DNA of 59,164 bases from a bacterium (lineage in GTDB: Bacteria; Krumholzibacteriota; Krumholzibacteriia; G020349025). The position numbers and the translations under genes are program-made. The notes under the pieces are model-generated. The model worked only from the letters and a program-made list of their open reading frames with translations, searched no databases and was not told where the DNA came from. Where the stretch lies: the NCBI GenBank assembly GCA_031362565.1, contig JANLSU010000020.1, positions 1-59,164 of the forward strand. Direction: 5' to 3'. This document shows positions 1-59,164 of this stretch, piece by piece; within the stretch, counting starts at the first letter, position 1, and each line of letters opens with the position of its first letter.

Positions 1-3000
1 ACGATGCTGTAGGCGATGTCGCCATCGTCCACGGCGTCGTCGACGCCGGTTGCCGTCACCGTTTGCGCGACGTTCCAATTTCCGGCCGTGAAGGTCACGC
101 TCGCCGGCGCCACCGTGCCTTCGCTGAGGTCGCTGCTCGAGAGGCCGATCGTCACGTTCGCCGTCGGCTGGCTCGTCAGCACGATGGTGAACGTCGCCGT
201 GCCGCCCGCCTCGGTCGTCGTGAGCCCGGACGTCGGAGTTACCGTCACACCGACGGTGTCGTCGTCCAAATTGGTCATGGTGACATCAGATGGATCGACG
301 TTGTCGTAGTTGCCGTCGGTGCTCGTCGCCGCAGCGGTCACAACGCTGTAAACGATGTTGCCGTCGTCGACCGTGTCATCGACGCCGGTGACCGTCACCG
401 TCTGCGCGACATTCCAGTCTGCCGGCGTGAAGGTCACGCTCGCCGGCGCCACGGTCCCCTCGGTCAGGTCACTGCTCGAGACACCGATCGTCACATCGGC
501 CGTCGGCTCGCTGTCGAGCACCACGGTGAAGGTCGTGGTGCCGCCCGCCTCGGTGGTTGTTAGACCTGATGTCGGGTTCACGGTCACACCGGCTGCGTCG
601 TTGTCGGTGTTCGTCACCGAGACGTCGGTCGGGTCGACACTGTTGTAGTTACCGTCAGCGCTAGTCGCCGTTGACGTCCCGATGCTGTAGGCAATGTCTC
701 CATCGTCCACGGCGTCGTCGACGCCGGTCACTGTGACCGTCTGGACAACGTTCCAGTCGACCGCCGTGAAAGTCACACTCGCCGGCGCTACGGTGCCCTC
801 GTTGGGATCGCTGCTCGAGAGACCGATTGTCACATCTGCCGTCGGCTGGCTATCCAGAACGATGGTGAAGGTCGCGGTGCCACCCGACTCCGTCGTCGTG
901 AGGCCAGATGTTGGATTCACCGTCACGCCGGCTGTGTCGTCGTTCGTGTTCGTCACCGAAACGTCCGCCGGATCGACATTGTCGTAGTTGCCGTCGGCAC
1001 TCGTGGCCGGAGCCGTTTCGATGCTGTAAGCGACGTCACCGTCGTCCACACTGTCGTCCACACCGGTGACCGTGACCGTCTGGGCGATATTCCAATCGAC
1101 GGACGTGAAGGTCACGTTCGCCGGCGCGACGGTGCCCTCATTCAAGTCCGTGCTCGAGAGCCCGATCGTCACATCGGCCGTTGGCTGGCTGTTCAGGGCA
1201 ATTGTGAACGTCGCAGTGCCGCCCGCCTCGGTCGTGATGAGACCTGACGTCGGATCCACGGTCACACCGGCCGTGTCATCGTCGGTGTTCGTCAACGAGA
1301 CATCCGATGGATCGACATTGTCGTAATTGCCGTCGGCGCTCGTCGCCGCTGCCGTTTCGACGGTGTATGCGATATCCCCGTCCTGCACGGCGTCATCGAC
1401 GCCGGTCACTGTCACAGTCTGGGCGACGCTCCAGTTCACGGACGTGAACGTCACGCTCGCCGGCGACACCGTACCCTCGTTCACATTGCTGCTCGACAGC
1501 CCGATCGTCACATCCGCCGTCGGCTGAGTGTCCAAGACGATGGTGAATGCCGCGGGGCCACCCGACTCGGAGGTCGTCAGGCCGGAGGTCGGATCCACCG
1601 TCACGCCGGCCGTATCGTCGTCCGTGTTCGTTACCGACACGTCCGAGGTATCCAGAGTGTCGTAGTTGCCGTCGGCGCTCGTCGCGGCTGCCGTCACGAT
1701 GCTGTAGGCGATGTCTCCGTCGTCGACGGCGTCGTCGACGCCGGTCACCGTCACCGTCTGGGCGACGTTCCAGTTCCCAGTCGTAAAGGTCACGCTCGCC
1801 GGCGCCACGGTGCCCTCATTCACGTCACTGCTCGAGAGCCCGATCGTCACATTCGCCGTCGGTTGGGTGTCCAGAACGATCGTAAACGTCGCTGTCCCTC
1901 CCGCTTCGGTGGTCGTGAGCCCAGACGCGGGATCCACCGTCACGCCGGCCGTATCGTCGTCCGTGTTCGTTACCGACACATCCGAGGCGTCCAGAGTGTC
2001 ATAGTTGCCGTCGGCGCTCGTCGCGGCTGCGGTCACGATGCTGTAGGCGATGTCGCCATCGTCAACGATGTCATCGACGCCGGTCACCGTCACCGTCTGG
2101 GCGATGTTCCAGTTCCCGGTCGTGAAGGTGACGCTGGCCGGTGCCACGGTGCCTTCGCCGAGGTCGCTGCTCGACAGGCCGATCGTCACATCCGCCGTCG
2201 GCTCGCTGGCGAGCGCAACGGTGAACGTCGCCGTCCCGCCCGCCTCCGTCGTCGTGAGCCCAGACGTCGGGTTCACGGTCACGCCGGCGGTGTCATCATC
2301 CACATTCGTCGCTGAAACATCGGCTGGATCGACACCATTATAGTTGCCGTCGGCACTCGTCGCGGCTGCCGTCAAAATGCTGTAGGCGATGTCGCCGTCA
2401 TCCACAGTGTCGTCCACACCGGTTAGCGTTACGGTCTGGGCGATGTTCCAGTTCGCGCTCGTGAAAGTCACGCTGGCCGGCGCCACCGTGCCCTCAGTCA
2501 GGTCGCTGCTCGACAGCCCGATCGTCACATCCGCCGTCGGCTGCGTGTCCAGAATGGCCGTAAATGTCGCGGTGCCGCCTGCCTCCGTCGTCGTCAGCCC
2601 GGACGTCGGATTCAACGCGACGCCAGCCGTGTCGTCGTCGGTGTTCGTCACCGAGACATCGGCGGGATCGACATTGTTGTAACTGGCGTCAGCGCTCGTC
2701 GCGGCTGCCGTCGGGATGCTGTAGGCGATGTCGCCGTCGTCCACGGCATCGTCGACGCCGGTTGCAGTCACGGTCTGATGGACGTTCCAATTGGCAGAAG
2801 TGAAGGTCACGCTTGCCGGCGTCACCGTCCCCTCAGTCAAGTCGCTGCTCGAGACACCGATCGTGACATCCGCCGTCGGCTGGGCGTTCAAGACGATCGT
2901 GAATGTCGCGGTACCGCCGGCCTCCGTCGTCGTCAGCCCAGACGTCGGATTCACCGTTACTTGAGCCGTGTCGTCGTCGGTGTTCGTCACCGATACGTCC

Positions 3001-4660
3001 GCAGGGTCCAGATTGTCATAGCTGCCGTCGGCGCTCGTCGCCGCCGCAGTCACAATGCTGTAGGCAATGTCCCCGTCATCGACCGCGTCATCGACACCTG
3101 TCGCCGTCACCGTCTGGGCGACGTTCCAGTTCGCAGCGGTAAAGGTGACGCTCGCCGGCGCCACCGCGCCCTCGGTCAAATCGCTGCTCGAGAGGCCGAT
3201 GGTCACATCCGCCGTCGGTTGGGTATTCAGCACCATCGTGAAGGTTGCCGTACCGCCGGCCTCCGTCGTCGTCAGCCCAGACGTCGGATTCACGGTCACG
3301 CCGGCCGTGTCGTCGTCCGTGTTCGTCACCGACACATCTGCGGCGTCTAGATTGTTGTAGGTGCCGTCGGCGCTCGTTGCGGCTGCCGTCACGATGCTGT
3401 AGGCGATGTCGCCATCGTCGACAATGTCGTCGACACCGGTCGCCGTCACCGTCTGGGCGACGTTCCAGTTCGCACTCGTGAAGGTGACGCTTGCCGGCGC
3501 CACCGTCCCCTCGGTCAAGTCGCTGCTGGAGAGCCCGATCGTCACATCGGCGGTCGGATCGCTTGTCAGGACTAGCGTGAAGGTCGCCGTACCACCGGCC
3601 TCGGTGGTGACGAGCCCAGACGTCGGATTCACCGCCACACCGGCCGTGTCGTCGTCCGTGTTCGTCACCGAAACATCCGCCGGATCGACACCATTGTAAT
3701 TACCATCGGCACTCGTCGCCGCCGCCGTCACGATGCTGTACACAATGTCGCCATCATCGACTGGGTCATCGACACCGGTCACCGTCACCGTCTGGGCGAC
3801 GTTCCAGTTCGCGCTCGTAAAGGTGACGCTCGCCGGTGCCACCGTCCCCTCTGCCACATTCGAGCTGGAAATACCGAGGGTCACATCCGCCGCCGGCTGG
3901 CTCGTCAGAACAACCGTGAAGGTCGCGGTACCGCCCGCCTCGGTGGTGATGAGCCCAGACGTCGGATTCACCGCCACACCGGCCGTGTCGTCGTCCGTGT
4001 TCGTCACCGAAACATCCGCCGGATCGACACCATTGTAGTTACCGTCGGCACTCGTCGCCGCCGCCGTCACGATGCTGTAGGCGATGTCGCCGTCGTCGAC
4101 AGGGTCATCGACGCTGGTCGCGGTCACCGTCTGGGCGGCGTTCCAGTTCGCGCTCGTGAAGGTCACGCTCGCGGGCGCCACCGTGCCTTCGGCCAAATTC
4201 GAGCTGGACAGTCCGATGGTCACATCGGCGGTCGGCTGGCTCGTCAGAACAACCGTGAAGGTCGCGGTACCGCCCGCCTCGGTGGTGATGAGCCCAGACG
4301 TCGGATTCACGGTCACGCCGGCATTGTCGTCGTCCGTGTTCGTCGCCGAAACATCGGCCGGGTCGACACCATTGTAGTTACCGTCGGCACTCGTCGCGGC
4401 TGCCGTCACGATGCTGTAGGCAATGTTTCCATCCTTCACGGCATCGTCGACGCCGGTCGCCGTCACCGTCTGGGGAGAGTTCCAGTCGCCTGCGGTGAAT
4501 GTCAGGCTCGCCGGCGCCACCGTGCCCTCGGTCGCGTCGCTGCTCGAAAGCCCGATCGTCACATCCGCCGTCGGCTGAGTGTCCAAGACGATCGTGAAGG
4601 TCGCCGTGCCGCCCGCCTCGGTCGTCGTGAGCCCAGACGTCGGCACCACGGTGATCCCAG
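1..4660 (-). repeat. ~14 tandem 339-bp (113-aa) coding repeats, Calx-beta-like
   Basis: Shadow ORFs start at 16, 355, 694, 1711, 2050, 2389, 3067, 3406, 4084 (multiples of 339 apart). Unit: TVxPTSGLTTTEAGGTATFTxVLxxQPTADVTIGLSSSDxTEGTVAPASVTFTxANWNxAQTVTVTGVDDxxDDGDIAYSIVTAAATSADGNYxxxDPADVSVTNTDDDTAG. Confidence 0.92.
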
Positions 4661-7600
4661 GCGCCCTTTCACCCACTTGAAAATCGCCGAACGCTGAAAC
4701 GCCCGTGACTTGCGTGGTCGTCGCTGTCCTCGTTCCGAAGGCGGGATAGGTCCAGCCGCTGCTGTACCTTGCCGCGACGAAGTCGGCGGTGTTTGCGCCA
4801 CCGTCCACATCCCCGGCGACGAAGGTGAACGTCACGTCGTAGTTCGTGTACAGGATTCCGCTATCGGTGAGCGTCCAGTAACGATTGACGCTCTTGGTCT
4901 GGATGATGGTCGAACTGCCGATGCTGGGATGGTCGCCGGCCGTCGTGCTGGCAGTCAGGTTTCCAGCCGCCGAGACGCTGGCGAACGCAACGCTCACCGG
5001 CGTGTAGTTCCCGGCGTCCCCCACCTCGAAATCGGCGCTCGCGGCGCCGGTGGCAATGTACTTCTGGAGTTTGCCCACAACATGGCCGGTGGTTCTGGAG
5101 ACCGAGCCGGTCGAGTTGATGGTCACTTGGTTCACCCCGGTCGTGATGTTGCCGCCACCGAGGGTGAGCACGCCGTCCGCGTTGATCGTGTTGCCCAGCG
5201 TGACGTTTCCGGACGGCTTCGAGACGGTGAGGTTGTCGAACGTGGTCGTCGTCGCCCCGCCGATCGCCTGATCGCTCGTGCCGGTGAGCGTGAGTGTACT
5301 GCCGGCGGCGATGATGGTGCCGTCGCTCGCGAGATTGCCCTTGAGATCGTGGGTGAAGGCACCCATCGTGAATGTGTTGGTGCCGCCGATCGTGAAATTG
5401 CCGGCGGTGTTGATCGCTGCGGCAGCAGCCGCGGTCGCGGTTCCGGACATCGTGAAGTTGCCGTTCAGCGTCAGCGTCGAGCCGGGCATGGTCTTGGCGC
5501 CGCTGCCGCTCAGAGTCAGATGGTGATAGGTCGCCGCGTGAACAGTCTGGGCGGCGCCATTGTAATTGACGGTGTTGGAACTCACACTGGCGGTAAGTGT
5601 CGTGATGTCCGCGATGGCGCCGATTTTCAGCGTCGCGCCAGTTCCCTGCGAGAGTCCGCCGGTTCCACTCAGCGCGGTCGATGCGGTGAAGTTCGTCGAG
5701 TTGTTGGTGAGCGTGACGCCGTTCACCGTCACATTGGCAATCGTCAGCGTGGCCGTCCCACCGATCGCCTGGTTGTTGGTGTCGAAGGTGTAGATCCCGG
5801 TTCCAGACGAGAACGTCGACCCGTTGTGGGTCAGATTCCCCTCGAAGCTGATTCCGGAGTTGCCGGCGTTCGTCCACGAGCCGCCGGAGTTGACGGTCAC
5901 TGTGCCCACGTAGGTCACGGTTCCAGTCGCGGACGAGTGGGCATGCGTGCCGGTGATCGACGTCGTCCCGGTGACGGTGAAATCGAACCCGCCCACCGTG
6001 ACCGTCGTCCCCGAGCCGATCGTCAAGTTGCCGCCGATGGCCATCGCGATTGCCGTCGTCGCGGTGCACGTTCCCGACGTCGTGAGGTCGCCGTTGATCG
6101 TGCTGACGTTGGTCAGGGTCTTCGCGCCGCTGCCACTCAGAGTCAGGTGGTGGTAGGCCGCCGGGTTCACCGTCTGCGCGGCGCCCGTATAGTTGACGGT
6201 GTTCGGATTGACCGTCGCCGTCAGGGTCGTGATTCCCGACGTGCCGCCGATCTTCAGCGTGGCGCCGGACGCCTGCGTGAGCCCGCCCGTTCCGCTCAAC
6301 GCCGTCGACACCGTGAAGTTCGTCGAGTTGTTGGTCAGCGTGATGCCGTTCACGGTCAGGTTCGAAATCGTCAGGGCGGTCGTCCCGCCGATCGCCTGAT
6401 TGTTGGTGTCGAAGGTATAGACGCCGGTTCCAGACGTGAACGTCGTTCCATTGTGAGTCAGGCCACTCTGGAAGCTGATCGCGGAGTTGCCAGCATTCGT
6501 CCAGGACCCGCCGGCGTTCACCGTCACCGCACCCACATGAGTCTTGGTCCCAGTCGCGGACGAGTGGGCATGCGTGCCGGTAATCGAGGTCGTCCCGGTG
6601 ACGGTGAAATTGAACCCGCCCACCGTGACCGTCGTCCCCGAGCCGATCGTCAAGTTGCCGCCGATGGCCATCGCGATTGCCGTCGTGGCGGTGCACGTTC
6701 CCGACGTCGTGAGGTCGCCGTTGATCGTGCTGACGCTGGTCAGGGTCTTCGCGCCGCTGCCGCTCAAATTCAAGTGGTGATACGCCGTTGCCTTCACCGT
6801 CTGGGCGGCGCCGCTGTAGGTGACGGTGTTGGGATTGACCGTCGTCGTGAGGGTCGTGATGCCCGACGAGCCGCCGATCGTCAGCGTCGTGTTGGCGTTG
6901 TTGGTCAGGGTGCCGGCCCCAGACAGCGCCGTGCCGACCGTGAGTAGATTCGTGTTTGTAACCGTACCGGTGACGGTGAGGTTCGGAATCGAAACCGAGT
7001 TGGCGCCACCGATGGTCTTCGTGGCGCCAGAGAAGGTGTACACGCCCGTGCCGGCGGTAAACGTGCCGTCATTTTGCAGGTTTCCAGCCATCGTCACCGC
7101 CTCGTTGGCGCCGTTGGTCCACGTACCGCCGTTGTTGACCGTGACGTTGCCGGTAAGGGTCTTGGTACCGGTGGTCGACGTGATCGTCAGTGTGCTGCTG
7201 ACGCTCGTGGCCCCGCTGACCGCCAAAGTGAACGCGCCGACCGTAAAGGTGCCGGTAGCGACCGTGAGAGTGCCCCCGAAGGTCGTCGTGCCCGTGAGGG
7301 TGACCCCGCCGGACGTGTTGTTGATGCTGACATTGTTGTATGTAGTGTACGTGCCGATGGTCTGCGCCGCGCCGCCGCTGAAGTTGATGGTGCCGGTCCC
7401 GCTTGTCGTGAGCGTGCCGCCGCTGCCGAAATTTCCCCCGACATTGACCATGCTGGCACCCGTCGAGGTGAACTGCGCCTGAGCCGCCGTGCCGCTGAAA
7501 GTGATGGAGCCGGTGGTGGTGATGGTGCCGGTGTTCACCGTGACGGCGCAGATGCGGCCGCCGGTGGCACTGCCTGGAATCGCGATGCTCGCCGCCTGCA

Positions 7601-7982
7601 GTGTGCCGTCGCCCACGGCGATCGTCGAAGTGCCTGCCGTCGGCGCCGTCATCGTGATGGCCCCGCTCACATTGAGCAGCACCCCCGAGTTGATCGCGAT
7701 GCCGTTCGTCCCGGCGCCGTTCGCGGCGATTGTGATCGTAGACGCAGCGGCACCGGTGGTTACCGTTACCGTGTGTGTACTGGCGATCGTGACGTTGTCT
7801 CCAGCCACCGGCACGACGCCGCCGACCCAAGTCGTCGTCACGTTCCAGTTGCCGGTCTGGTTCGAGGCAATGTTCGCTGCCTCCGCCGGCGACAACCCCA
7901 GACACATCGACACACAAAGCAACGCCAGCCCCCGGAACAGGGACGCGAGAACTCGCAGAACTCTTCCTCTGACCGTCGTCAT
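1..7982 (-). CDS. Giant secreted/surface repeat protein (>2,660 aa, 3' end outside window): signal peptide, Thr/Gly-rich beta-helix-like region, then tandem Calx-beta-like repeats; putative adhesin
   Basis: ATG at 7982 gives MTTVRGRVLRVLASLFRGLALLCVSMCLGLSPAEA-ANIASNQTGNWNVTTTWVGGVVPVAGDNVTI. The same frame spot-checked at 4860 (KSVNRYWTLTDS), 4680 (GVSAFGDFQVGE) and position 3 (GDIAYSI). Absent from the ORF track because there is no stop in the window; the many + strand 97-aa ORFs are its antisense shadows. Confidence 0.9.
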   Translation of the reverse strand, partial: MTTVRGRVLRVLASLFRGLALLCVSMCLGLSPAEAANIASNQTGNWNVTTTWVGGVVPVAGDNVTIASTHTVTVTTGAAASTITIAANGAGTNGIAINSGVLLNVSGAITMTAPTAGTSTIAVGDGTLQAASIAIPGSATGGRICAVTVNTGTITTTGSITFSGTAAQAQFTSTGASMVNVGGNFGSGGTLTTSGTGTINFSGGAAQTIGTYTTYNNVSINNTSGGVTLTGTTTFGGTLTVATGTFTVGAFTLAVSGATSVSSTLTITSTTGTKTLTGNVTVNNGGTWTNGANEAVTMAGNLQNDGTFTAGTGVYTFSGATKTIGGANSVSIPNLTVTGTVTNTNLLTVGTALSGAGTLTNNANTTLTIGGSSGITTLTTTVNPNTVTYSGAAQTVKATAYHHLNLSGSGAKTLTSVSTINGDLTTSGTCTATTAIAMAIGGNLTIGSGTTVTVGGFNFTVTGTTSITGTHAHSSATGTKTHVGAVTVNAGGSWTNAGNSAISFQSGLTHNGTTFTSGTGVYTFDTNNQAIGGTTALTISNLTVNGITLTNNSTNFTVSTALSGTGGLTQASGATLKIGGTSGITTLTATVNPNTVNYTGAAQTVNPAAYHHLTLSGSGAKTLTNVSTINGDLTTSGTCTATTAIAMAIGGNLTIGSGTTVTVGGFDFTVTGTTSITGTHAHSSATGTVTYVGTVTVNSGGSWTNAGNSGISFEGNLTHNGSTFSSGTGIYTFDTNNQAIGGTATLTIANVTVNGVTLTNNSTNFTASTALSGTGGLSQGTGATLKIGAIADITTLTASVSSNTVNYNGAAQTVHAATYHHLTLSGSGAKTMPGSTLTLNGNFTMSGTATAAAAAAINTAGNFTIGGTNTFTMGAFTHDLKGNLASDGTIIAAGSTLTLTGTSDQAIGGATTTTFDNLTVSKPSGNVTLGNTINADGVLTLGGGNITTGVNQVTINSTGSVSRTTGHVVGKLQKYIATGAASADFEVGDAGNYTPVSVAFASVSAAGNLTASTTAGDHPSIGSSTIIQTKSVNRYWTLTDSGILYTNYDVTFTFVAGDVDGGANTADFVAARYSSGWTYPAFGTRTATTTQVTGVSAFGDFQVGERAPGITVVPTSGLTTTEAGGTATFTIVLDTQPTADVTIGLSSSDATEGTVAPASLTFTAGDWNSPQTVTATGVDDAVKDGNIAYSIVTAAATSADGNYNGVDPADVSATNTDDDNAGVTVNPTSGLITTEAGGTATFTVVLTSQPTADVTIGLSSSNLAEGTVAPASVTFTSANWNAAQTVTATSVDDPVDDGDIAYSIVTAAATSADGNYNGVDPADVSVTNTDDDTAGVAVNPTSGLITTEAGGTATFTVVLTSQPAADVTLGISSSNVAEGTVAPASVTFTSANWNVAQTVTVTGVDDPVDDGDIVYSIVTAAATSADGNYNGVDPADVSVTNTDDDTAGVAVNPTSGLVTTEAGGTATFTLVLTSDPTADVTIGLSSSDLTEGTVAPASVTFTSANWNVAQTVTATGVDDIVDDGDIAYSIVTAAATSADGTYNNLDAADVSVTNTDDDTAGVTVNPTSGLTTTEAGGTATFTMVLNTQPTADVTIGLSSSDLTEGAVAPASVTFTAANWNVAQTVTATGVDDAVDDGDIAYSIVTAAATSADGSYDNLDPADVSVTNTDDDTAQVTVNPTSGLTTTEAGGTATFTIVLNAQPTADVTIGVSSSDLTEGTVTPASVTFTSANWNVHQTVTATGVDDAVDDGDIAYSIPTAAATSADASYNNVDPADVSVTNTDDDTAGVALNPTSGLTTTEAGGTATFTAILDTQPTADVTIGLSSSDLTEGTVAPASVTFTSANWNIAQTVTLTGVDDTVDDGDIAYSILTAAATSADGNYNGVDPADVSATNVDDDTAGVTVNPTSGLTTTEAGGTATFTVALASEPTADVTIGLSSSDLGEGTVAPASVTFTTGNWNIAQTVTVTGVDDIVDDGDIAYSIVTAAATSADGNYDTLDASDVSVTNTDDDTAGVTVDPASGLTTTEAGGTATFTIVLDTQPTANVTIGLSSSDVNEGTVAPASVTFTTGNWNVAQTVTVTGVDDAVDDGDIAYSIVTAAATSADGNYDTLDTSDVSVTNTDDDTAGVTVDPTSGLTTSESGGPAAFTIVLDTQPTADVTIGLSSSNVNEGTVSPASVTFTSVNWSVAQTVTVTGVDDAVQDGDIAYTVETAAATSADGNYDNVDPSDVSLTNTDDDTAGVTVDPTSGLITTEAGGTATFTIALNSQPTADVTIGLSSTDLNEGTVAPANVTFTSVDWNIAQTVTVTGVDDSVDDGDVAYSIETAPATSADGNYDNVDPADVSVTNTNDDTAGVTVNPTSGLTTTESGGTATFTIVLDSQPTADVTIGLSSSDPNEGTVAPASVTFTAVDWNVVQTVTVTGVDDAVDDGDIAYSIGTSTATSADGNYNSVDPTDVSVTNTDNDAAGVTVNPTSGLTTTEAGGTTTFTVVLDSEPTADVTIGVSSSDLTEGTVAPASVTFTPADWNVAQTVTVTGVDDTVDDGNIVYSVVTAAATSTDGNYDNVDPSDVTMTNLDDDTVGVTVTPTSGLTTTEAGGTATFTIVLTSQPTANVTIGLSSSDLSEGTVAPASVTFTAGNWNVAQTVTATGVDDAVDDGDIAYSI
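5500..6900 (-). repeat. Second repeat type in the giant gene: ~627-bp (209-aa) period, about two full copies plus a partial
   Basis: Near-identical DNA at ~5935-6155 and ~6562-6782; shadow ORFs start at 5566, 6193, 6820 (627 apart). Confidence 0.85.
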
Positions 7983-8270
7983 GCTGTCCAGTCGATCACA
8001 CACGGTTCACAAGCACGGCCGTTCACAAAAGCGCCGGGGTGCAGAGCGATTTTTCCTGACTCCGGTTGGCGTCGACATCGCGCCGACAAATCGCCCGCGT
8101 TCTGACCAGCCGCGTTCGCGGCTGGCCGGATCCATGTCGATGCCACGAGCACCGAAAACCCGCCGAAGGTCATCCTGCCGCTCTGCGCGCGGCTTTCCCG
8201 CCGAAAAATTTGCTGCGACGCCAAGTCACGCGTCCGCACGGTTGCGGCGCGATTTGATTACGTTGTTTTC

Positions 8271-8285
8271 GCAACTGCCGTGCCC
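8271..8285 (-). promoter_or_regulatory. Putative sigma-54 (-24/-12) promoter for the giant gene
   Basis: Minus strand GGGCACGGCAGTTGC vs consensus TGGCACGNNNNTTGC, exact GG-N10-GC spacing, ~290 bp upstream of the ATG and correctly oriented. Confidence 0.6.
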
Positions 8286-8493
8286 TGCGACCGGCCCATT
8301 CGGCTTAACAGCTTGCTGTGCAATAATTTGAACAGAGGACGGCACACACTTGACGGACTTGCTCGTCGAAGAGCGCGGCGGCGTCTCACCGCGGCGATGG
8401 AATTCGCGCCGCATCGTGGACAGCCTCGGGGGATGATCGACGCACGGACGCAGGTTGTGCTTGTAGTGATGGAGGGAGTCCCGCACGGCGGCA

Positions 8494-8828
8494 ATTCGCG
8501 TTTGGCCGGGCAATCCGGATCCCTCGGCGCCACATGGGACGGTGCCGGGGTCAATTTCGCGTTGTTTTCGGAAAACGGTACACGCGTCGAAGTGTGTTTC
8601 TTCGATAGCGCTGAATCCGACCGCGAGTCCGATCGAGTGACCTTGCCCGAGAGAACCAACCAAGTGTGGCACGGCTATTTTCCGGACATTCGGCCCGGGC
8701 AGCTCTACGGATATCGAGTGCATGGGCCGTGGGAGCCCAAGCAAGGTCATCGCTTCAACGCCAACAAGGTGTTGCTCGATCCCTACGCGCGGGCCATTGG
8801 CCGGCGGGTGCAGTGGGGCGACGAGAAT
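8494..8828 (+). pseudogene. glgX: Remnant of glycogen debranching enzyme GlgX (N-terminal CBM48 region only)
   Basis: [10 protein letters not shown] then a 1-nt frameshift at ~8521-8523 into [28 protein letters not shown]...VWHGY...[35 protein letters not shown]; similarity stops after ~110 codons; no catalytic domain. Confidence 0.88.
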
Positions 8829-8832
8829 ACCC

Positions 8833-8864
8833 GGTCGCGCCGGGATGCGCAGTCCGGCGCGACC
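8833..8864 (-). terminator. GC-rich hairpin after the S9 peptidase stop
   Basis: GGTCGCGCCGG / CCGGCGCGACC 11-bp stem, ~9 bp past the stop; weak U-tract. Confidence 0.5.
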
Positions 8865-8872
8865 CGCGAGCC

Positions 8873-10987
8873 CTACTTCCGCGTCGTCACCGTCGTTGCC
8901 GCCGGGTTCGCCGTCCCCGGGTACTTGTCGAACCAGCTCATGAGGTAAAGCTGCGTACGCATAAAGTTCGACGGCTTCGACCCCGTACCGTGATACTCGC
9001 CGTTGAAGCGCAGGAGGGCGGTCTGCACGCCGACTTGTTTCAACGCTTGGTAGTACTCCTCGGCTTGGCCGATGGGGGTGCGCAGATCGAGTTCTCCGCA
9101 CATGACGAGTGCCGGCGTACGCACGTTCTTGACGTACATGAGTGGTGAGTGGTCGAGCCACTTCTGGGGGTTCTCCCAGAACGGTGTGTGATACCGGTAA
9201 TAGCCCCACGACGTGACGTCGGTGTTGCCGGCGAAGCTGATCCAGTCGATGACCGGTGAACGCACGGCGGCGGCGGCGAAGCGCGTGTTGTGGCCGATAA
9301 TCCACGCCGACAACACGCCGCCGCCCGACACACCCGTCACGTACAAGCGGTTCGTGTCGACCGAACCGCGCGCCACCACGGCGTCCACTCCCGCCATGAG
9401 ATCGTCGTAGTCGACGCTCGGATACGAATCATCGATGGCGTTGCCGAAGGCGGTGCCGTAGCCAGTGCTGCCGCGCGGGTTCAAGTACAACACCTGATAG
9501 CCATTCGCGGCCAGATTCTGGAACGAGTAGTTGAAGCCGACGCCATACATCGCGTGCGGGCCGCCGTGAATATGCAGGATGAGCGGATATTTCTGGTGCG
9601 GATCGAATCCGGGCGGTTTCACAAGCCAGCCTTGCACCTGGGTGTTGCCGCTCGATTGGAACCACAGCTCTTCGACTTCGGCCACTTGCCGGCCGTTCAG
9701 GACATCGTCGTTGACGTGGGTGAGCTGCCGGACATCGCCGGCATGCGCCAAGCGCAACGTCACGACATCTTCAGGAGTGCGCGGTGCACTCCGCGTCCCG
9801 ACTGCAATGCCTCTGTCCGTGATCGACGTCAGGTTGAGAATCTGGGCCCCGGCCGTGACCGGGTGCACGCGGCCCCCCGACACCGAAGCCGCGTAGACGT
9901 TGCGGCTGCCGCGATCGTCGGCGGTGAAATAGAGGTTCTTGCCGTTCGCAGCCCATTGGAGCTGCGCCGGATCGCGGTCGAAGTCGCCGGAAATGCGCCG
10001 CATTCCCTTGCCATCGAAGCCGACGACCCACAGCTCGTCGGTTTTGTACGTTTGCGGTGTCCACTCGTAGCCTACAAAAGCAATGAGACGCCCATCCGGT
10101 GACGGCTGTGGCGCGACCCACGGGCCTTTGCGCGTCGTGATCTGGCGGATGTCGCGCGTCGCCACGTCGACGGCATACACATACGACTCGAGATACCGAG
10201 AATCGGCATCCTTTTCGCGCAAGCCGTCGAACACCAAGTGCCGGCCGTCCGGCATCCATTCGAGTCCGACATCGTCCGGGATGCCCGTCGGGCGCGCGCC
10301 GACATTCCACTCGCCTTCGGTCAACTGGCGCGGCGAACCACCGTCGGCCGGCACCGTGAACACGTGCACGAAGCCATCTTGCAAGAAGCCGGTGCGATCG
10401 GCGCGGTAGTGCATGCTCTCGACGACGCGTGGCGCCTTGGTCCAGGTCGCGCCTTCGGGCGGCGTCGGCATGTCGATCTTCCACTTGTCGGTCTTGGGCA
10501 CTCGCATCGTGAAGGCGAGCGTCCCGCCGTCAGGCGACCAGCGCAACGTGTGCGGCGCCTCGGTCAGATGTGTGAGCTGCGACGTGGCGCCGGCTCCATC
10601 CATCCAGTGCGCGAAGATTTGGCTGCCGGCTGGTTCGCCCTTGGCGAGATAGGCGATGCGTTTGCCGTCGGGCGACCAACGCGCGTCGCCGCCATCCACC
10701 AAGAAGCGGTTACGGCCACCGTTGGCGTCCATGATCCACACGGACGTTTCCCATTCATCCGCCAGTTTGTTCACCCAACGGCGCGTGTACAGGATCTGCG
10801 TGCCGTCCGGTGAGAGTTGCGGGTTGGCGACGCCTTCCCATTCGAGATAGGTGGCGACATCGAGCCGGTCGTTGACGTTCGCCGTGGCATCGGCAGTGGT
10901 GTTGCTGTCGGCGTCGCCGCGTGGCGCGCCGACGGCAACCGCGAACAACGCAACAACAGCCGGCGCGAGCAAGCGGTGGCGAGACAT
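8873..10987 (-). CDS. Secreted S9-family serine peptidase (dipeptidyl/acylaminoacyl peptidase-like) with beta-propeller
   Basis: Signal peptide; WSPDG-type repeats; IHGGPH; nucleophile GVSGG; catalytic D (GELDLR) and H (EYHG). Confidence 0.93.
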
Positions 10988-11075
10988 GAGTCCTCCCCTG
11001 CAAGGTGGCTTGAGCGCCGAGCGTACCCTCGAGTGCTCCGGCGCGTCAACGAGCGGCGTTTGCCGTGGTTCGCCT

Positions 11076-11108
11076 GGCGGCCGGCGGTGTCACAGGCCGC
11101 CGGCCGCC
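11076..11108 (-). terminator. Hairpin downstream of the HAF-repeat gene
   Basis: GGCGGCCGGCGG / CCGCCGGCCGCC 12-bp stem; no clear U-tract. Confidence 0.45.
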
Positions 11109-11123
11109 GAGGCCTCCACGCTC

Positions 11124-12785
11124 TCAACGCACGAGAATCACCCGCCGGCTCAGCAACACGCTGGCCGTCTGCAGTCGAATGAAGTACACGCCGGCCGGTG
11201 CACTGACGCCGCGGTCGTTGTGTCCATCCCATTGCTGCACGTGCTCGCCGGCCGCGACGCGGCGATCGAGCAGCGTGCACACCACGTGCCCGGCCACATC
11301 GTGCACGGTCAAGCGCACGTTCTGCGAGGTGGCAACCCGGTACGAGACCGCAGTCCCAATCCTGGCGGGGTTCGGAGCCGGGGCACCAAGCACGACGCGC
11401 AGCGACGACTCCACGGCGCGCTGTGCCGACACTAGGCCGAGCACGGCGCGTTCACCGGCACGGTCCACCACGTTCAACCGATAGAACCAGGTCTCACCGG
11501 CTGCAACGTCGGTGTCGAGCGCCCGCGAGGCGTGCGCGTCGGCGTCGATCGCCGGCGCGATCGATTGCCATGGCCCCTCGGCGGACGGCGCCCGCTCTAC
11601 GGTCACGGCCGCTGCATCGCTGCCGCTCGCGAACTGCCAGCGCAACTCGATGCCCGCTTCGCGACCAAGCGCCACAAATTCCTCGAGCGCCACCGGCACG
11701 GGGACCTGCGGCACCATGGCGTAACCACGCGTGTTGCCGTTGTGAATCCCGGTGCCGACGATAACGCCACTCTCGCTGATCCCGAGCGCCGACGAGGACG
11801 TGTTGGTGGACAGGTCCCAGCCGGATGCCGGCGGCAGCAGGTCGGCCAACCGGTAGGTCGAAGATCCGTCGAACAGAAATGGAATTGCGAAGGCGCTCGA
11901 AGCCGTTCCCACAACCCAGCCCAGTGAGTTGACGCCGCGCGCACTGCCCTGGCTCGTGCCCGCCGGCAACGGGACCGGCTGAATGCCGCCGCCCGAAGTC
12001 CAAATGAACGGCAGCCCGGAACCCTGATTCAGCATGCTCGAACCGACAATGTGGCCGGCGTTGCTGACATCGAACGCCAGCGCGCCGTTGAAGCCCGGCA
12101 GTGCGCCGACTTCGGATGCCGTATTGTTGGCGGAATCGTAGACGAAGCCGACGTTGCGCGCCGCGTTGGCAGGGTCGATGCCAAAGCCACAGACCAACCC
12201 TGCATCGTTGATTCCGAACGCCGTGCGCAGGAAGCAGCCGCCTGGGGTCAGAGTCGTGATGGTCGTTCCCGTGCCGCCCGAGTACATGCTGCCGATTTCG
12301 AGCGACCCCGCGTTCACCGACCCCACCGCGACATTCGAATTGTTGATATCGTTGGCGCGTCCCAGCGTTTGTCCAAGGGGCAGCGGCAACTGCGCGACCG
12401 TGCCGCCCTGCCAAACGAGCGGCAGCGGGCTCGAACCAAACGTCGTCGTCGCACCGGTGCCCGCCACCACTCCGGCATCATTCACGCCGTTGCCGACGCT
12501 GAAATTGCGGGCCGGCGATGCCAAGTTCGGCAAGCCCACCAGCCCGCCGCCTTCGGTCCACGTGAACGCCCGGGTGGGATTGCCGACCGACCGGCCGGTG
12601 GCGATGCCGTTGGACGACACCCGAAATCCCTGCGATGCGCCATCGGTTGGGCTCACCAGTCCAAGGTCATAGATCGCGTAGGTCGGCGGGGCGGCCCAAC
12701 TCGGGCTGGTCATGGTGAATTGGGTTGCAAGCGACGCCGCGCCGAGCGCGACGGCGAACCTGAGGGGCTGTATCGCATGCTTCAT
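11124..12785 (-). CDS. Secreted HAF-type extracellular repeat protein with C-terminal FlgD-Ig/T9SS-like domain
   Basis: Start re-set to ATG 12785 (CAGGAGG RBS; MKHAIQPLRF signal peptide). Repeats of A-x-G/D-I/V-N/S-x-x-G-x-V-V-G; C-terminus PNPAR...VHDVAGHVV...WDGHNDRG...GVYFIRL. Confidence 0.85.
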   Translation of the reverse strand: MKHAIQPLRFAVALGAASLATQFTMTSPSWAAPPTYAIYDLGLVSPTDGASQGFRVSSNGIATGRSVGNPTRAFTWTEGGGLVGLPNLASPARNFSVGNGVNDAGVVAGTGATTTFGSSPLPLVWQGGTVAQLPLPLGQTLGRANDINNSNVAVGSVNAGSLEIGSMYSGGTGTTITTLTPGGCFLRTAFGINDAGLVCGFGIDPANAARNVGFVYDSANNTASEVGALPGFNGALAFDVSNAGHIVGSSMLNQGSGLPFIWTSGGGIQPVPLPAGTSQGSARGVNSLGWVVGTASSAFAIPFLFDGSSTYRLADLLPPASGWDLSTNTSSSALGISESGVIVGTGIHNGNTRGYAMVPQVPVPVALEEFVALGREAGIELRWQFASGSDAAAVTVERAPSAEGPWQSIAPAIDADAHASRALDTDVAAGETWFYRLNVVDRAGERAVLGLVSAQRAVESSLRVVLGAPAPNPARIGTAVSYRVATSQNVRLTVHDVAGHVVCTLLDRRVAAGEHVQQWDGHNDRGVSAPAGVYFIRLQTASVLLSRRVILVR

Positions 12786-12903
12786 GTTGCCCTCCTGTGG
12801 TGAAGAGGCATTCGAGGTTGAACCTCGCGTGAAGGTGTCGACGAGCAGTCTCGAGTATGTGCCGGTCGCGCGGCGCGAGGAAAGGGGGGCGCGCGCACGC
12901 GCG

Positions 12904-15501
12904 TCAGGGGGCGTTCGGTAGCCCGAGGCGGAATTGCCGCAGCAAGATGTTGTCGGCGAGCGCGATGTGCCCCCCGAGCTGGAGACGGAATGGCTCGAAG
13001 CCGCAGAGCGCCCGCGAATAGGCGAGATCCGTGGGCAGATTCCGTCGCACGATGACGGCGGGTTGTTGATCGGCGGTGAAGGGATAGACGAAACCCCGTG
13101 TGGAGTCAGCCACCATCGCACACGTGTACCCGTACAGCCCCAGCCACACCGCCGGATCCGGACGCAACCGGTAGCCATCCAGGGGCTTCGACATGTTGTA
13201 GATCTCCACATTCGGCCGTCCGTGATCTGGATTGAAATTCGGATCGACGGGTTGGGCCCAATTCGGCGTGTCGGGTTCGAGCCGCAACGGCGCGCCCCAC
13301 AGTCCGACCCGGTCCTGCAGGGTGACGGTGTGCGCGTGCGGACTCGGCAGCAGACTCTCGGAGAGAGGCACGTTGTCGAGCCGTTCGCCGCGCGCGAGCG
13401 CACTCAACTGTGCGGGGCTCAGGTGCAGGGAGTGCGTGTGCCCGAGCACTTCGTCGGTCGTGTATGTAACCCCGGCCGGCGGCTGGTTGTTGACGTCCGC
13501 GGTTTGCACGAGGATGGCGTGCTCATGTTCAGCCCCGGTCGTGGTCATGAATTGCTGTTTCTCGGAGCCAGGCGGCGCCATGCGGCGGAAACCAGTGCAA
13601 AAGAATCCGGGGTCATCCCCACGCTGCACATTCGCGCGACCGCCGGCGCCCGCATCCACGACCTCGACGCCGAGCTTCCACAGCAGGCTTGGCACTCCCA
13701 CCGAGTCGGGATGGACATCCGGGTCCGTTGTGTTGTACCCCTTCCAGTTCGTCACATTGATGGGGTAAGGCCGCAGCGGCGCACTCTGGCCGAAGTCCCA
13801 GAGCACCTCGGTGGGTTGCTGGCCGCAGACCCACAGTTTGCCGCCGTTTTGGACATAGATATCCAGCGAGTTGAACGGCCTGACGGAGTTCAGGTGCCGC
13901 AGTACGAATGGATCAAAAAACACCGCCAGAGTTGCGAGAGCCGAGTTACTGCCGGTCTTGCGTTCCAGCCAAACGATATTTTTGTAATCGAACAACAGCG
14001 GGATAGGCGGTACTTGATTCATTTTCACCGCCACGTCGTACACGTCACGCGCGCTGTCGAAGTCGAATGGCCGGCGCCTTCGCAGCTCGTCGATGACCTG
14101 AGCCCAGCGAGTGTCCTCGTATGCCTCGTCGGGAGGTGAAAAGTGCACGGAGTCGTCTACCAGGAGCAGTTCGCGCCGGCGTGTCAGCGGGTTCACGACA
14201 AGCTCGATTACGGCGCGGGTGATCGACTCGGCGTTGTCGCGTGCTTCGACAAAAAAGCGCTGCGTCCCGTTGCTGTAGATGCGCACCGGCGCCGCGGTGC
14301 AGGTCGAGCACCAGTTTTGCTCCCACTCCTCGTCGTTCTGCGGATTGCGGATGTTCCAACCGTACCGGTACGAGACGATCTCACCGCCGTAGTCGGACGC
14401 GTCGCCGACCCATCGAAACTCGACCGGCTCACCCGTGGCAATGTCGACGACCACGGGACGGGACCCGGAGGCAAAGCTGTAGGTGCCCAAGAAGCGTTCC
14501 TTGACCCGCAGAATAGGGCCGATCTGGTCGTTTACAAAGACCTTGACCACGTTGTTCGGTGCCTCGTTCGTGCCATTTCCACCCGCGTCGAAGATGGGCG
14601 TCACCGCGCCCGCTTCATCCATGGCTTGCACCGCGAAAAGATAGAAACCGTGGCCGCGCCCATCGACGGGCTGCAGGTCGCGGACGATGGCACGCACCCC
14701 CGATTGGTCGGGGGCGTCCCAGCGGTGCCATTCGCTCCACGCGACGTTGGCGCCGTATAGCGCCTGCGGATAGTCGAGGTAATCGCTGGCGATGTTGCGC
14801 GACGGAACGACGGCCCAACGCGACGCGACCGGGGCAAGAACCGTCCCGTCACCGACCGGATCTTCTCCCGTCCAGCGGAAAATGACGGTGCGCGGCGCCT
14901 TGAAGTCGTTGCGCGCGGGATTGACCGGCGGGCTGATCCGGATCGTGGGTGCGAGCGTGGTGGAGTTGAACGAACGGTATTCCGGAACCGGATCAACCAG
15001 GCCGTAGTTATCGACCGCTCGCACGAAGAACGTGTGCCAGCGCTCGAAGTTGCGCGACCGGACAAAGGCATCGTGTTCTCCGATGTTACCGCCGGGCGGT
15101 GGTGCCGGGTCGACGCGCAGCGTGTCCGCTCTGGAAATGATCAGCGTGTCGTTGGCGGTGGTCGAGCTCCAGCGGGGGTCGTCCGCGGTTGGCATCGTGA
15201 CCACGACGCGGTGGGGGTCGTTGGGAAGCGCCGGCGCGATCGAATCCTGGATAGCCGGATGGTCGATGAGGATGAAGTCGAAGTGGTCGATCGCGCCGTC
15301 CGGGTCGGCGCCTGACCAGAAGAGGTGGACCTTGTAGTTGACGCCGGCGGCCGAATCCGGCGGCCCGCTCGCCAAGGTCGTAGCCGGCGGCAGGTTCGGA
15401 TGACGGCGCTCAACTCCCAGCGTGTTGTCGTTGCAGCTGGCTACGAGAGCCGCAACTACCGCTACCAACGCGAGACCGCACAGCCGCCGGCGCGAACGCA
15501 T
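12904..15501 (-). CDS. Large lipoprotein of unknown function (865 aa), paralogue A, with His-rich insertion
   Basis: Lipobox LVASC; repeated Ig/FN3-like segments (WSGADPDG, HTFFVRAVDN, YLFAVQAMDEAGA, FFVEARD); collinear with the neighbouring gene. Confidence 0.85.
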   Translation of the reverse strand: MRSRRRLCGLALVAVVAALVASCNDNTLGVERRHPNLPPATTLASGPPDSAAGVNYKVHLFWSGADPDGAIDHFDFILIDHPAIQDSIAPALPNDPHRVVVTMPTADDPRWSSTTANDTLIISRADTLRVDPAPPPGGNIGEHDAFVRSRNFERWHTFFVRAVDNYGLVDPVPEYRSFNSTTLAPTIRISPPVNPARNDFKAPRTVIFRWTGEDPVGDGTVLAPVASRWAVVPSRNIASDYLDYPQALYGANVAWSEWHRWDAPDQSGVRAIVRDLQPVDGRGHGFYLFAVQAMDEAGAVTPIFDAGGNGTNEAPNNVVKVFVNDQIGPILRVKERFLGTYSFASGSRPVVVDIATGEPVEFRWVGDASDYGGEIVSYRYGWNIRNPQNDEEWEQNWCSTCTAAPVRIYSNGTQRFFVEARDNAESITRAVIELVVNPLTRRRELLLVDDSVHFSPPDEAYEDTRWAQVIDELRRRRPFDFDSARDVYDVAVKMNQVPPIPLLFDYKNIVWLERKTGSNSALATLAVFFDPFVLRHLNSVRPFNSLDIYVQNGGKLWVCGQQPTEVLWDFGQSAPLRPYPINVTNWKGYNTTDPDVHPDSVGVPSLLWKLGVEVVDAGAGGRANVQRGDDPGFFCTGFRRMAPPGSEKQQFMTTTGAEHEHAILVQTADVNNQPPAGVTYTTDEVLGHTHSLHLSPAQLSALARGERLDNVPLSESLLPSPHAHTVTLQDRVGLWGAPLRLEPDTPNWAQPVDPNFNPDHGRPNVEIYNMSKPLDGYRLRPDPAVWLGLYGYTCAMVADSTRGFVYPFTADQQPAVIVRRNLPTDLAYSRALCGFEPFRLQLGGHIALADNILLRQFRLGLPNAP

Positions 15502-15540
15502 CGCCGCCCCTTCCTTCGGACATGAATTGCACGGACCAGG

Positions 15541-17889
15541 TTAGTGCGGCAGCGGATGTCGCACAAGCGGGGCGGGCGAATCCGGCAAACCGACTTTGAA
15601 CTGCTGCAGCAGAATGTCGTCGGCCAACGCCAGATGCGATTCAAAGCGCAGCCGGTTCGGCTCGAATCCACAGAGAGCACGGGAGTAGTACGGGTCGGTC
15701 GGGCGGTTCTTGCGGACGATAATGGCCGGCTGGCCGTCGGCAGTGCGCGGATAGACAACGCCATGCGCCGGATCGGCCGGCACCCCGCTTTCATATGTGT
15801 AGAGCGGCAGCCAGAGGCTCGGGTCGGGCTGCAGGGGTGGCACTTGCGAGGCGAGGAATGCCGGCATGTTGTAGATCTCGACAAAGGGCCGGCCCAAGAG
15901 CGGATTGGACCCTGGGTCGTTCGGCTGTGGCCACGTTGCCGGATCGGGCACGAGTCGCGTCACGGCGCTGCCGGGTAGCGGTGTTGTGCGTTGGAAGCCC
16001 AGACAGTAGTGCGCGATGCCGTCGCGCTCCGGCACCGTGCGCCCGCCGCTGCCGTTGTCGACGGCTTCAGCACCGAACCGCCACAGGAAGCTTGCGACGC
16101 CGGCGGAATCTTCCGCCGTGTGCGAGTCAATGTCATCGCTCCAATTCGTCACATTGAGCGGATACGGCCGCAACGGCGCCGCGCGCCCGAATCTCCACAG
16201 CACCTCCGTCGGCTGCTGGCCGGAAAGCCAAAATTTGCCGCCATTGTCGAGGAAGATACTCAGGTAGTTGGCCGGCGGCACACTATTCCGGTTCGCCTCA
16301 AGCGCCGAATCGAAAAACTCCGCCAGGTGCCCCAGTGCCGAGGAGGTCGAGGACTTGAATTCGATCCACACGATCGTCTTGTAGTCAAAGATGAGGTTCA
16401 CCGGCGGCAGGGCCTGTTGATGTTCGGCGACGTCGTACACGTCACGCGCGCGATCAAAGACGAACGGCCGGCGCTGGCGCAGCGAATCGATCACGGTCTG
16501 CCAACGATTGTCCTCGGCAATCTCTTCGGCGGTTTGGAAACGGATCCCGTCGTCGACGAGAAGGAGTTCGCGAGATTGAGCCATGGGGACGACGGTCAGC
16601 TCGATCACGGCGCTCGCGGTCAGCCCGAGTTCGTCGCGGGTTTCGAGATAGAACCTCTGCAGGCCCGACGTAAAGGCGCGCGTCGGCGCCGAACGGCAGG
16701 ACCTGCACCAACCCTGATCCCACTCCTCGTCGTTCTCCGGGTGCCGAATATTCCATCCATACCGGTATGCGCCGATGTCCGCGCCATAAGACGACGCATC
16801 ACCGCGCCAGCGGAAAGTGACGGGTTGGCCCGCTGCGACGATCAAGCCCACCGGGTGCGAGAGGGATGTGAACACGTAGCTGTTCAATGTCGGCTCGCTG
16901 ACGATCAAGAGCGGCGCTTGAAAGTCGACTACTTCCAGCAGCGCGACGTTGTTCCTCCCTGGCGTGTGCGCATCGAACACCGGCGTGACCGCGCCGGCTT
17001 CGTCCATCGCCTGAACGGCGAACAGGTAGTACCCGGATTCCATGCCGTCCACGGGTCGCAGGCCGCGCACCGCGGCGCGCACGCCCGATTGGTCAGTCGC
17101 GTCCCATCGGGTCCACCGGCTCCACGCCACGTTGGATTCGTACAGAGCCCGTGGGTAGTCGGGCCACGAGGTGATCACCTTGCGCGTCTCGACGAGCGCG
17201 TAACGGGATGCGACCGGTGCTGCGAACGTCCCATCGCCCACGGGATCGATTCCGTTCCAGTGAAACACGACCGCTCGGGGCACCAGGAAGCGTGACGCAC
17301 TGGGATCGACCGGCGGCAGGAGAAACACCTCCGGCGCCAGCGTCCGGGAATTGAACGAGCGATACGCCGGCGTCGGATCCGCGAGTCCCCTATTGTCCAC
17401 CGCGCGCAAGAAGAACGTGTGCCAGCGCTCGTGGCTCTGCATCCGTACGAACTGGTCGTGTTCGCTCACGTCGCCTCCGGGCGGCGGGGCCGGATCGACG
17501 CGCAACGTGTCGGCCCGCGAGACAATGGTCGTGTCGTTGACTGTCGTCGACGCCCAGCGCGGATCGTTCGCTTCGGGCACCGCCACGACGACCCGATTCG
17601 GATCATTCGGATCCGCCGGCGAGATCGAGTCGTCGATGGCGGGATGATCGAGCAGGATGAAGTCGTAGTGATCGACACTGCCGTCCGGATCGGCACCCGA
17701 CCACGACAGGTGGACGCGATAATTGGTGGCGGTCGTCGAATCCGGCGGTCCGCTCGTGAGGCTGGTCTCCGGCGGCCGGTTCGCGGCACGCTCCTTTGGC
17801 GCCATCTCCTTGCTGCAGCCGGCGAGAAAGGCCGCGCCGGCCAACAGGGACGCCGCCCCACAACAAATTCCGCCCCATCGATTGTCCAT
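15541..17889 (-). CDS. Large lipoprotein of unknown function (782 aa), paralogue B
   Basis: Lipobox LAGC; shares blocks with 12904-15501 (SGPPDS, SRADTLRVDPAPPPGG, YLFAVQAMDEAGAVTP, YSRALCGFEP). Confidence 0.87.
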   Translation of the reverse strand: MDNRWGGICCGAASLLAGAAFLAGCSKEMAPKERAANRPPETSLTSGPPDSTTATNYRVHLSWSGADPDGSVDHYDFILLDHPAIDDSISPADPNDPNRVVVAVPEANDPRWASTTVNDTTIVSRADTLRVDPAPPPGGDVSEHDQFVRMQSHERWHTFFLRAVDNRGLADPTPAYRSFNSRTLAPEVFLLPPVDPSASRFLVPRAVVFHWNGIDPVGDGTFAAPVASRYALVETRKVITSWPDYPRALYESNVAWSRWTRWDATDQSGVRAAVRGLRPVDGMESGYYLFAVQAMDEAGAVTPVFDAHTPGRNNVALLEVVDFQAPLLIVSEPTLNSYVFTSLSHPVGLIVAAGQPVTFRWRGDASSYGADIGAYRYGWNIRHPENDEEWDQGWCRSCRSAPTRAFTSGLQRFYLETRDELGLTASAVIELTVVPMAQSRELLLVDDGIRFQTAEEIAEDNRWQTVIDSLRQRRPFVFDRARDVYDVAEHQQALPPVNLIFDYKTIVWIEFKSSTSSALGHLAEFFDSALEANRNSVPPANYLSIFLDNGGKFWLSGQQPTEVLWRFGRAAPLRPYPLNVTNWSDDIDSHTAEDSAGVASFLWRFGAEAVDNGSGGRTVPERDGIAHYCLGFQRTTPLPGSAVTRLVPDPATWPQPNDPGSNPLLGRPFVEIYNMPAFLASQVPPLQPDPSLWLPLYTYESGVPADPAHGVVYPRTADGQPAIIVRKNRPTDPYYSRALCGFEPNRLRFESHLALADDILLQQFKVGLPDSPAPLVRHPLPH

Positions 17890-17942
17890 GAGTGGAAGGT
17901 AGGCTCGCGCCCCGCCGGCCGCAAGCCGCGGGCACTGTTTTT

Positions 17943-19283
17943 TCAGGCTTTCACGTCGACGTGGAATTTCTTGCGCAGGTCGGCGATGTAGGTGCGGTAG
18001 TGGGATTCCAGCTCGCGTTGTTCGAGCCAGCGGCGCAAGTTGTCCTTCACGTCGTCGAACGACGCGGTGCGGGCTGCGTTGCGCGCCACCACCTTGAACA
18101 AGTGAAAGCCCTGGCTGCTGCGGACGACGCGCGTCACGCCGCCCACCGCCACGGAGTCGAGCGCGGCGCGGAACTCCGGCAACAACTCCGTGGAGTTGAG
18201 CTCCTGATCCACCAGGCCGCCTTTGTCGCGCGTGTTGGGATCATCGGACTCGGCGCGGGCGATTTCCTCGAAGCTCTCGCCCTTCAAGATGCGGCCGCGC
18301 AGCGCGATCGCTTTTTCCAGCGACCGCACTTGGTCGTCTTCGGTCACCTCGAGCTTGACCACGATGTGGCGGGCTGTCATCTCGTCGCCGTTGCGGCTCT
18401 CGAGTTTGACGATCTGCAAGCCGTACCGCGTCGTGAAGATGTCGCTGATCTGGCCGGGTTCGAGTTTTTGCACCGCGTCATCGAACGCCGCGCTCTCGAA
18501 ATCGCCATAGTGGAACGTGCCAAGGTAGCCGCCCGATTCCTTCGTCGGCCACTCGGACTCCTGTGCCGCCACTTTGGCGAAGTCCTCGCCGGCTTGGACC
18601 CGCTGCTTCGCCGCATCCAACTTGGCGCGCGCCGCGGCGATCTTCTTGGGATCGGCCTGGGTCGCCACCAACAAGTGTTCGAGTTTGAGCTTTTCGGGCA
18701 ATGCCACCAGTTCGGCGGGAATCGAGTCGCGATTCGTTTCCCAGGCTTGCTTGACCATCGCGTCGGTGACGTTGACTTGCTTGCGAATCTCCGCTTGCAC
18801 GACGCGGCCGGCCAGGAGCTGCTTGCGCTTCTGCTCTTTGTGCATGTCGCGGACTTCGGCCTCGGTGAGGCCCTGCTTTTGCAGTTCGGCGCGGTATTGT
18901 TCCTCGCCGCCCAGGCGCTCCTTGATGGCGCGCACCGTCTCGTCGACGGCTTCGCGCAATTCGTCGTCACCGACTTCGAAACCCTTGGCCTTGGCCTGCA
19001 CGACCAGCAGTTGGTCGTTGATCATGTCGTTCAACACGGTCGTGTAGAGCTGCTTTTGTTGGTCCGCGGAGAGGTCGCCGAGATTGCGCTGCATGCGCAC
19101 CAGATTCATCTCTTGCAGGACTTCGGAGAGCAGGATGGGCTCGTCGTCGACGAGTGCCACGATGCGGTCGACGAGCTGGCGCTCGGCACGCGCGGGGCGC
19201 GGCTGAAAAGCCACCGCGGTGACCCCCACGAGCGCCAGCACCGCTCCGAGATGCATTACGTCACGGCGCGCGAGTCGAATCAT
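17943..19283 (-). CDS. surA: SurA-like periplasmic chaperone / parvulin PPIase
   Basis: Start re-set to ATG 19283 (CCAGGAGG RBS). Signal peptide, VDRIVALVDDEPILLSE N-domain, two PpiC domains (HLLV...GEDFAKVA...GGYLG; ARHIVV...FEEIARAESDD...GG). Confidence 0.88.
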   Translation of the reverse strand: MIRLARRDVMHLGAVLALVGVTAVAFQPRPARAERQLVDRIVALVDDEPILLSEVLQEMNLVRMQRNLGDLSADQQKQLYTTVLNDMINDQLLVVQAKAKGFEVGDDELREAVDETVRAIKERLGGEEQYRAELQKQGLTEAEVRDMHKEQKRKQLLAGRVVQAEIRKQVNVTDAMVKQAWETNRDSIPAELVALPEKLKLEHLLVATQADPKKIAAARAKLDAAKQRVQAGEDFAKVAAQESEWPTKESGGYLGTFHYGDFESAAFDDAVQKLEPGQISDIFTTRYGLQIVKLESRNGDEMTARHIVVKLEVTEDDQVRSLEKAIALRGRILKGESFEEIARAESDDPNTRDKGGLVDQELNSTELLPEFRAALDSVAVGGVTRVVRSSQGFHLFKVVARNAARTASFDDVKDNLRRWLEQRELESHYRTYIADLRKKFHVDVKA

Positions 19284-19315
19284 CGGCGATCGCCTCCTGG
19301 AACGCTGCTGAAGAA

Positions 19316-20341
19316 TCACTCGCGGACCGTGTCGAGCGAATCGGCGTCGCCGCCGAGCGGCTGGAGAGCGGCGGCCGTGCCGGCACCGGGGGCCCGGGTC
19401 GGGGTCTCCCGCACGTCGTCGCTGCCGGGCGCTGCCTTTTCGAGCTTCATTCCGGCGTACGTGCTGGCGAGCTGAACCTGGGTGCCGCGCCGCAAAGCGT
19501 CCAGAATCGCTTCCTGTGACGACTGCTGCTTTTGCAACAACAGGGAGTGCATGATCTCGTCGCGGACCGCGTCGAACGACAACGGTTCCGCGGCCGGCCG
19601 CTTGCCCGCCACCTTGACCACGTGGAAGCCGAACATCGTCGCAATGGGGCCGGCTACTTGCCCGGGCTCGAGACCGAGGACGTAGGACTCGAAGGCGGGG
19701 TTCATCGCGCCCTTCCCCAAGAAACCGAGGTCGCCGCCCCGGGCCGCCGACGCGTCGCGCGAACGCTGCCGTGCCAGCTCTTCGAACGACGCGCCGTTGC
19801 GCACCATGGCGAGCACCTCTTCGGCTTCTTCGCGCGTGTTGACCACGATGTGCTTGAGCTGCAGTTCCTGAGTGTATTCCGCCACATGCTTCTGGTAGTA
19901 CGCCTGCAGTTCCTCGTTGCTGACTCGAACCCGATTCGTCAATTCGCGCTGCAGGAATTCGTCGGCCAGCATGTCGCGTTTCATTTCGACGAGCCGTGAG
20001 GCGATCTGCGGATCGGATTCGAGTCCGTCTTTCTGGGCCCGCTGGTACAGGAGTTCGGTTCGCACCCAGCGGTCCATGATGTCGCGGATTTCGGATCCGG
20101 TGATCCCCTCGCGCAGTTCCGTTGGAATCAGGCGCTGCAGATCGGCCTCGGTGAGCTTGGCGTCGTTGACCTGCGCCAAAACGCCGCCACCCAGGGCACC
20201 CGTCGTGCCAACGCCGGTCGCCGGCTGCTTCTTGCCGCAGCCGGACCCGAGCCCGGCACCCAGTGCGAGCACGAGCACCAGGCCGGCTGTCCTCCGAAGC
20301 TGCATGCGCCACTCCATCCAGCCCACCTTCGTCAACTTCAC
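19316..20341 (-). CDS. PpiC-type peptidyl-prolyl isomerase, lipoprotein
   Basis: GLGSGC lipobox-like signal; KHIVV...FEELARQRSRD...GGDLGF...FGFHVVKV. GTG start overlaps the upstream stop. Confidence 0.88.
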   Translation of the reverse strand: MKLTKVGWMEWRMQLRRTAGLVLVLALGAGLGSGCGKKQPATGVGTTGALGGGVLAQVNDAKLTEADLQRLIPTELREGITGSEIRDIMDRWVRTELLYQRAQKDGLESDPQIASRLVEMKRDMLADEFLQRELTNRVRVSNEELQAYYQKHVAEYTQELQLKHIVVNTREEAEEVLAMVRNGASFEELARQRSRDASAARGGDLGFLGKGAMNPAFESYVLGLEPGQVAGPIATMFGFHVVKVAGKRPAAEPLSFDAVRDEIMHSLLLQKQQSSQEAILDALRRGTQVQLASTYAGMKLEKAAPGSDDVRETPTRAPGAGTAAALQPLGGDADSLDTVRE

Positions 20342-22143
20342 GGTGCCGTCTTGACGGGGCGGCCCGGGACATAGACGTCGTCGCGTTCCACCTTCGCAGC
20401 CGCGAGCGCTTTCTCGTCAATGTCGATCTTGACGGTCTTCTTCCAGTCGGCCAGCAGCTCGTTCAGCTTGTCTTCTTGCCACTGGTTCTTCCAGTCTTGC
20501 CCGACGGTCGTGGCGATTTCGTCGAACCCGAACTGGCGCTCCGGTTCGATCGTCGCGAGCTGAATCATGACCCAGAAATCCTTCGTCTTGAAGGGCTCGG
20601 TGAAGTCGCCGACCTTCTGCAGCTCGAACGTCTTCGGTACGAGTTCCTGAAAATCCGGGTTGTCGCGCGTGAACGCCAGCGTCTGTACGTCGGCGGGCTT
20701 GGTGGCGTTGTCGTTGTAGCGCACCGCCACATCCACGAACGGCTGGCCGCCCTTGATCTCGGCGGCGGCGCGCTGGACGACGCGTTCCTGCTGATTGAAG
20801 ATGAGGTTCACGGCGCGCTTCTCGTGGTCGATGTAGAACTTCAGGTGGCTGTCATAGAACGCCTTGGCCTGTTCGGTGGTACCTTCCGGCGCCTGGCTGC
20901 CGACCAGGTTCTCGTGCAGGATCGACACCATGATTTGCTCGCGGCGCAACTTGACTTCGTCCGTGACCTGCGGCAGCGAATAGACACCGTCCTTGCGCGC
21001 ACGCTCGAGTTGAAAATCCTTGAACCACCGGTCGCGGATCCAATACTTCACGCCCACCATGCCGGTGACGCGCTTCGGCCGTTCGAACCAATTCGTCGTG
21101 TCGTATTTGTCCGAAAACTCCCCGATCGTCACCTTGCGGCCGTCGACTTCGAGCAGAGTACGCGCCCGCTCCTCGGTCGTGAACGGAATGACCGGCTTGA
21201 CCTCGGTCTTGGCGTCCGGCGGGTTCTGCGGGTCGCCATCCGGCGGGAACTTGTCGTAGGCCGCGGCGACGGCCTCTTCGTCGATCTTCAGGCCATGCGA
21301 CTTGGCGATGTCCTGGTAGTACGCTTCGGTGATCGTGCGCTTGCGCCGCATTTGAATCTGCTTCGAAATGCGCTCGCGCTGTTCGGAATCCAGCGGGGAC
21401 AGGACGATTTTTTCCTCGCTGATCGGCAGGAACAGGTGCCAGCCGTAACCGGTCTCCACCGGCTGCGATACTTCGCCGGTAGGGGTGCCGAACACCGCAT
21501 CCTCGACCGGCGGGATCGCATCTCCGTACTGGATCTTGCCGGGGAACATGGCGCGCTGCAGGAGCGGCAGTTCTTCGCCGGTGTTCACGTCCTTGCGCGG
21601 CACGGTGCTATAGATGGTGACAAGCGAATCGAAGTTCGCCGCGGTGGCCTTCTTGCGCAGCTCCTCGGCTTCGCGCTGGGTGCGTAGCACGATGTGCTTG
21701 GCCATCGCCTTGCGCTTCTTGTTCTCGTAGAACTTCTCGATGTCGGCGTCGGTCACGTCGAGTTTACCCTTGGTGAGCTGGTCGATCGCCGCAGTTGTCG
21801 CGAGGTTGTCCTCGTATATCTTCATGTTGCCGGTAACGCGCGGGTCGTTGCCGATCTGCAATTCGTCGGCCTTGAGCGCCATGAGTTCCTTGTTGACGAT
21901 GAAGTCGAGGAACTTGCGCCGGCCGGCGAGGTCGAGCGTGTCGGGTAGGAAGCGGCGTTCCATTTTCGCGATGCGCTGTTCGTAGTAGGCCTGGGTAATC
22001 GGCCGGCCGCCGACGCGGGCCACGACCGTACTCGAACCCGAGTCGCCCGCCGGTGCGGGGCCATCGCCCTTCTTGCAGGCACCGGCGCCGGCGCCGAGAG
22101 CCACGCACGCCACGAGGAGAAGGGCGCGGTGCTTGCGAAACAT
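20338..22143 (-). CDS. Multi-domain parvulin-type PPIase/foldase, lipoprotein
   Basis: AGAC lipobox; VVARVGGRPIT; AKHIVL...GEVSQPVETGYGWHL; second degenerate rotamase domain. Confidence 0.85.
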   Translation of the reverse strand: MFRKHRALLLVACVALGAGAGACKKGDGPAPAGDSGSSTVVARVGGRPITQAYYEQRIAKMERRFLPDTLDLAGRRKFLDFIVNKELMALKADELQIGNDPRVTGNMKIYEDNLATTAAIDQLTKGKLDVTDADIEKFYENKKRKAMAKHIVLRTQREAEELRKKATAANFDSLVTIYSTVPRKDVNTGEELPLLQRAMFPGKIQYGDAIPPVEDAVFGTPTGEVSQPVETGYGWHLFLPISEEKIVLSPLDSEQRERISKQIQMRRKRTITEAYYQDIAKSHGLKIDEEAVAAAYDKFPPDGDPQNPPDAKTEVKPVIPFTTEERARTLLEVDGRKVTIGEFSDKYDTTNWFERPKRVTGMVGVKYWIRDRWFKDFQLERARKDGVYSLPQVTDEVKLRREQIMVSILHENLVGSQAPEGTTEQAKAFYDSHLKFYIDHEKRAVNLIFNQQERVVQRAAAEIKGGQPFVDVAVRYNDNATKPADVQTLAFTRDNPDFQELVPKTFELQKVGDFTEPFKTKDFWVMIQLATIEPERQFGFDEIATTVGQDWKNQWQEDKLNELLADWKKTVKIDIDEKALAAAKVERDDVYVPGRPVKTAP

Positions 22144-22798
22144 GAATGCTCCTTTATGTCCTTACCCGGACGCTGTTCTGGCGCCGGAACCCAGCGGCGC
22201 TCCGCCCGCGCGTGCGCACCCTTGGGTTCGACGGCCTGGTTTCACGATGAGGTCGGGCGGCTGTGGAATCGAAACGGCGGGCGCCGACCGCGCGGCCCGC
22301 CACCCGTTCGGGCGGCGGATCCGACAACAAACCGCCCCATGATAGGGGGAACGGGCCCGGGGCCGCCAGAGAGGGATTGCGCGGCTCGCCGGCCTCCCCG
22401 ACCAGGGCCGTAGCTGCCTGGAATGGGCGGCCCTCCGCCCCTCTGCCGCGCACCGCCTTGTGCAACTCCCGACGACCCCGCGATCCGGGAACCGTGGGCC
22501 TCGTGGACCGTGGATTCAGCACCCGCGCTCGTGCGGCTTGAATTCTGCGGCAATCGCCGCCGTCCAAGCCCTCGACGGCCGCCGAGCGCGTGCACCAGGC
22601 GGCGTCGCAGACAATTCAATACCCGAGTTGGCAGGCTTGGGACTCGTGGGCGAACACCGCTGCCCCGTCCAGCCGCCACTCGGCGCCTTCGCGCCAGAGT
22701 CGCGCGCTCTCGTGGCCGGGCCGGTCGACGCGCCGCCACAGGATCGTTGTGCCGTGCATCCGGGTCCTCCTTCGCGCGCCGGGTGGGGTGACGCGACG

Positions 22799-25700
22799 CT
22801 ACTGGACCTTGGCGGTCGCCAGCGTCGCCTCGAGCAACGCGAGTTGCGCCGCCACCTGTTCGAGCCGGCCGGCCAGCGGCGCCGCCGCACTGCCCGCTGC
22901 ACCGCCCGCCACACCTTTGAAGTGCAGGATGATTTTGAACCCGCTCGCCGCGTCGAAGCCGATCTTGTTGGGCGATGCTTTGACGAGCGATTCGATTTCC
23001 GCGCGCGTCAGGCTGCGGCCCGTGCGCAGCCACAGGTCGGCTTGGGCGCCACGCACCCGGACGCGCTCGATGCCGCTCCGCCAGGCCCGAATGCGCAGCA
23101 CCGCGACTTGTAAGAGCGTCACGGCGGCCGGCGGCAGCGGGCCGTAGCGGTCCACCAGTTCTTCGCCAAGTGCATCGACTTGGGTTGGGTCTGTCATGGC
23201 GGCGATCTTCTTGTACACCAGCATCTTTTCTTCGGGCTCCGGGATGTACTCCTCGGGCACCAAGTAGTCGCCGTCGATTTCGATCTTGGCCGACACATCC
23301 TCGGGGATTTCCTTGCCCGACAATTCGGCAATCGTCTGCTCCAGCAGCTTGCAATAGAGTTCGAAGCCGATGGCGATGAGATGGCCGTGCTGTTGCTGGC
23401 CCAGGATGTTTCCGGCGCCGCGAATCTCGAGATCGCGCATGGCAATCTTAAGACCCGACCCCAGCGCCTCGAACTCCTGCAGCACGGACAGGCGCTTGCG
23501 GGCCAATTCCGTCGTCTGGCCGCCGCGCGGCACCATGAAGTACGCGTAGGCCTTGTGGCTCGAACGTCCGACCCGGCCGCGCAATTGGTAGAGCTGCGCC
23601 AACCCCAACCGGTCGGCGCGGTTCACGAGCAGCGTGTTGACGTTCGGAATGTCGAGCCCGCTCTCGATGATCATCGTCGAGACCAGAACGTCGTACTTGC
23701 GTTCCATGAAGTCGAGCATCACCTGCTCCAGATGGTGCTCGTCCATCTGTCCGTGGCCGACGGCGACGCGCGCCTGCGGCACGATGCGCTTCACGAAGCC
23801 CGCCATCGCATCGATGCTCTCGACCCGGTTGTGCACGAAATACACCTGCCCGCCGCGATCCAGTTCGCGCAGGATCGCATCGACAATGGTTTCTTCGTCG
23901 AACGGAATGATTTCGGTCTGTACCGGCAGACGGTCGCGCGGCGCCGTTTCGATGAGCGACATGTCGCGCATACCGACGAGCGCCATGTTGAGCGTGCGCG
24001 GGATCGGCGTCGCCGTCATGCTGATGGCGTCCACCGTCTGTTTGAGCTGCTTCAGGCGCTCCTTGTGCCCGACTCCGAAGCGGTGTTCTTCATCGATGAC
24101 GAGTAATCCCAGCGACTTGAATGCCAGGTCTTTCGAGAGCAGCCGGTGCGTCCCGATGAGGACATCGACTTCGCCGCGCGCCAGCGCCGCCAGGATCGCC
24201 TTGCTCTCTTTGGGATTGCGGAGCCGCGACAACATTTCGACGTTGGCCGGGAAGCCGGCGAAGCGCTCGCGGAAGGTGTTCAGGTGCTGCTGCGCCAGAA
24301 TGGTCGTCGGCACGAGGACGGCGACTTGCCGGCCGTCGACGACCGCCTTGAAGGCGGCGCGAATGGCGACTTCGGTCTTGCCGTAGCCGACGTCGCCGCA
24401 AATCAACCGGTCCATGGGTTGCGGGCGTTCCATGTCGCGTTTGACGTCATCGATGGCGCGCTGCTGGTCGGGCGTTTCGTCATACAGGAACGTCGCTTCG
24501 AGTTCTTTGAGCAGGTGTGAGTCGGGGCTATAGGCGTGGCCCTGGCGCGAGGCGCGCACCGCCGCCAACTCCAAGAGTTCTTCCGCCATGTCATTGATGG
24601 CCGACTTGGCGCGTTCGGTGGCCCGTGCCCACTGCGTCCCGCCCAGCTTGGTGAGTGGCGGCGCAATGCCTTCTTTGCCGACGTACTTCTCGACCAGATT
24701 GATCTGGTCGACGGTCACGAAGATCTTGTCACCCTCGGCGAAACTCAACTCGAGGCAGTCCATTTCGCTGCCTTCGACCAGAATCGTCTTGATGCCGGCG
24801 TAGCGCGCGATGCCATAGTTGACATGCACCACGAAGTCGCCTGGTTGCAGGTCTTCGTAGGCCGACGTGCCTTGGGCGATGCGGTACTTGCGCCGGCGCT
24901 GACGTTTGTGGAAGCGGTGGAAGACTTCGCGGTCGGTGAGCACGACGATGCCGGCCTTGCCGGCCGTCGGCAGCACGAATCCGGCTTGCAACTCGCCCAC
25001 CGGGAAGTCGAGGCCGTCCGCAATGTCGTCCAAGATCTCGCGCAGGCGTTCGGCTTGGCCTTCGTTGTCGCAGACGATGCGGATACGCTGGCCTTGCTTC
25101 AGGCGCTTGTCGAGATCGCGCTGCAATTCGATGATGTTGCCGGCGTAGGGAGTTGTCGCGTGCACCTCGGCGCGCACGATGCGCGGCGCGGGGCCGGGCG
25201 TGGCCGCAAGTGCCGTTGGCGGTCGCGGCGGTGCCGCATCGCGCGAAGCGGCGTCGGACGTGCGGTCGGCGCGCGCCGGTGCCGCAGCCGGCCATTCACC
25301 GACGTCTTCCAGCAATTCGTCCGGGATCGGCGTCGCGGTTTTCGCGCTTCCCGGCCGCCGCGCCTCGGCATCCGAGTCCACTGCGGCGGTTTCACGCAAC
25401 GCTTCGAGCGGCGGTGCCGTACCGGTCCAGTTCACATCCGAAAAGTAGACGCAAGGCAAAAGCTCGGTCAGCGCGATGAGGTCTTCGTTCGGCGCGTAGA
25501 CCTGCTCGGGGCGCGGCACCGGTTCGCCTGCCTGGGCACAGTCCTCGAACTGGCGGTGAATTTCGCCTTCGAGCCGCCGCAGTTGCTCGACGATGGGCTG
25601 CGGCCGCATCCAAACAAGGCGTGTGTCCGGTGTCATGTAGTCGGTGAGGAGGGCGCGCGGCGCATAGAATGGCGCGTAGCGTTCCAAGCCGTCGAAATGC

Positions 25701-26485
25701 AGCCGTTCGCCGATATGGTCGGCGAGTTTCGCGCGCTCGGCCAGCGCACCGTGCCGCGTCGATTCGACGGTGGCGCGCGCCCGCCGCACGTTTTCGTCCG
25801 ACAAAATGAGCTGCGAACACGGCGGCACGAGCGCCGATTCGATCGGGCGCAGCGAACGCTGCGTCGTGGCATCGAAGAAGCGAATTGATTCGATCGTGTC
25901 GCCGAAGAACTCGAGCCGCAGCGGGTTCTCGTACGAGACGCTGAAAACGTCGAGGATGCCGCCCTTGCGCGCGACGTCACCGGGCGCATCGACCCGCGGC
26001 ACCGCGTAATAGCCCATCTCCGCCAGGCGGCGGACGACGTCCTCCGGATCGACATCGTCGCCGGCTTGGAACTTGAGCGTGTACTCCTTGATCTCACGCG
26101 GCGGCAGCACCTTCCACTTGAGGCCTTTCGCCGAGGTCACGACGATGCTCGGGTCGCCCGACTGCAACCGGTGCAGCACTTCGACTTGCTGTCCGACGAG
26201 CCCCTTGTAAGGCGACTTCTTGTCGTAGGGCAGGATTTCCTGCTCTGGAAAATGCAGCACCGGGACATCTGGAAGCAGCGACGAAAGATCGCCGGCGAGG
26301 GCATCGGCTTCTTCGAGAGTGGCCGCGATGACCAGCATCTGCGCCGGTTCATCGCGAAACAAAAGAGCCGCCGCCAAGGACGCACTGCTCCCATGCAGAG
26401 AGGTGAGAACCCCCCCTGGGAAGGCGTCCCGCACTTGCCAGAGCAAGCGCTGTTGTTCGGCCCGCGGCAGGAGTCGGTCGAGCAT
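22799..26485 (-). CDS. mfd: Transcription-repair coupling factor Mfd
   Basis: RID (GDFVVHVNYGIARY), GDVGYGKTEV, DEEHRFG, TATPIPRT, QLRGRVGR, TRG motif DLEIRGAGNILG, C-terminal TRCF domain. Confidence 0.98.
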   Translation of the reverse strand: MLDRLLPRAEQQRLLWQVRDAFPGGVLTSLHGSSASLAAALLFRDEPAQMLVIAATLEEADALAGDLSSLLPDVPVLHFPEQEILPYDKKSPYKGLVGQQVEVLHRLQSGDPSIVVTSAKGLKWKVLPPREIKEYTLKFQAGDDVDPEDVVRRLAEMGYYAVPRVDAPGDVARKGGILDVFSVSYENPLRLEFFGDTIESIRFFDATTQRSLRPIESALVPPCSQLILSDENVRRARATVESTRHGALAERAKLADHIGERLHFDGLERYAPFYAPRALLTDYMTPDTRLVWMRPQPIVEQLRRLEGEIHRQFEDCAQAGEPVPRPEQVYAPNEDLIALTELLPCVYFSDVNWTGTAPPLEALRETAAVDSDAEARRPGSAKTATPIPDELLEDVGEWPAAAPARADRTSDAASRDAAPPRPPTALAATPGPAPRIVRAEVHATTPYAGNIIELQRDLDKRLKQGQRIRIVCDNEGQAERLREILDDIADGLDFPVGELQAGFVLPTAGKAGIVVLTDREVFHRFHKRQRRRKYRIAQGTSAYEDLQPGDFVVHVNYGIARYAGIKTILVEGSEMDCLELSFAEGDKIFVTVDQINLVEKYVGKEGIAPPLTKLGGTQWARATERAKSAINDMAEELLELAAVRASRQGHAYSPDSHLLKELEATFLYDETPDQQRAIDDVKRDMERPQPMDRLICGDVGYGKTEVAIRAAFKAVVDGRQVAVLVPTTILAQQHLNTFRERFAGFPANVEMLSRLRNPKESKAILAALARGEVDVLIGTHRLLSKDLAFKSLGLLVIDEEHRFGVGHKERLKQLKQTVDAISMTATPIPRTLNMALVGMRDMSLIETAPRDRLPVQTEIIPFDEETIVDAILRELDRGGQVYFVHNRVESIDAMAGFVKRIVPQARVAVGHGQMDEHHLEQVMLDFMERKYDVLVSTMIIESGLDIPNVNTLLVNRADRLGLAQLYQLRGRVGRSSHKAYAYFMVPRGGQTTELARKRLSVLQEFEALGSGLKIAMRDLEIRGAGNILGQQQHGHLIAIGFELYCKLLEQTIAELSGKEIPEDVSAKIEIDGDYLVPEEYIPEPEEKMLVYKKIAAMTDPTQVDALGEELVDRYGPLPPAAVTLLQVAVLRIRAWRSGIERVRVRGAQADLWLRTGRSLTRAEIESLVKASPNKIGFDAASGFKIILHFKGVAGGAAGSAAAPLAGRLEQVAAQLALLEATLATAKVQ

Positions 26486-26560
26486 TTAGTGTGTTTCGGG
26501 AGCCGGCACCCGTCATCGCGCGGAGAGCACGATCACCGGATGCCGGACGCCGGAGCGCCC

Positions 26561-26590
26561 AACTTAGGCGGCATGCGGGAGGGGTGTCAA
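26561..26590 (-). promoter_or_regulatory. Putative sigma-70 promoter of mfd
   Basis: TTGACA (26590-26585), 18 bp, TAAGTT (26566-26561). Confidence 0.5.
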
Positions 26591-26699
26591 GCGCCCCAAT
26601 TGGCGGGCAAGCTGTTTCGGACTCTATAACCAGCCGTGAGCTGGACGTAAGTCGTATCTCGACCGCGGGATTCAGATTCCGGTTCGCTCGGTCTGCTCC

Positions 26700-26849
26700 G
26701 TGACGGCTGAATTCGCGGCGGGAGAGCTGGTCTCGCGCACCTGGGACGGAACCGACGCGCGAGGCCACCATCTCGTGGACGGGATCTACTTTGCCCAACT
26801 GCGGACCGGGACACACGTCTCTGCGGTCAAAATACTGCTCTGCCGATAG
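26700..26849 (+). pseudogene. Orphan remnant of an FlgD-Ig/T9SS-like C-terminal domain (49 codons)
   Basis: Reads VTAEFAAGELVSRTWDGTDARGHHLVDGIYFAQLRTGTHVSAVKILLCR*, matching the last half of the three intact CTDs in this window; in-frame stop upstream at 26637-26639. Confidence 0.75.
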
Positions 26850-27022
26850 CCTGAGGGCTCCCCGCCGGCAGCGCCTGCAAGTCGGCAACATCCCCGGAAT
26901 TCCGCCGCGCTCCGGCGATCCACGGAGCGCCGGCCCAGCAGTTCCCCGTAACCACTCGGCCTCTTCCTGGTCCGCCGCCTGACGAAGGTGCTACGCGGGC
27001 AATTTACTTCACGAGCATCGCC

Positions 27023-27088
27023 ACCGAACGCCCTGCCGATAAGCCGCGGGCGCCGAAGGCGACCGTCAGTTTCATCGCCTTGTCAACC
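27023..27088 (-). mobile_element. attC-like integron cassette recombination site (degenerate R'')
   Basis: Minus strand GGTTGAC AAGGC GATGAAAC TGACGG TCGCC TTC GGCGC CCG CG GCTTATC GGCAGGGC GTTCGGT: R''/L''/L'/R' layout, imperfect hairpin with two unpaired bases on the left arm, 66 bp, overlapping the terC stop codon. Confidence 0.6.
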
Positions 27089-28150
27089 CACGCTCTCACC
27101 GCGACGTTCAGCAATCAAGGACACCGCTACACCTACACCCAGGATCAGAAGCACGACTCCGAGCAAGTAGAAGTTGAAGCTGCTGCCGAGCACCTCTTTC
27201 AGCCACTTTGCGATCAGCATTTTCACGCCAACCACCATCAACACCAACGCGAGTGCCACCTTGAGGTATCTGAACTTGTCAAGCATGCCTCCCAGCGCGA
27301 AGTAGAGAGAGCGGAGGCCGAGGATCGCAAAGACGTTACTGGTGAACACCAAGAACGGGTCGCCTGTAATAGCGAAAATCGCCGGGATCGAGTCCACCGC
27401 AAAAACCAAGTCCGTAAACTCGACCATGATCAGGGCCAAGGCCAAGGGCGTCAGCATCCACGTGCCGGGCCGAGCCTGGTCCACCGCCGCATCCGGGAGG
27501 GCGGCCGTCCCAGGGAACTCGCTCTCGTATGAGGCCGGCGCTCCAGCCCGAACGACGAAGTGCTGTCCGTGGAACCGCGAGGTGATCGGTAAGAATCGCC
27601 GGGTGAGCCGTACGATGATGTTCTGGTTGGGGTCCGTGTGGTCCGTCTTCAAGATCAGCATCTTGATCCCTGTGACGATCAGGAAACCGCCAAAGACGTA
27701 GAGGATCCAGTGGTACTTTGCAATCAAGGTGGCGCCCAGTGCAATCATGGCCCCGCGCATCGCCAGGGCGCCCAGGATGCCCCAAAACAGCACTCGATGC
27801 TGGTAGATCGGCGGAACCGCAAAGAAGCCGAAGAGCATCGCGATCACGAAGATGTTGTCGATGCTCAGCGACTTCTCGACGACGTACCCCGTCAGGTATT
27901 TGAGCGTCGCCTTCGTGCCGTCGTTTGTCACCCCATCGACAGCATCGATCGCACTACCCAGTCCCAGCCAGTGGTTTTCGTACCCGTAGTACACGAACAC
28001 GGAGAAGGTCAGCCCCACCGTAGCCCACACGGCGGACCACGCCAGGGCCTCCTTCAGCGTGACCACATGGGCTTTCCGATGGAAAACCCCCAGGTCGAGC
28101 GCCAGCATCAGTAACACAAAGAGGATGAATCCCACCCACAGCCAGACCAT
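27083..28150 (-). CDS. terC: TerC/Alx-family integral membrane metal-homeostasis protein
   Basis: EKSLSIDNIFV, QHRVLFWGILGAL, DLVFAVDSIPAI, FTSNVFAILGLRSLYF motifs; many TM helices. Confidence 0.95.
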   Translation of the reverse strand: MVWLWVGFILFVLLMLALDLGVFHRKAHVVTLKEALAWSAVWATVGLTFSVFVYYGYENHWLGLGSAIDAVDGVTNDGTKATLKYLTGYVVEKSLSIDNIFVIAMLFGFFAVPPIYQHRVLFWGILGALAMRGAMIALGATLIAKYHWILYVFGGFLIVTGIKMLILKTDHTDPNQNIIVRLTRRFLPITSRFHGQHFVVRAGAPASYESEFPGTAALPDAAVDQARPGTWMLTPLALALIMVEFTDLVFAVDSIPAIFAITGDPFLVFTSNVFAILGLRSLYFALGGMLDKFRYLKVALALVLMVVGVKMLIAKWLKEVLGSSFNFYLLGVVLLILGVGVAVSLIAERRGESVG

Positions 28151-28191
28151 TCAAGACTCTCCTTGCTGGTTCGGTCTCATTCTACAAGCCG

Positions 28192-29004
28192 TCACGATTT
28201 CGACGGCCCACGCAGCGCCTCGATCTCTCGTCGCAACGCGCGTACCTCGTCGAGGACCAACCGGGTGTGCGCGTCTCCCTCTTCCTTTAGATCATCCGTA
28301 ACCTGTGACTGCATCGCGTTAACAACCACCGCAATGAATAGGTTCAACACCATGAACGTCGCGATGAGCAGGTAAACCACGAAGAAGATCCAAGCATACG
28401 GCGACTGCGTCATGACGGCGCGTGCAATGTCGGGCCAGCCTTCGACGGTCATCACCTGGAACAGTGTGAACAGCGACGCGCCGAGGTTGCCGAAGACTTC
28501 CGGTGCGATTGCACCGAACAACTTCGTGGCCATCACCGCCGACACGTAGAGCACGAGTCCCATTAGACCGAGGACCGACGCCATGCCTGGCATTGCTTTG
28601 AGCAGAGCGCCGATCACCCGGCGCATCGACGGCACCAGCGAAACCAGCCGGAGCACCCGCAGCACGCGCAGGGCGCGCAGGACGGCAAACGCGCTGCCCG
28701 CAGGAACTACCGCTATCCCGACGACCACAAGATCGAACACGCGCCAGGGGTCCTGGAAGAAGCGACCACGGTGAACGAAGCAGCGCAACAGTAGTTCGAC
28801 TACGAACACCAGCAGCACCAGTCGGTCGAACACGTAAAGCGAATCGCCGAATCGTGCTGCGACCGGCGGTGAGGTTTCGATTCCGAGCGCAATGGCGTTC
28901 GCAACGATCAGCGCGGTAATAAGTCTCTCGAACCGCGAACTTTCGATGAAAACGCGAACGCGCGCGCGCAAGCTCGATGCGAGATCGGCATTGCTCGTAT
29001 TCAC
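28192..29004 (-). CDS. Prokaryotic voltage-gated cation channel (BacNav/NaChBac superfamily)
   Basis: Six TM helices; S4 LRALRVLRVLRL; pore helix/filter LFTLFQVMTVEGWPD; S6 LNLFIAVVVNAM; C-terminal coiled coil. Confidence 0.93.
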   Translation of the reverse strand: MNTSNADLASSLRARVRVFIESSRFERLITALIVANAIALGIETSPPVAARFGDSLYVFDRLVLLVFVVELLLRCFVHRGRFFQDPWRVFDLVVVGIAVVPAGSAFAVLRALRVLRVLRLVSLVPSMRRVIGALLKAMPGMASVLGLMGLVLYVSAVMATKLFGAIAPEVFGNLGASLFTLFQVMTVEGWPDIARAVMTQSPYAWIFFVVYLLIATFMVLNLFIAVVVNAMQSQVTDDLKEEGDAHTRLVLDEVRALRREIEALRGPSKS

Positions 29005-29049
29005 GTTGCCTTCTCCATGGATGCCGCGATATTAGCGCTCATCACGAAA

Positions 29050-29170
29050 CCCCGTCGTGTCGATCCTCGTTCCCGCAGTAGGAAGCGATCCCGGCCGAAC
29101 ATCTCGGGGGACCAGACGATCTCAGCCACCGACGATCCGCCGGTGGGCGTCGTGGTGGGACCTCCAGCCG
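29050..29170 (-). ncRNA. Candidate structured cis-regulatory leader RNA upstream of channel-terC
   Basis: Hairpin CCACCGGCG-GAT-CGTCGGTGG followed by a long interrupted stem CCCCG/CGGGG, TGT(T)CG/CGACA, TCG/CGA, TTCC/GGAA, lying between a promoter and the RBS. Confidence 0.55.
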
Positions 29171-29190
29171 CACAAAAGTGACCGCGGAGC

Positions 29191-29219
29191 ATTCTACGTC
29201 TCCAGCCAGTCGTCGGCAA
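29191..29219 (-). promoter_or_regulatory. Putative sigma-70 promoter of the channel-terC operon
   Basis: TTGCCG (29219-29214), 17 bp, TAGAAT (29196-29191). Confidence 0.65.
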
Positions 29220-29230
29220 CTCCATCGGCC

Positions 29231-29345
29231 GTCACCAGAGTGGTTCGCAATGACGGCGGCACTTCCGTAGACACCAACGCCGGACTCCCGGGCATCGCAC
29301 AGGGCGCCGTGGAGTGGGGCGACTATGACAATGACGGCGTTTTGC
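29231..29345 (+). pseudogene. Remnant of an FG-GAP/VCBS-type repeat
   Basis: VTRVVRNDGGTSVDTNAGLPGIAQGAVEWGDYDNDG; a single repeat without a plausible gene around it. Confidence 0.6.
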
Positions 29346-29400
29346 TGGATCAGCTTCCTGGGGAGATTCTGACGGCGACGGTGGTCTGGGTTTGGCCGCA

Positions 29401-29463
29401 ACGGGGGCCATTTCAAAATTTCAAACGCCCTTCCAGCCGTCGCGGTTTTGAAGATGGCCCCGT
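29401..29463. repeat. Imperfect 18-bp inverted repeat, possible IS/MITE scar
   Basis: ACGGGGGCCATTTCAAAA (29401-29418) vs reverse complement of 29446-29463, ACGGGGCCATCTTCAAAA. Confidence 0.6.
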
Positions 29464-29937
29464 AGATCAGCAGGACGCGGTGGGCAGAGTACTATCGCAG
29501 CGCGCGCGCGTTCCTCTTGACACTGACTTCATGGAGGTAGCGATGGCTGTCCAAAAAAGCGTGCTCGTGGTTGGCCTGGATCCGACCCTGATTGATTTTT
29601 CCGATCGCTGCTACCCGCCGGGCATGAGAGCTGTGATCGTTGGTGAGCAAGGTCGAGTCCACTTGCTTCGCAACTCGGTTTCAGTCCGTTTCTGGCCGGT
29701 TCAGTGTGTTTCCGGGGACGCGGGGTAGAATAAGCCAACGGTAAGCCGTTGCCGAAATGTCCTGTCTCGACCATGGAAAGAGCTCACATTCGAAAGCAGC
29801 GTACGGCGAACATCGCGGCGGGGCTCTTCGATCTCGAGAACATCGTCCTGTCCCCGCGGCGCTGGTGTTGTAGAGTGGACCGACGGGAGCCCGGAAGACG
29901 ACTCGTGGCACCGTTGCCGCATCCTACCCGCCGGGAA

Positions 29938-30720
29938 ATGGAATCGATGTTCGGACACCATTCGCAACTCGCGCTGATCGCAGTCTACTGGGTCTCGATG
30001 AGCGCGCTGCGCGCCGACGCACAGGTAGCCGCCGCACCTCCACCCCGCCTGGCGCTGGAGATCGAGACGGGGCCAGTCTGGCAGGGCAGGAACGATGTGC
30101 AGATTCCCAACGACGCCACCGGCACGCGCTTCTCGCTAGTCGATGTCATCGGGCAGGGGCCGTGGCCCGCGGCGCGCGTCTACCTGAGCTGGAATTTCAG
30201 CGACAAGCGTTCCCTGCGCGCGCTGGTCGCGCCGCTTACGATCACCGAAGCGGGGGATCTGGACGGACCGGTGGCGTTTGCCACAAGAGACTTCGTGGCG
30301 GGTCCGGTGGAGGCGACCTACAAGTTCAACTCCTACCGGCTCAGCTACCGCCAGCGCTTCCACCAGGGCGCGCGATGGTCCTGGTGGTGGGGCCTGACCG
30401 CCAAGATCCGCGATGCGCGGATTGCGCTCGCGCAGGGCGATGTCAGCGCCGCGAAGGACGACCTGGGATTCGTGCCGCTGGCGCATCTGGCGTGGGAGTG
30501 GCGGCCGGTCGCGCACTGGCGCGCGACCTTCGACGCCGACGCGCTGGCCGGCGGACCCGGCCGCGCCGAGGATGTGGCCCTGAAGCTGTCGCGGGACCTG
30601 GGCGAACGGACGCGCTTGGCCTTGGGGTACCGGATGGTCGAGGGCGGCGCCGACGTGGATGAAGTCTACAACTTCGCCTGGCTGCACTATGCCGTGGCGT
30701 CGCTGTACGTGTCCTTCTAG
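29938..30720 (+). CDS. Hypothetical outer-membrane beta-barrel protein
   Basis: Signal-like segment ending ADAQ; alternating amphipathic strands rich in W/Y; C-terminal SLYVSF. Start uncertain (29938/29947/29998). Confidence 0.7.
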   Translation: MESMFGHHSQLALIAVYWVSMSALRADAQVAAAPPPRLALEIETGPVWQGRNDVQIPNDATGTRFSLVDVIGQGPWPAARVYLSWNFSDKRSLRALVAPLTITEAGDLDGPVAFATRDFVAGPVEATYKFNSYRLSYRQRFHQGARWSWWWGLTAKIRDARIALAQGDVSAAKDDLGFVPLAHLAWEWRPVAHWRATFDADALAGGPGRAEDVALKLSRDLGERTRLALGYRMVEGGADVDEVYNFAWLHYAVASLYVSF

Positions 30721-30750
30721 GTCGCGGCAGCAGGCCATCGCCTGTCGGGC

Positions 30751-30990
30751 TCAGTCCAAGAATTCCTGCAGATTGGTCTTCCCGAAACGACTCCCCACCG
30801 CGGCCTCGCGCAGCTGCTTGGCGATCAGCGCCATGACGCGCTTGACGCCGAGGGTCTTCTCCGGATCGGTTGCCGGTAGAAGCCGCACCGTGATTTGGCG
30901 GTCTTTCTGGGACAGCTGCACGAAGAAACTTTGCGCGCGACCCTGTTCGACCACCACACAGTCCAGCAGCGCAGTGCGCCGCGCCTTGTT
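30751..30990 (-). pseudogene. Probable 5'-truncated conserved hypothetical gene
   Basis: TALLDCVVVEQGRAQSFFVQLSQKDRQITVRLLPATDPEKTLGVKRVMALIAKQL...GKTNLQEFLD looks like a genuine protein C-terminus; no RBS; bounded by the in-frame stop of the MerR gene. Confidence 0.5.
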
Positions 30991-31017
30991 CGGTCCGGCG
31001 ACGCTTGTAAAGGTCCG

Positions 31018-31995
31018 CTACGCGCGCGACTCGGCCTCGAGCTGCAACAACAGATCGCGGAAGGCCGCCAGGCTCGAGATCGCGTGGACATTTGGCCGTT
31101 GTAACTTCCGCGCATACATTGGCGCCGCCGCGCCGCCCAAGACGAGTGCGTGCCCGGCCGGCAAGGCTGCAGCCAACACCTCCAGATCGGTGCGCAGACG
31201 TGCATCGGGTGCGGGGTGCACGATGCTCAGGGCGATGACCCGCGCCGGCGCGAGTTCCGCCGCGCGGGCGATCTCGGACGCCGGCAGGTCCGTCCCCAGG
31301 TAGAGGACGCGCCAGCCCATCGAGCTCGCCGACGTTGCGGCGAGCAAGGCGCCCAGCTCGTGCCGCTGTCCAACCGGCGTGCCGACGACGATCGGCAGCG
31401 CGTCGGGAGCCGGATCGCAACTCCTTAAAATGTCATCGAGCACGTGCCGTATCACGGCGCTGGCCGCGTGCTCCTGGGCCGGACCGAGATCGCCTGCGGT
31501 CCACAGCAGGCCGATTGCATACAGGAGCGGCACCAGCACATCGTCGGCAAACTGCGCGAGCGGCAGGACGATCGTCGCGCGGCGCAACTCCGTCTCGAGC
31601 ACCACCGGCTCAAGAGCCAGAACGGCATCGAGACAGCGTTTCACGAGCCCATCGTCGGTGCTTCCCTCGCCAGGTCCCGGTTCCACCGCGCGCTCGCTTT
31701 CGGTCGGGCGGCGTTGCCCGTCCGATACAACCAGGGCCCGCAGCGCATCGTTCGACTGCTTGGCGAGTTGCCCGATGTTGCGGCCGGCGTCGGCGGCACG
31801 TTTCAGCAGTTCCAACCGCTCGATGTCGGCGTCGGAGTACAGGCGCTGGCCGCCGGCGGTCCGGCGCGGCTGCACCACGGCATAACGCCGCTCCCAGACC
31901 CGCAAAACGTGCGGCGAGAGCCCGGTCCGGGCCGAAACCAGTCGCACGGGGTGCCACGCCTGGTCATCTGGGAGGAGACTGCTCATCGGATCCAT
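31018..31995 (-). CDS. CarH/LitR-like MerR-family regulator with cobalamin-binding domain (putative AdoB12 photoreceptor)
   Basis: MerR HTH (LRVWERRY...RTAGGQRLYS); W-x9-EH motif (WTAGDLGPAQEH); B12 motif QRHELG...YLG.DLP. Confidence 0.9.
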   Translation of the reverse strand: MDPMSSLLPDDQAWHPVRLVSARTGLSPHVLRVWERRYAVVQPRRTAGGQRLYSDADIERLELLKRAADAGRNIGQLAKQSNDALRALVVSDGQRRPTESERAVEPGPGEGSTDDGLVKRCLDAVLALEPVVLETELRRATIVLPLAQFADDVLVPLLYAIGLLWTAGDLGPAQEHAASAVIRHVLDDILRSCDPAPDALPIVVGTPVGQRHELGALLAATSASSMGWRVLYLGTDLPASEIARAAELAPARVIALSIVHPAPDARLRTDLEVLAAALPAGHALVLGGAAAPMYARKLQRPNVHAISSLAAFRDLLLQLEAESRA

Positions 31996-32012
31996 GCCCT
32001 AAGATACCCAGG

Positions 32013-32099
32013 CGTCTAGTGAATGTCTACATATTTTTCTTCGACAAGGCCTTGACAAGACACTGGGGCGCCCCTACTATCCTGGACAGGAGCTAGACA
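32013..32099. promoter_or_regulatory. Sigma-70 promoter with CarH-type 11-bp-spaced direct repeats
   Basis: TTGACA (32052-57), 17 bp, TACTAT (32075-80). TnGACA pairs 11 bp apart at 32041/32052 and 32083/32094; opposite-strand pair TAGACA/TAGACG at 32024/32013. Confidence 0.75.
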
Positions 32100-32144
32100 G
32101 CTCCATCGAGAAAAGAAGCCCGATTTCCAGGAGGATCGAGAATC

Positions 32145-32852
32145 ATGAAGCGCAGCACCCCCATCGCCCTTGCCCTCGTCGCCCTGCTCGCATTCGGTGC
32201 GGGTTGCAGCGACGACGATAATCCCGTGACCCCGACCCCGCAGGCGACCGCCAATTTGCGGGTCCTGCACGCTTCGCCCAACGCACCCGCGGTGGACGTC
32301 CTCGTGGACGGCCAGGTCGTGGCCGCAAACGTGCCCTACAAGGCGTTCTCGCAGTACCTCTCGGTGGCCGCCGGCGCGCGCAACATCAAGGTGCGGGCGA
32401 GTGCGGACCCGAGCTTGGTCGTCATCGATGTGAGTCCGGCGCTGGGCGCGAACACCGACTACACGGTGATCGCACGGAACCTGGTCGCGACCATCGAGCC
32501 GTGGTTGCTCACCGACAACAACTCTGCGCCCGGCACCGGGCAGATCAAACTCCGGCTGGTGCATGCCGCGCCGGCTGCGCCGGCCGTCGACATCTACGTC
32601 ACCGCGCCCGGGGCCGATCTTTCGACGGCCACTCCGACGCTATCCGACGTGCCGTACGCGGTCGCGTCGAATTACCTCGCCGTGCCGGCGGGCACCTATC
32701 AGGTGCGGGTCTGTCCGGCAAACACCATCAACGTGGTAATCGACAGCGGCGCGCTGACCTTGACTGCGGGCCAAATCCGTACCGCAGTGGCCGTCGACAA
32801 TACGGGTGGCGGCTCGCCGTTCGGCGCCGTGGTTCTGCCCGACCGCAATTGA
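32145..32852 (+). CDS. DUF4397-domain lipoprotein
   Basis: AGGAGG RBS; FGAGC lipobox; two repeats of LRVLHASPNAPAVDV / LRLVHAAPAAPAVDI. Confidence 0.9.
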   Translation: MKRSTPIALALVALLAFGAGCSDDDNPVTPTPQATANLRVLHASPNAPAVDVLVDGQVVAANVPYKAFSQYLSVAAGARNIKVRASADPSLVVIDVSPALGANTDYTVIARNLVATIEPWLLTDNNSAPGTGQIKLRLVHAAPAAPAVDIYVTAPGADLSTATPTLSDVPYAVASNYLAVPAGTYQVRVCPANTINVVIDSGALTLTAGQIRTAVAVDNTGGGSPFGAVVLPDRN

Positions 32853-32922
32853 ACAGAAGTTCCTGAGAGCAAATGTTTGAACCATGCGAGCCCGCTGGGC
32901 TCGCGAACAAGGAGTACCGACC

Positions 32923-33165
32923 GTGAAGAAGCTGGACGTGATCGCTGCGGTTCTGGTGGTCGTGGGCGCGCTGAACTGGGGTCTGGTCGCGGTTGCGAAG
33001 TTCGACCTGGTGGCGGCGCTCTTCGGAATGGGTTTCGGCGAGACCTCGGCTCTGACCTCGGTGGTCTACGCCCTGGTGGGACTCGCCGGCCTGTACCAGG
33101 GACTCGGATGGAAGAGCGTACAGCGCCGCTGGCATTCCCAGCCTGCGATGCACTCCGTTCGCTGA
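32923..33165 (+). CDS. DUF378-family small membrane protein
   Basis: GTG start after AAGGAG; LVVVGALNWGLVAVAKFDLVAALFG...VVYALVGLAGLY. Confidence 0.88.
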   Translation: MKKLDVIAAVLVVVGALNWGLVAVAKFDLVAALFGMGFGETSALTSVVYALVGLAGLYQGLGWKSVQRRWHSQPAMHSVR

Positions 33166-33240
33166 TCTGAATCGGAAGAATTTCAACCTGCCGGCCGCAG
33201 CCGCTCGCACGAGCCGCATGCGGCCCGGAAGAATGAGGAG

Positions 33241-33789
33241 ATGCACGTGATGAAGCGAGTCGAGTTGATGTCGAGTGCTGCAGCCCTGACGCTGGCCCTG
33301 TTGGCCGGCGCCGGAACGGCCGCAGCGGGTACGCCGAAACCGGAGGTCAAAGACATGACCACTTCGCAGGTCAGTAAGACGCAAGACATTGTGATGACCG
33401 CGGTCGCCGCCGGCTCTTTCAAGACGCTCGCCGCGGCCCTGCAAGCCGCCGGGCTCGTCGAGACGTTGCAAGGCAAGGGGCCGTTCACGGTCTTCGCACC
33501 GACGGACGAGGCCTTCGCCAAGCTGCCCAAGGGCACCGTCGAAGAGCTGTTGAAGCCCGAGAACAAGGCCAAGTTGACCGGCATCCTGACCTATCACGTG
33601 GTCGCCGGCAATGTCATGGCGAAGGATGTCGTCGGCCTGAAGAGCGCGAAGACCGTCAATGGGCAGTCGCTCACCGTCGTGGTCAAGGACGGCAAGGTCG
33701 CCGTCGACGGCGCCAACGTCGTGAAGACCGACATCGCGTGCTCCAACGGCGTCATCCACGTCATCGACAGCGTCGTCCTGCCGAAGTAA
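33241..33789 (+). CDS. Fasciclin (FAS1) domain protein, secreted
   Basis: [32 protein letters not shown]. Confidence 0.95.
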
Positions 33790-33823
33790 GTCTCCTGGCT
33801 CTACAACTTGGCAGGAACGCGAG

Positions 33824-33850
33824 GGGCGGTGCGCAAGCACCGCCCTTTTT
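33824..33850 (+). terminator. Rho-independent terminator of the DUF4397-DUF378-fasciclin unit
   Basis: GGGCGGTGC-GCAA-GCACCGCCC followed by TTTTT. Confidence 0.9.
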
Positions 33851-33899
33851 CGCGCCCTCCCCCTTCGACGGGGGCCCCGCCGACGGCGGAGCGAGGTCG

Positions 33900-34205
33900 C
33901 CTTCAGCACAAGCGACGCTTTGTTTCGAAGACCCGGATGTGGATCTCGCGCAAGGCACCTGGTATCGGCTGGCGCTCGTGCGGTCGGATGGCCCCCGAGA
34001 ATTCTCGGCGCCGGTCGAAGTAGCCGCGACTGCGTTCCAGAACGCGCTGCTTGTACCCCTTGTACCGCCGGATGGCGGCCCCGTGCAAGTGCGGTTCGCA
34101 CTCGCGGGTTCTCCCCACGACGTGCGGCTCGCGGTCTTTGACCTGCGCGGCCGGCAACTCTGGCGCGCGCACGCTGACCTGGAACCGCCGCGACGCGGAA
34201 GTTGG
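33900..34205 (+). pseudogene. Remnant of a secreted protein: pre-CTD linker plus first half of an FlgD-Ig-like CTD
   Basis: FEDPDVDLAQGTWYRLALVRSDG...VQVRFALAGSPHDVRLAVFDLRGRQLW parallels LDTDVAAGETWFYRLNVVDRAG...VRLTVHDVAGHVV in 11124-12785; lacks a start and the WDG...GVYF half. Confidence 0.6.
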
Positions 34206-34276
34206 TGCTGGTGCGCCAGTGATTCTTGCTTCTTGCCGGGCGGCCGCGCGTCGAGGCAAGGCGCTTCAGTGCGGTA

Positions 34277-34810
34277 ACGTCACCACGACCCGAGGGCAAC
34301 AATGGGAGCGATCCGGCGCAGTACTTGTATGACTACAATGTCTTCACGGATACCAAGAGCGCTTACGGCTGGAATGTCGTGACCGGTCAGGGCACGTTGT
34401 ACTCGTCCTCGCCCGCGAATGCAAATGGCGTCGAGATCGTCATGGTGGAAGACCCGAGCAGTTTCGACGACGGAAGTCGGCTCATATCTCCCACGCTTGC
34501 GGATTTCACGAATGGCTGGACGCCGCGACACCGGACGACCTTCCTGGATCTCGGCGCGGGCGACGCGGCCTGGGAGACCTCCATCGCGCCCGACCCGCTG
34601 AACATGGTGGAGAGCGTCGCGCTCCTGGAGGATCACACCTATGCTTTTCGGACACACGACGAGCATTGGGGCAAACTCCGAGTCACGGAGCTCATGAAAA
34701 ATGTCGTGGTCTTCGTGCCCGGGAGCCGGCCCGTATACCTCAATTCCGCGCGCTTCACGTTCGCGCTGCAGCTCATCCAGGATTACCGGCGGTTCAAGGC
34801 CGCGCGGTGA
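34277..34810 (+). pseudogene. Hypothetical protein, probably the 5'-truncated C-terminal part of an exported protein
   Basis: Protein-like composition (SPRPEG...HTYAFRTHDEHWGKLRV...FALQ) but no convincing RBS, start or signal peptide. Confidence 0.45.
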
Positions 34811-34855
34811 GCATCGCCGGCGACCGGCAAGTACGAGCACGGCGGCGGTCTGCGG

Positions 34856-35425
34856 TCAGTGTGCTGCCTTGGCCGGGCAACCGGGCGAATCGGCGCTCAG
34901 ACGCGTCGCGTTCACCGCAAAGTTGAAGCAGCGGTCGGGGCCGCAGGTCGCGTTGTTCGGTTCGACATCCAGGCTGAAATGGCCGGTCCCTGCGTACGTA
35001 TGGTTGGCGCGATTGAGCGTCAGATCGGCGGTCGTCGCCGCCGAATTCTGGCAGCCATTCAGGCCCAGCGAACCAGAACACGAGAACGTCATGTGATCGC
35101 CCGACAAGGACGGGCCGACGAGACCACACGCGGCACCGATGTCGAGCGTCGACCCGGTGCTCAAGAGCGCCGGAATGTCGAATTCGTCGCCGAGTTGCGC
35201 GCCAGCGCAAACGGTGTCGACATGGGTCACATCGAAGATGATGCTGTCGGGCGAGCAGAGCGACGTCTGCACGTGAATCTGCCAGATACCGGCCCACTCG
35301 GCCGGGACCTTGTTGGCGTCGCGGCCGCCGCCGAGGCCGGCGATCGGATTCTGGCAGCTGAGCGCCACAATGCATGTTGCCACGAATGCCGTGCAGGTGG
35401 CGCGGCGCAGGATCGCAGAGCGCAT
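34856..35425 (-). CDS. Small Cys-rich lipoprotein, unknown function
   Basis: Start re-set to ATG 35425 (GAGGAG RBS); lipobox ALSC; eight further Cys in the mature part. Confidence 0.75.
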   Translation of the reverse strand: MRSAILRRATCTAFVATCIVALSCQNPIAGLGGGRDANKVPAEWAGIWQIHVQTSLCSPDSIIFDVTHVDTVCAGAQLGDEFDIPALLSTGSTLDIGAACGLVGPSLSGDHMTFSCSGSLGLNGCQNSAATTADLTLNRANHTYAGTGHFSLDVEPNNATCGPDRCFNFAVNATRLSADSPGCPAKAAH

Positions 35426-35731
35426 GGAACGATCTCCTCGATTCGAAGGACGGAGACGGTGAGCCGCACGACGACTCGTGCGTGCTTCGTCTATTCGCCG
35501 GATGTTTGGAACCTCGAAACGACGTCCAGGGCAGCGTCGTCGAATTCGGAAGAGCAAAACGAGGGCCGCGCTCCTGCGGCGCGGACGCAGACTTGGTGCA
35601 GCGCGGCAGCCTTGCGCGATCGGCTCCGCACGCGCTATCTTCAAGGCAATTCAGCGCCATCCCTGCGGCCTGGGCAACAGCGGTCGCGTCTCTGGCTTCG
35701 TCGTCGTCCTCTGCCCGACGAGGTGGGACCT

Positions 35732-38700
35732 GTGCGAACTGTTTTTTCCGCGTTCGACGCTCTGGGCCGCTGCAGGCCGCGGCTCGCGGGCCTCGTCCTC
35801 CTCCTGGTCTTGGCGTCCAACGCCTGGATGGCGCGGCCAGCCAGCGCCTTGGTGGCGCGCGCAAAAACAACCCGGCCGGGAAGTACCGTCGACATCGACG
35901 AGCCGACGAAGCCCGAGCCTGGAGTCAATCCATTCCCGCCGGATCGGCCGGCAAAGGCGCTGCAAGACACGGTGTGGATCGCCGACTGGTCGGTCGACTC
36001 CGGTGCTTCGTGCACCACCACCGGCTGGGTCAAATTCGACAACCGCGTCCTGTTCGACGGTTCGAACTATTGGGTGGTCGATAACCGCTTCGACGGTCTC
36101 GGTGCGGACTCCGTGCGAGTCAGCGGCTACATCAACGGCAAAGCTGCGGTTTTGTCCCGTCACAATCTGTGTTGGGCGCGTGACGGTTACGGAAACTCCT
36201 GGGACTACTCGGTGATCTTGAAATACGCGGGCGCCAGCGCGACGCTCTCGTTCGACAAGGGGAGCGACAGCGAAGATGGCTACGACTTCGTTACGATCGA
36301 GACGGATTCGTTGGGCCTGTCGGAAACGCTCGCGAATATCTGCGCCAACCCGCGGATCACTCCGGCGGCGCTTCGTAGCGAGATCGTGACCGGCATGAGC
36401 GGATTGGATCCGGGTTCGCACGTTGGGCCCATCGCGCTGACGAACTTCGGCGCCGGGACGCACGAAGTCTACATTCGCTTTAACTCCAACGAGGCAAACT
36501 CCGACGAAGACGGGCTCTTCAGTTCGAGCTTCAGCGCCGGGCTCGTGGTCGACAACATCGTGGTCACCGGCGGATTGGCGTACGCCGAAACCTTCGCGGG
36601 TGCTCTGAACGCCAATGTGTCGTTAGTGAATACGGCGGGCAACCAGCCGTTTTGCGCCGCGCCCTGGGCGCGCATCTTCTCGCATATCACGGACAACGAC
36701 AAATGCAAAGAGAACATGACTTGCGCCTGGCTATTCAGCGATCCGCTGCGCATCGCTTTTGCGCCCGACATGGCGTTTGGGCCTGGGCTGGCCGTCGTCC
36801 ACAACTGGCTCGACGACATCGTCGTGAGCCCCTGGGTAAGCCTTGCGAGCACGCCGAGCGCCACCGGAACCCTGCTCTCGTTCCGGTCGTTCCCCGGCAA
36901 CAACTTTGCGCGCGGCAAAATCGTTCAGTCCTGGCGCGTACGCGGCAAAGCTCGACACGACAACACCGACACCGTCACCCTGGGAGATTCGATCGACTGT
37001 TTGTCGCCATGGGTCACCGTGGGTGACCGTTATCCGCAGCTCACGGCCTTCACTTGGAGCACCACCGTGCTCGACCTGAGTTTCGAGTTGCCGACGAATT
37101 CCTACCAGGTGCAGGTCTCGACCCGCGTCGCGGATTGGCAGTTGCTCACCGGCGACTCGGCGCCGGTGTCGCTCGATACCGGCCCGGGCCCGTACTTCGA
37201 CCGGGTGCGCATCGGACGGAAAGTGCTCTTGGGGCCGGTTCTCCAGCAGGACACCGATGCGCGCGCCCAAGGCCAAGACGCCTTCCCCACGGTTCAAAAC
37301 GCCTTGCCGAACGGCGAGCACTTTTCGCCGGACGGCGCCAACCGGTTCGGAACGTGCGCTTTCTCGTCCGCTGCGGATCTTGGGATCAACGGTGTGACTT
37401 CGAATCTCATCACCGGCGATTCGATTTATATCCGGGCGGCCGACGCGCGCAGCGCCGGCGGTCTTGCCTCGGTGCGCTTCTACGGCGCTATTACGTCGGG
37501 CGTGCATGCGGGCAAGGCGCCCGCGCCGTATGCGATCGGCGGAAACGGTTTCTTCACGGTCACCGCAGACAGCGCCCGCGTGCCGCGGGGTTTCGTGGCT
37601 CCGGGCAAATGGTTCGTCGACTTGGACGACACTTATTTCCGCGGCGGCGACGTCTTGAACTACTTCTGGGCTGCCGTCGACAATTCGGGTGGTTTCAGTT
37701 CGAGCCCGCTCGGTTTGAACGCGCTCCCCGCGTCGGTCGCGACGGCGGAGACTGCGACGCTCGGGCTCTTCGAGGTCAACTTCCTGCCGGTGATCAACTG
37801 GGCCCCCGCCTACGCAGCGCGGATCGCAGCCGACGCCAACGGCGACCTCGACCCGACGGCGCCGGAGCTGGCGGCTTCGACGCAGAAGAACTGCGTGCTC
37901 TATGTACAGGCGATGAACTCCAACCGCCGCAGCGGGATGTTCAATCGCACGTCGTTCATGTTCACCTTGGACGACCTGGGTTACCGCGGCCAGTACGACG
38001 TCTACGACGTCCTGGGCTCCGGCAACGTCAATAATGCGCTTGGCGGACGCGCCAACGTCGCACAGGCAAGCGGCTATGCGCTCATCATCCACGATGCGGG
38101 CCGGTTGTCCGGTACGCTGCCCGATGGCGTCAATCTCGACGACGCCAAGATCAACCAGGCGCAGTGGTACCGCGATTACTTGGCGCAAGGACTCACCGGA
38201 TTCGCGGGGACAGCAACGGTGTGCGTCCTCGGCGAAAACGTGGCCTTCGAAAGCAACTCCAACCCTCTCTTCGCGACCAGCATGGGTCTCTCGTCGATCG
38301 TGAACGACCAAGCTCTGGCGGTGAGCCCGGACGTGCAGGGTGGGAACTCGTTCACGTGGGCGAACGGCGGCGTCACGAACTTCATCGGTGACAAGTTCAG
38401 CCTGAGCGGCGGTTGCCCTGCGCTCCGGACGTTCGACGGTGCGGGGGCCAGCGGCACCGCTGTCGTGACCCACAACTACAAATCGGGCGCAACCACCGGA
38501 ACCGGCGCCGTCGTCATGAACAAGAACGCGGTGTTGAAATGGAACACTGTGTGGATGGGCTTCAACTGGTTCGACATCCGGGACGCCTTCGGTAGCCCCC
38601 CCGGAACCGCCGAGAAAACTCTGTTGTCGAAGATCTTGAGCCAAGCGCAGCCGATCGCCTGCATCCACGCGCCCGTCGCCACGGAGCCCGGAACGCCGGA

Positions 38701-38998
38701 CGAAGTGGCGACAGTGCCACTGAGAACCGCGCTGCACCCGTGCGAACCAAATCCGTTTAATCCGACGACAACGCTGCGTTTCGATCTGGCATGTGGGGGC
38801 CGGACTCGCCTTCTCGTGTATGACGCTGCGGGACACCTGGTGCGCACCCTCGTCGATGCGACGCTCCCCGCGGGGTCCCATCGCCAGGTCTGGAACGGGC
38901 TCGATACCGGCGGCCAGCGCGCGCCAAGCGGGGTGTACTTTGCGCGGCTCGTGAGCGGCGAGTCGAGTCTCGCGCGCAAGATGGTGCTCTTGCAATGA
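35732..38998 (+). CDS. Large secreted protein (~1,090 aa) with C-terminal FlgD-Ig/T9SS-like domain
   Basis: GTG start after GAGGTGG; signal peptide; jelly-roll-like acidic motifs (DSEDGYDF, SDEDG); C-terminus PNPFNPTTTLRF...VYDAAGHLVRTL...WNGLD...SGVYFARL. Confidence 0.85.
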   Translation: MRTVFSAFDALGRCRPRLAGLVLLLVLASNAWMARPASALVARAKTTRPGSTVDIDEPTKPEPGVNPFPPDRPAKALQDTVWIADWSVDSGASCTTTGWVKFDNRVLFDGSNYWVVDNRFDGLGADSVRVSGYINGKAAVLSRHNLCWARDGYGNSWDYSVILKYAGASATLSFDKGSDSEDGYDFVTIETDSLGLSETLANICANPRITPAALRSEIVTGMSGLDPGSHVGPIALTNFGAGTHEVYIRFNSNEANSDEDGLFSSSFSAGLVVDNIVVTGGLAYAETFAGALNANVSLVNTAGNQPFCAAPWARIFSHITDNDKCKENMTCAWLFSDPLRIAFAPDMAFGPGLAVVHNWLDDIVVSPWVSLASTPSATGTLLSFRSFPGNNFARGKIVQSWRVRGKARHDNTDTVTLGDSIDCLSPWVTVGDRYPQLTAFTWSTTVLDLSFELPTNSYQVQVSTRVADWQLLTGDSAPVSLDTGPGPYFDRVRIGRKVLLGPVLQQDTDARAQGQDAFPTVQNALPNGEHFSPDGANRFGTCAFSSAADLGINGVTSNLITGDSIYIRAADARSAGGLASVRFYGAITSGVHAGKAPAPYAIGGNGFFTVTADSARVPRGFVAPGKWFVDLDDTYFRGGDVLNYFWAAVDNSGGFSSSPLGLNALPASVATAETATLGLFEVNFLPVINWAPAYAARIAADANGDLDPTAPELAASTQKNCVLYVQAMNSNRRSGMFNRTSFMFTLDDLGYRGQYDVYDVLGSGNVNNALGGRANVAQASGYALIIHDAGRLSGTLPDGVNLDDAKINQAQWYRDYLAQGLTGFAGTATVCVLGENVAFESNSNPLFATSMGLSSIVNDQALAVSPDVQGGNSFTWANGGVTNFIGDKFSLSGGCPALRTFDGAGASGTAVVTHNYKSGATTGTGAVVMNKNAVLKWNTVWMGFNWFDIRDAFGSPPGTAEKTLLSKILSQAQPIACIHAPVATEPGTPDEVATVPLRTALHPCEPNPFNPTTTLRFDLACGGRTRLLVYDAAGHLVRTLVDATLPAGSHRQVWNGLDTGGQRAPSGVYFARLVSGESSLARKMVLLQ

Positions 38999-39076
38999 CC
39001 GGCGCCCACTTCGAGGTGTGACGCTGCTCCGTACGCGTGCTAGGCTTCGCGGCCGATCACGCGGAGGACGGCGGCC

Positions 39077-40207
39077 ATGCGCTTGGGCAAGCTCGAGATC
39101 GAACCGTTATACTCAATGCTCGCGTTCGTGCCGGTCGCGGCCGGGCTCGAACTCGCGCATGCGAGTCCCCCGTGGGTTTTCGCCGCGTCGGCGCTAGCCA
39201 TCATTCCGCTCGCCGGCCTCATGGGGCGCGCCACCGAGAACCTGACCGAGCACGTCGGGCCCGGTGTCGGCGGCCTCCTGAATGCGTCCTTCGGCAACGC
39301 CGCCGAACTCATCATCGCGCTCATGGCGCTACAGCGCGGCCTGTATGACGTCGTAAAGGCGTCGATCACCGGGTCCATCATCGGCAACGTGCTGCTCGTG
39401 CTAGGCCTCTCGATCCTGGCGGGCGGCTTGAAGCACGAACGCCTGCGCTTCAACGCCACGGCTGCAAGTACCGGTGCGACGCTGTTGGCGCTTTCCGCCA
39501 TCGGTCTCGTGGTGCCGGCGATCTTTCACCAGATCGTGCAGACCCACCCGAGCACCCACGAGCACGACTTGAGCCTCGAGATCGCAATCGTGCTGTTCGC
39601 GACCTACTTGTTGAGCCTGTTGTTCTCGCTGCGGACACACAAGCACCTGTACGCCGGGCAGCCGACCGGCGGCGATTCCGCCGTTGCGGCCGGCGCGCAT
39701 GGCGGGCATGCGGCACATGGCAAGCATGGCGGCGGGCACGGGGCCGGCTGGAGCGTGCGGACATCCATCCTCGTGCTCTTGGGAGCCACGATCTTCGTGG
39801 CCTGGATGAGCGAGCTTCTGGTCGGCTCGGTCGAGCACACCGCGGAAGCGCTCGGCATGACCAAGGTCTTCGTAGGCGTTATTCTGGTGGCGATCATCGG
39901 CAATGCCGCCGAGCACAGCACGGCAATTCTCGTCGCCCGCAAGAATCAAATGGATTTGGCGCTCAACATCGCAGTGGGTTCGAGCATTCAGGTCGCGCTC
40001 TTCGTGGCGCCGGTGCTGGTCTTCGTGAGCCACGCGATCGGCCGGCCCATGGACTTGGTGTTCACGACGTTCGAGGTGCTCGCCGTCGGCGCCTCCGTCG
40101 CCGTCCTCAGCCTCGTCTCGACCGACGGCGAATCCAACTGGCTCGAAGGCGCTCAACTCCTCGCCGTCTACGTCATCCTGGCGCTGGCGTTTTTCTTCCT
40201 GCCGTGA
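39077..40207 (+). CDS. cax: Ca2+/H+ exchanger (CAX/ChaA family)
   Basis: Two GNAAE alpha-repeat motifs, [21 protein letters not shown]. Confidence 0.95.
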
Positions 40208-40233
40208 AGCGGTGGGAGAATGCGCGCCGGACC

Positions 40234-42717
40234 TTAGTCGGGAGTTCCCACGAGCACGAGCGGTGCCCAGTACTCGGGACTTGCGAAGGGTTGGCGGCCT
40301 TGGGCATCGCGGTAGCCTCGAACCGCGAGCCGCGCGTTCCGCAGCGCGGTCGCGGCGTCCACCGGCGCACCGCCTGGCGCCAGCAGAGTCCCGTAGAACC
40401 GATCCAAGAGCAATGACGTTGCGCGATCGTCTATTGCGAAGAGACTGACCAGAGTGCTTCGCGCGCCCGCTTCCAGAAAGGCTTGTCCAATCGACAAATA
40501 CCCATCGGTTTGCGAGCGCGATCCGCTGAAGCCATAACAAGCGGCGAGGCTCACCAATCGGGCATTCAGGTGCCATTGCGCCCCAATCTCCGCCGCGGAC
40601 AACCGGCCATCGCGCGCGACCGGGGCGTTCCAAGTCACGGCGTTGTGGGGTTCGGGGCTGGCATCGGCCAGTAGGATTGCGTTGTTGCGATCCCAGTTGG
40701 ACGGACTGCCATGCACCGCGAAGTGCACGAAGTCATAGCCTCGCAGGCGGCCGCTTTCGCGCAACGAGTCGAGTGCGGCTTCGGAGGCTCGGGCATCGGT
40801 CAAGAGGTCGGCGTGCTGCAAAAGCGCTGCAATGGCGTGAATTTCATGCGTCGCACCAGGCAATGAATCGAGCGCTCGCATTGCATCGTTCGAGCCAAAG
40901 GCGGCGGGGGTGCCGACGATCAACCCGCTCCAGCGGCGCACCGCTCTCGCTCTTGGTTGTTGCTCACGCGCGGCGGTATACAGCAACGCTGACGGGAAAT
41001 ACTCCGTCTCGAACCGGTCCAGGAGTTGCTTTCCGGAGCCATCGACCCACGTCTCGAGGCACGTCGCTTCACCGACGGTGGGGGACAGAATCACCAACCG
41101 GCGGATGCCGGTCAATAGTGTCTCCACCGGCGCCAGGCGCAGGCGGTAGAGTTCCCGTCCAAGGCGTGCGAGTTCGTTCGGATCGTGTCCCTCGAGCGGC
41201 CATCCCGTTGCAACCTTCATCGCCATCGGCAGCCGGCGCAAACTCGCGGACAACGACAACCCACTTCCATCCGGCGCTGCATCCACGCGCACAAATACGG
41301 GCCGGCCGGTCTTCCGGAGAAGCACACACCAAGAGGGAAAATCGAAAGTCGTCGCGTAGCGGACGTCGACCCATGACAGAAAAGCCGCCGAATCCGGTAG
41401 TGCGCGCTGCGCGCGCCCGAGAAGGTCCTGCCAGGCATCCGTGGTGGAGCCGGCATCACCGCGCGCCAGCGCGGCCTCGACAAGAAGAGGGTTCGCGGCA
41501 CGGTCGAGTTCGACCCACGCCTCGTCGATCCGGCCTTGCAGCACCAGGACGATTGCCAGGTCGCGGTGGGACGCAACAGAGAACTTGCCGGCGCGCCCAC
41601 GGCCTGGAAGTGCGGCGCGGCGCCGCTTTTCTTGTACATCGACGGCTTCACGTAAAAGGGGTTCCGCCGCTGTGAGCCGACCAAGTTTGTAGAGCGCCAC
41701 TCCTTCTTGCGCGAGCGCGAGGCACAGAACTTCGTCCGGCGGTCCTCCTATCATCCGCCGTATTTCGAGTCCCCGCCGTAAATCGCGCTCTGCATCGTGC
41801 CACTCGCCACGAATCCCGAGAGTTAATCCGCGGTCCACCAAGGCCTCTGCCACGCCGCCGGAGTGTTCGCCCTCGATCCGCGTGCGCATCGCGACAACGC
41901 GATCGAAATCCTGCAATGCCCGGTCCAATTGGACGGCGCGGCGGTAGATGTTGGCGCGCAGCAAGAGCGATTCGGTACAAGGGCCGGAATCCGCCCCGAA
42001 GCACTCGACGCGGATTGCGAGCGCCTTGGCGCAGATCGCCAGGATGGAGTCGGCGCTACCGTTCGCGCCACGAAGGTCGAGAGCCATTTGGTGCAGGCTC
42101 TCGGCCACATCCGGATGGTGTTCGCCCAACGCCTCGGTACGAATTGCGAGAGCCTGCGAGTCGAGTTCGTGGGCACGCTCGACGTAGGCCTGCTTTTCAT
42201 AGAAACGTGCGAGCCGGCTCACGCTGCTCGCGAACTCCGGGTGCTGTGCGCCGAGCCACTGTTCGCACAGCGATCGCCGTTGCTCGAGTCCCCGGAGTGC
42301 CGCCGGGGCGTCGGTTTGCGAAACGCTGTCGGCGACGGCGAGAAACCGCTCCGACGCCGCCCACTGGGCGCGACTTTCGGCAGGTAGAACTTGCAGTCGT
42401 TGAAGGGTGTTGCACTCGCGCCCGGCATCGTGAACGCGCCAGGCTGGCGCACTACAGCGGTCCAGCGCGGCCTCCAGTTCGCGCGCTCGGGCCAGCCCCG
42501 CTTCGAACTGCCCATGCCGGCGCAGGCGAGCGATGTCGCGTTCCAGTGCAGCCACGCTTTGTGCGCAAGGCAGGGTCGCTGGATTCTGTCCACAGGCAGG
42601 CAGCAGAAACATGGCGGCTGCGATCCACGCCCGGCAGCTTCCTGCCACGCACATTCGAAGGTGCCGCTGTACCCGGGGTGGCGTCCAAAATGCGCTTTGG
42701 GCCGCGATGAGTCTCAC
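40234..42717 (-). CDS. TPR-CHAT caspase-like protease with possible export/lipoprotein signal
   Basis: Kinesin-light-chain-like TPRs (ALAIRTEALGEHHPDVAESL); CHAT dyad HFAVHG and LAAC; terminal WAPLVLVG; hydrophobic stretch ending LLPAC. Confidence 0.9.
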   Translation of the reverse strand: MRLIAAQSAFWTPPRVQRHLRMCVAGSCRAWIAAAMFLLPACGQNPATLPCAQSVAALERDIARLRRHGQFEAGLARARELEAALDRCSAPAWRVHDAGRECNTLQRLQVLPAESRAQWAASERFLAVADSVSQTDAPAALRGLEQRRSLCEQWLGAQHPEFASSVSRLARFYEKQAYVERAHELDSQALAIRTEALGEHHPDVAESLHQMALDLRGANGSADSILAICAKALAIRVECFGADSGPCTESLLLRANIYRRAVQLDRALQDFDRVVAMRTRIEGEHSGGVAEALVDRGLTLGIRGEWHDAERDLRRGLEIRRMIGGPPDEVLCLALAQEGVALYKLGRLTAAEPLLREAVDVQEKRRRAALPGRGRAGKFSVASHRDLAIVLVLQGRIDEAWVELDRAANPLLVEAALARGDAGSTTDAWQDLLGRAQRALPDSAAFLSWVDVRYATTFDFPSWCVLLRKTGRPVFVRVDAAPDGSGLSLSASLRRLPMAMKVATGWPLEGHDPNELARLGRELYRLRLAPVETLLTGIRRLVILSPTVGEATCLETWVDGSGKQLLDRFETEYFPSALLYTAAREQQPRARAVRRWSGLIVGTPAAFGSNDAMRALDSLPGATHEIHAIAALLQHADLLTDARASEAALDSLRESGRLRGYDFVHFAVHGSPSNWDRNNAILLADASPEPHNAVTWNAPVARDGRLSAAEIGAQWHLNARLVSLAACYGFSGSRSQTDGYLSIGQAFLEAGARSTLVSLFAIDDRATSLLLDRFYGTLLAPGGAPVDAATALRNARLAVRGYRDAQGRQPFASPEYWAPLVLVGTPD

Positions 42718-43466
42718 CGCGACGGCACCACGTGAAGCGCCGCGCGGGCGCGCGCTGCCACTTCGCCGTCCTCGGCCGCCAAGACATGCAGGAGCGAGTC
42801 ACGCGCCGCGCCATTTCCCGCTATCGCGAAGGCGCGTGCCAGATTCCAGCGCGATTCGCTCTTCCACGGTTCTGGGATCAGTTCGGAGTTCGCCGTTTGC
42901 AGGATTCGGCAGGCGCCCGGAGCGTCGTTCAGTTCCAATAGCGCACTCCCAAGGTAGACGCGTCGCACCAACTCCATCGATTCGCTCGTCGGCTTCGAAA
43001 GCAGCGCGCGCGCCAGCGCGAAATCACCGCGATCGTACGCCTCCAGGCCTTGAACAACGGCGGAATCAGCCGTGGTGGCCAGGAGCCCTCGCGATGCACC
43101 GCGCAATTTCGGCGCCGGAAGAACCATTGCCGGCGCCAATGGTCGTTGCTCCGGCGGCCGGTTGGAGCGCGGCAATTCGATCGCGACCACCAGGATCGCG
43201 GCGGCGGCGGCGCCCCATGCCCACCTTGGAAGGCGCCGAACGTGGATCGGCGGCCGGGCGACTGGAGCGATCACGGCCGATTCGCCGGCGGCGACAGCGC
43301 GGGCCCGCGCATTCGAGGCGGCGGTGCTTCTGAATTCCGCCTCGCATTCGAGGCAGGTCTTCGCGTGCTCAAGGGCTCTTCGTTGCACCGCGGGATCGAG
43401 GAGTCCGTGTACGAAGTCCAACCAAGTATCCAGGTCGACGTGGTTCCCTTGGCTGCTGGCATTCAT
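42714..43466 (-). CDS. Zinc-finger (ZAS/zf-HC2) anti-sigma factor with TM helix and C-terminal TPR-like region
   Basis: HAKTCLEC (HxxxCxxC); TM WAWGAAAAAILVVAI; ATG overlaps the sigma stop (ATGA) and its stop overlaps the CHAT start (GTGA). Confidence 0.85.
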   Translation of the reverse strand: MNASSQGNHVDLDTWLDFVHGLLDPAVQRRALEHAKTCLECEAEFRSTAASNARARAVAAGESAVIAPVARPPIHVRRLPRWAWGAAAAAILVVAIELPRSNRPPEQRPLAPAMVLPAPKLRGASRGLLATTADSAVVQGLEAYDRGDFALARALLSKPTSESMELVRRVYLGSALLELNDAPGACRILQTANSELIPEPWKSESRWNLARAFAIAGNGAARDSLLHVLAAEDGEVAARARAALHVVPSR

Positions 43467-44236
43467 TTTATTTCCACCTCCGGCGCAAGCGGGTCGCCCG
43501 CAGCTTCGGCGAGCGACTGTAAACACTCCCACAGATGCGCGAATGCGCCTCCCGGAAGGTCTTGGGGTTCGAACCCCTTCAATTGCATGCAGGAGCGGAT
43601 GGAATCTCGCGCCCGTTGCAGGATGACATCGACGTGAGGTGCCTGCAGCACGACCTGTGGATGCAGCGCAATGTCGCGCGTCGTCATGTCATAGAAGACG
43701 CGGTAGAACCACACCCGCCGCGCACGCGGCTGCAAGCTCGCCACGCATTCACGCAAGCCCGCCAGAAACTCGCGCGCCATCGCGGGCTCGTCGGCGCCGG
43801 CCGCCGCCTTGTCCTGCATGCCTGTACGGCTCTCGACCACTTCTTCCGGCAGGTCGTCGTCCGAAACCATTCGCGCCGCCCGCTTCCCGTGATCCGCCAG
43901 GGCATTCCGGACGACGGCCGCCAAGTAGCCGACGAACTCCGCCGTCGAGCGCCCTTCGAGGACCCACTCTCCTTGTTCTGCACGCAGGATCAGTTCTAAC
44001 GCTTTGGCCGAGGCCAAATCTTCGAGATCGTCCACACACACGCCGGTCGCCAGGCGCGAACCGCGTAGCAGGCGCACCATCGCATCGCGCAGCGCCACCC
44101 AGACTTCGCCACGCCAAGCCGGCATCGCCGCCGTGGACGCCGCGGATCGATCGGCGCGCCGGACCGCGGCAAGCCGGAGGCACAGTCCCAGCACGTGCGC
44201 CGGCCACTTGGCATCGGCGCGGATCGGAGTGGTCAT
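43463..44236 (-). CDS. ECF-type sigma-70 factor (divergent)
   Basis: Region 2 (DDLEDLA...FVGYLAAVVRNALADHGKR) and region 4 (CVASLQPRARRV...TTRDIA...LQRARDSIRSCM). Confidence 0.85.
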   Translation of the reverse strand: MTTPIRADAKWPAHVLGLCLRLAAVRRADRSAASTAAMPAWRGEVWVALRDAMVRLLRGSRLATGVCVDDLEDLASAKALELILRAEQGEWVLEGRSTAEFVGYLAAVVRNALADHGKRAARMVSDDDLPEEVVESRTGMQDKAAAGADEPAMAREFLAGLRECVASLQPRARRVWFYRVFYDMTTRDIALHPQVVLQAPHVDVILQRARDSIRSCMQLKGFEPQDLPGGAFAHLWECLQSLAEAAGDPLAPEVEIK

Positions 44237-44407
44237 CCGTAAATGGTACCAAGCCCGGCTGGGGGCGCGAAACCTCCCGGGGTCCTTTCGTCGCGGCGGG
44301 CAGCGCAGAAAATCGCCGTCGCGGCGTTAGATCGCCGGCGCCCGGGAGTCTATTCAAGCAGGAGTGGCTCGGGAGGTCCGGCCGCTGGCTCCACAGGGAG
44401 AGAGACC

Positions 44408-45409
44408 ATGCATATTGCGCACGGAATTGCGTTCGCCTTGGTGGCGCTTGCCGTGTCGCCGGCACACCCGGCGCAAGGATTCTTCGACACCTACTCGGCC
44501 GGCGGCAAGGTGTATCAGGCGTTTTTGAGTGCCGGTGCGGTCGTGAATCCGAGCCCAGATTGCGTGCCGCATGGTTCGGGACGCGCCGTGTTCAGGCTGA
44601 AGGCTTCGACAAAGGTGTTGTACGGCACCATGAATGCGAGCGATTTTGCGATATCTCCCAAGGTGTATGGCCCGGCGTTATCGGGCTCGAACGGGCCGCT
44701 GTTGTTCGCGTTTCCGGTCTCCGGCGGCGTGCCTCAACCGGTCGTGTTTGGACCCTTGACGCCGGCCCAGGAAGCCGACCTCGATGCCGGAAAGTGGTAT
44801 GTAGAAGCCCATGACTGTCCGCCGGGCTATGTCGATCCTTCGGCGCGCGGTCAGATTCAACGCGACGACCCTGGGCAATGCGCGAGCGTTTCCGCAGTGA
44901 ATTGCACTGTCGCCCGGGTCGGTGCGGCGAACCTGCCGGTCACGGTGGCGCCCTACGGCTCTGGGGGTGGCGGCAACTCGATCGACGTCTGGGTGCGCGA
45001 CGCGAGTGGGAACCCCCTGGTCAACCTGGCGCGCGATTCGATTCGCGCCGTCGACCCAAGCATCGCGTCCTGCGCGATCGGCTACACGGCAACCGAACCA
45101 ACCGATGACCACGGGCATACGTACATCAGCGCCGTGTCGGGATTCGGATGCTCGACCCAGTTGACCGTCATGGTCGGCGGCACGTCGATCGGCAGCGTGA
45201 CGGTGCCGGCCCGTGGGCCGGACATCCCACCCGCCTCGCCGGGCGTGATCGCCGCCAACGACGCGCTGCTCCTCATTTGGAACCAAAGTCCGGCGCCGTA
45301 TTACCCCTGCGCGGATTTGAACGGCGACGGCATCGTCAACGCAGTCGATCTTTCAGCGTGGGCGACAAGCAACGGTTCTCCCTATGTCTGTCTTCCAACG
45401 GCCCAGTGA
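44408..45409 (+). CDS. Secreted protein: CHRD-like domain, Ig-like region, C-terminal dockerin/EF-hand-like motif
   Basis: ATG after GGGAGAG; signal peptide; GSGRAVF...LTPAQEADLDAGKWYVEAH...RGQI; CADLNGDGIVNAVDLSAW. Confidence 0.75.
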   Translation: MHIAHGIAFALVALAVSPAHPAQGFFDTYSAGGKVYQAFLSAGAVVNPSPDCVPHGSGRAVFRLKASTKVLYGTMNASDFAISPKVYGPALSGSNGPLLFAFPVSGGVPQPVVFGPLTPAQEADLDAGKWYVEAHDCPPGYVDPSARGQIQRDDPGQCASVSAVNCTVARVGAANLPVTVAPYGSGGGGNSIDVWVRDASGNPLVNLARDSIRAVDPSIASCAIGYTATEPTDDHGHTYISAVSGFGCSTQLTVMVGGTSIGSVTVPARGPDIPPASPGVIAANDALLLIWNQSPAPYYPCADLNGDGIVNAVDLSAWATSNGSPYVCLPTAQ

Positions 45410-45417
45410 GAGGTGCC

Positions 45418-46617
45418 ATGAAAACCTTCTGGTTCCACCGGCGTTCGTCGGTGCTTTGCGGCATCGCGCTCGTTCTCGCATCCGAGTTGCCGGCGTCAGC
45501 GAACAACGGCGGCATTCGACTCTATTTCGATGCCGCCGCCACTCAGCCCGCCGACGACCTCTTCGACATGGCGCCGTTCGCGACGAAAACCGTCTATGCG
45601 TTCGCGGAACTGGCGGGGGTGACACTGGCGGGGATCGCCGGAACGGAGTTCACCATCCAGGTGAATTCGCCGAACGGTGCTCTCTTCCAGGTCGAGACTC
45701 CCCAGGCCCAGGGTGCGGCGTTGGCGCCGAATTTCGGGATTCTCTTTTCGAGCTGCCAAACCGGCACCGGAGGCAGGGTCCTGCTGACCAAGATCGATCT
45801 TTTAGCGGTATCGAACGTCAAAAATGTATCCGTCACCGTCGAGCAAGCCGATCCCATCGATCCCGCAATCGAGGGCCCGGCGCTCATCCTGTGCGACAAT
45901 CCGGTGTTCACGATGGTGTGGGCCGGAAACACCCCCGCGGGGGCAAACGTTCTGGTTCCAGTGATACCGGACGTCTCGGTCGAGTTCGACCAAGTCGATG
46001 CTGAAGGGCACACCACCGTGTCTTCTGCGCCGTGCACCGGGACATTGCCGGCGAATTTCCAAGTCCCGGCAGGTCAGCTCGCGTGCTACAAAATCGAATC
46101 CAGTGCGACGTTCTCGGGTGCCGTCGAGGTGTGTATGAATTACGACGCCACCGGCATGACGCAAACCCAAGAGGACAACTTGTCGATCATGCACTGTACC
46201 CCGGCGTGCACGCCATTGCCGACGACGTTCCGGGACACCGGCAACAATCGGCTGTGCGCGACGACAACCAGCTTCTCCGAGTTCGCGCTTGCTGTACGCC
46301 TGATCACTTCCTCGAGCGACCCGGCGCCGAGTGTCGCACTCCATCGCCTGCATCCAGCCCGCCCGAATCCGTTCAACCCGACGACCACGATTCGGTTCGA
46401 TCTGAGCACGGACACGCCGGTCCGGCTCGAGGTGTTCGACATCGCGGGGCGGCTGATCCGGCTCCTGGTGGATGCGCCGGACATGGCGGCGGGAACCCAT
46501 GAAGCGATCTGGAACGGACGGGACCGGAACGGCAGGCCGGTCAGCACCGGACTCTATCTGTGCCGCCTGCGTGCCGGAGCGTTCACCGCGTCCGAGCGTC
46601 TGGTTCTCGTCCAATAG
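45418..46617 (+). CDS. Secreted protein with cohesin-like N-domain and FlgD-Ig/T9SS-like CTD
   Basis: ATG after GAGGTG; signal peptide; TTSFSEFAL; PNPFNPTTTIRF...VFDIAGRLIRLL...WNGRDRNGRPVSTGLYLCRL. The cohesin-like call is a weak by-eye inference. Confidence 0.8.
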   Translation: MKTFWFHRRSSVLCGIALVLASELPASANNGGIRLYFDAAATQPADDLFDMAPFATKTVYAFAELAGVTLAGIAGTEFTIQVNSPNGALFQVETPQAQGAALAPNFGILFSSCQTGTGGRVLLTKIDLLAVSNVKNVSVTVEQADPIDPAIEGPALILCDNPVFTMVWAGNTPAGANVLVPVIPDVSVEFDQVDAEGHTTVSSAPCTGTLPANFQVPAGQLACYKIESSATFSGAVEVCMNYDATGMTQTQEDNLSIMHCTPACTPLPTTFRDTGNNRLCATTTSFSEFALAVRLITSSSDPAPSVALHRLHPARPNPFNPTTTIRFDLSTDTPVRLEVFDIAGRLIRLLVDAPDMAAGTHEAIWNGRDRNGRPVSTGLYLCRLRAGAFTASERLVLVQ

Positions 46618-46633
46618 AGGAGCGACGGAGTTC

Positions 46634-47884
46634 TCAGTGCGCGGCTTTGGCGGCCTGGTGGGCGCGGACGATGCTTTGGATTTGCTCGTCGGAGAGGATC
46701 TGGGTGCTTTCTTTGGCGGCGGCCAAGATGCGCTGGACCAGCTCTGGCGATGACTCGATCTTGTGGGTTTCGAGCCAGTAGTTGACGTTCGAGGCGCCGG
46801 ACATGTAGCCGATCTCGACCGTTTGCTTCTCGCCCACCATGTGCGCGGGTACGCCGCTGTACACGGCGTCCGCGAGTTCGCGGTCACCCTTCCGCAGCGC
46901 TTTGATGATGGCGGCGGCATGGACGCCGGTCGCGGTGCGAAAGGCGTCCTGGCCGAAAACGGGGTAGTTGCGCGGGATCTGGGTGCCGGTGGCGGTGGCT
47001 GCGAGATGCACGTACTCGCTCAAATTCTCCAGCGAGCCGTCGTAGAGCCCCTCGAGTTTGAGATTCACCAACAAGAGATCCATCGGCGTGTTGCCGCAGC
47101 GTTCGCCAATGCCGAGGGCGGTGGCGTGAACGCGGTCGACGCCGCTCGCGATCGCCATCATCGTGTTGGGAATGCCGAGGCCGCGGTCCGAATGGCCGTG
47201 CCAGTCGATCTTCACGGCGGGATTCACTTCGTTGACGATGGCGCGAATGTGATGCAGCAGGTTGCGGACACCGATCGGCGTCGCGTGCCCCACGGTGTCG
47301 CAGACGCAGATGCGTTCAGCCCCGGCGTGAATCGCCGTTGTGTAGAGCTGGCGCAACGTCTCGGGGTGGGCGCGCGTCGTGTCCTCAGTCACGTACATCA
47401 CGGGCAAGCCGTTCTTGACGGCACAGGTGACGGCGTCCTCGGTGAGCCGCAGCAGATGGTCGAGCGTCCAGTCCTCGACCAATTGCCGAATCGGCGACGA
47501 GCCGATGAACGTGCAGGCCTCGATCGGCATGCCGGCGCTTTGGCTGATGCGCGCCAGTGCTTCGACGTCCGAGATCACGGTTCGCACGGCGCAGTTGGGG
47601 CGAATCTGCATCTTGTCGCGAACGATTTCCCGCACCAACGCTTCGATGTGTTCGACGGCATGCACGCCAGCGCCGGGCAGGCCGACATCGGCGGCGGCGA
47701 TGCCGAGATCGTTCATGAGGTGCAGCAACCGCACTTTTTCCTCGAGCGATGGGTCCTTCACGGAGGGGCTCTGCAGGCCGTCGCGCAACGTCTCGTCGTT
47801 CAGTTCGAAATCGGCCACGTGGCGAAAACGGAAGTCGTGCAGACGGTTCCAGTCGAAGACCAGGCTCGGGTCGGCGGGACGCAT
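46634..47884 (-). CDS. LeuA-family DRE-TIM synthase (2-isopropylmalate/homocitrate synthase-like) without regulatory domain
   Basis: DETLRDGLQ, DTVG, HGHSDRG, GIGERCGN, GVHAAAI; only 416 aa. Confidence 0.9.
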   Translation of the reverse strand: MRPADPSLVFDWNRLHDFRFRHVADFELNDETLRDGLQSPSVKDPSLEEKVRLLHLMNDLGIAAADVGLPGAGVHAVEHIEALVREIVRDKMQIRPNCAVRTVISDVEALARISQSAGMPIEACTFIGSSPIRQLVEDWTLDHLLRLTEDAVTCAVKNGLPVMYVTEDTTRAHPETLRQLYTTAIHAGAERICVCDTVGHATPIGVRNLLHHIRAIVNEVNPAVKIDWHGHSDRGLGIPNTMMAIASGVDRVHATALGIGERCGNTPMDLLLVNLKLEGLYDGSLENLSEYVHLAATATGTQIPRNYPVFGQDAFRTATGVHAAAIIKALRKGDRELADAVYSGVPAHMVGEKQTVEIGYMSGASNVNYWLETHKIESSPELVQRILAAAKESTQILSDEQIQSIVRAHQAAKAAH

Positions 47885-48056
47885 ACGGCCTCCAAGGCTG
47901 CGAACGAAGTGGGTGCGGCCTCCCCGCGGGCGGTCCGGATCGACCCTGGACGGCGCCGAAATCCCGGTCCCCGGCGCCCCTCGCAGGCCACTTTCGTCAC
48001 GTAAACAGCTTTGCAGGAATAGGTTGCGCTGTCAAGCGCGGCCCAGCCCCGGGCCG

Positions 48057-48085
48057 TTGACAGACTCCGCATCTCTACGTACTAT
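48057..48085 (+). promoter_or_regulatory. Near-consensus sigma-70 promoter with no downstream + strand gene
   Basis: TTGACA (48057-62), 17 bp, TACTAT (48080-85); a second TTGACA on the minus strand (48035-48030) faces the LeuA-family gene. Confidence 0.7.
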
Positions 48086-48090
48086 TCGAG

Positions 48091-48180
48091 GGCTGCAAAG
48101 AAACCAGCCAGAACGATTCTACGTCCGCGTTAACCCTCCGACCTACCTCTTCAGCGCAGGCGCAAGCCTGCGCGCGCTTT
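48091..48180 (+). ncRNA. Candidate ~90-nt small RNA
   Basis: Promoter, 5' stem GGCTG/CAGCC, C/U-rich tract CCCTCCGACCTACCTCTT, terminal hairpin GCGCAGGC-GCAA-GCCTGCGC and a short T run. Confidence 0.5.
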
Positions 48181-48201
48181 CCGGCCAAAATGTAACCGGT
48201 T

Positions 48202-48678
48202 TCATGCGTTCGGGCGCAGCAGGCCGAGCGGACTTGGGGCGCGGCGATCGAAGCGCACCAACAACAGCGCGGCGGCCAGCATGGCGCAATCGCGCAACCA
48301 GAAGAACAGCAGGCCGGTGGACTTCGCCTCGGCGCCGCGCTCGGAGCACCCACACGCGATGTCAAAACCACGCAGCTTGGCGGATGTGAAAGCGATCAGA
48401 AACACGACCAGCATTCCCGCCATGAGTGTCGCCGCGGCGCGGCTCCAAACGCCGATCACCAAGAATACACCCGCATACATTTCGAGCCACGGCAGGACGA
48501 GAGCCAGCGCGTTGACACCCCAGGGCGGCAGCAAGTGATAGTTGAAAACGTCGGCGGCAAACAAGTCCGGTGCGACGATCTTGGGTGTCGCGTAGTAGAT
48601 GAACACGCCGCCAAGAGCGAACCGCAGCAGCAAGAGCACGGCACCCGCCCAGCCGAAACGCGGCTCGCGCGCCATCAT
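48202..48678 (-). CDS. DoxX/MauE-family membrane protein
   Basis: RFALGGVFIY...KI...LPWLE...CGC...RD; ATG overlaps the rhodanese stop. Confidence 0.88.
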   Translation of the reverse strand: MMAREPRFGWAGAVLLLLRFALGGVFIYYATPKIVAPDLFAADVFNYHLLPPWGVNALALVLPWLEMYAGVFLVIGVWSRAAATLMAGMLVVFLIAFTSAKLRGFDIACGCSERGAEAKSTGLLFFWLRDCAMLAAALLLVRFDRRAPSPLGLLRPNA

Positions 48679-49139
48679 GGTGCGGCTCCCGTGTCGACGG
48701 GCAGAGTCCGCTCCTGCCACATCCGCCAGCCGCCATCCAACACTCGCACCGCGGTGTGGCCACGGGCTTGGAGGAACTCGGCCGCCCGTACCGCCGGTAG
48801 CGTCGACTCGCCGTAGACGATGACTTGCACGTCGGGCCCGAGAAAATCGCGGATCTCCGCATAGGCGGCGGTGAAATCATCCGCCGAGAACGACACCGCA
48901 CCGCGAATGCGCGATGCGTCGAATTCGACGCGCGGCCGTACGTCGAGAAAGAATGCGTGGGCGTCGTCGGTATGTTTTGCGGCTTCGTCGAGCGAAATGC
49001 GGCTGATATCCGCCTGGCGCTTCAACAGTTCGGGGTCGTTGCCACCCCAAGCGAGTTTGTTGCGGGCGGCGTTCGAAACGAATCCGGTCACGAGCGCCGC
49101 CACGACGATGACGAGCATCTGCAGGAAGAGGCGCTTCAC
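48675..49139 (-). CDS. Membrane-anchored rhodanese-like protein
   Basis: N-terminal TM; FLDVRP...RIRGA...IVYG...LDGGWRMW. Confidence 0.88.
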   Translation of the reverse strand: MKRLFLQMLVIVVAALVTGFVSNAARNKLAWGGNDPELLKRQADISRISLDEAAKHTDDAHAFFLDVRPRVEFDASRIRGAVSFSADDFTAAYAEIRDFLGPDVQVIVYGESTLPAVRAAEFLQARGHTAVRVLDGGWRMWQERTLPVDTGAAP

Positions 49140-49200
49140 GCGCCGCGCTCGGAGGCACGCCGGCGGGCATTCACACCGGGCCCGGCGCCGTCGCCCGCCG

Positions 49201-50211
49201 TCACTTCACGACTCCGGTGACCGGCACCATAAGTTCGGGTTGCGTTGCATCGCTCGTGGAGATCGTGAGTTTGGCGAGCAGGCGGCCGGGCTTCGCGGCC
49301 TTGGCGAGCGTGACCTTCACCGAGTAGGCACCGCCATCGCCCTGGATCGTGGCTTCGAGCGCCGGGTTGTTCGACTTCACACCCGAGAGCTTGAGCGCCT
49401 TGTCGCCGGTCACGTTGATCGTGCCAACGTCCGCACCGGGCGCCAGGCCTTCGAAAACGATTTTCGCCGGATTCACGGCCAGTCCACCGGGCCCCGTGCC
49501 ACGCACCGGGATCTCGATCCGCGGCCGCGAGGCATCGTCGGTTTGCACGACGATTTTGGTCGCGAACGGGCCGGCGGGCACGCCGGCGGCAATTTTCACG
49601 GAGAGTTTCACGCCGACGCGATCGTCGGTCTGCAGCGGGTCTTGCTCGACGGTTACGAAGGGCACGTCCGCGGCGAGCGAGGTCACCTTGAAGGGCCGTT
49701 CTTTGCCGGCTTTGATGTCCACCGTGCGCACGGTCGAGCCCGGCGCGGGCACCGCTCCAAAGTCGAGTTCCGGCGGCACGACCGCGATTCCGGGCCGCAC
49801 CTTCATCTTTACATCGAGCGACACGGTCTTGTTCTGCGCATCGTTCGTCTGGATATCGACGCCCTTCAGAATGTCGCCAACCCAGTCGCTCGGATCCACC
49901 GTGACATGCACCTTGGTAGACGTTCCGGGGGCAATCGTCCAAGAATCCGCCTTGCCGGTGGTGCAATAGCACGTCGGCTCGAGCGATTCGATCGACAGCA
50001 CCGCGTCACCATCGTTGCGCAGCGTCCAATCGAACTTCTGCGGCTGGCCGGGTTCCACTTCGCCAATCTCCAAGTGCGCCGGCTCCACGACGACGGCCTT
50101 TGGCACCGCGAACGCCACGGTGGCGGAGAACGCGGCAAGCGTCGCCGCGCCGACGGCGCGAACGACGGCGCGAACGGCAAGACGACGGGCGAGGACGATC
50201 GCGAGCGACAT
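49201..50211 (-). CDS. DUF1573-domain exported protein (tandem Ig-like domains)
   Basis: Signal peptide; LRNDGDAVLSI...PTCYCT...IAPG. Confidence 0.8.
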   Translation of the reverse strand: MSLAIVLARRLAVRAVVRAVGAATLAAFSATVAFAVPKAVVVEPAHLEIGEVEPGQPQKFDWTLRNDGDAVLSIESLEPTCYCTTGKADSWTIAPGTSTKVHVTVDPSDWVGDILKGVDIQTNDAQNKTVSLDVKMKVRPGIAVVPPELDFGAVPAPGSTVRTVDIKAGKERPFKVTSLAADVPFVTVEQDPLQTDDRVGVKLSVKIAAGVPAGPFATKIVVQTDDASRPRIEIPVRGTGPGGLAVNPAKIVFEGLAPGADVGTINVTGDKALKLSGVKSNNPALEATIQGDGGAYSVKVTLAKAAKPGRLLAKLTISTSDATQPELMVPVTGVVK

Positions 50212-50428
50212 CGAAAGAGCCTCCTCGAAAACGCGGTGCTTCGAATCCGCGGGACCGGGGGGGGCCGGGACCGTGCAGGCAAGTCTACGAGATCCGGTCG
50301 TTCTGCCTCAACTGACGCGTTGTCAAATGTTTGTACCATCTTGGCGGCGCGCGGCCGAAGATCCGAGGCCCGGCGTCTCTTATTGAACCCTGGGACCGGG
50401 TCGAAAGTCCCGCCGGCGGGGGTGGCCT

Positions 50429-52636
50429 TCAGGCGGGTTGCTCCGAGTCGCCGGCGGCGCGCGACAGCAGGAGTTCGAGCGTCATGAGCGCCAAGACGAG
50501 TGCCACGACGAGTTTGTACAGCTCCTTGCCGTGGCGCGCCTCGCGCACCGCGTGTGGGATGGACTCTGGATCGTCGATGGTCGCGGAAATTTGAACGCCG
50601 AGATGTTTCGCCAATTCCGGCAGGTCGGCGCGCCGCAGATCCGACTCGCGCACGTTGACATTCACCGCACACACCGCCTGGTGGCCGGCGCCTTCGAACA
50701 CGTAGTGGCCGGGCTCGCGGGTGTCTTCATAGGCGACGAGCGCCATGCGACCCACCACATGCGCCGGCACGGCGTCTTTGCGGCCGGAGGGGGTGGTGAC
50801 CGTGAAGCGCAGTTCGTCGGCGCCTGGCGCACCATCGCCGGCTGACGCTGCGGCGCTCGCCGGTGCATCCAGCCGGCCGGCTTGCGCCAAGCGGGTTTCG
50901 GGATCGAGTCCGGCGCGGCGGTTCGCGCTCGCGACCGGCACTTGCACTTCGATCCGTTCGCCGACAAGAGCGCCGGTTTTTTGGCGCCCGGCTTCGCCGG
51001 CCAAATACAGAACGGCGCGATGCAGGAGCGGTAAGAACATGGGCGACACCGCGAGATCGCTACCTTCGAGTCCGGCGTCGAACGCGAACATCATGAAGCG
51101 GCCGCTGCCATGCGCGCCTTCGACCACTGCCGGCGCGCCGCCCGAGAAACGCAGTACCGGCCGGACGCCGGCGCCCGGCGCCAGCTCCGCATAGCGCGTG
51201 AACTTGACCGCCTCCAGGGTATGCAGTTCGGTGTCCTTGAAGCCCGCCAAGATTCCCGTGGCGCGCAGTTCCTCGAGATTCACGTAACCCTGCGCTTGCT
51301 GCACGATGCCGCGAATTCGCGCCCCCCCGAGCCGGCCAAGAATCATCCGATTGGTGATTTCGGCGGTGGCGCGCTGGCCCGACAGCATCAAGACTCCGCC
51401 GCCGTCATGCACGAAATCCGCCACGGCTTGCGCTTGGCTTTCCCCCAACACGGCGTCCGAGGCGAGTACGGCGACGTCGATGCCTTGCAAGTCGCGGGTT
51501 GCGAGGCGCGGTGCATCTACTTCGGTGAGTGCAAGCGGGGTGCGGCCGGCGCGCGCCGGTGCGAGCGCCCGCCCCAAGAAGAAGCTTCCACCCGCGTCGC
51601 CCGATCCCTTCACCAACAACACGTGCAGTTGGTCCAGGACCGGCAGGACGAAGTAGCGCACATCGTCTTCGGGCAAGCGGTCGATCTTCTTGCGCACAAC
51701 GCCGGCGGTCGCGGCGGCGGTCGTCGCCACCAGAGTGAATTCATGGGTCGCGGTCGCGCCGCCGGCGAGCCGCAGGCTCGTTTCGCCCTTCGGGGCGCCG
51801 GCAAGTTCGACCTGCATGTTGCAGTCCGCCGGCACGTCAGGGGCGTGGTTCCGCACCGTGACGCTGACGTGTGTCGGCTCGTCCACCAGCACTGCACCAG
51901 GCGGCACGTGCACTTCATCCACGCTGACATTCACGAAGGCTTCCACGCCGACCGGCACGAACGAGATGCGGACATCTTTTTGGTCGGCCGCCAGATCGGC
52001 GCGCACGCTGTCCAGGTTGGCGCCCGCGAAGTCCGAAATGACATACAACTCGCGGTTGGGCTCGGTGGCGCCTTGCAGGGATGCGAGTGCCGCCTTGAAC
52101 GCCGGTGCCCAGTCCGTGACACCATGCCCGGCAGCAAGCGTTCCGATGCGCTCCCGCACCAGCGCCAGATCGTGCACGGCGCGGTCGAACTCCGCGTGCG
52201 GCGTAGCGTCGAAGGTCATGATGTTGACCTGATCGCCCCGTTCGAGCGCGTCGACGATCGCCCCGGCTGCCGCTTTGGCGGCGTCCATCGCCGCGCCGCT
52301 CTCGCCTTCGGTGCGCATGCTGTAGCTCGTATCCACCAAGAGCAGCACGCTCGAGCGGGCCTGCGCCGGCAGGAGGCGCGAGAACGTGCCGCGCACCGAC
52401 GGGCGGGCCATCGCCACGGCCGTGAAGACGATGATGGCGACGCGCAACAGCAACAGCAGCAAGCGCCGCAAATTCAGGCTCCGCATGCGCTGCTGGTTGA
52501 GCGGCGCAAGGAAACGCAGGTCGCTGAACTCGACGCGGCGCAGTTGCCGGCGGTTCAGCAGGTGAATGACAATCGGTACCAGGCCGGCGGCGATGCCGGC
52601 CAGGAACAGACTGTTCAAGAAGGTGAAGTTGAACAT
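50429..52636 (-). CDS. BatA-domain / VWA membrane protein
   Basis: PIVIHLLNRR...FSDLRFL...LRRLLLLLLR...ARP; MIDAS DTSYSM; ISDF; C-terminal ESDL and TM helix. Confidence 0.9.
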   Translation of the reverse strand: MFNFTFLNSLFLAGIAAGLVPIVIHLLNRRQLRRVEFSDLRFLAPLNQQRMRSLNLRRLLLLLLRVAIIVFTAVAMARPSVRGTFSRLLPAQARSSVLLLVDTSYSMRTEGESGAAMDAAKAAAGAIVDALERGDQVNIMTFDATPHAEFDRAVHDLALVRERIGTLAAGHGVTDWAPAFKAALASLQGATEPNRELYVISDFAGANLDSVRADLAADQKDVRISFVPVGVEAFVNVSVDEVHVPPGAVLVDEPTHVSVTVRNHAPDVPADCNMQVELAGAPKGETSLRLAGGATATHEFTLVATTAAATAGVVRKKIDRLPEDDVRYFVLPVLDQLHVLLVKGSGDAGGSFFLGRALAPARAGRTPLALTEVDAPRLATRDLQGIDVAVLASDAVLGESQAQAVADFVHDGGGVLMLSGQRATAEITNRMILGRLGGARIRGIVQQAQGYVNLEELRATGILAGFKDTELHTLEAVKFTRYAELAPGAGVRPVLRFSGGAPAVVEGAHGSGRFMMFAFDAGLEGSDLAVSPMFLPLLHRAVLYLAGEAGRQKTGALVGERIEVQVPVASANRRAGLDPETRLAQAGRLDAPASAAASAGDGAPGADELRFTVTTPSGRKDAVPAHVVGRMALVAYEDTREPGHYVFEGAGHQAVCAVNVNVRESDLRRADLPELAKHLGVQISATIDDPESIPHAVREARHGKELYKLVVALVLALMTLELLLSRAAGDSEQPA

Positions 52637-52652
52637 CGGGCGCGATTCCGTT

Positions 52653-53576
52653 TCAGCCGAGTTGGCTGCGTTTGTTCAGGTACGCGAGCAACGCCCGGTC
52701 GAACGGCGTCGATGTGGTCACCGGCACGTAGTCGATCTGGTGTTCGCGGCACTGGCGCGCCAGGTCCTTCATCCAGTTGTCGACCCGGGCCCGGTAATCC
52801 TTCTTCACGAACCAGGGCTGGCTGCGAATTTCTTGCCCGGTTTCCATGTCCACGAAGCGCGCCTCGTCGCTGTAGTCGAAGGTGCGCTCGAGATCGTCGA
52901 GGACATGGAACACGATGACCTCGTGTTGCCGGTGCCGGAAATGCTTCAGCCCGCGCATGACCGATTCGGTGTCGTCGAACAAGTCCGAGATCAGAATACA
53001 GAGGCCGCGCCGCCGCAGCCGTTCCGCCATGCCGTGCAGCGCGGTGCTGAGCCGCGTGCGCTCCGACGGGGCGGCCAACTCCAGAGTGCGCAGCAGCTGG
53101 AACATCTGGCCACGCACCGACCGCGGCGGCACATACTCCCGAATCGCGTCGTCGAACAGTACCAGCCCGGCCGCGTCCTGCTGTTTGATCATCAGGAACG
53201 CGATCGACGCCGCGAGCATGCTTCCCCACCGCAGCTTGGTGACGCCCTTCCCGGCGAACCCCATCGACGCACTCTTGTCGAGCAGCACGACGCCCTTGAG
53301 ATTCGTTTCTTCCTCGAAGACCTTCACGTAGTAGCGGTCGGTCTTGCCGTAGACTTTCCAATCCACGTAGCGCGGCGCGTCGCCGGGAATGTATTGGCGG
53401 TATTCGGCAAATTCGACGCTGAAGCCGTGGTACGGGCTGCGGTGCATGCCCTGCAGGAAGCCCTCGACGACGAGCCGCGCCCGCAGTTCCATGTGGCGCA
53501 ACCGCGACACCACTTCGGGGTCGAGGAAGCGCGCGACGCGTTCATCGCGGGCCATGGTGCGGAGTTTCTGCGCCAT
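52653..53576 (-). CDS. DUF58-domain protein
   Basis: GMHRSPYHGFSVEFAEYRQYIPGD...DWKVYGK...DKSASM...ISDL. Confidence 0.95.
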   Translation of the reverse strand: MAQKLRTMARDERVARFLDPEVVSRLRHMELRARLVVEGFLQGMHRSPYHGFSVEFAEYRQYIPGDAPRYVDWKVYGKTDRYYVKVFEEETNLKGVVLLDKSASMGFAGKGVTKLRWGSMLAASIAFLMIKQQDAAGLVLFDDAIREYVPPRSVRGQMFQLLRTLELAAPSERTRLSTALHGMAERLRRRGLCILISDLFDDTESVMRGLKHFRHRQHEVIVFHVLDDLERTFDYSDEARFVDMETGQEIRSQPWFVKKDYRARVDNWMKDLARQCREHQIDYVPVTTSTPFDRALLAYLNKRSQLG

Positions 53577-53629
53577 TCAGCCTCGTTTCGCGGCCGCGGC
53601 GCTCCGGCAAGAGGCCGCGCCGCGTTCGG

Positions 53630-54634
53630 TCATTCCTTGATTTCGTCCAAGAGCCGGCCGATGAGCTGGTCGGCATTGACGCCTTCCGCCTCGGCGTTGA
53701 AGTTGGTCACGATGCGATGGCGCAGAACCGCCGGCGCGACGGCTTTGACGTCGTCGACACTCGGCGTCGGGCGGCCCTGCAACAGCGCGCGCGCCTTGGC
53801 GCCCAAGACCAGGTGTTGTCCGGCGCGAGGTCCGGCGCCCCAGCCGACGAATTCGTGGATCGCAGTGCCATCGGCCGCCCCGGGGCGGGTGGCGCGCGCC
53901 AAGCGCACCGCGTAGCCAATGACGTGGCTCGCGATCGGCACGCGCCGCACTAGTTCTTGAGCGCGAAGGATCTGCGCCGCATTCAGCACCGGACGCGGAT
54001 CGGCGGTCCGGGTGCGCGTCGTGGCCTCGACGATCTGCACTTCTTCCTCGAGCGACGGATAGCCAACCTTGATATTGAACATGAACCGGTCGAGCTGGGC
54101 TTCGGGCAGCGGGTACGTGCCTTCCTGTTCGATCGGATTCTGCGTCGCCAGTACGAAGAACGGCAGGTCGAGGTGATGCGTCTCGCCGCCGGCCGTGACT
54201 TCGTGTTCCTGCATCGCCTGCAAAAGCGCGGCTTGCGTCTTGGGCGGCGTGCGGTTGATTTCGTCCGCCAAAACGATGTTCGCGAAAATCGGTCCGCGCA
54301 TGAATTTGAATACGCGCTTACCGGTGCCGACGTCCTCTTCGAGAATTTCAGTACCGGTAATGTCGGACGGCATCAGATCGGGCGTGAACTGGATGCGCGA
54401 GAAATTCAGCGACAGAATGCGGGCAAGCGTCGAAATGATCAAAGTCTTGGCGAGGCCGGGCACGCCGACGAGCAGCACGTTGCCGCCCGAGAACAACGCG
54501 ATGAGCAGCTGCTCGACGACCTCTCTCTGCCCGATGATGACCTTGGCGATCTCGTCTTGCGCGGCGCGGTAGGCGCGCTGAAGTTCTTCCGCCTGCTGGA
54601 CGTCGGACCCGCTCGGGCCCCCCGGTTCGGTCAC
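53630..54634 (-). CDS. moxR: MoxR-family AAA+ ATPase
   Basis: GVPGLAKT, RIQFTPDLMPSD, DEINRTPPKTQ, ATQNPIEQEGTYPLPEAQLDRF; GTG start after AAGGAG. Confidence 0.96.
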   Translation of the reverse strand: MTEPGGPSGSDVQQAEELQRAYRAAQDEIAKVIIGQREVVEQLLIALFSGGNVLLVGVPGLAKTLIISTLARILSLNFSRIQFTPDLMPSDITGTEILEEDVGTGKRVFKFMRGPIFANIVLADEINRTPPKTQAALLQAMQEHEVTAGGETHHLDLPFFVLATQNPIEQEGTYPLPEAQLDRFMFNIKVGYPSLEEEVQIVEATTRTRTADPRPVLNAAQILRAQELVRRVPIASHVIGYAVRLARATRPGAADGTAIHEFVGWGAGPRAGQHLVLGAKARALLQGRPTPSVDDVKAVAPAVLRHRIVTNFNAEAEGVNADQLIGRLLDEIKE

Positions 54635-55095
54635 GAACGACTCCTTCTCCTTGCGGCCCCAAAGGTGCGGGGCCATGTTGCGGCGATCGGCGGGCCACCC
54701 GAACGAGCCGGACGCGGCCAAGGGTCGGCGGGGAGACTACACTGCCTCAACCTTAGGAAACCAAGAAGAGCAAAGGGCGTTCCCCCGTTCTGATGGGAAA
54801 TTGCTGGCGGGGCGTTTGTAAGGATGGGTTTCGGGGCCGCGAAAGGTGCAGCGCCGGGCGGCACGCGCCGGGAACCCCGCGCCGGGCATCGTGTTGAGGG
54901 GCCGAAAGCAGACGCGCGGCCGCTTGGCCGACTCCGGTGAAGAGGCTCGGCCCAGCATGCCGCGGCGTTGCGTCGTCCACCGCTTCCGTGCGGGGCTCCT
55001 GTAGGGGGCATTGCATCCGTGCGAACGCTAGACGACGGGTCTCGAACAGCAAGTCTAGGGCCCGTTGTTTCCAGGCGTCCGGAGACGCCTGTGCA

Positions 55096-55219
55096 GTGCC
55101 CCACATTCGTTTGGATTTTCTGTGGATAACCGCTTGATTTGTTTCTAAGCCGCTGGGCGCAAACCGTTGCCAGTGCTGCACACCCCGCGTTCTCCACAAA
55201 ACTACCGGGGTTATCCCCA
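55096..55219. promoter_or_regulatory. DnaA-box cluster
   Basis: Perfect TGTGGATAA (55121-29), TTCTCCACA (55190-98) and TTATCCCCA (55211-19), around a locally AT-rich stretch in a long intergenic region. Confidence 0.65.
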
Positions 55220-55395
55220 GGGCTCCCGGTGGGGTTGTCGGTCGACGGCACAGCTTGGGCACGCGGTCAGGGGGCGGGCTCCAAAAATGGAAGAAGGGGC
55301 TCGCTGGCGCAGCGAACCCCTTCGACCGCGTTACGGAAGGACCGCAGGAGGTACGCCGATCAAGCGCGGCCCTCGTGCGCGGTCGGAACGAGGCG

Positions 55396-55881
55396 TCAGA
55401 CGCCAACCTTGTCGCGAATCGGATTCTTCTGGCCGCCCTGCTGGCCAACGCCGCCAACCCCAACGCCAACGCCGCCGACGCCGACTTGGCCGACCACGTC
55501 GGTGCGCTTCGTTTCGGTGTCCGGGACGCCGCCGCCCATTTTGCAGCTGCCCTCAAAGAACACGCCCTCGTCGATGACCAGACGATGGGTGTGGATGTCG
55601 CCCTCGATGTGCGAGCCGCTTTGCAGCTCGATCTTGTTCGTGGCGTTGATGTTGCCAATCACCTTGCCGCCGATGACCGCGTTCTTGACGTTGATCTCGG
55701 CCTTCACGACGCCGGTTTTGCCGACGACGAGAGTGTCTGGACAGTTCACCACACCTTCGAACTCAGCGTCGATGCGCAGCGTGCCCTCGACTTCGACGGT
55801 GCCTTTGAACTTGCACCCCTTGCCCAGGATCGAGTTGAGGCGACCCTCCTGGACATTGCTCTCCACCTCTTTCCCAAACAT
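55396..55881 (-). CDS. Bactofilin (polymer-forming cytoskeletal protein)
   Basis: SILGKGCKFKG...LRID...VVGKTGVV...VIGGKVIGNI...GDI...LVIDEGVFFEGSCKM; AAGGAGG RBS. Confidence 0.95.
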   Translation of the reverse strand: MFGKEVESNVQEGRLNSILGKGCKFKGTVEVEGTLRIDAEFEGVVNCPDTLVVGKTGVVKAEINVKNAVIGGKVIGNINATNKIELQSGSHIEGDIHTHRLVIDEGVFFEGSCKMGGGVPDTETKRTDVVGQVGVGGVGVGVGGVGQQGGQKNPIRDKVGV

Positions 55882-56112
55882 CAGCGTACCTCCTTGGTCG
55901 GAACCCGGATTAGCACTCCGTCGTCTGCAATATCCATGACGTCCGTCGTGCCGCGCCCAGTCTCCGGCTCCCGTGGCAGTAGAAGTGTTGCGTCCGTGCG
56001 TGGAGAACTCCGTCGCTCGATCGTGGCCGAATGACCACCGCAGCATAGCACGATCTCGCAGAGGTCCATCGAGCTGCCGCCGCACGCCGGGGCCGTTGCT
56101 CGCGCCGCGAGA

Positions 56113-56895
56113 TCACTCCAGATACCTGCGGGGATCGACCGCGATCCCTTCCTTCCGGATTTCGAAGTGCAGGTGTGGCGCCGAGCTCCGGCCCGTACTC
56201 CCCACCGCAGCGACAAGTTGTCCGCGTTCGACCCGGTCGCCCAGCGAAACGCTGAGCCGCGAGTTGTGCCCATACCGGGTCTCCAGTCCGAGGCCATGCT
56301 CGAGGACCACGAGATAGCCGTACTCCGGATCCCATCCGGCGAACGTTACCGTCCCCGCCGCCGCAGCTCTGACTGGCGTACCGGTCGGTGCAGCAATGTC
56401 GATGCCGGGATGAAAACCGGTGGCATCTTGGCTGGTCGCGAGGAACTCTTTCGTCACCGGGCCACGCATCGGCCACGTCCGCGGTACCGACCGCGCGAAG
56501 TCTTCCTCACGCTCGCGAATTTCGTCGCTCGGCAGCGGCGAAGACGCGACCTGAGCGGCCGCGGCGCGCAGCGTGTCGACGGGAGCCTTGCCGGCAGCGA
56601 GCAGCGCCAGCACCTTCTTTTGGGTGCGTTCGTTGTCCGCCATCTCGTGCTTCAGAGCCTCGACTTGGCCGAGGTCCTTTTGCAGGCGCGTCACCTGATC
56701 TTGCAGGCGAGCCGTCTGGCGGGAGGCAAGAAAGTAGTGCCCGTAGGTAAACATGAGCGTGAGGGTGACGAGCAGCAGAATTCCGAGCAGCGAGCCCGCT
56801 GCAACGATCAGATCGACCCGGGCCTGAAAGCTGTAAGTTTTCGCACCACCTTGTGGCACGAGGATGACGGTCAGGCGCTGGTTGCGAATTCGCAT
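56113..56895 (-). CDS. M23-family peptidoglycan metallopeptidase
   Basis: TM, coiled coil, HPGID and HLHFE motifs; ATG after CAGGAGG. Confidence 0.93.
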   Translation of the reverse strand: MRIRNQRLTVILVPQGGAKTYSFQARVDLIVAAGSLLGILLLVTLTLMFTYGHYFLASRQTARLQDQVTRLQKDLGQVEALKHEMADNERTQKKVLALLAAGKAPVDTLRAAAAQVASSPLPSDEIREREEDFARSVPRTWPMRGPVTKEFLATSQDATGFHPGIDIAAPTGTPVRAAAAGTVTFAGWDPEYGYLVVLEHGLGLETRYGHNSRLSVSLGDRVERGQLVAAVGSTGRSSAPHLHFEIRKEGIAVDPRRYLE

Positions 56896-56988
56896 GCATC
56901 CTCCTGCGCCCGCGCACGGCGCTGCCAACACGGCGGTTGTGCCGTGCCGGCTCGTCGGCGCGTCGGCGCGAGCCGCAGCCCTGCGTCC

Positions 56989-57894
56989 TTAGAGCAAGTA
57001 CGACACCCCGGCGATTTCGAAGATCCGCTCGAGCTCCGGAGCACTGTAGTACTCGATCTCGATGCGTCCGGACGTGCCGTCCGCTTTGCGCGTGTGAATG
57101 TGCACCCGCGTGCCGAGCCGTTGTTCCAGGCGCCGTTCGAGTTCCTGCAACGCCGGGTTCGCCGCGACGCGGGCGGCCGGCTTGCGGCGCGGCGGCGTGC
57201 CGCGGCGGTCCTGCACCATGGCTTCCGCGTCGCGCACCGTGAGTCCCCGCTCGCGGACCAGCGAGGCCAGCTCCTGCTGTTCCTGCAAGGAGGCCGCGCC
57301 GAGAAGGGCGCGCGCGTGGCCCGGCGACAGCTCGCCGTGCTGCATTCTCGCCTGCAGATCGGGCGGCAGTTGCAGCAGCCGCAGCGTGTTCGCGACCGTG
57401 CTGCGCGTCTTGCCGAGCCGTTCCGCCAAGTCTTGCTGGGTCATCGAGAATTCGTCGATGAGGCGCCGGTAGCCGCGCGCTTCTTCGATCGGGTTCAGGT
57501 CTTCGCGTTGCACGTTCTCGAGCAACGCCAACTTGAGTGCTTCGCGTGCGTCGACATCGCGCACGATAACCGGCACGCGCTGCAGGCCCGCGAGACGGGC
57601 CGCGCGCCAGCGCCGTTCGCCGGCGATCAGTTCGAACTCGTCGCCGCGCGGGCACACGAGGAGTGGCTGCAGGACGCCGTTTTCGCGGATCGATGTCGCG
57701 AGTTCTTCCAGCGTGGTGGCGTCAAAGAACTCGCGCGGCTGGTAGCGATTGGCGCGGATCCGGTCGATGTCCACTTCGTGCGGCGCAGCCGGTGCCGGCG
57801 ACGGCGAGTCCTGCGTCGCGGTTGCAGTGACCGCCGGCTCGTCGGTGTGGGTCGGAATCAACGCGTCGAGTCCGCGCCCCAAAGTTTTCCGCAT
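56989..57894 (-). CDS. parB: Chromosome partitioning protein ParB
   Basis: LGRGLDAL, QPR..F, GVLQP, IAGERRWRA, ENVQREDL, HTH. Confidence 0.97.
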   Translation of the reverse strand: MRKTLGRGLDALIPTHTDEPAVTATATQDSPSPAPAAPHEVDIDRIRANRYQPREFFDATTLEELATSIRENGVLQPLLVCPRGDEFELIAGERRWRAARLAGLQRVPVIVRDVDAREALKLALLENVQREDLNPIEEARGYRRLIDEFSMTQQDLAERLGKTRSTVANTLRLLQLPPDLQARMQHGELSPGHARALLGAASLQEQQELASLVRERGLTVRDAEAMVQDRRGTPPRRKPAARVAANPALQELERRLEQRLGTRVHIHTRKADGTSGRIEIEYYSAPELERIFEIAGVSYLL

Positions 57895-57922
57895 CGTCGC
57901 TCCCCCCTCCATCAAATTCTGT

Positions 57923-58789
57923 TCAGCTTCGCGCCCCGTCGCTCGGCGTGCCGCCGGCCTCGAGGCCGCGCTCTGCAAATCTGGTGCGTTGCTCCGCCGG
58001 CTGGTCGGCAACGTGCGCGATGACCTCGCGCGCCAGGCTCATATATGTTTCGGCGCCCGCCGATTGGGCGTCGTAGTACAGAATCGGTTTGCCGAAGCTG
58101 GGACATTCGCTCAGCTTGACGTTGCGCGGGATGACCGTCCGATAGACTTTGCCGCCGTAGTAACGCCGCGCTTCTTGGGCGACTTCGTTCGCCAGGTTGA
58201 GCCGCCGGTCGAACATCGTCAGCAGCACGCCTTCGACGGCGAGCTTCGGGTTCAGGTGTTTGCGCACGAGATCGATGGTGTGCGAAAGCTGGCTGATTCC
58301 CTCGAGCGCGTAGTACTCGCACTGAATCGGAATCAACACCGAGTCGGCCGCCGTGAGCGTATTCACGGTCAGCAGCCCCAGGCTCGGCGGACAATCGATG
58401 ATGATGTATTCGTAGAGCGGCAGCACCGACTCGAGCGCCGCTTTGAGCCGTGATTCGCGCGACAGCGTCGGCACGAGTTCGACCTCGGCGCCGTTCAGCC
58501 GGCGCGCCGAAGGCACGAGGTCGAGATACGGCAGCACGTCGTGGCGAATCGCTTCTTCGATGCGCCCGTCACCGAGCAACGCCTCGTAGATCGTCGCCTC
58601 GGAATCGGCCGCCTGCACTCCCAGGCCGCTCGTGGCGTTCGCCTGCGGATCGATGTCGACAAGCAGCACGCGCCGCTCGGATGCCGCGAGGCTCGCGGAC
58701 AAGTTCACCGCGGTCGTCGTCTTGCCGACGCCACCTTTTTGATTTGCAATGGCGATGACACGCGCCCGTGCGGTTCCAACTGACTCCAC
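57923..58789 (-). CDS. parA: Chromosome partitioning ATPase ParA/Soj
   Basis: [48 protein letters not shown]; start approximate. Confidence 0.97.
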
Positions 58790-58913
58790 CCTGCGCACCC
58801 TCTCCTGGAGTTTTCGACCCGGGCCGCCGGAATCGCCAGCGCGCCGCCGGCAGTCTAGCAACTCGGCAGCACTGGGTGCGATTCGCTTCGACAACGCCAG
58901 CAGGGCCGCGCGA

Positions 58914-59025
58914 AGTTTCACGGGAAACAAGACGGTGAAACAAGAACGGGCGCGGACCAAGCCGGGCTGGAGTTTGGGGGGTGGTCTTCGCCGCGATGTT
59001 TCACAAGAAACAAGACGGTGAAACA
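58914..59025. promoter_or_regulatory. Two degenerate parS-like palindromes inside a ~28-bp direct repeat
   Basis: AGTTTCACGGGAAACA (58914-29) and TGTTTCACAAGAAACA (58997-59012) vs consensus TGTTTCACGTGAAACA; each is followed by AGACGGTGAAACA. Confidence 0.7.
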
Positions 59026-59057
59026 GCGGCTGTCGTGAAAGGGGGGCGGGGTTGTGG

Positions 59058-59164
59058 GGCAGGCGGGTTGGTGAGGCAGGCGGGTTGGTGAGGCAGACGG
59101 GGTTGGTGAGGCAGACGGGGCTGGTGAGGCAGACGGGGTTGGTGAGGCAACCGGGGCTGGTGAG
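59058..59164. repeat. G-rich tandem repeat, six 17-18-bp units, continues past the window end
   Basis: GGCAGGCGGGTTGGTGA x2, then GGCAGACGGGG(T/C)TGGTGA x3, then GGCAACCGGGGCTGGTGA. Confidence 0.92.

Follow-up and report, generated by a model that had tools for sequence, protein, structure and literature searches.

A NavAb-like bacterial voltage-gated channel with a TVEGWPD selectivity filter and an Alx-type terC neighbour: placement in the sodium-channel branch and probable permeability to calcium

The window analysed here, i.e., the whole stretch of 59,164 nucleotides, carries on its minus strand (28192-29004) a gene encoding a one-domain voltage-gated cation channel whose selectivity filter reads TVEGWPD. 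Its sequence indicates that this channel descends from the sodium-channel branch of the family and not from CavMr, the one known bacterial calcium channel. Because it lies on the former branch, some passage of calcium is probable, while a strictly calcium-selective pore is a possible, less likely outcome. The best explanation, to which we give a probability of about 45%, is that of a homotetrameric, depolarisation-activated cation channel that conducts both Na+ and Ca2+ (PCa/PNa of roughly 1-50), possibly blocked by Ca2+ and below CavMr-grade selectivity. The family is known, and the channel is a genuine but uncharacterised variant within it. All the statements made below on its selectivity are derived from mutants of other proteins, and the extrapolation from single mutants to a filter combining Gly4 and Asp7 with Pro6 and a short P2 register could be in error in either direction.

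The reading frame is open over 270 codons from a GTG start, stop included, and encodes a protein of 270 amino acids; the plus strand across the same interval is interrupted by stops. Two observations favour this start: a purine-rich GGAGAAGG lies immediately 5' of the GTG, and homologues align with the channel from residue 1. The protein matched the Pfam Ion_trans family (PF00520, E=2e-43), and it was the single one-domain PF00520 channel found when its whole genome was searched. Pfam, the alignment, and an AlphaFold model agree on a member of the BacNav superfamily with a single six-transmembrane (6TM) domain, composed of an S1-S4 sensor and an S5-P1-filter-P2-S6 pore, and a C-terminal helical/coiled-coil tail. 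The S4 segment, LRALRVLRVLRLV, follows the RxxRxxRxxR pattern, with gating charges R110, R113, R116, and R119 (28648-28677, minus strand) equivalent by alignment to NavAb R99-R108, and the conserved counter-charges of the family are kept. The AlphaFold model built with the alignment (pLDDT 88) superimposed on NavAb with an rmsd of 1.3-1.5 Å over about 220 residues; a single-sequence model (pLDDT 53) was set aside. The best PDB sequence matches were NavAb-like channels such as NavMs (229-231 bits), the fold matches were 43-48% identical, and a PDB search found no CavMr-type structure. With NavAb, the channel shares the four-arginine S4, a short P2-S6 loop, the C-terminal helix, and the side of the tree, whereas an Asp stands at the position of NavAb N49. 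In databases, its homologues are annotated either as a voltage-gated sodium channel or as an ion transporter.

The filter, T186-V-E-G-W-P-D192 (28429-28449, minus strand; pore sequence FQVM-TVEGWPD-IARAVM), was located by translation and alignment. It differs from the NavAb filter TLESWSM, and more generally from the canonical TLESWxxG arrangement with Ser4 and a long P2 register, since the following P2 helix is one residue shorter than that of NavAb. Its conservation was analyzed in a set of 120 proteins, made up of the window's own and 119 homologues with 76-92% identity. T186, E188, G189, W190, and P191 were each present in all 120, V187 in 119, and D192 in 118, position 7 being Asp or Glu throughout; the four S4 arginines, D60, E70, W87, and D91 were likewise found in 120/120. 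The sequence-only reading had reported an intact four-arginine S4 and a TVEGWPD filter, and the minus-strand translation and this conservation corroborate both. In a count of 121 proteins, two of which are the window's own, 118 filters read TVEGWPD, two TVEGWPE, and one TIEGWPD. The filter is thus neither chance nor error, and purifying selection acts on what is an intact gene. The invariance of TVEGWPD is nevertheless expected and not exceptional, because 106 of the 214 core columns are also at least 97% conserved in the 120-protein set.

The filter had also been described as non-canonical, with the Gly and the terminal Asp of CavMr, and this is correct, as is the CavMr sequence TLEGWVD given for the comparison (PMC7041947). 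E3, G4, W5, and D7 are common to the channel, CavMr, its orthologues in Meiothermus taiwanensis and M. rufus, and the eukaryotic domains of the alignment. These orthologues also have the short W-x-D-[IV] register of the channel, as do the TLEDWTD and eukaryotic rows. Val6 of CavMr, however, is replaced by Pro191 and Leu2 by Val. Moreover, the short register occurred in 56 of 76 rows, with at least eight changes on the tree, and Gly4 in 26 of the 64 one-domain representatives that could be parsed (7 of 71 could not), changing at least 14 times on the tree of 76 rows. This CavMr-like look is both common and labile and therefore does not mark a lineage, and the surprise of meeting a TVEGWPD filter is moderate, given how frequent Gly4 is among homologues. 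A search of the texts in a literature library found no paper with EGWPD, TVEGWPD, TLEGWPD, or TMEGWPD, and a broader motif search returned no TVEGW among the matches listed; TVEGWPD-type proteins may already be present in the tree of the CavMr paper.

The phylogeny proposed as a check by the sequence-only reading was performed with NavAb-like channels and with proxies of CavMr. When GTDB genomes were scanned for the pattern of the CavMr filter, the M. taiwanensis and M. rufus orthologues were among the matches listed, and these congeneric proteins with the same filter represented CavMr of M. ruber. The channel is 33-35% identical to them by whole-protein BLAST and 41-42% on the trimmed core, compared to 57-59% core identity with the three closest TLESWSM channels and 44-56% with the other six. 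In a mixture-model tree computed with IQ-TREE from 81 rows and 205 columns, without the filter columns and with eukaryotic domains as outgroup (long-branch row L089 left out of the final trees), all 10 TVEGWP rows shared a branch with the NavAb-like rows (support 100/97), NavAb being anchored by P0187, a close homologue with 380 bits to 5yua. The Meiothermus and TLEDWTD rows fell outside this branch, and quick trees agreed. Forcing the TVEGWP rows into a union with the Meiothermus CavMr clade was rejected (AU p=4.7e-6, in a test that took in 37 of 82 rows). The grouping with NavAb-like canonical BacNavs holds for a tree from which Bacillus-group rows are absent, whose canonical-side rows were drawn from the neighbours of the query, and in which branching within the NavAb-like side is poorly resolved; a search for a Bacillus-type anchor found no match in viral contigs, and the 34 matches in plasmids included none from Bacillus. 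The alignment agrees with this placement outside the CavMr-NavPp branch in that the channel does not have the long, Cys-containing extracellular P2-S6 loop of the Meiothermus proteins (PMC10120453), a feature described for CavMr and absent from some AnclNav-side rows. As judged from these sequences, the TVEGWPD channels form a distinct, widespread, and uncharacterised clade beside the NavAb-like channels and off the CavMr/AnclNav lineage.

Within this branch, the TVEGWPD channels and TGEAWPD-type sisters form their own subclade (98/87). The sisters (P0124, P0128, P0131, P0262, L062, L065, and L222) carry Gly as their second filter residue; in NavAb, the corresponding mutation, L176G, leads to block by divalents. 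Four further genomes of the same phylum as the window (L003-L006) carry AnclNav-type TLEDWTD channels instead, and two of these channels (L003 and L006) adjoin usp and NhaR-like genes. The exact CavMr filter, TLEGWVD, was observed on a NavAb-like, long-register scaffold in loci (L096, L110/L111, L126, L129, and L136/L137) of Alphaproteobacteria, mostly Hyphomicrobiales, with about 48-54% identity to the query, and as tandem gene pairs in several genomes among the matches listed; these channels are natural scaffold controls and possibly form heterotetramers. P0200, P0226, and P0227 (with L092, proteins of 636-677 aa) contain two matched channel stretches each and may thus be channels of two domains; the 636-aa ORF L092 has its channel match in the C-terminal half and adjoins sbtA and terC.

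Published mutants show how much the effect of each filter position depends on the scaffold. CavMr has a PCa/PNa of 218, which falls to 12 in G4S, 40 in V6T, and 144 in D7M (PMC7041947). Val6, which is Pro in our channel, therefore contributes to CavMr selectivity, whereas the terminal Asp7 is not its source, since D7M keeps a ratio of 144; the Asp had been taken as a Ca2+ mark by analogy with CavMr, where it proves dispensable. A TLEGWTD filter in the AnclNav scaffold gave a PCa/PNa of about 40, while the full CavMr filter placed in NavAb yielded no current, as did the swaps between CavMr and NavAb, and the authors concluded that the two scaffolds differ in their way of selecting (PMC7041947). 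Filter rules thus do not transfer between scaffolds. The Gly was likewise read as a mark of Ca2+ selectivity, which the canonical scaffolds contradict: the ratio of NaChBac LEGWAS stayed at 0.15 (PMC2229573), and NavAb S178G had a ratio below 0.05 and favoured Li+ (PLi/PNa 2.18; PMC12919392). In the data reported in these papers, Gly4 leads to Ca2+ selectivity in the AnclNav scaffold only and by itself brings no gain in Ca2+ in canonical ones. The question of selectivity therefore turns on the scaffold of the channel.

On a canonical scaffold, an ordinary Na+-selective BacNav, perhaps Li+-favouring, with a variant filter and serving the Na+ cycle finds support in the tree, the AU test, and the Gly4 mutants of NaChBac and NavAb. 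Position 7 argues against this. NaChBac S195D (LESWAD) reached a PCa/PNa of 17, an increase of about 100-fold, and was termed relatively non-selective and Ca2+-blocked (PMC2229573); NavAb without Met181 (M181A) rose to 0.36-0.47 and lost its exclusion of divalents (PMC12919392), and Asp or Glu stands at this position in 120/120 proteins of the clade. Val2 is considered near-neutral, since its NavAb equivalent, L176V, is little blocked by divalents (PMC10349818). Each of the NaChBac and NavAb mutants reproduces one of the filter changes of the channel, but as a single engineered change on a canonical scaffold with the long register, whereas the channel combines them naturally with Pro6 and a short register. 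A natural canonical-scaffold BacNav that passes Na+, K+, and Ca2+ is known in NsvBa of Bacillus alcalophilus (TLDSWGS), which has an alkaline-pH physiology (PMC4225499); it belongs to the Bacillus group and owes its non-selectivity to an Asp at position 3, while the channel keeps Glu3. On this evidence, we regard a purely Na+-selective channel as less probable than a mixed conductance.

The sequence-only reading had proposed Ca2+ or divalent selectivity. A raised Ca2+ permeability is plausible, but the analogy with CavMr holds only in part and fails on lineage, on the effect of Gly4, on Asp7, and on Pro6. A native, highly Ca2+-selective channel working in the manner of CavMr within an independent NavAb-like lineage appears unlikely: the channel is not an AnclNav, the supporting Val6 is a Pro, the CavMr-type extracellular loop is lacking, and Gly4 is common and labile. 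The shared E3, G4, W5, and D7, the short P2 register known from the Meiothermus orthologues and eukaryotic domains, the ratio of about 40 kept by TLEGWTD in the AnclNav scaffold, and the TVDGWTD filter of CatSper3 (PMC7041947), which also has Val2 and Gly4, speak in its favour. We keep it under consideration because the published mutants consulted do not combine Gly4, Asp7, and Pro6 in a short register.

Genomic context offers two further points for Ca2+. P2-type ATPases lie within 2.5 kb of TVEGW channels in two of 39 locus clusters, and a Ca2+/H+ exchanger gene (39077-40207, above the TIGR00378 cut-off) is located in the window itself. The latter was rejected as a partner of the channel, since it is 10 kb away with several unrelated genes between, and no match to it was found in any related locus searched.

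The gene directly downstream encodes a 355-aa membrane protein of the TerC/Alx subfamily (27083-28150, minus strand), assigned from Pfam TerC and from TIGR03718 (381 bits against a curated cut-off of 246), the subfamily of E. coli Alx. It starts 41 nt past the channel stop on the same strand with its own AAGGAG, and the two genes, which recur side by side, are probable operon partners. A second terC paralogue, 55% identical, was observed elsewhere in the genome (G000 contig C55, 62303-63277). Flanks of 2 kb or more were available for 47 TVEGW loci, which formed 39 clusters at 95%; terC was found within 2.5 kb in 14 of them, compared to 3 of 80 control clusters with other filters (1/15 + 2/65), and a single-query search placed it directly downstream on the same strand in 10 of the 39. 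These counts are not independent, because 19 of 28 TerC rows belong to one inherited clade, although several other TerC types also occur. The link is thus real, and partly a single inheritance.

The pairing with terC, which had been read as consistent with Ca2+ selectivity, therefore stands as a linkage but not as evidence for Ca2+: the partner is of the Alx type, and TerC also flanks TLESWSM, TLEGWVE, TLDGWSE, and TLEGWVD channels, so that such a neighbour does not predict the ion. Since Alx of E. coli is an exporter of Mn2+ under alkaline conditions (bioRxiv 10.1101/2023.05.07.539761), a divalent-permeable channel acting in Mn2+ handling, as an entry route or a sensor with Alx as the exporter, might be imagined. 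The probable operon and the presence of at least four TerC types or arrangements beside TVEGWPD channels would fit, but terC is absent within 2.5 kb from 25 of the 39 clusters, and a search of the window and 20 related loci gave no yybP-ykoY, Na+, or other riboswitch at the Rfam gathering level (two chance-level matches at E<=5), a further difference from E. coli Alx, as is the linkage to a channel gene. We consider this reading very improbable.

The neighbourhood as a whole, with NhaR-like, SbtA, and Alx-type genes, leans toward Na+, pH, and Mn2+ stress over Ca2+ signalling. Within 2.5 kb, the 39 clusters contained NhaR-like genes (4), SbtA (2), carbonic anhydrase (1), and a presumably DabB-like subunit with PRK08168 as its best model (1); over the neighbourhoods as a whole, SbtA occurred in 2-3 and carbonic anhydrase in 1-2 clusters, NhaR-like genes in 6/39 within 5 kb, and HPF, Usp, and HtpX also recurred. 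Three of the six LysR neighbours exceed the NCBIfam NhaR cut-off, and two of the remaining three are cut by contig ends. Neighbour counts at the test loci are inflated, because queries were picked from those loci. In E. coli, NhaR regulates nhaA at high salt and high pH (PMC6307784), and the Navs of Bacillus are reported to let Na+ re-enter for pH homeostasis (PMC4225499). The NhaR-like and SbtA neighbours thus add to the case for a Na+-selective channel, as does the occurrence of NhaR-like genes beside TLEDWTD channels, whose filter is that of the Na+-preferring NavPp (PMC7041947). The context thus suggests a role in Na+/pH stress, although two points speak against it: the channel's own genome gave no NhaR or SbtA match at E<=1e-10, and a section heading of the Alx preprint states that Alx does not maintain cellular pH.

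In the interval 31018-33789 of the window, a regulator gene with MerR and B12-binding domains, presumably CarH-like, is divergent from DUF4397, DUF378, and fasciclin genes; locus L031 has a regulator of this kind close to its own channel and terC genes. In three sediment RNA runs of one study, 7-9% of words were present, and contigs mostly from relatives with less than 95% identity span both genes, one of them bridging the gap between channel and terC; they were not counted as expression, because they reveal neither transcription nor strand.

A leader of about 150 nt (29005-29152, minus strand) is co-inherited with the channel in at least ten related loci, as found by locus comparison. Over the last 100 nt, 66-81 positions agree with the window, which is about the level seen at four-fold degenerate sites (66-78%). 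The consensus fold reached only -4.0 kcal/mol, with an unfavourable covariation term and a double change of any kind in 3 of 16 pairs. A structured RNA was thus rejected in favour of plain co-inheritance, in agreement with the lack of an Rfam match or a supported RNA structure in this interval; a promoter and terminator scan of the locus gave matches at the level of shuffled sequence. In locus L052, the leader is broken by inserted sequence whose long inverted ends give it the look of a miniature mobile element. The leader, the channel, and terC lie in a segment of lower GC (27000-30000; 58-62% against 65% for the genome). Apparent gene remnants were observed upstream of the channel (29230-29730), one fragment starting near 29544, and a short stretch among them presumably corresponds to an FG-GAP-type repeat. 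The clade was found in 2 of 208 genomes of its own phylum, including its own genome, and in 1 of 401 genomes of the phylum to which a Gemmatimonadaceae genome belongs. In the phylum of a Myxococcales genome, 54 of 401 genomes have some homologue, but none of the 30 loci retrieved there was of this clade. This patchy spread, the lower GC, the varying flanks, and the co-inherited leader suggest that leader, channel, and terC form an acquired, horizontally moving cassette.

Under the preferred reading of a mixed conductance, depolarisation would move the four-arginine S4 and open a NavAb-like tetramer. The Glu188 ring may still pass Na+, Gly189 may widen the pore entrance, and the outer Asp192 ring, in place of the NavAb Met that contributes to the exclusion of divalents, would raise Ca2+ permeability, so that both ions would pass with a modest Ca2+ preference or a Ca2+ block. 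The mobile channel-terC cassette might act in Na+, alkaline-pH, or Mn2+ stress, with the channel as a cation re-entry route when the membrane depolarises at high pH.

A 2026 paper still calls CavMr the only native prokaryotic Ca2+ channel and poses the question of why Gly4 gives Ca2+ selectivity in CavMr and not in NavAb or NaChBac (PMC12919392); our literature search found no second native bacterial Cav among the matches listed. With a NavAb-like body, the Gly4 and Asp7 of CavMr, and a short P2 register, the TVEGWPD clade is a natural intermediate, and the channel a test case for whether scaffold, register, or position 7 decides selectivity. The links to Alx-type terC, NhaR-like genes, and bicarbonate uptake provide a lead on the roles of such channels outside alkaliphilic Bacillus. 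It is doubtful that the clade represents another lineage, placed independently of CavMr, of voltage-gated channels that are native to prokaryotes and selective for Ca2+; such a lineage would travel with an Alx-type Mn2+ exporter and owe its selectivity to Gly4, Pro6, Asp7, and a shortened P2 helix within a NavAb-like body. If it did, Ca2+ selectivity would be spread across the BacNav tree, and the clade would offer a structurally tractable natural bacterial Cav.
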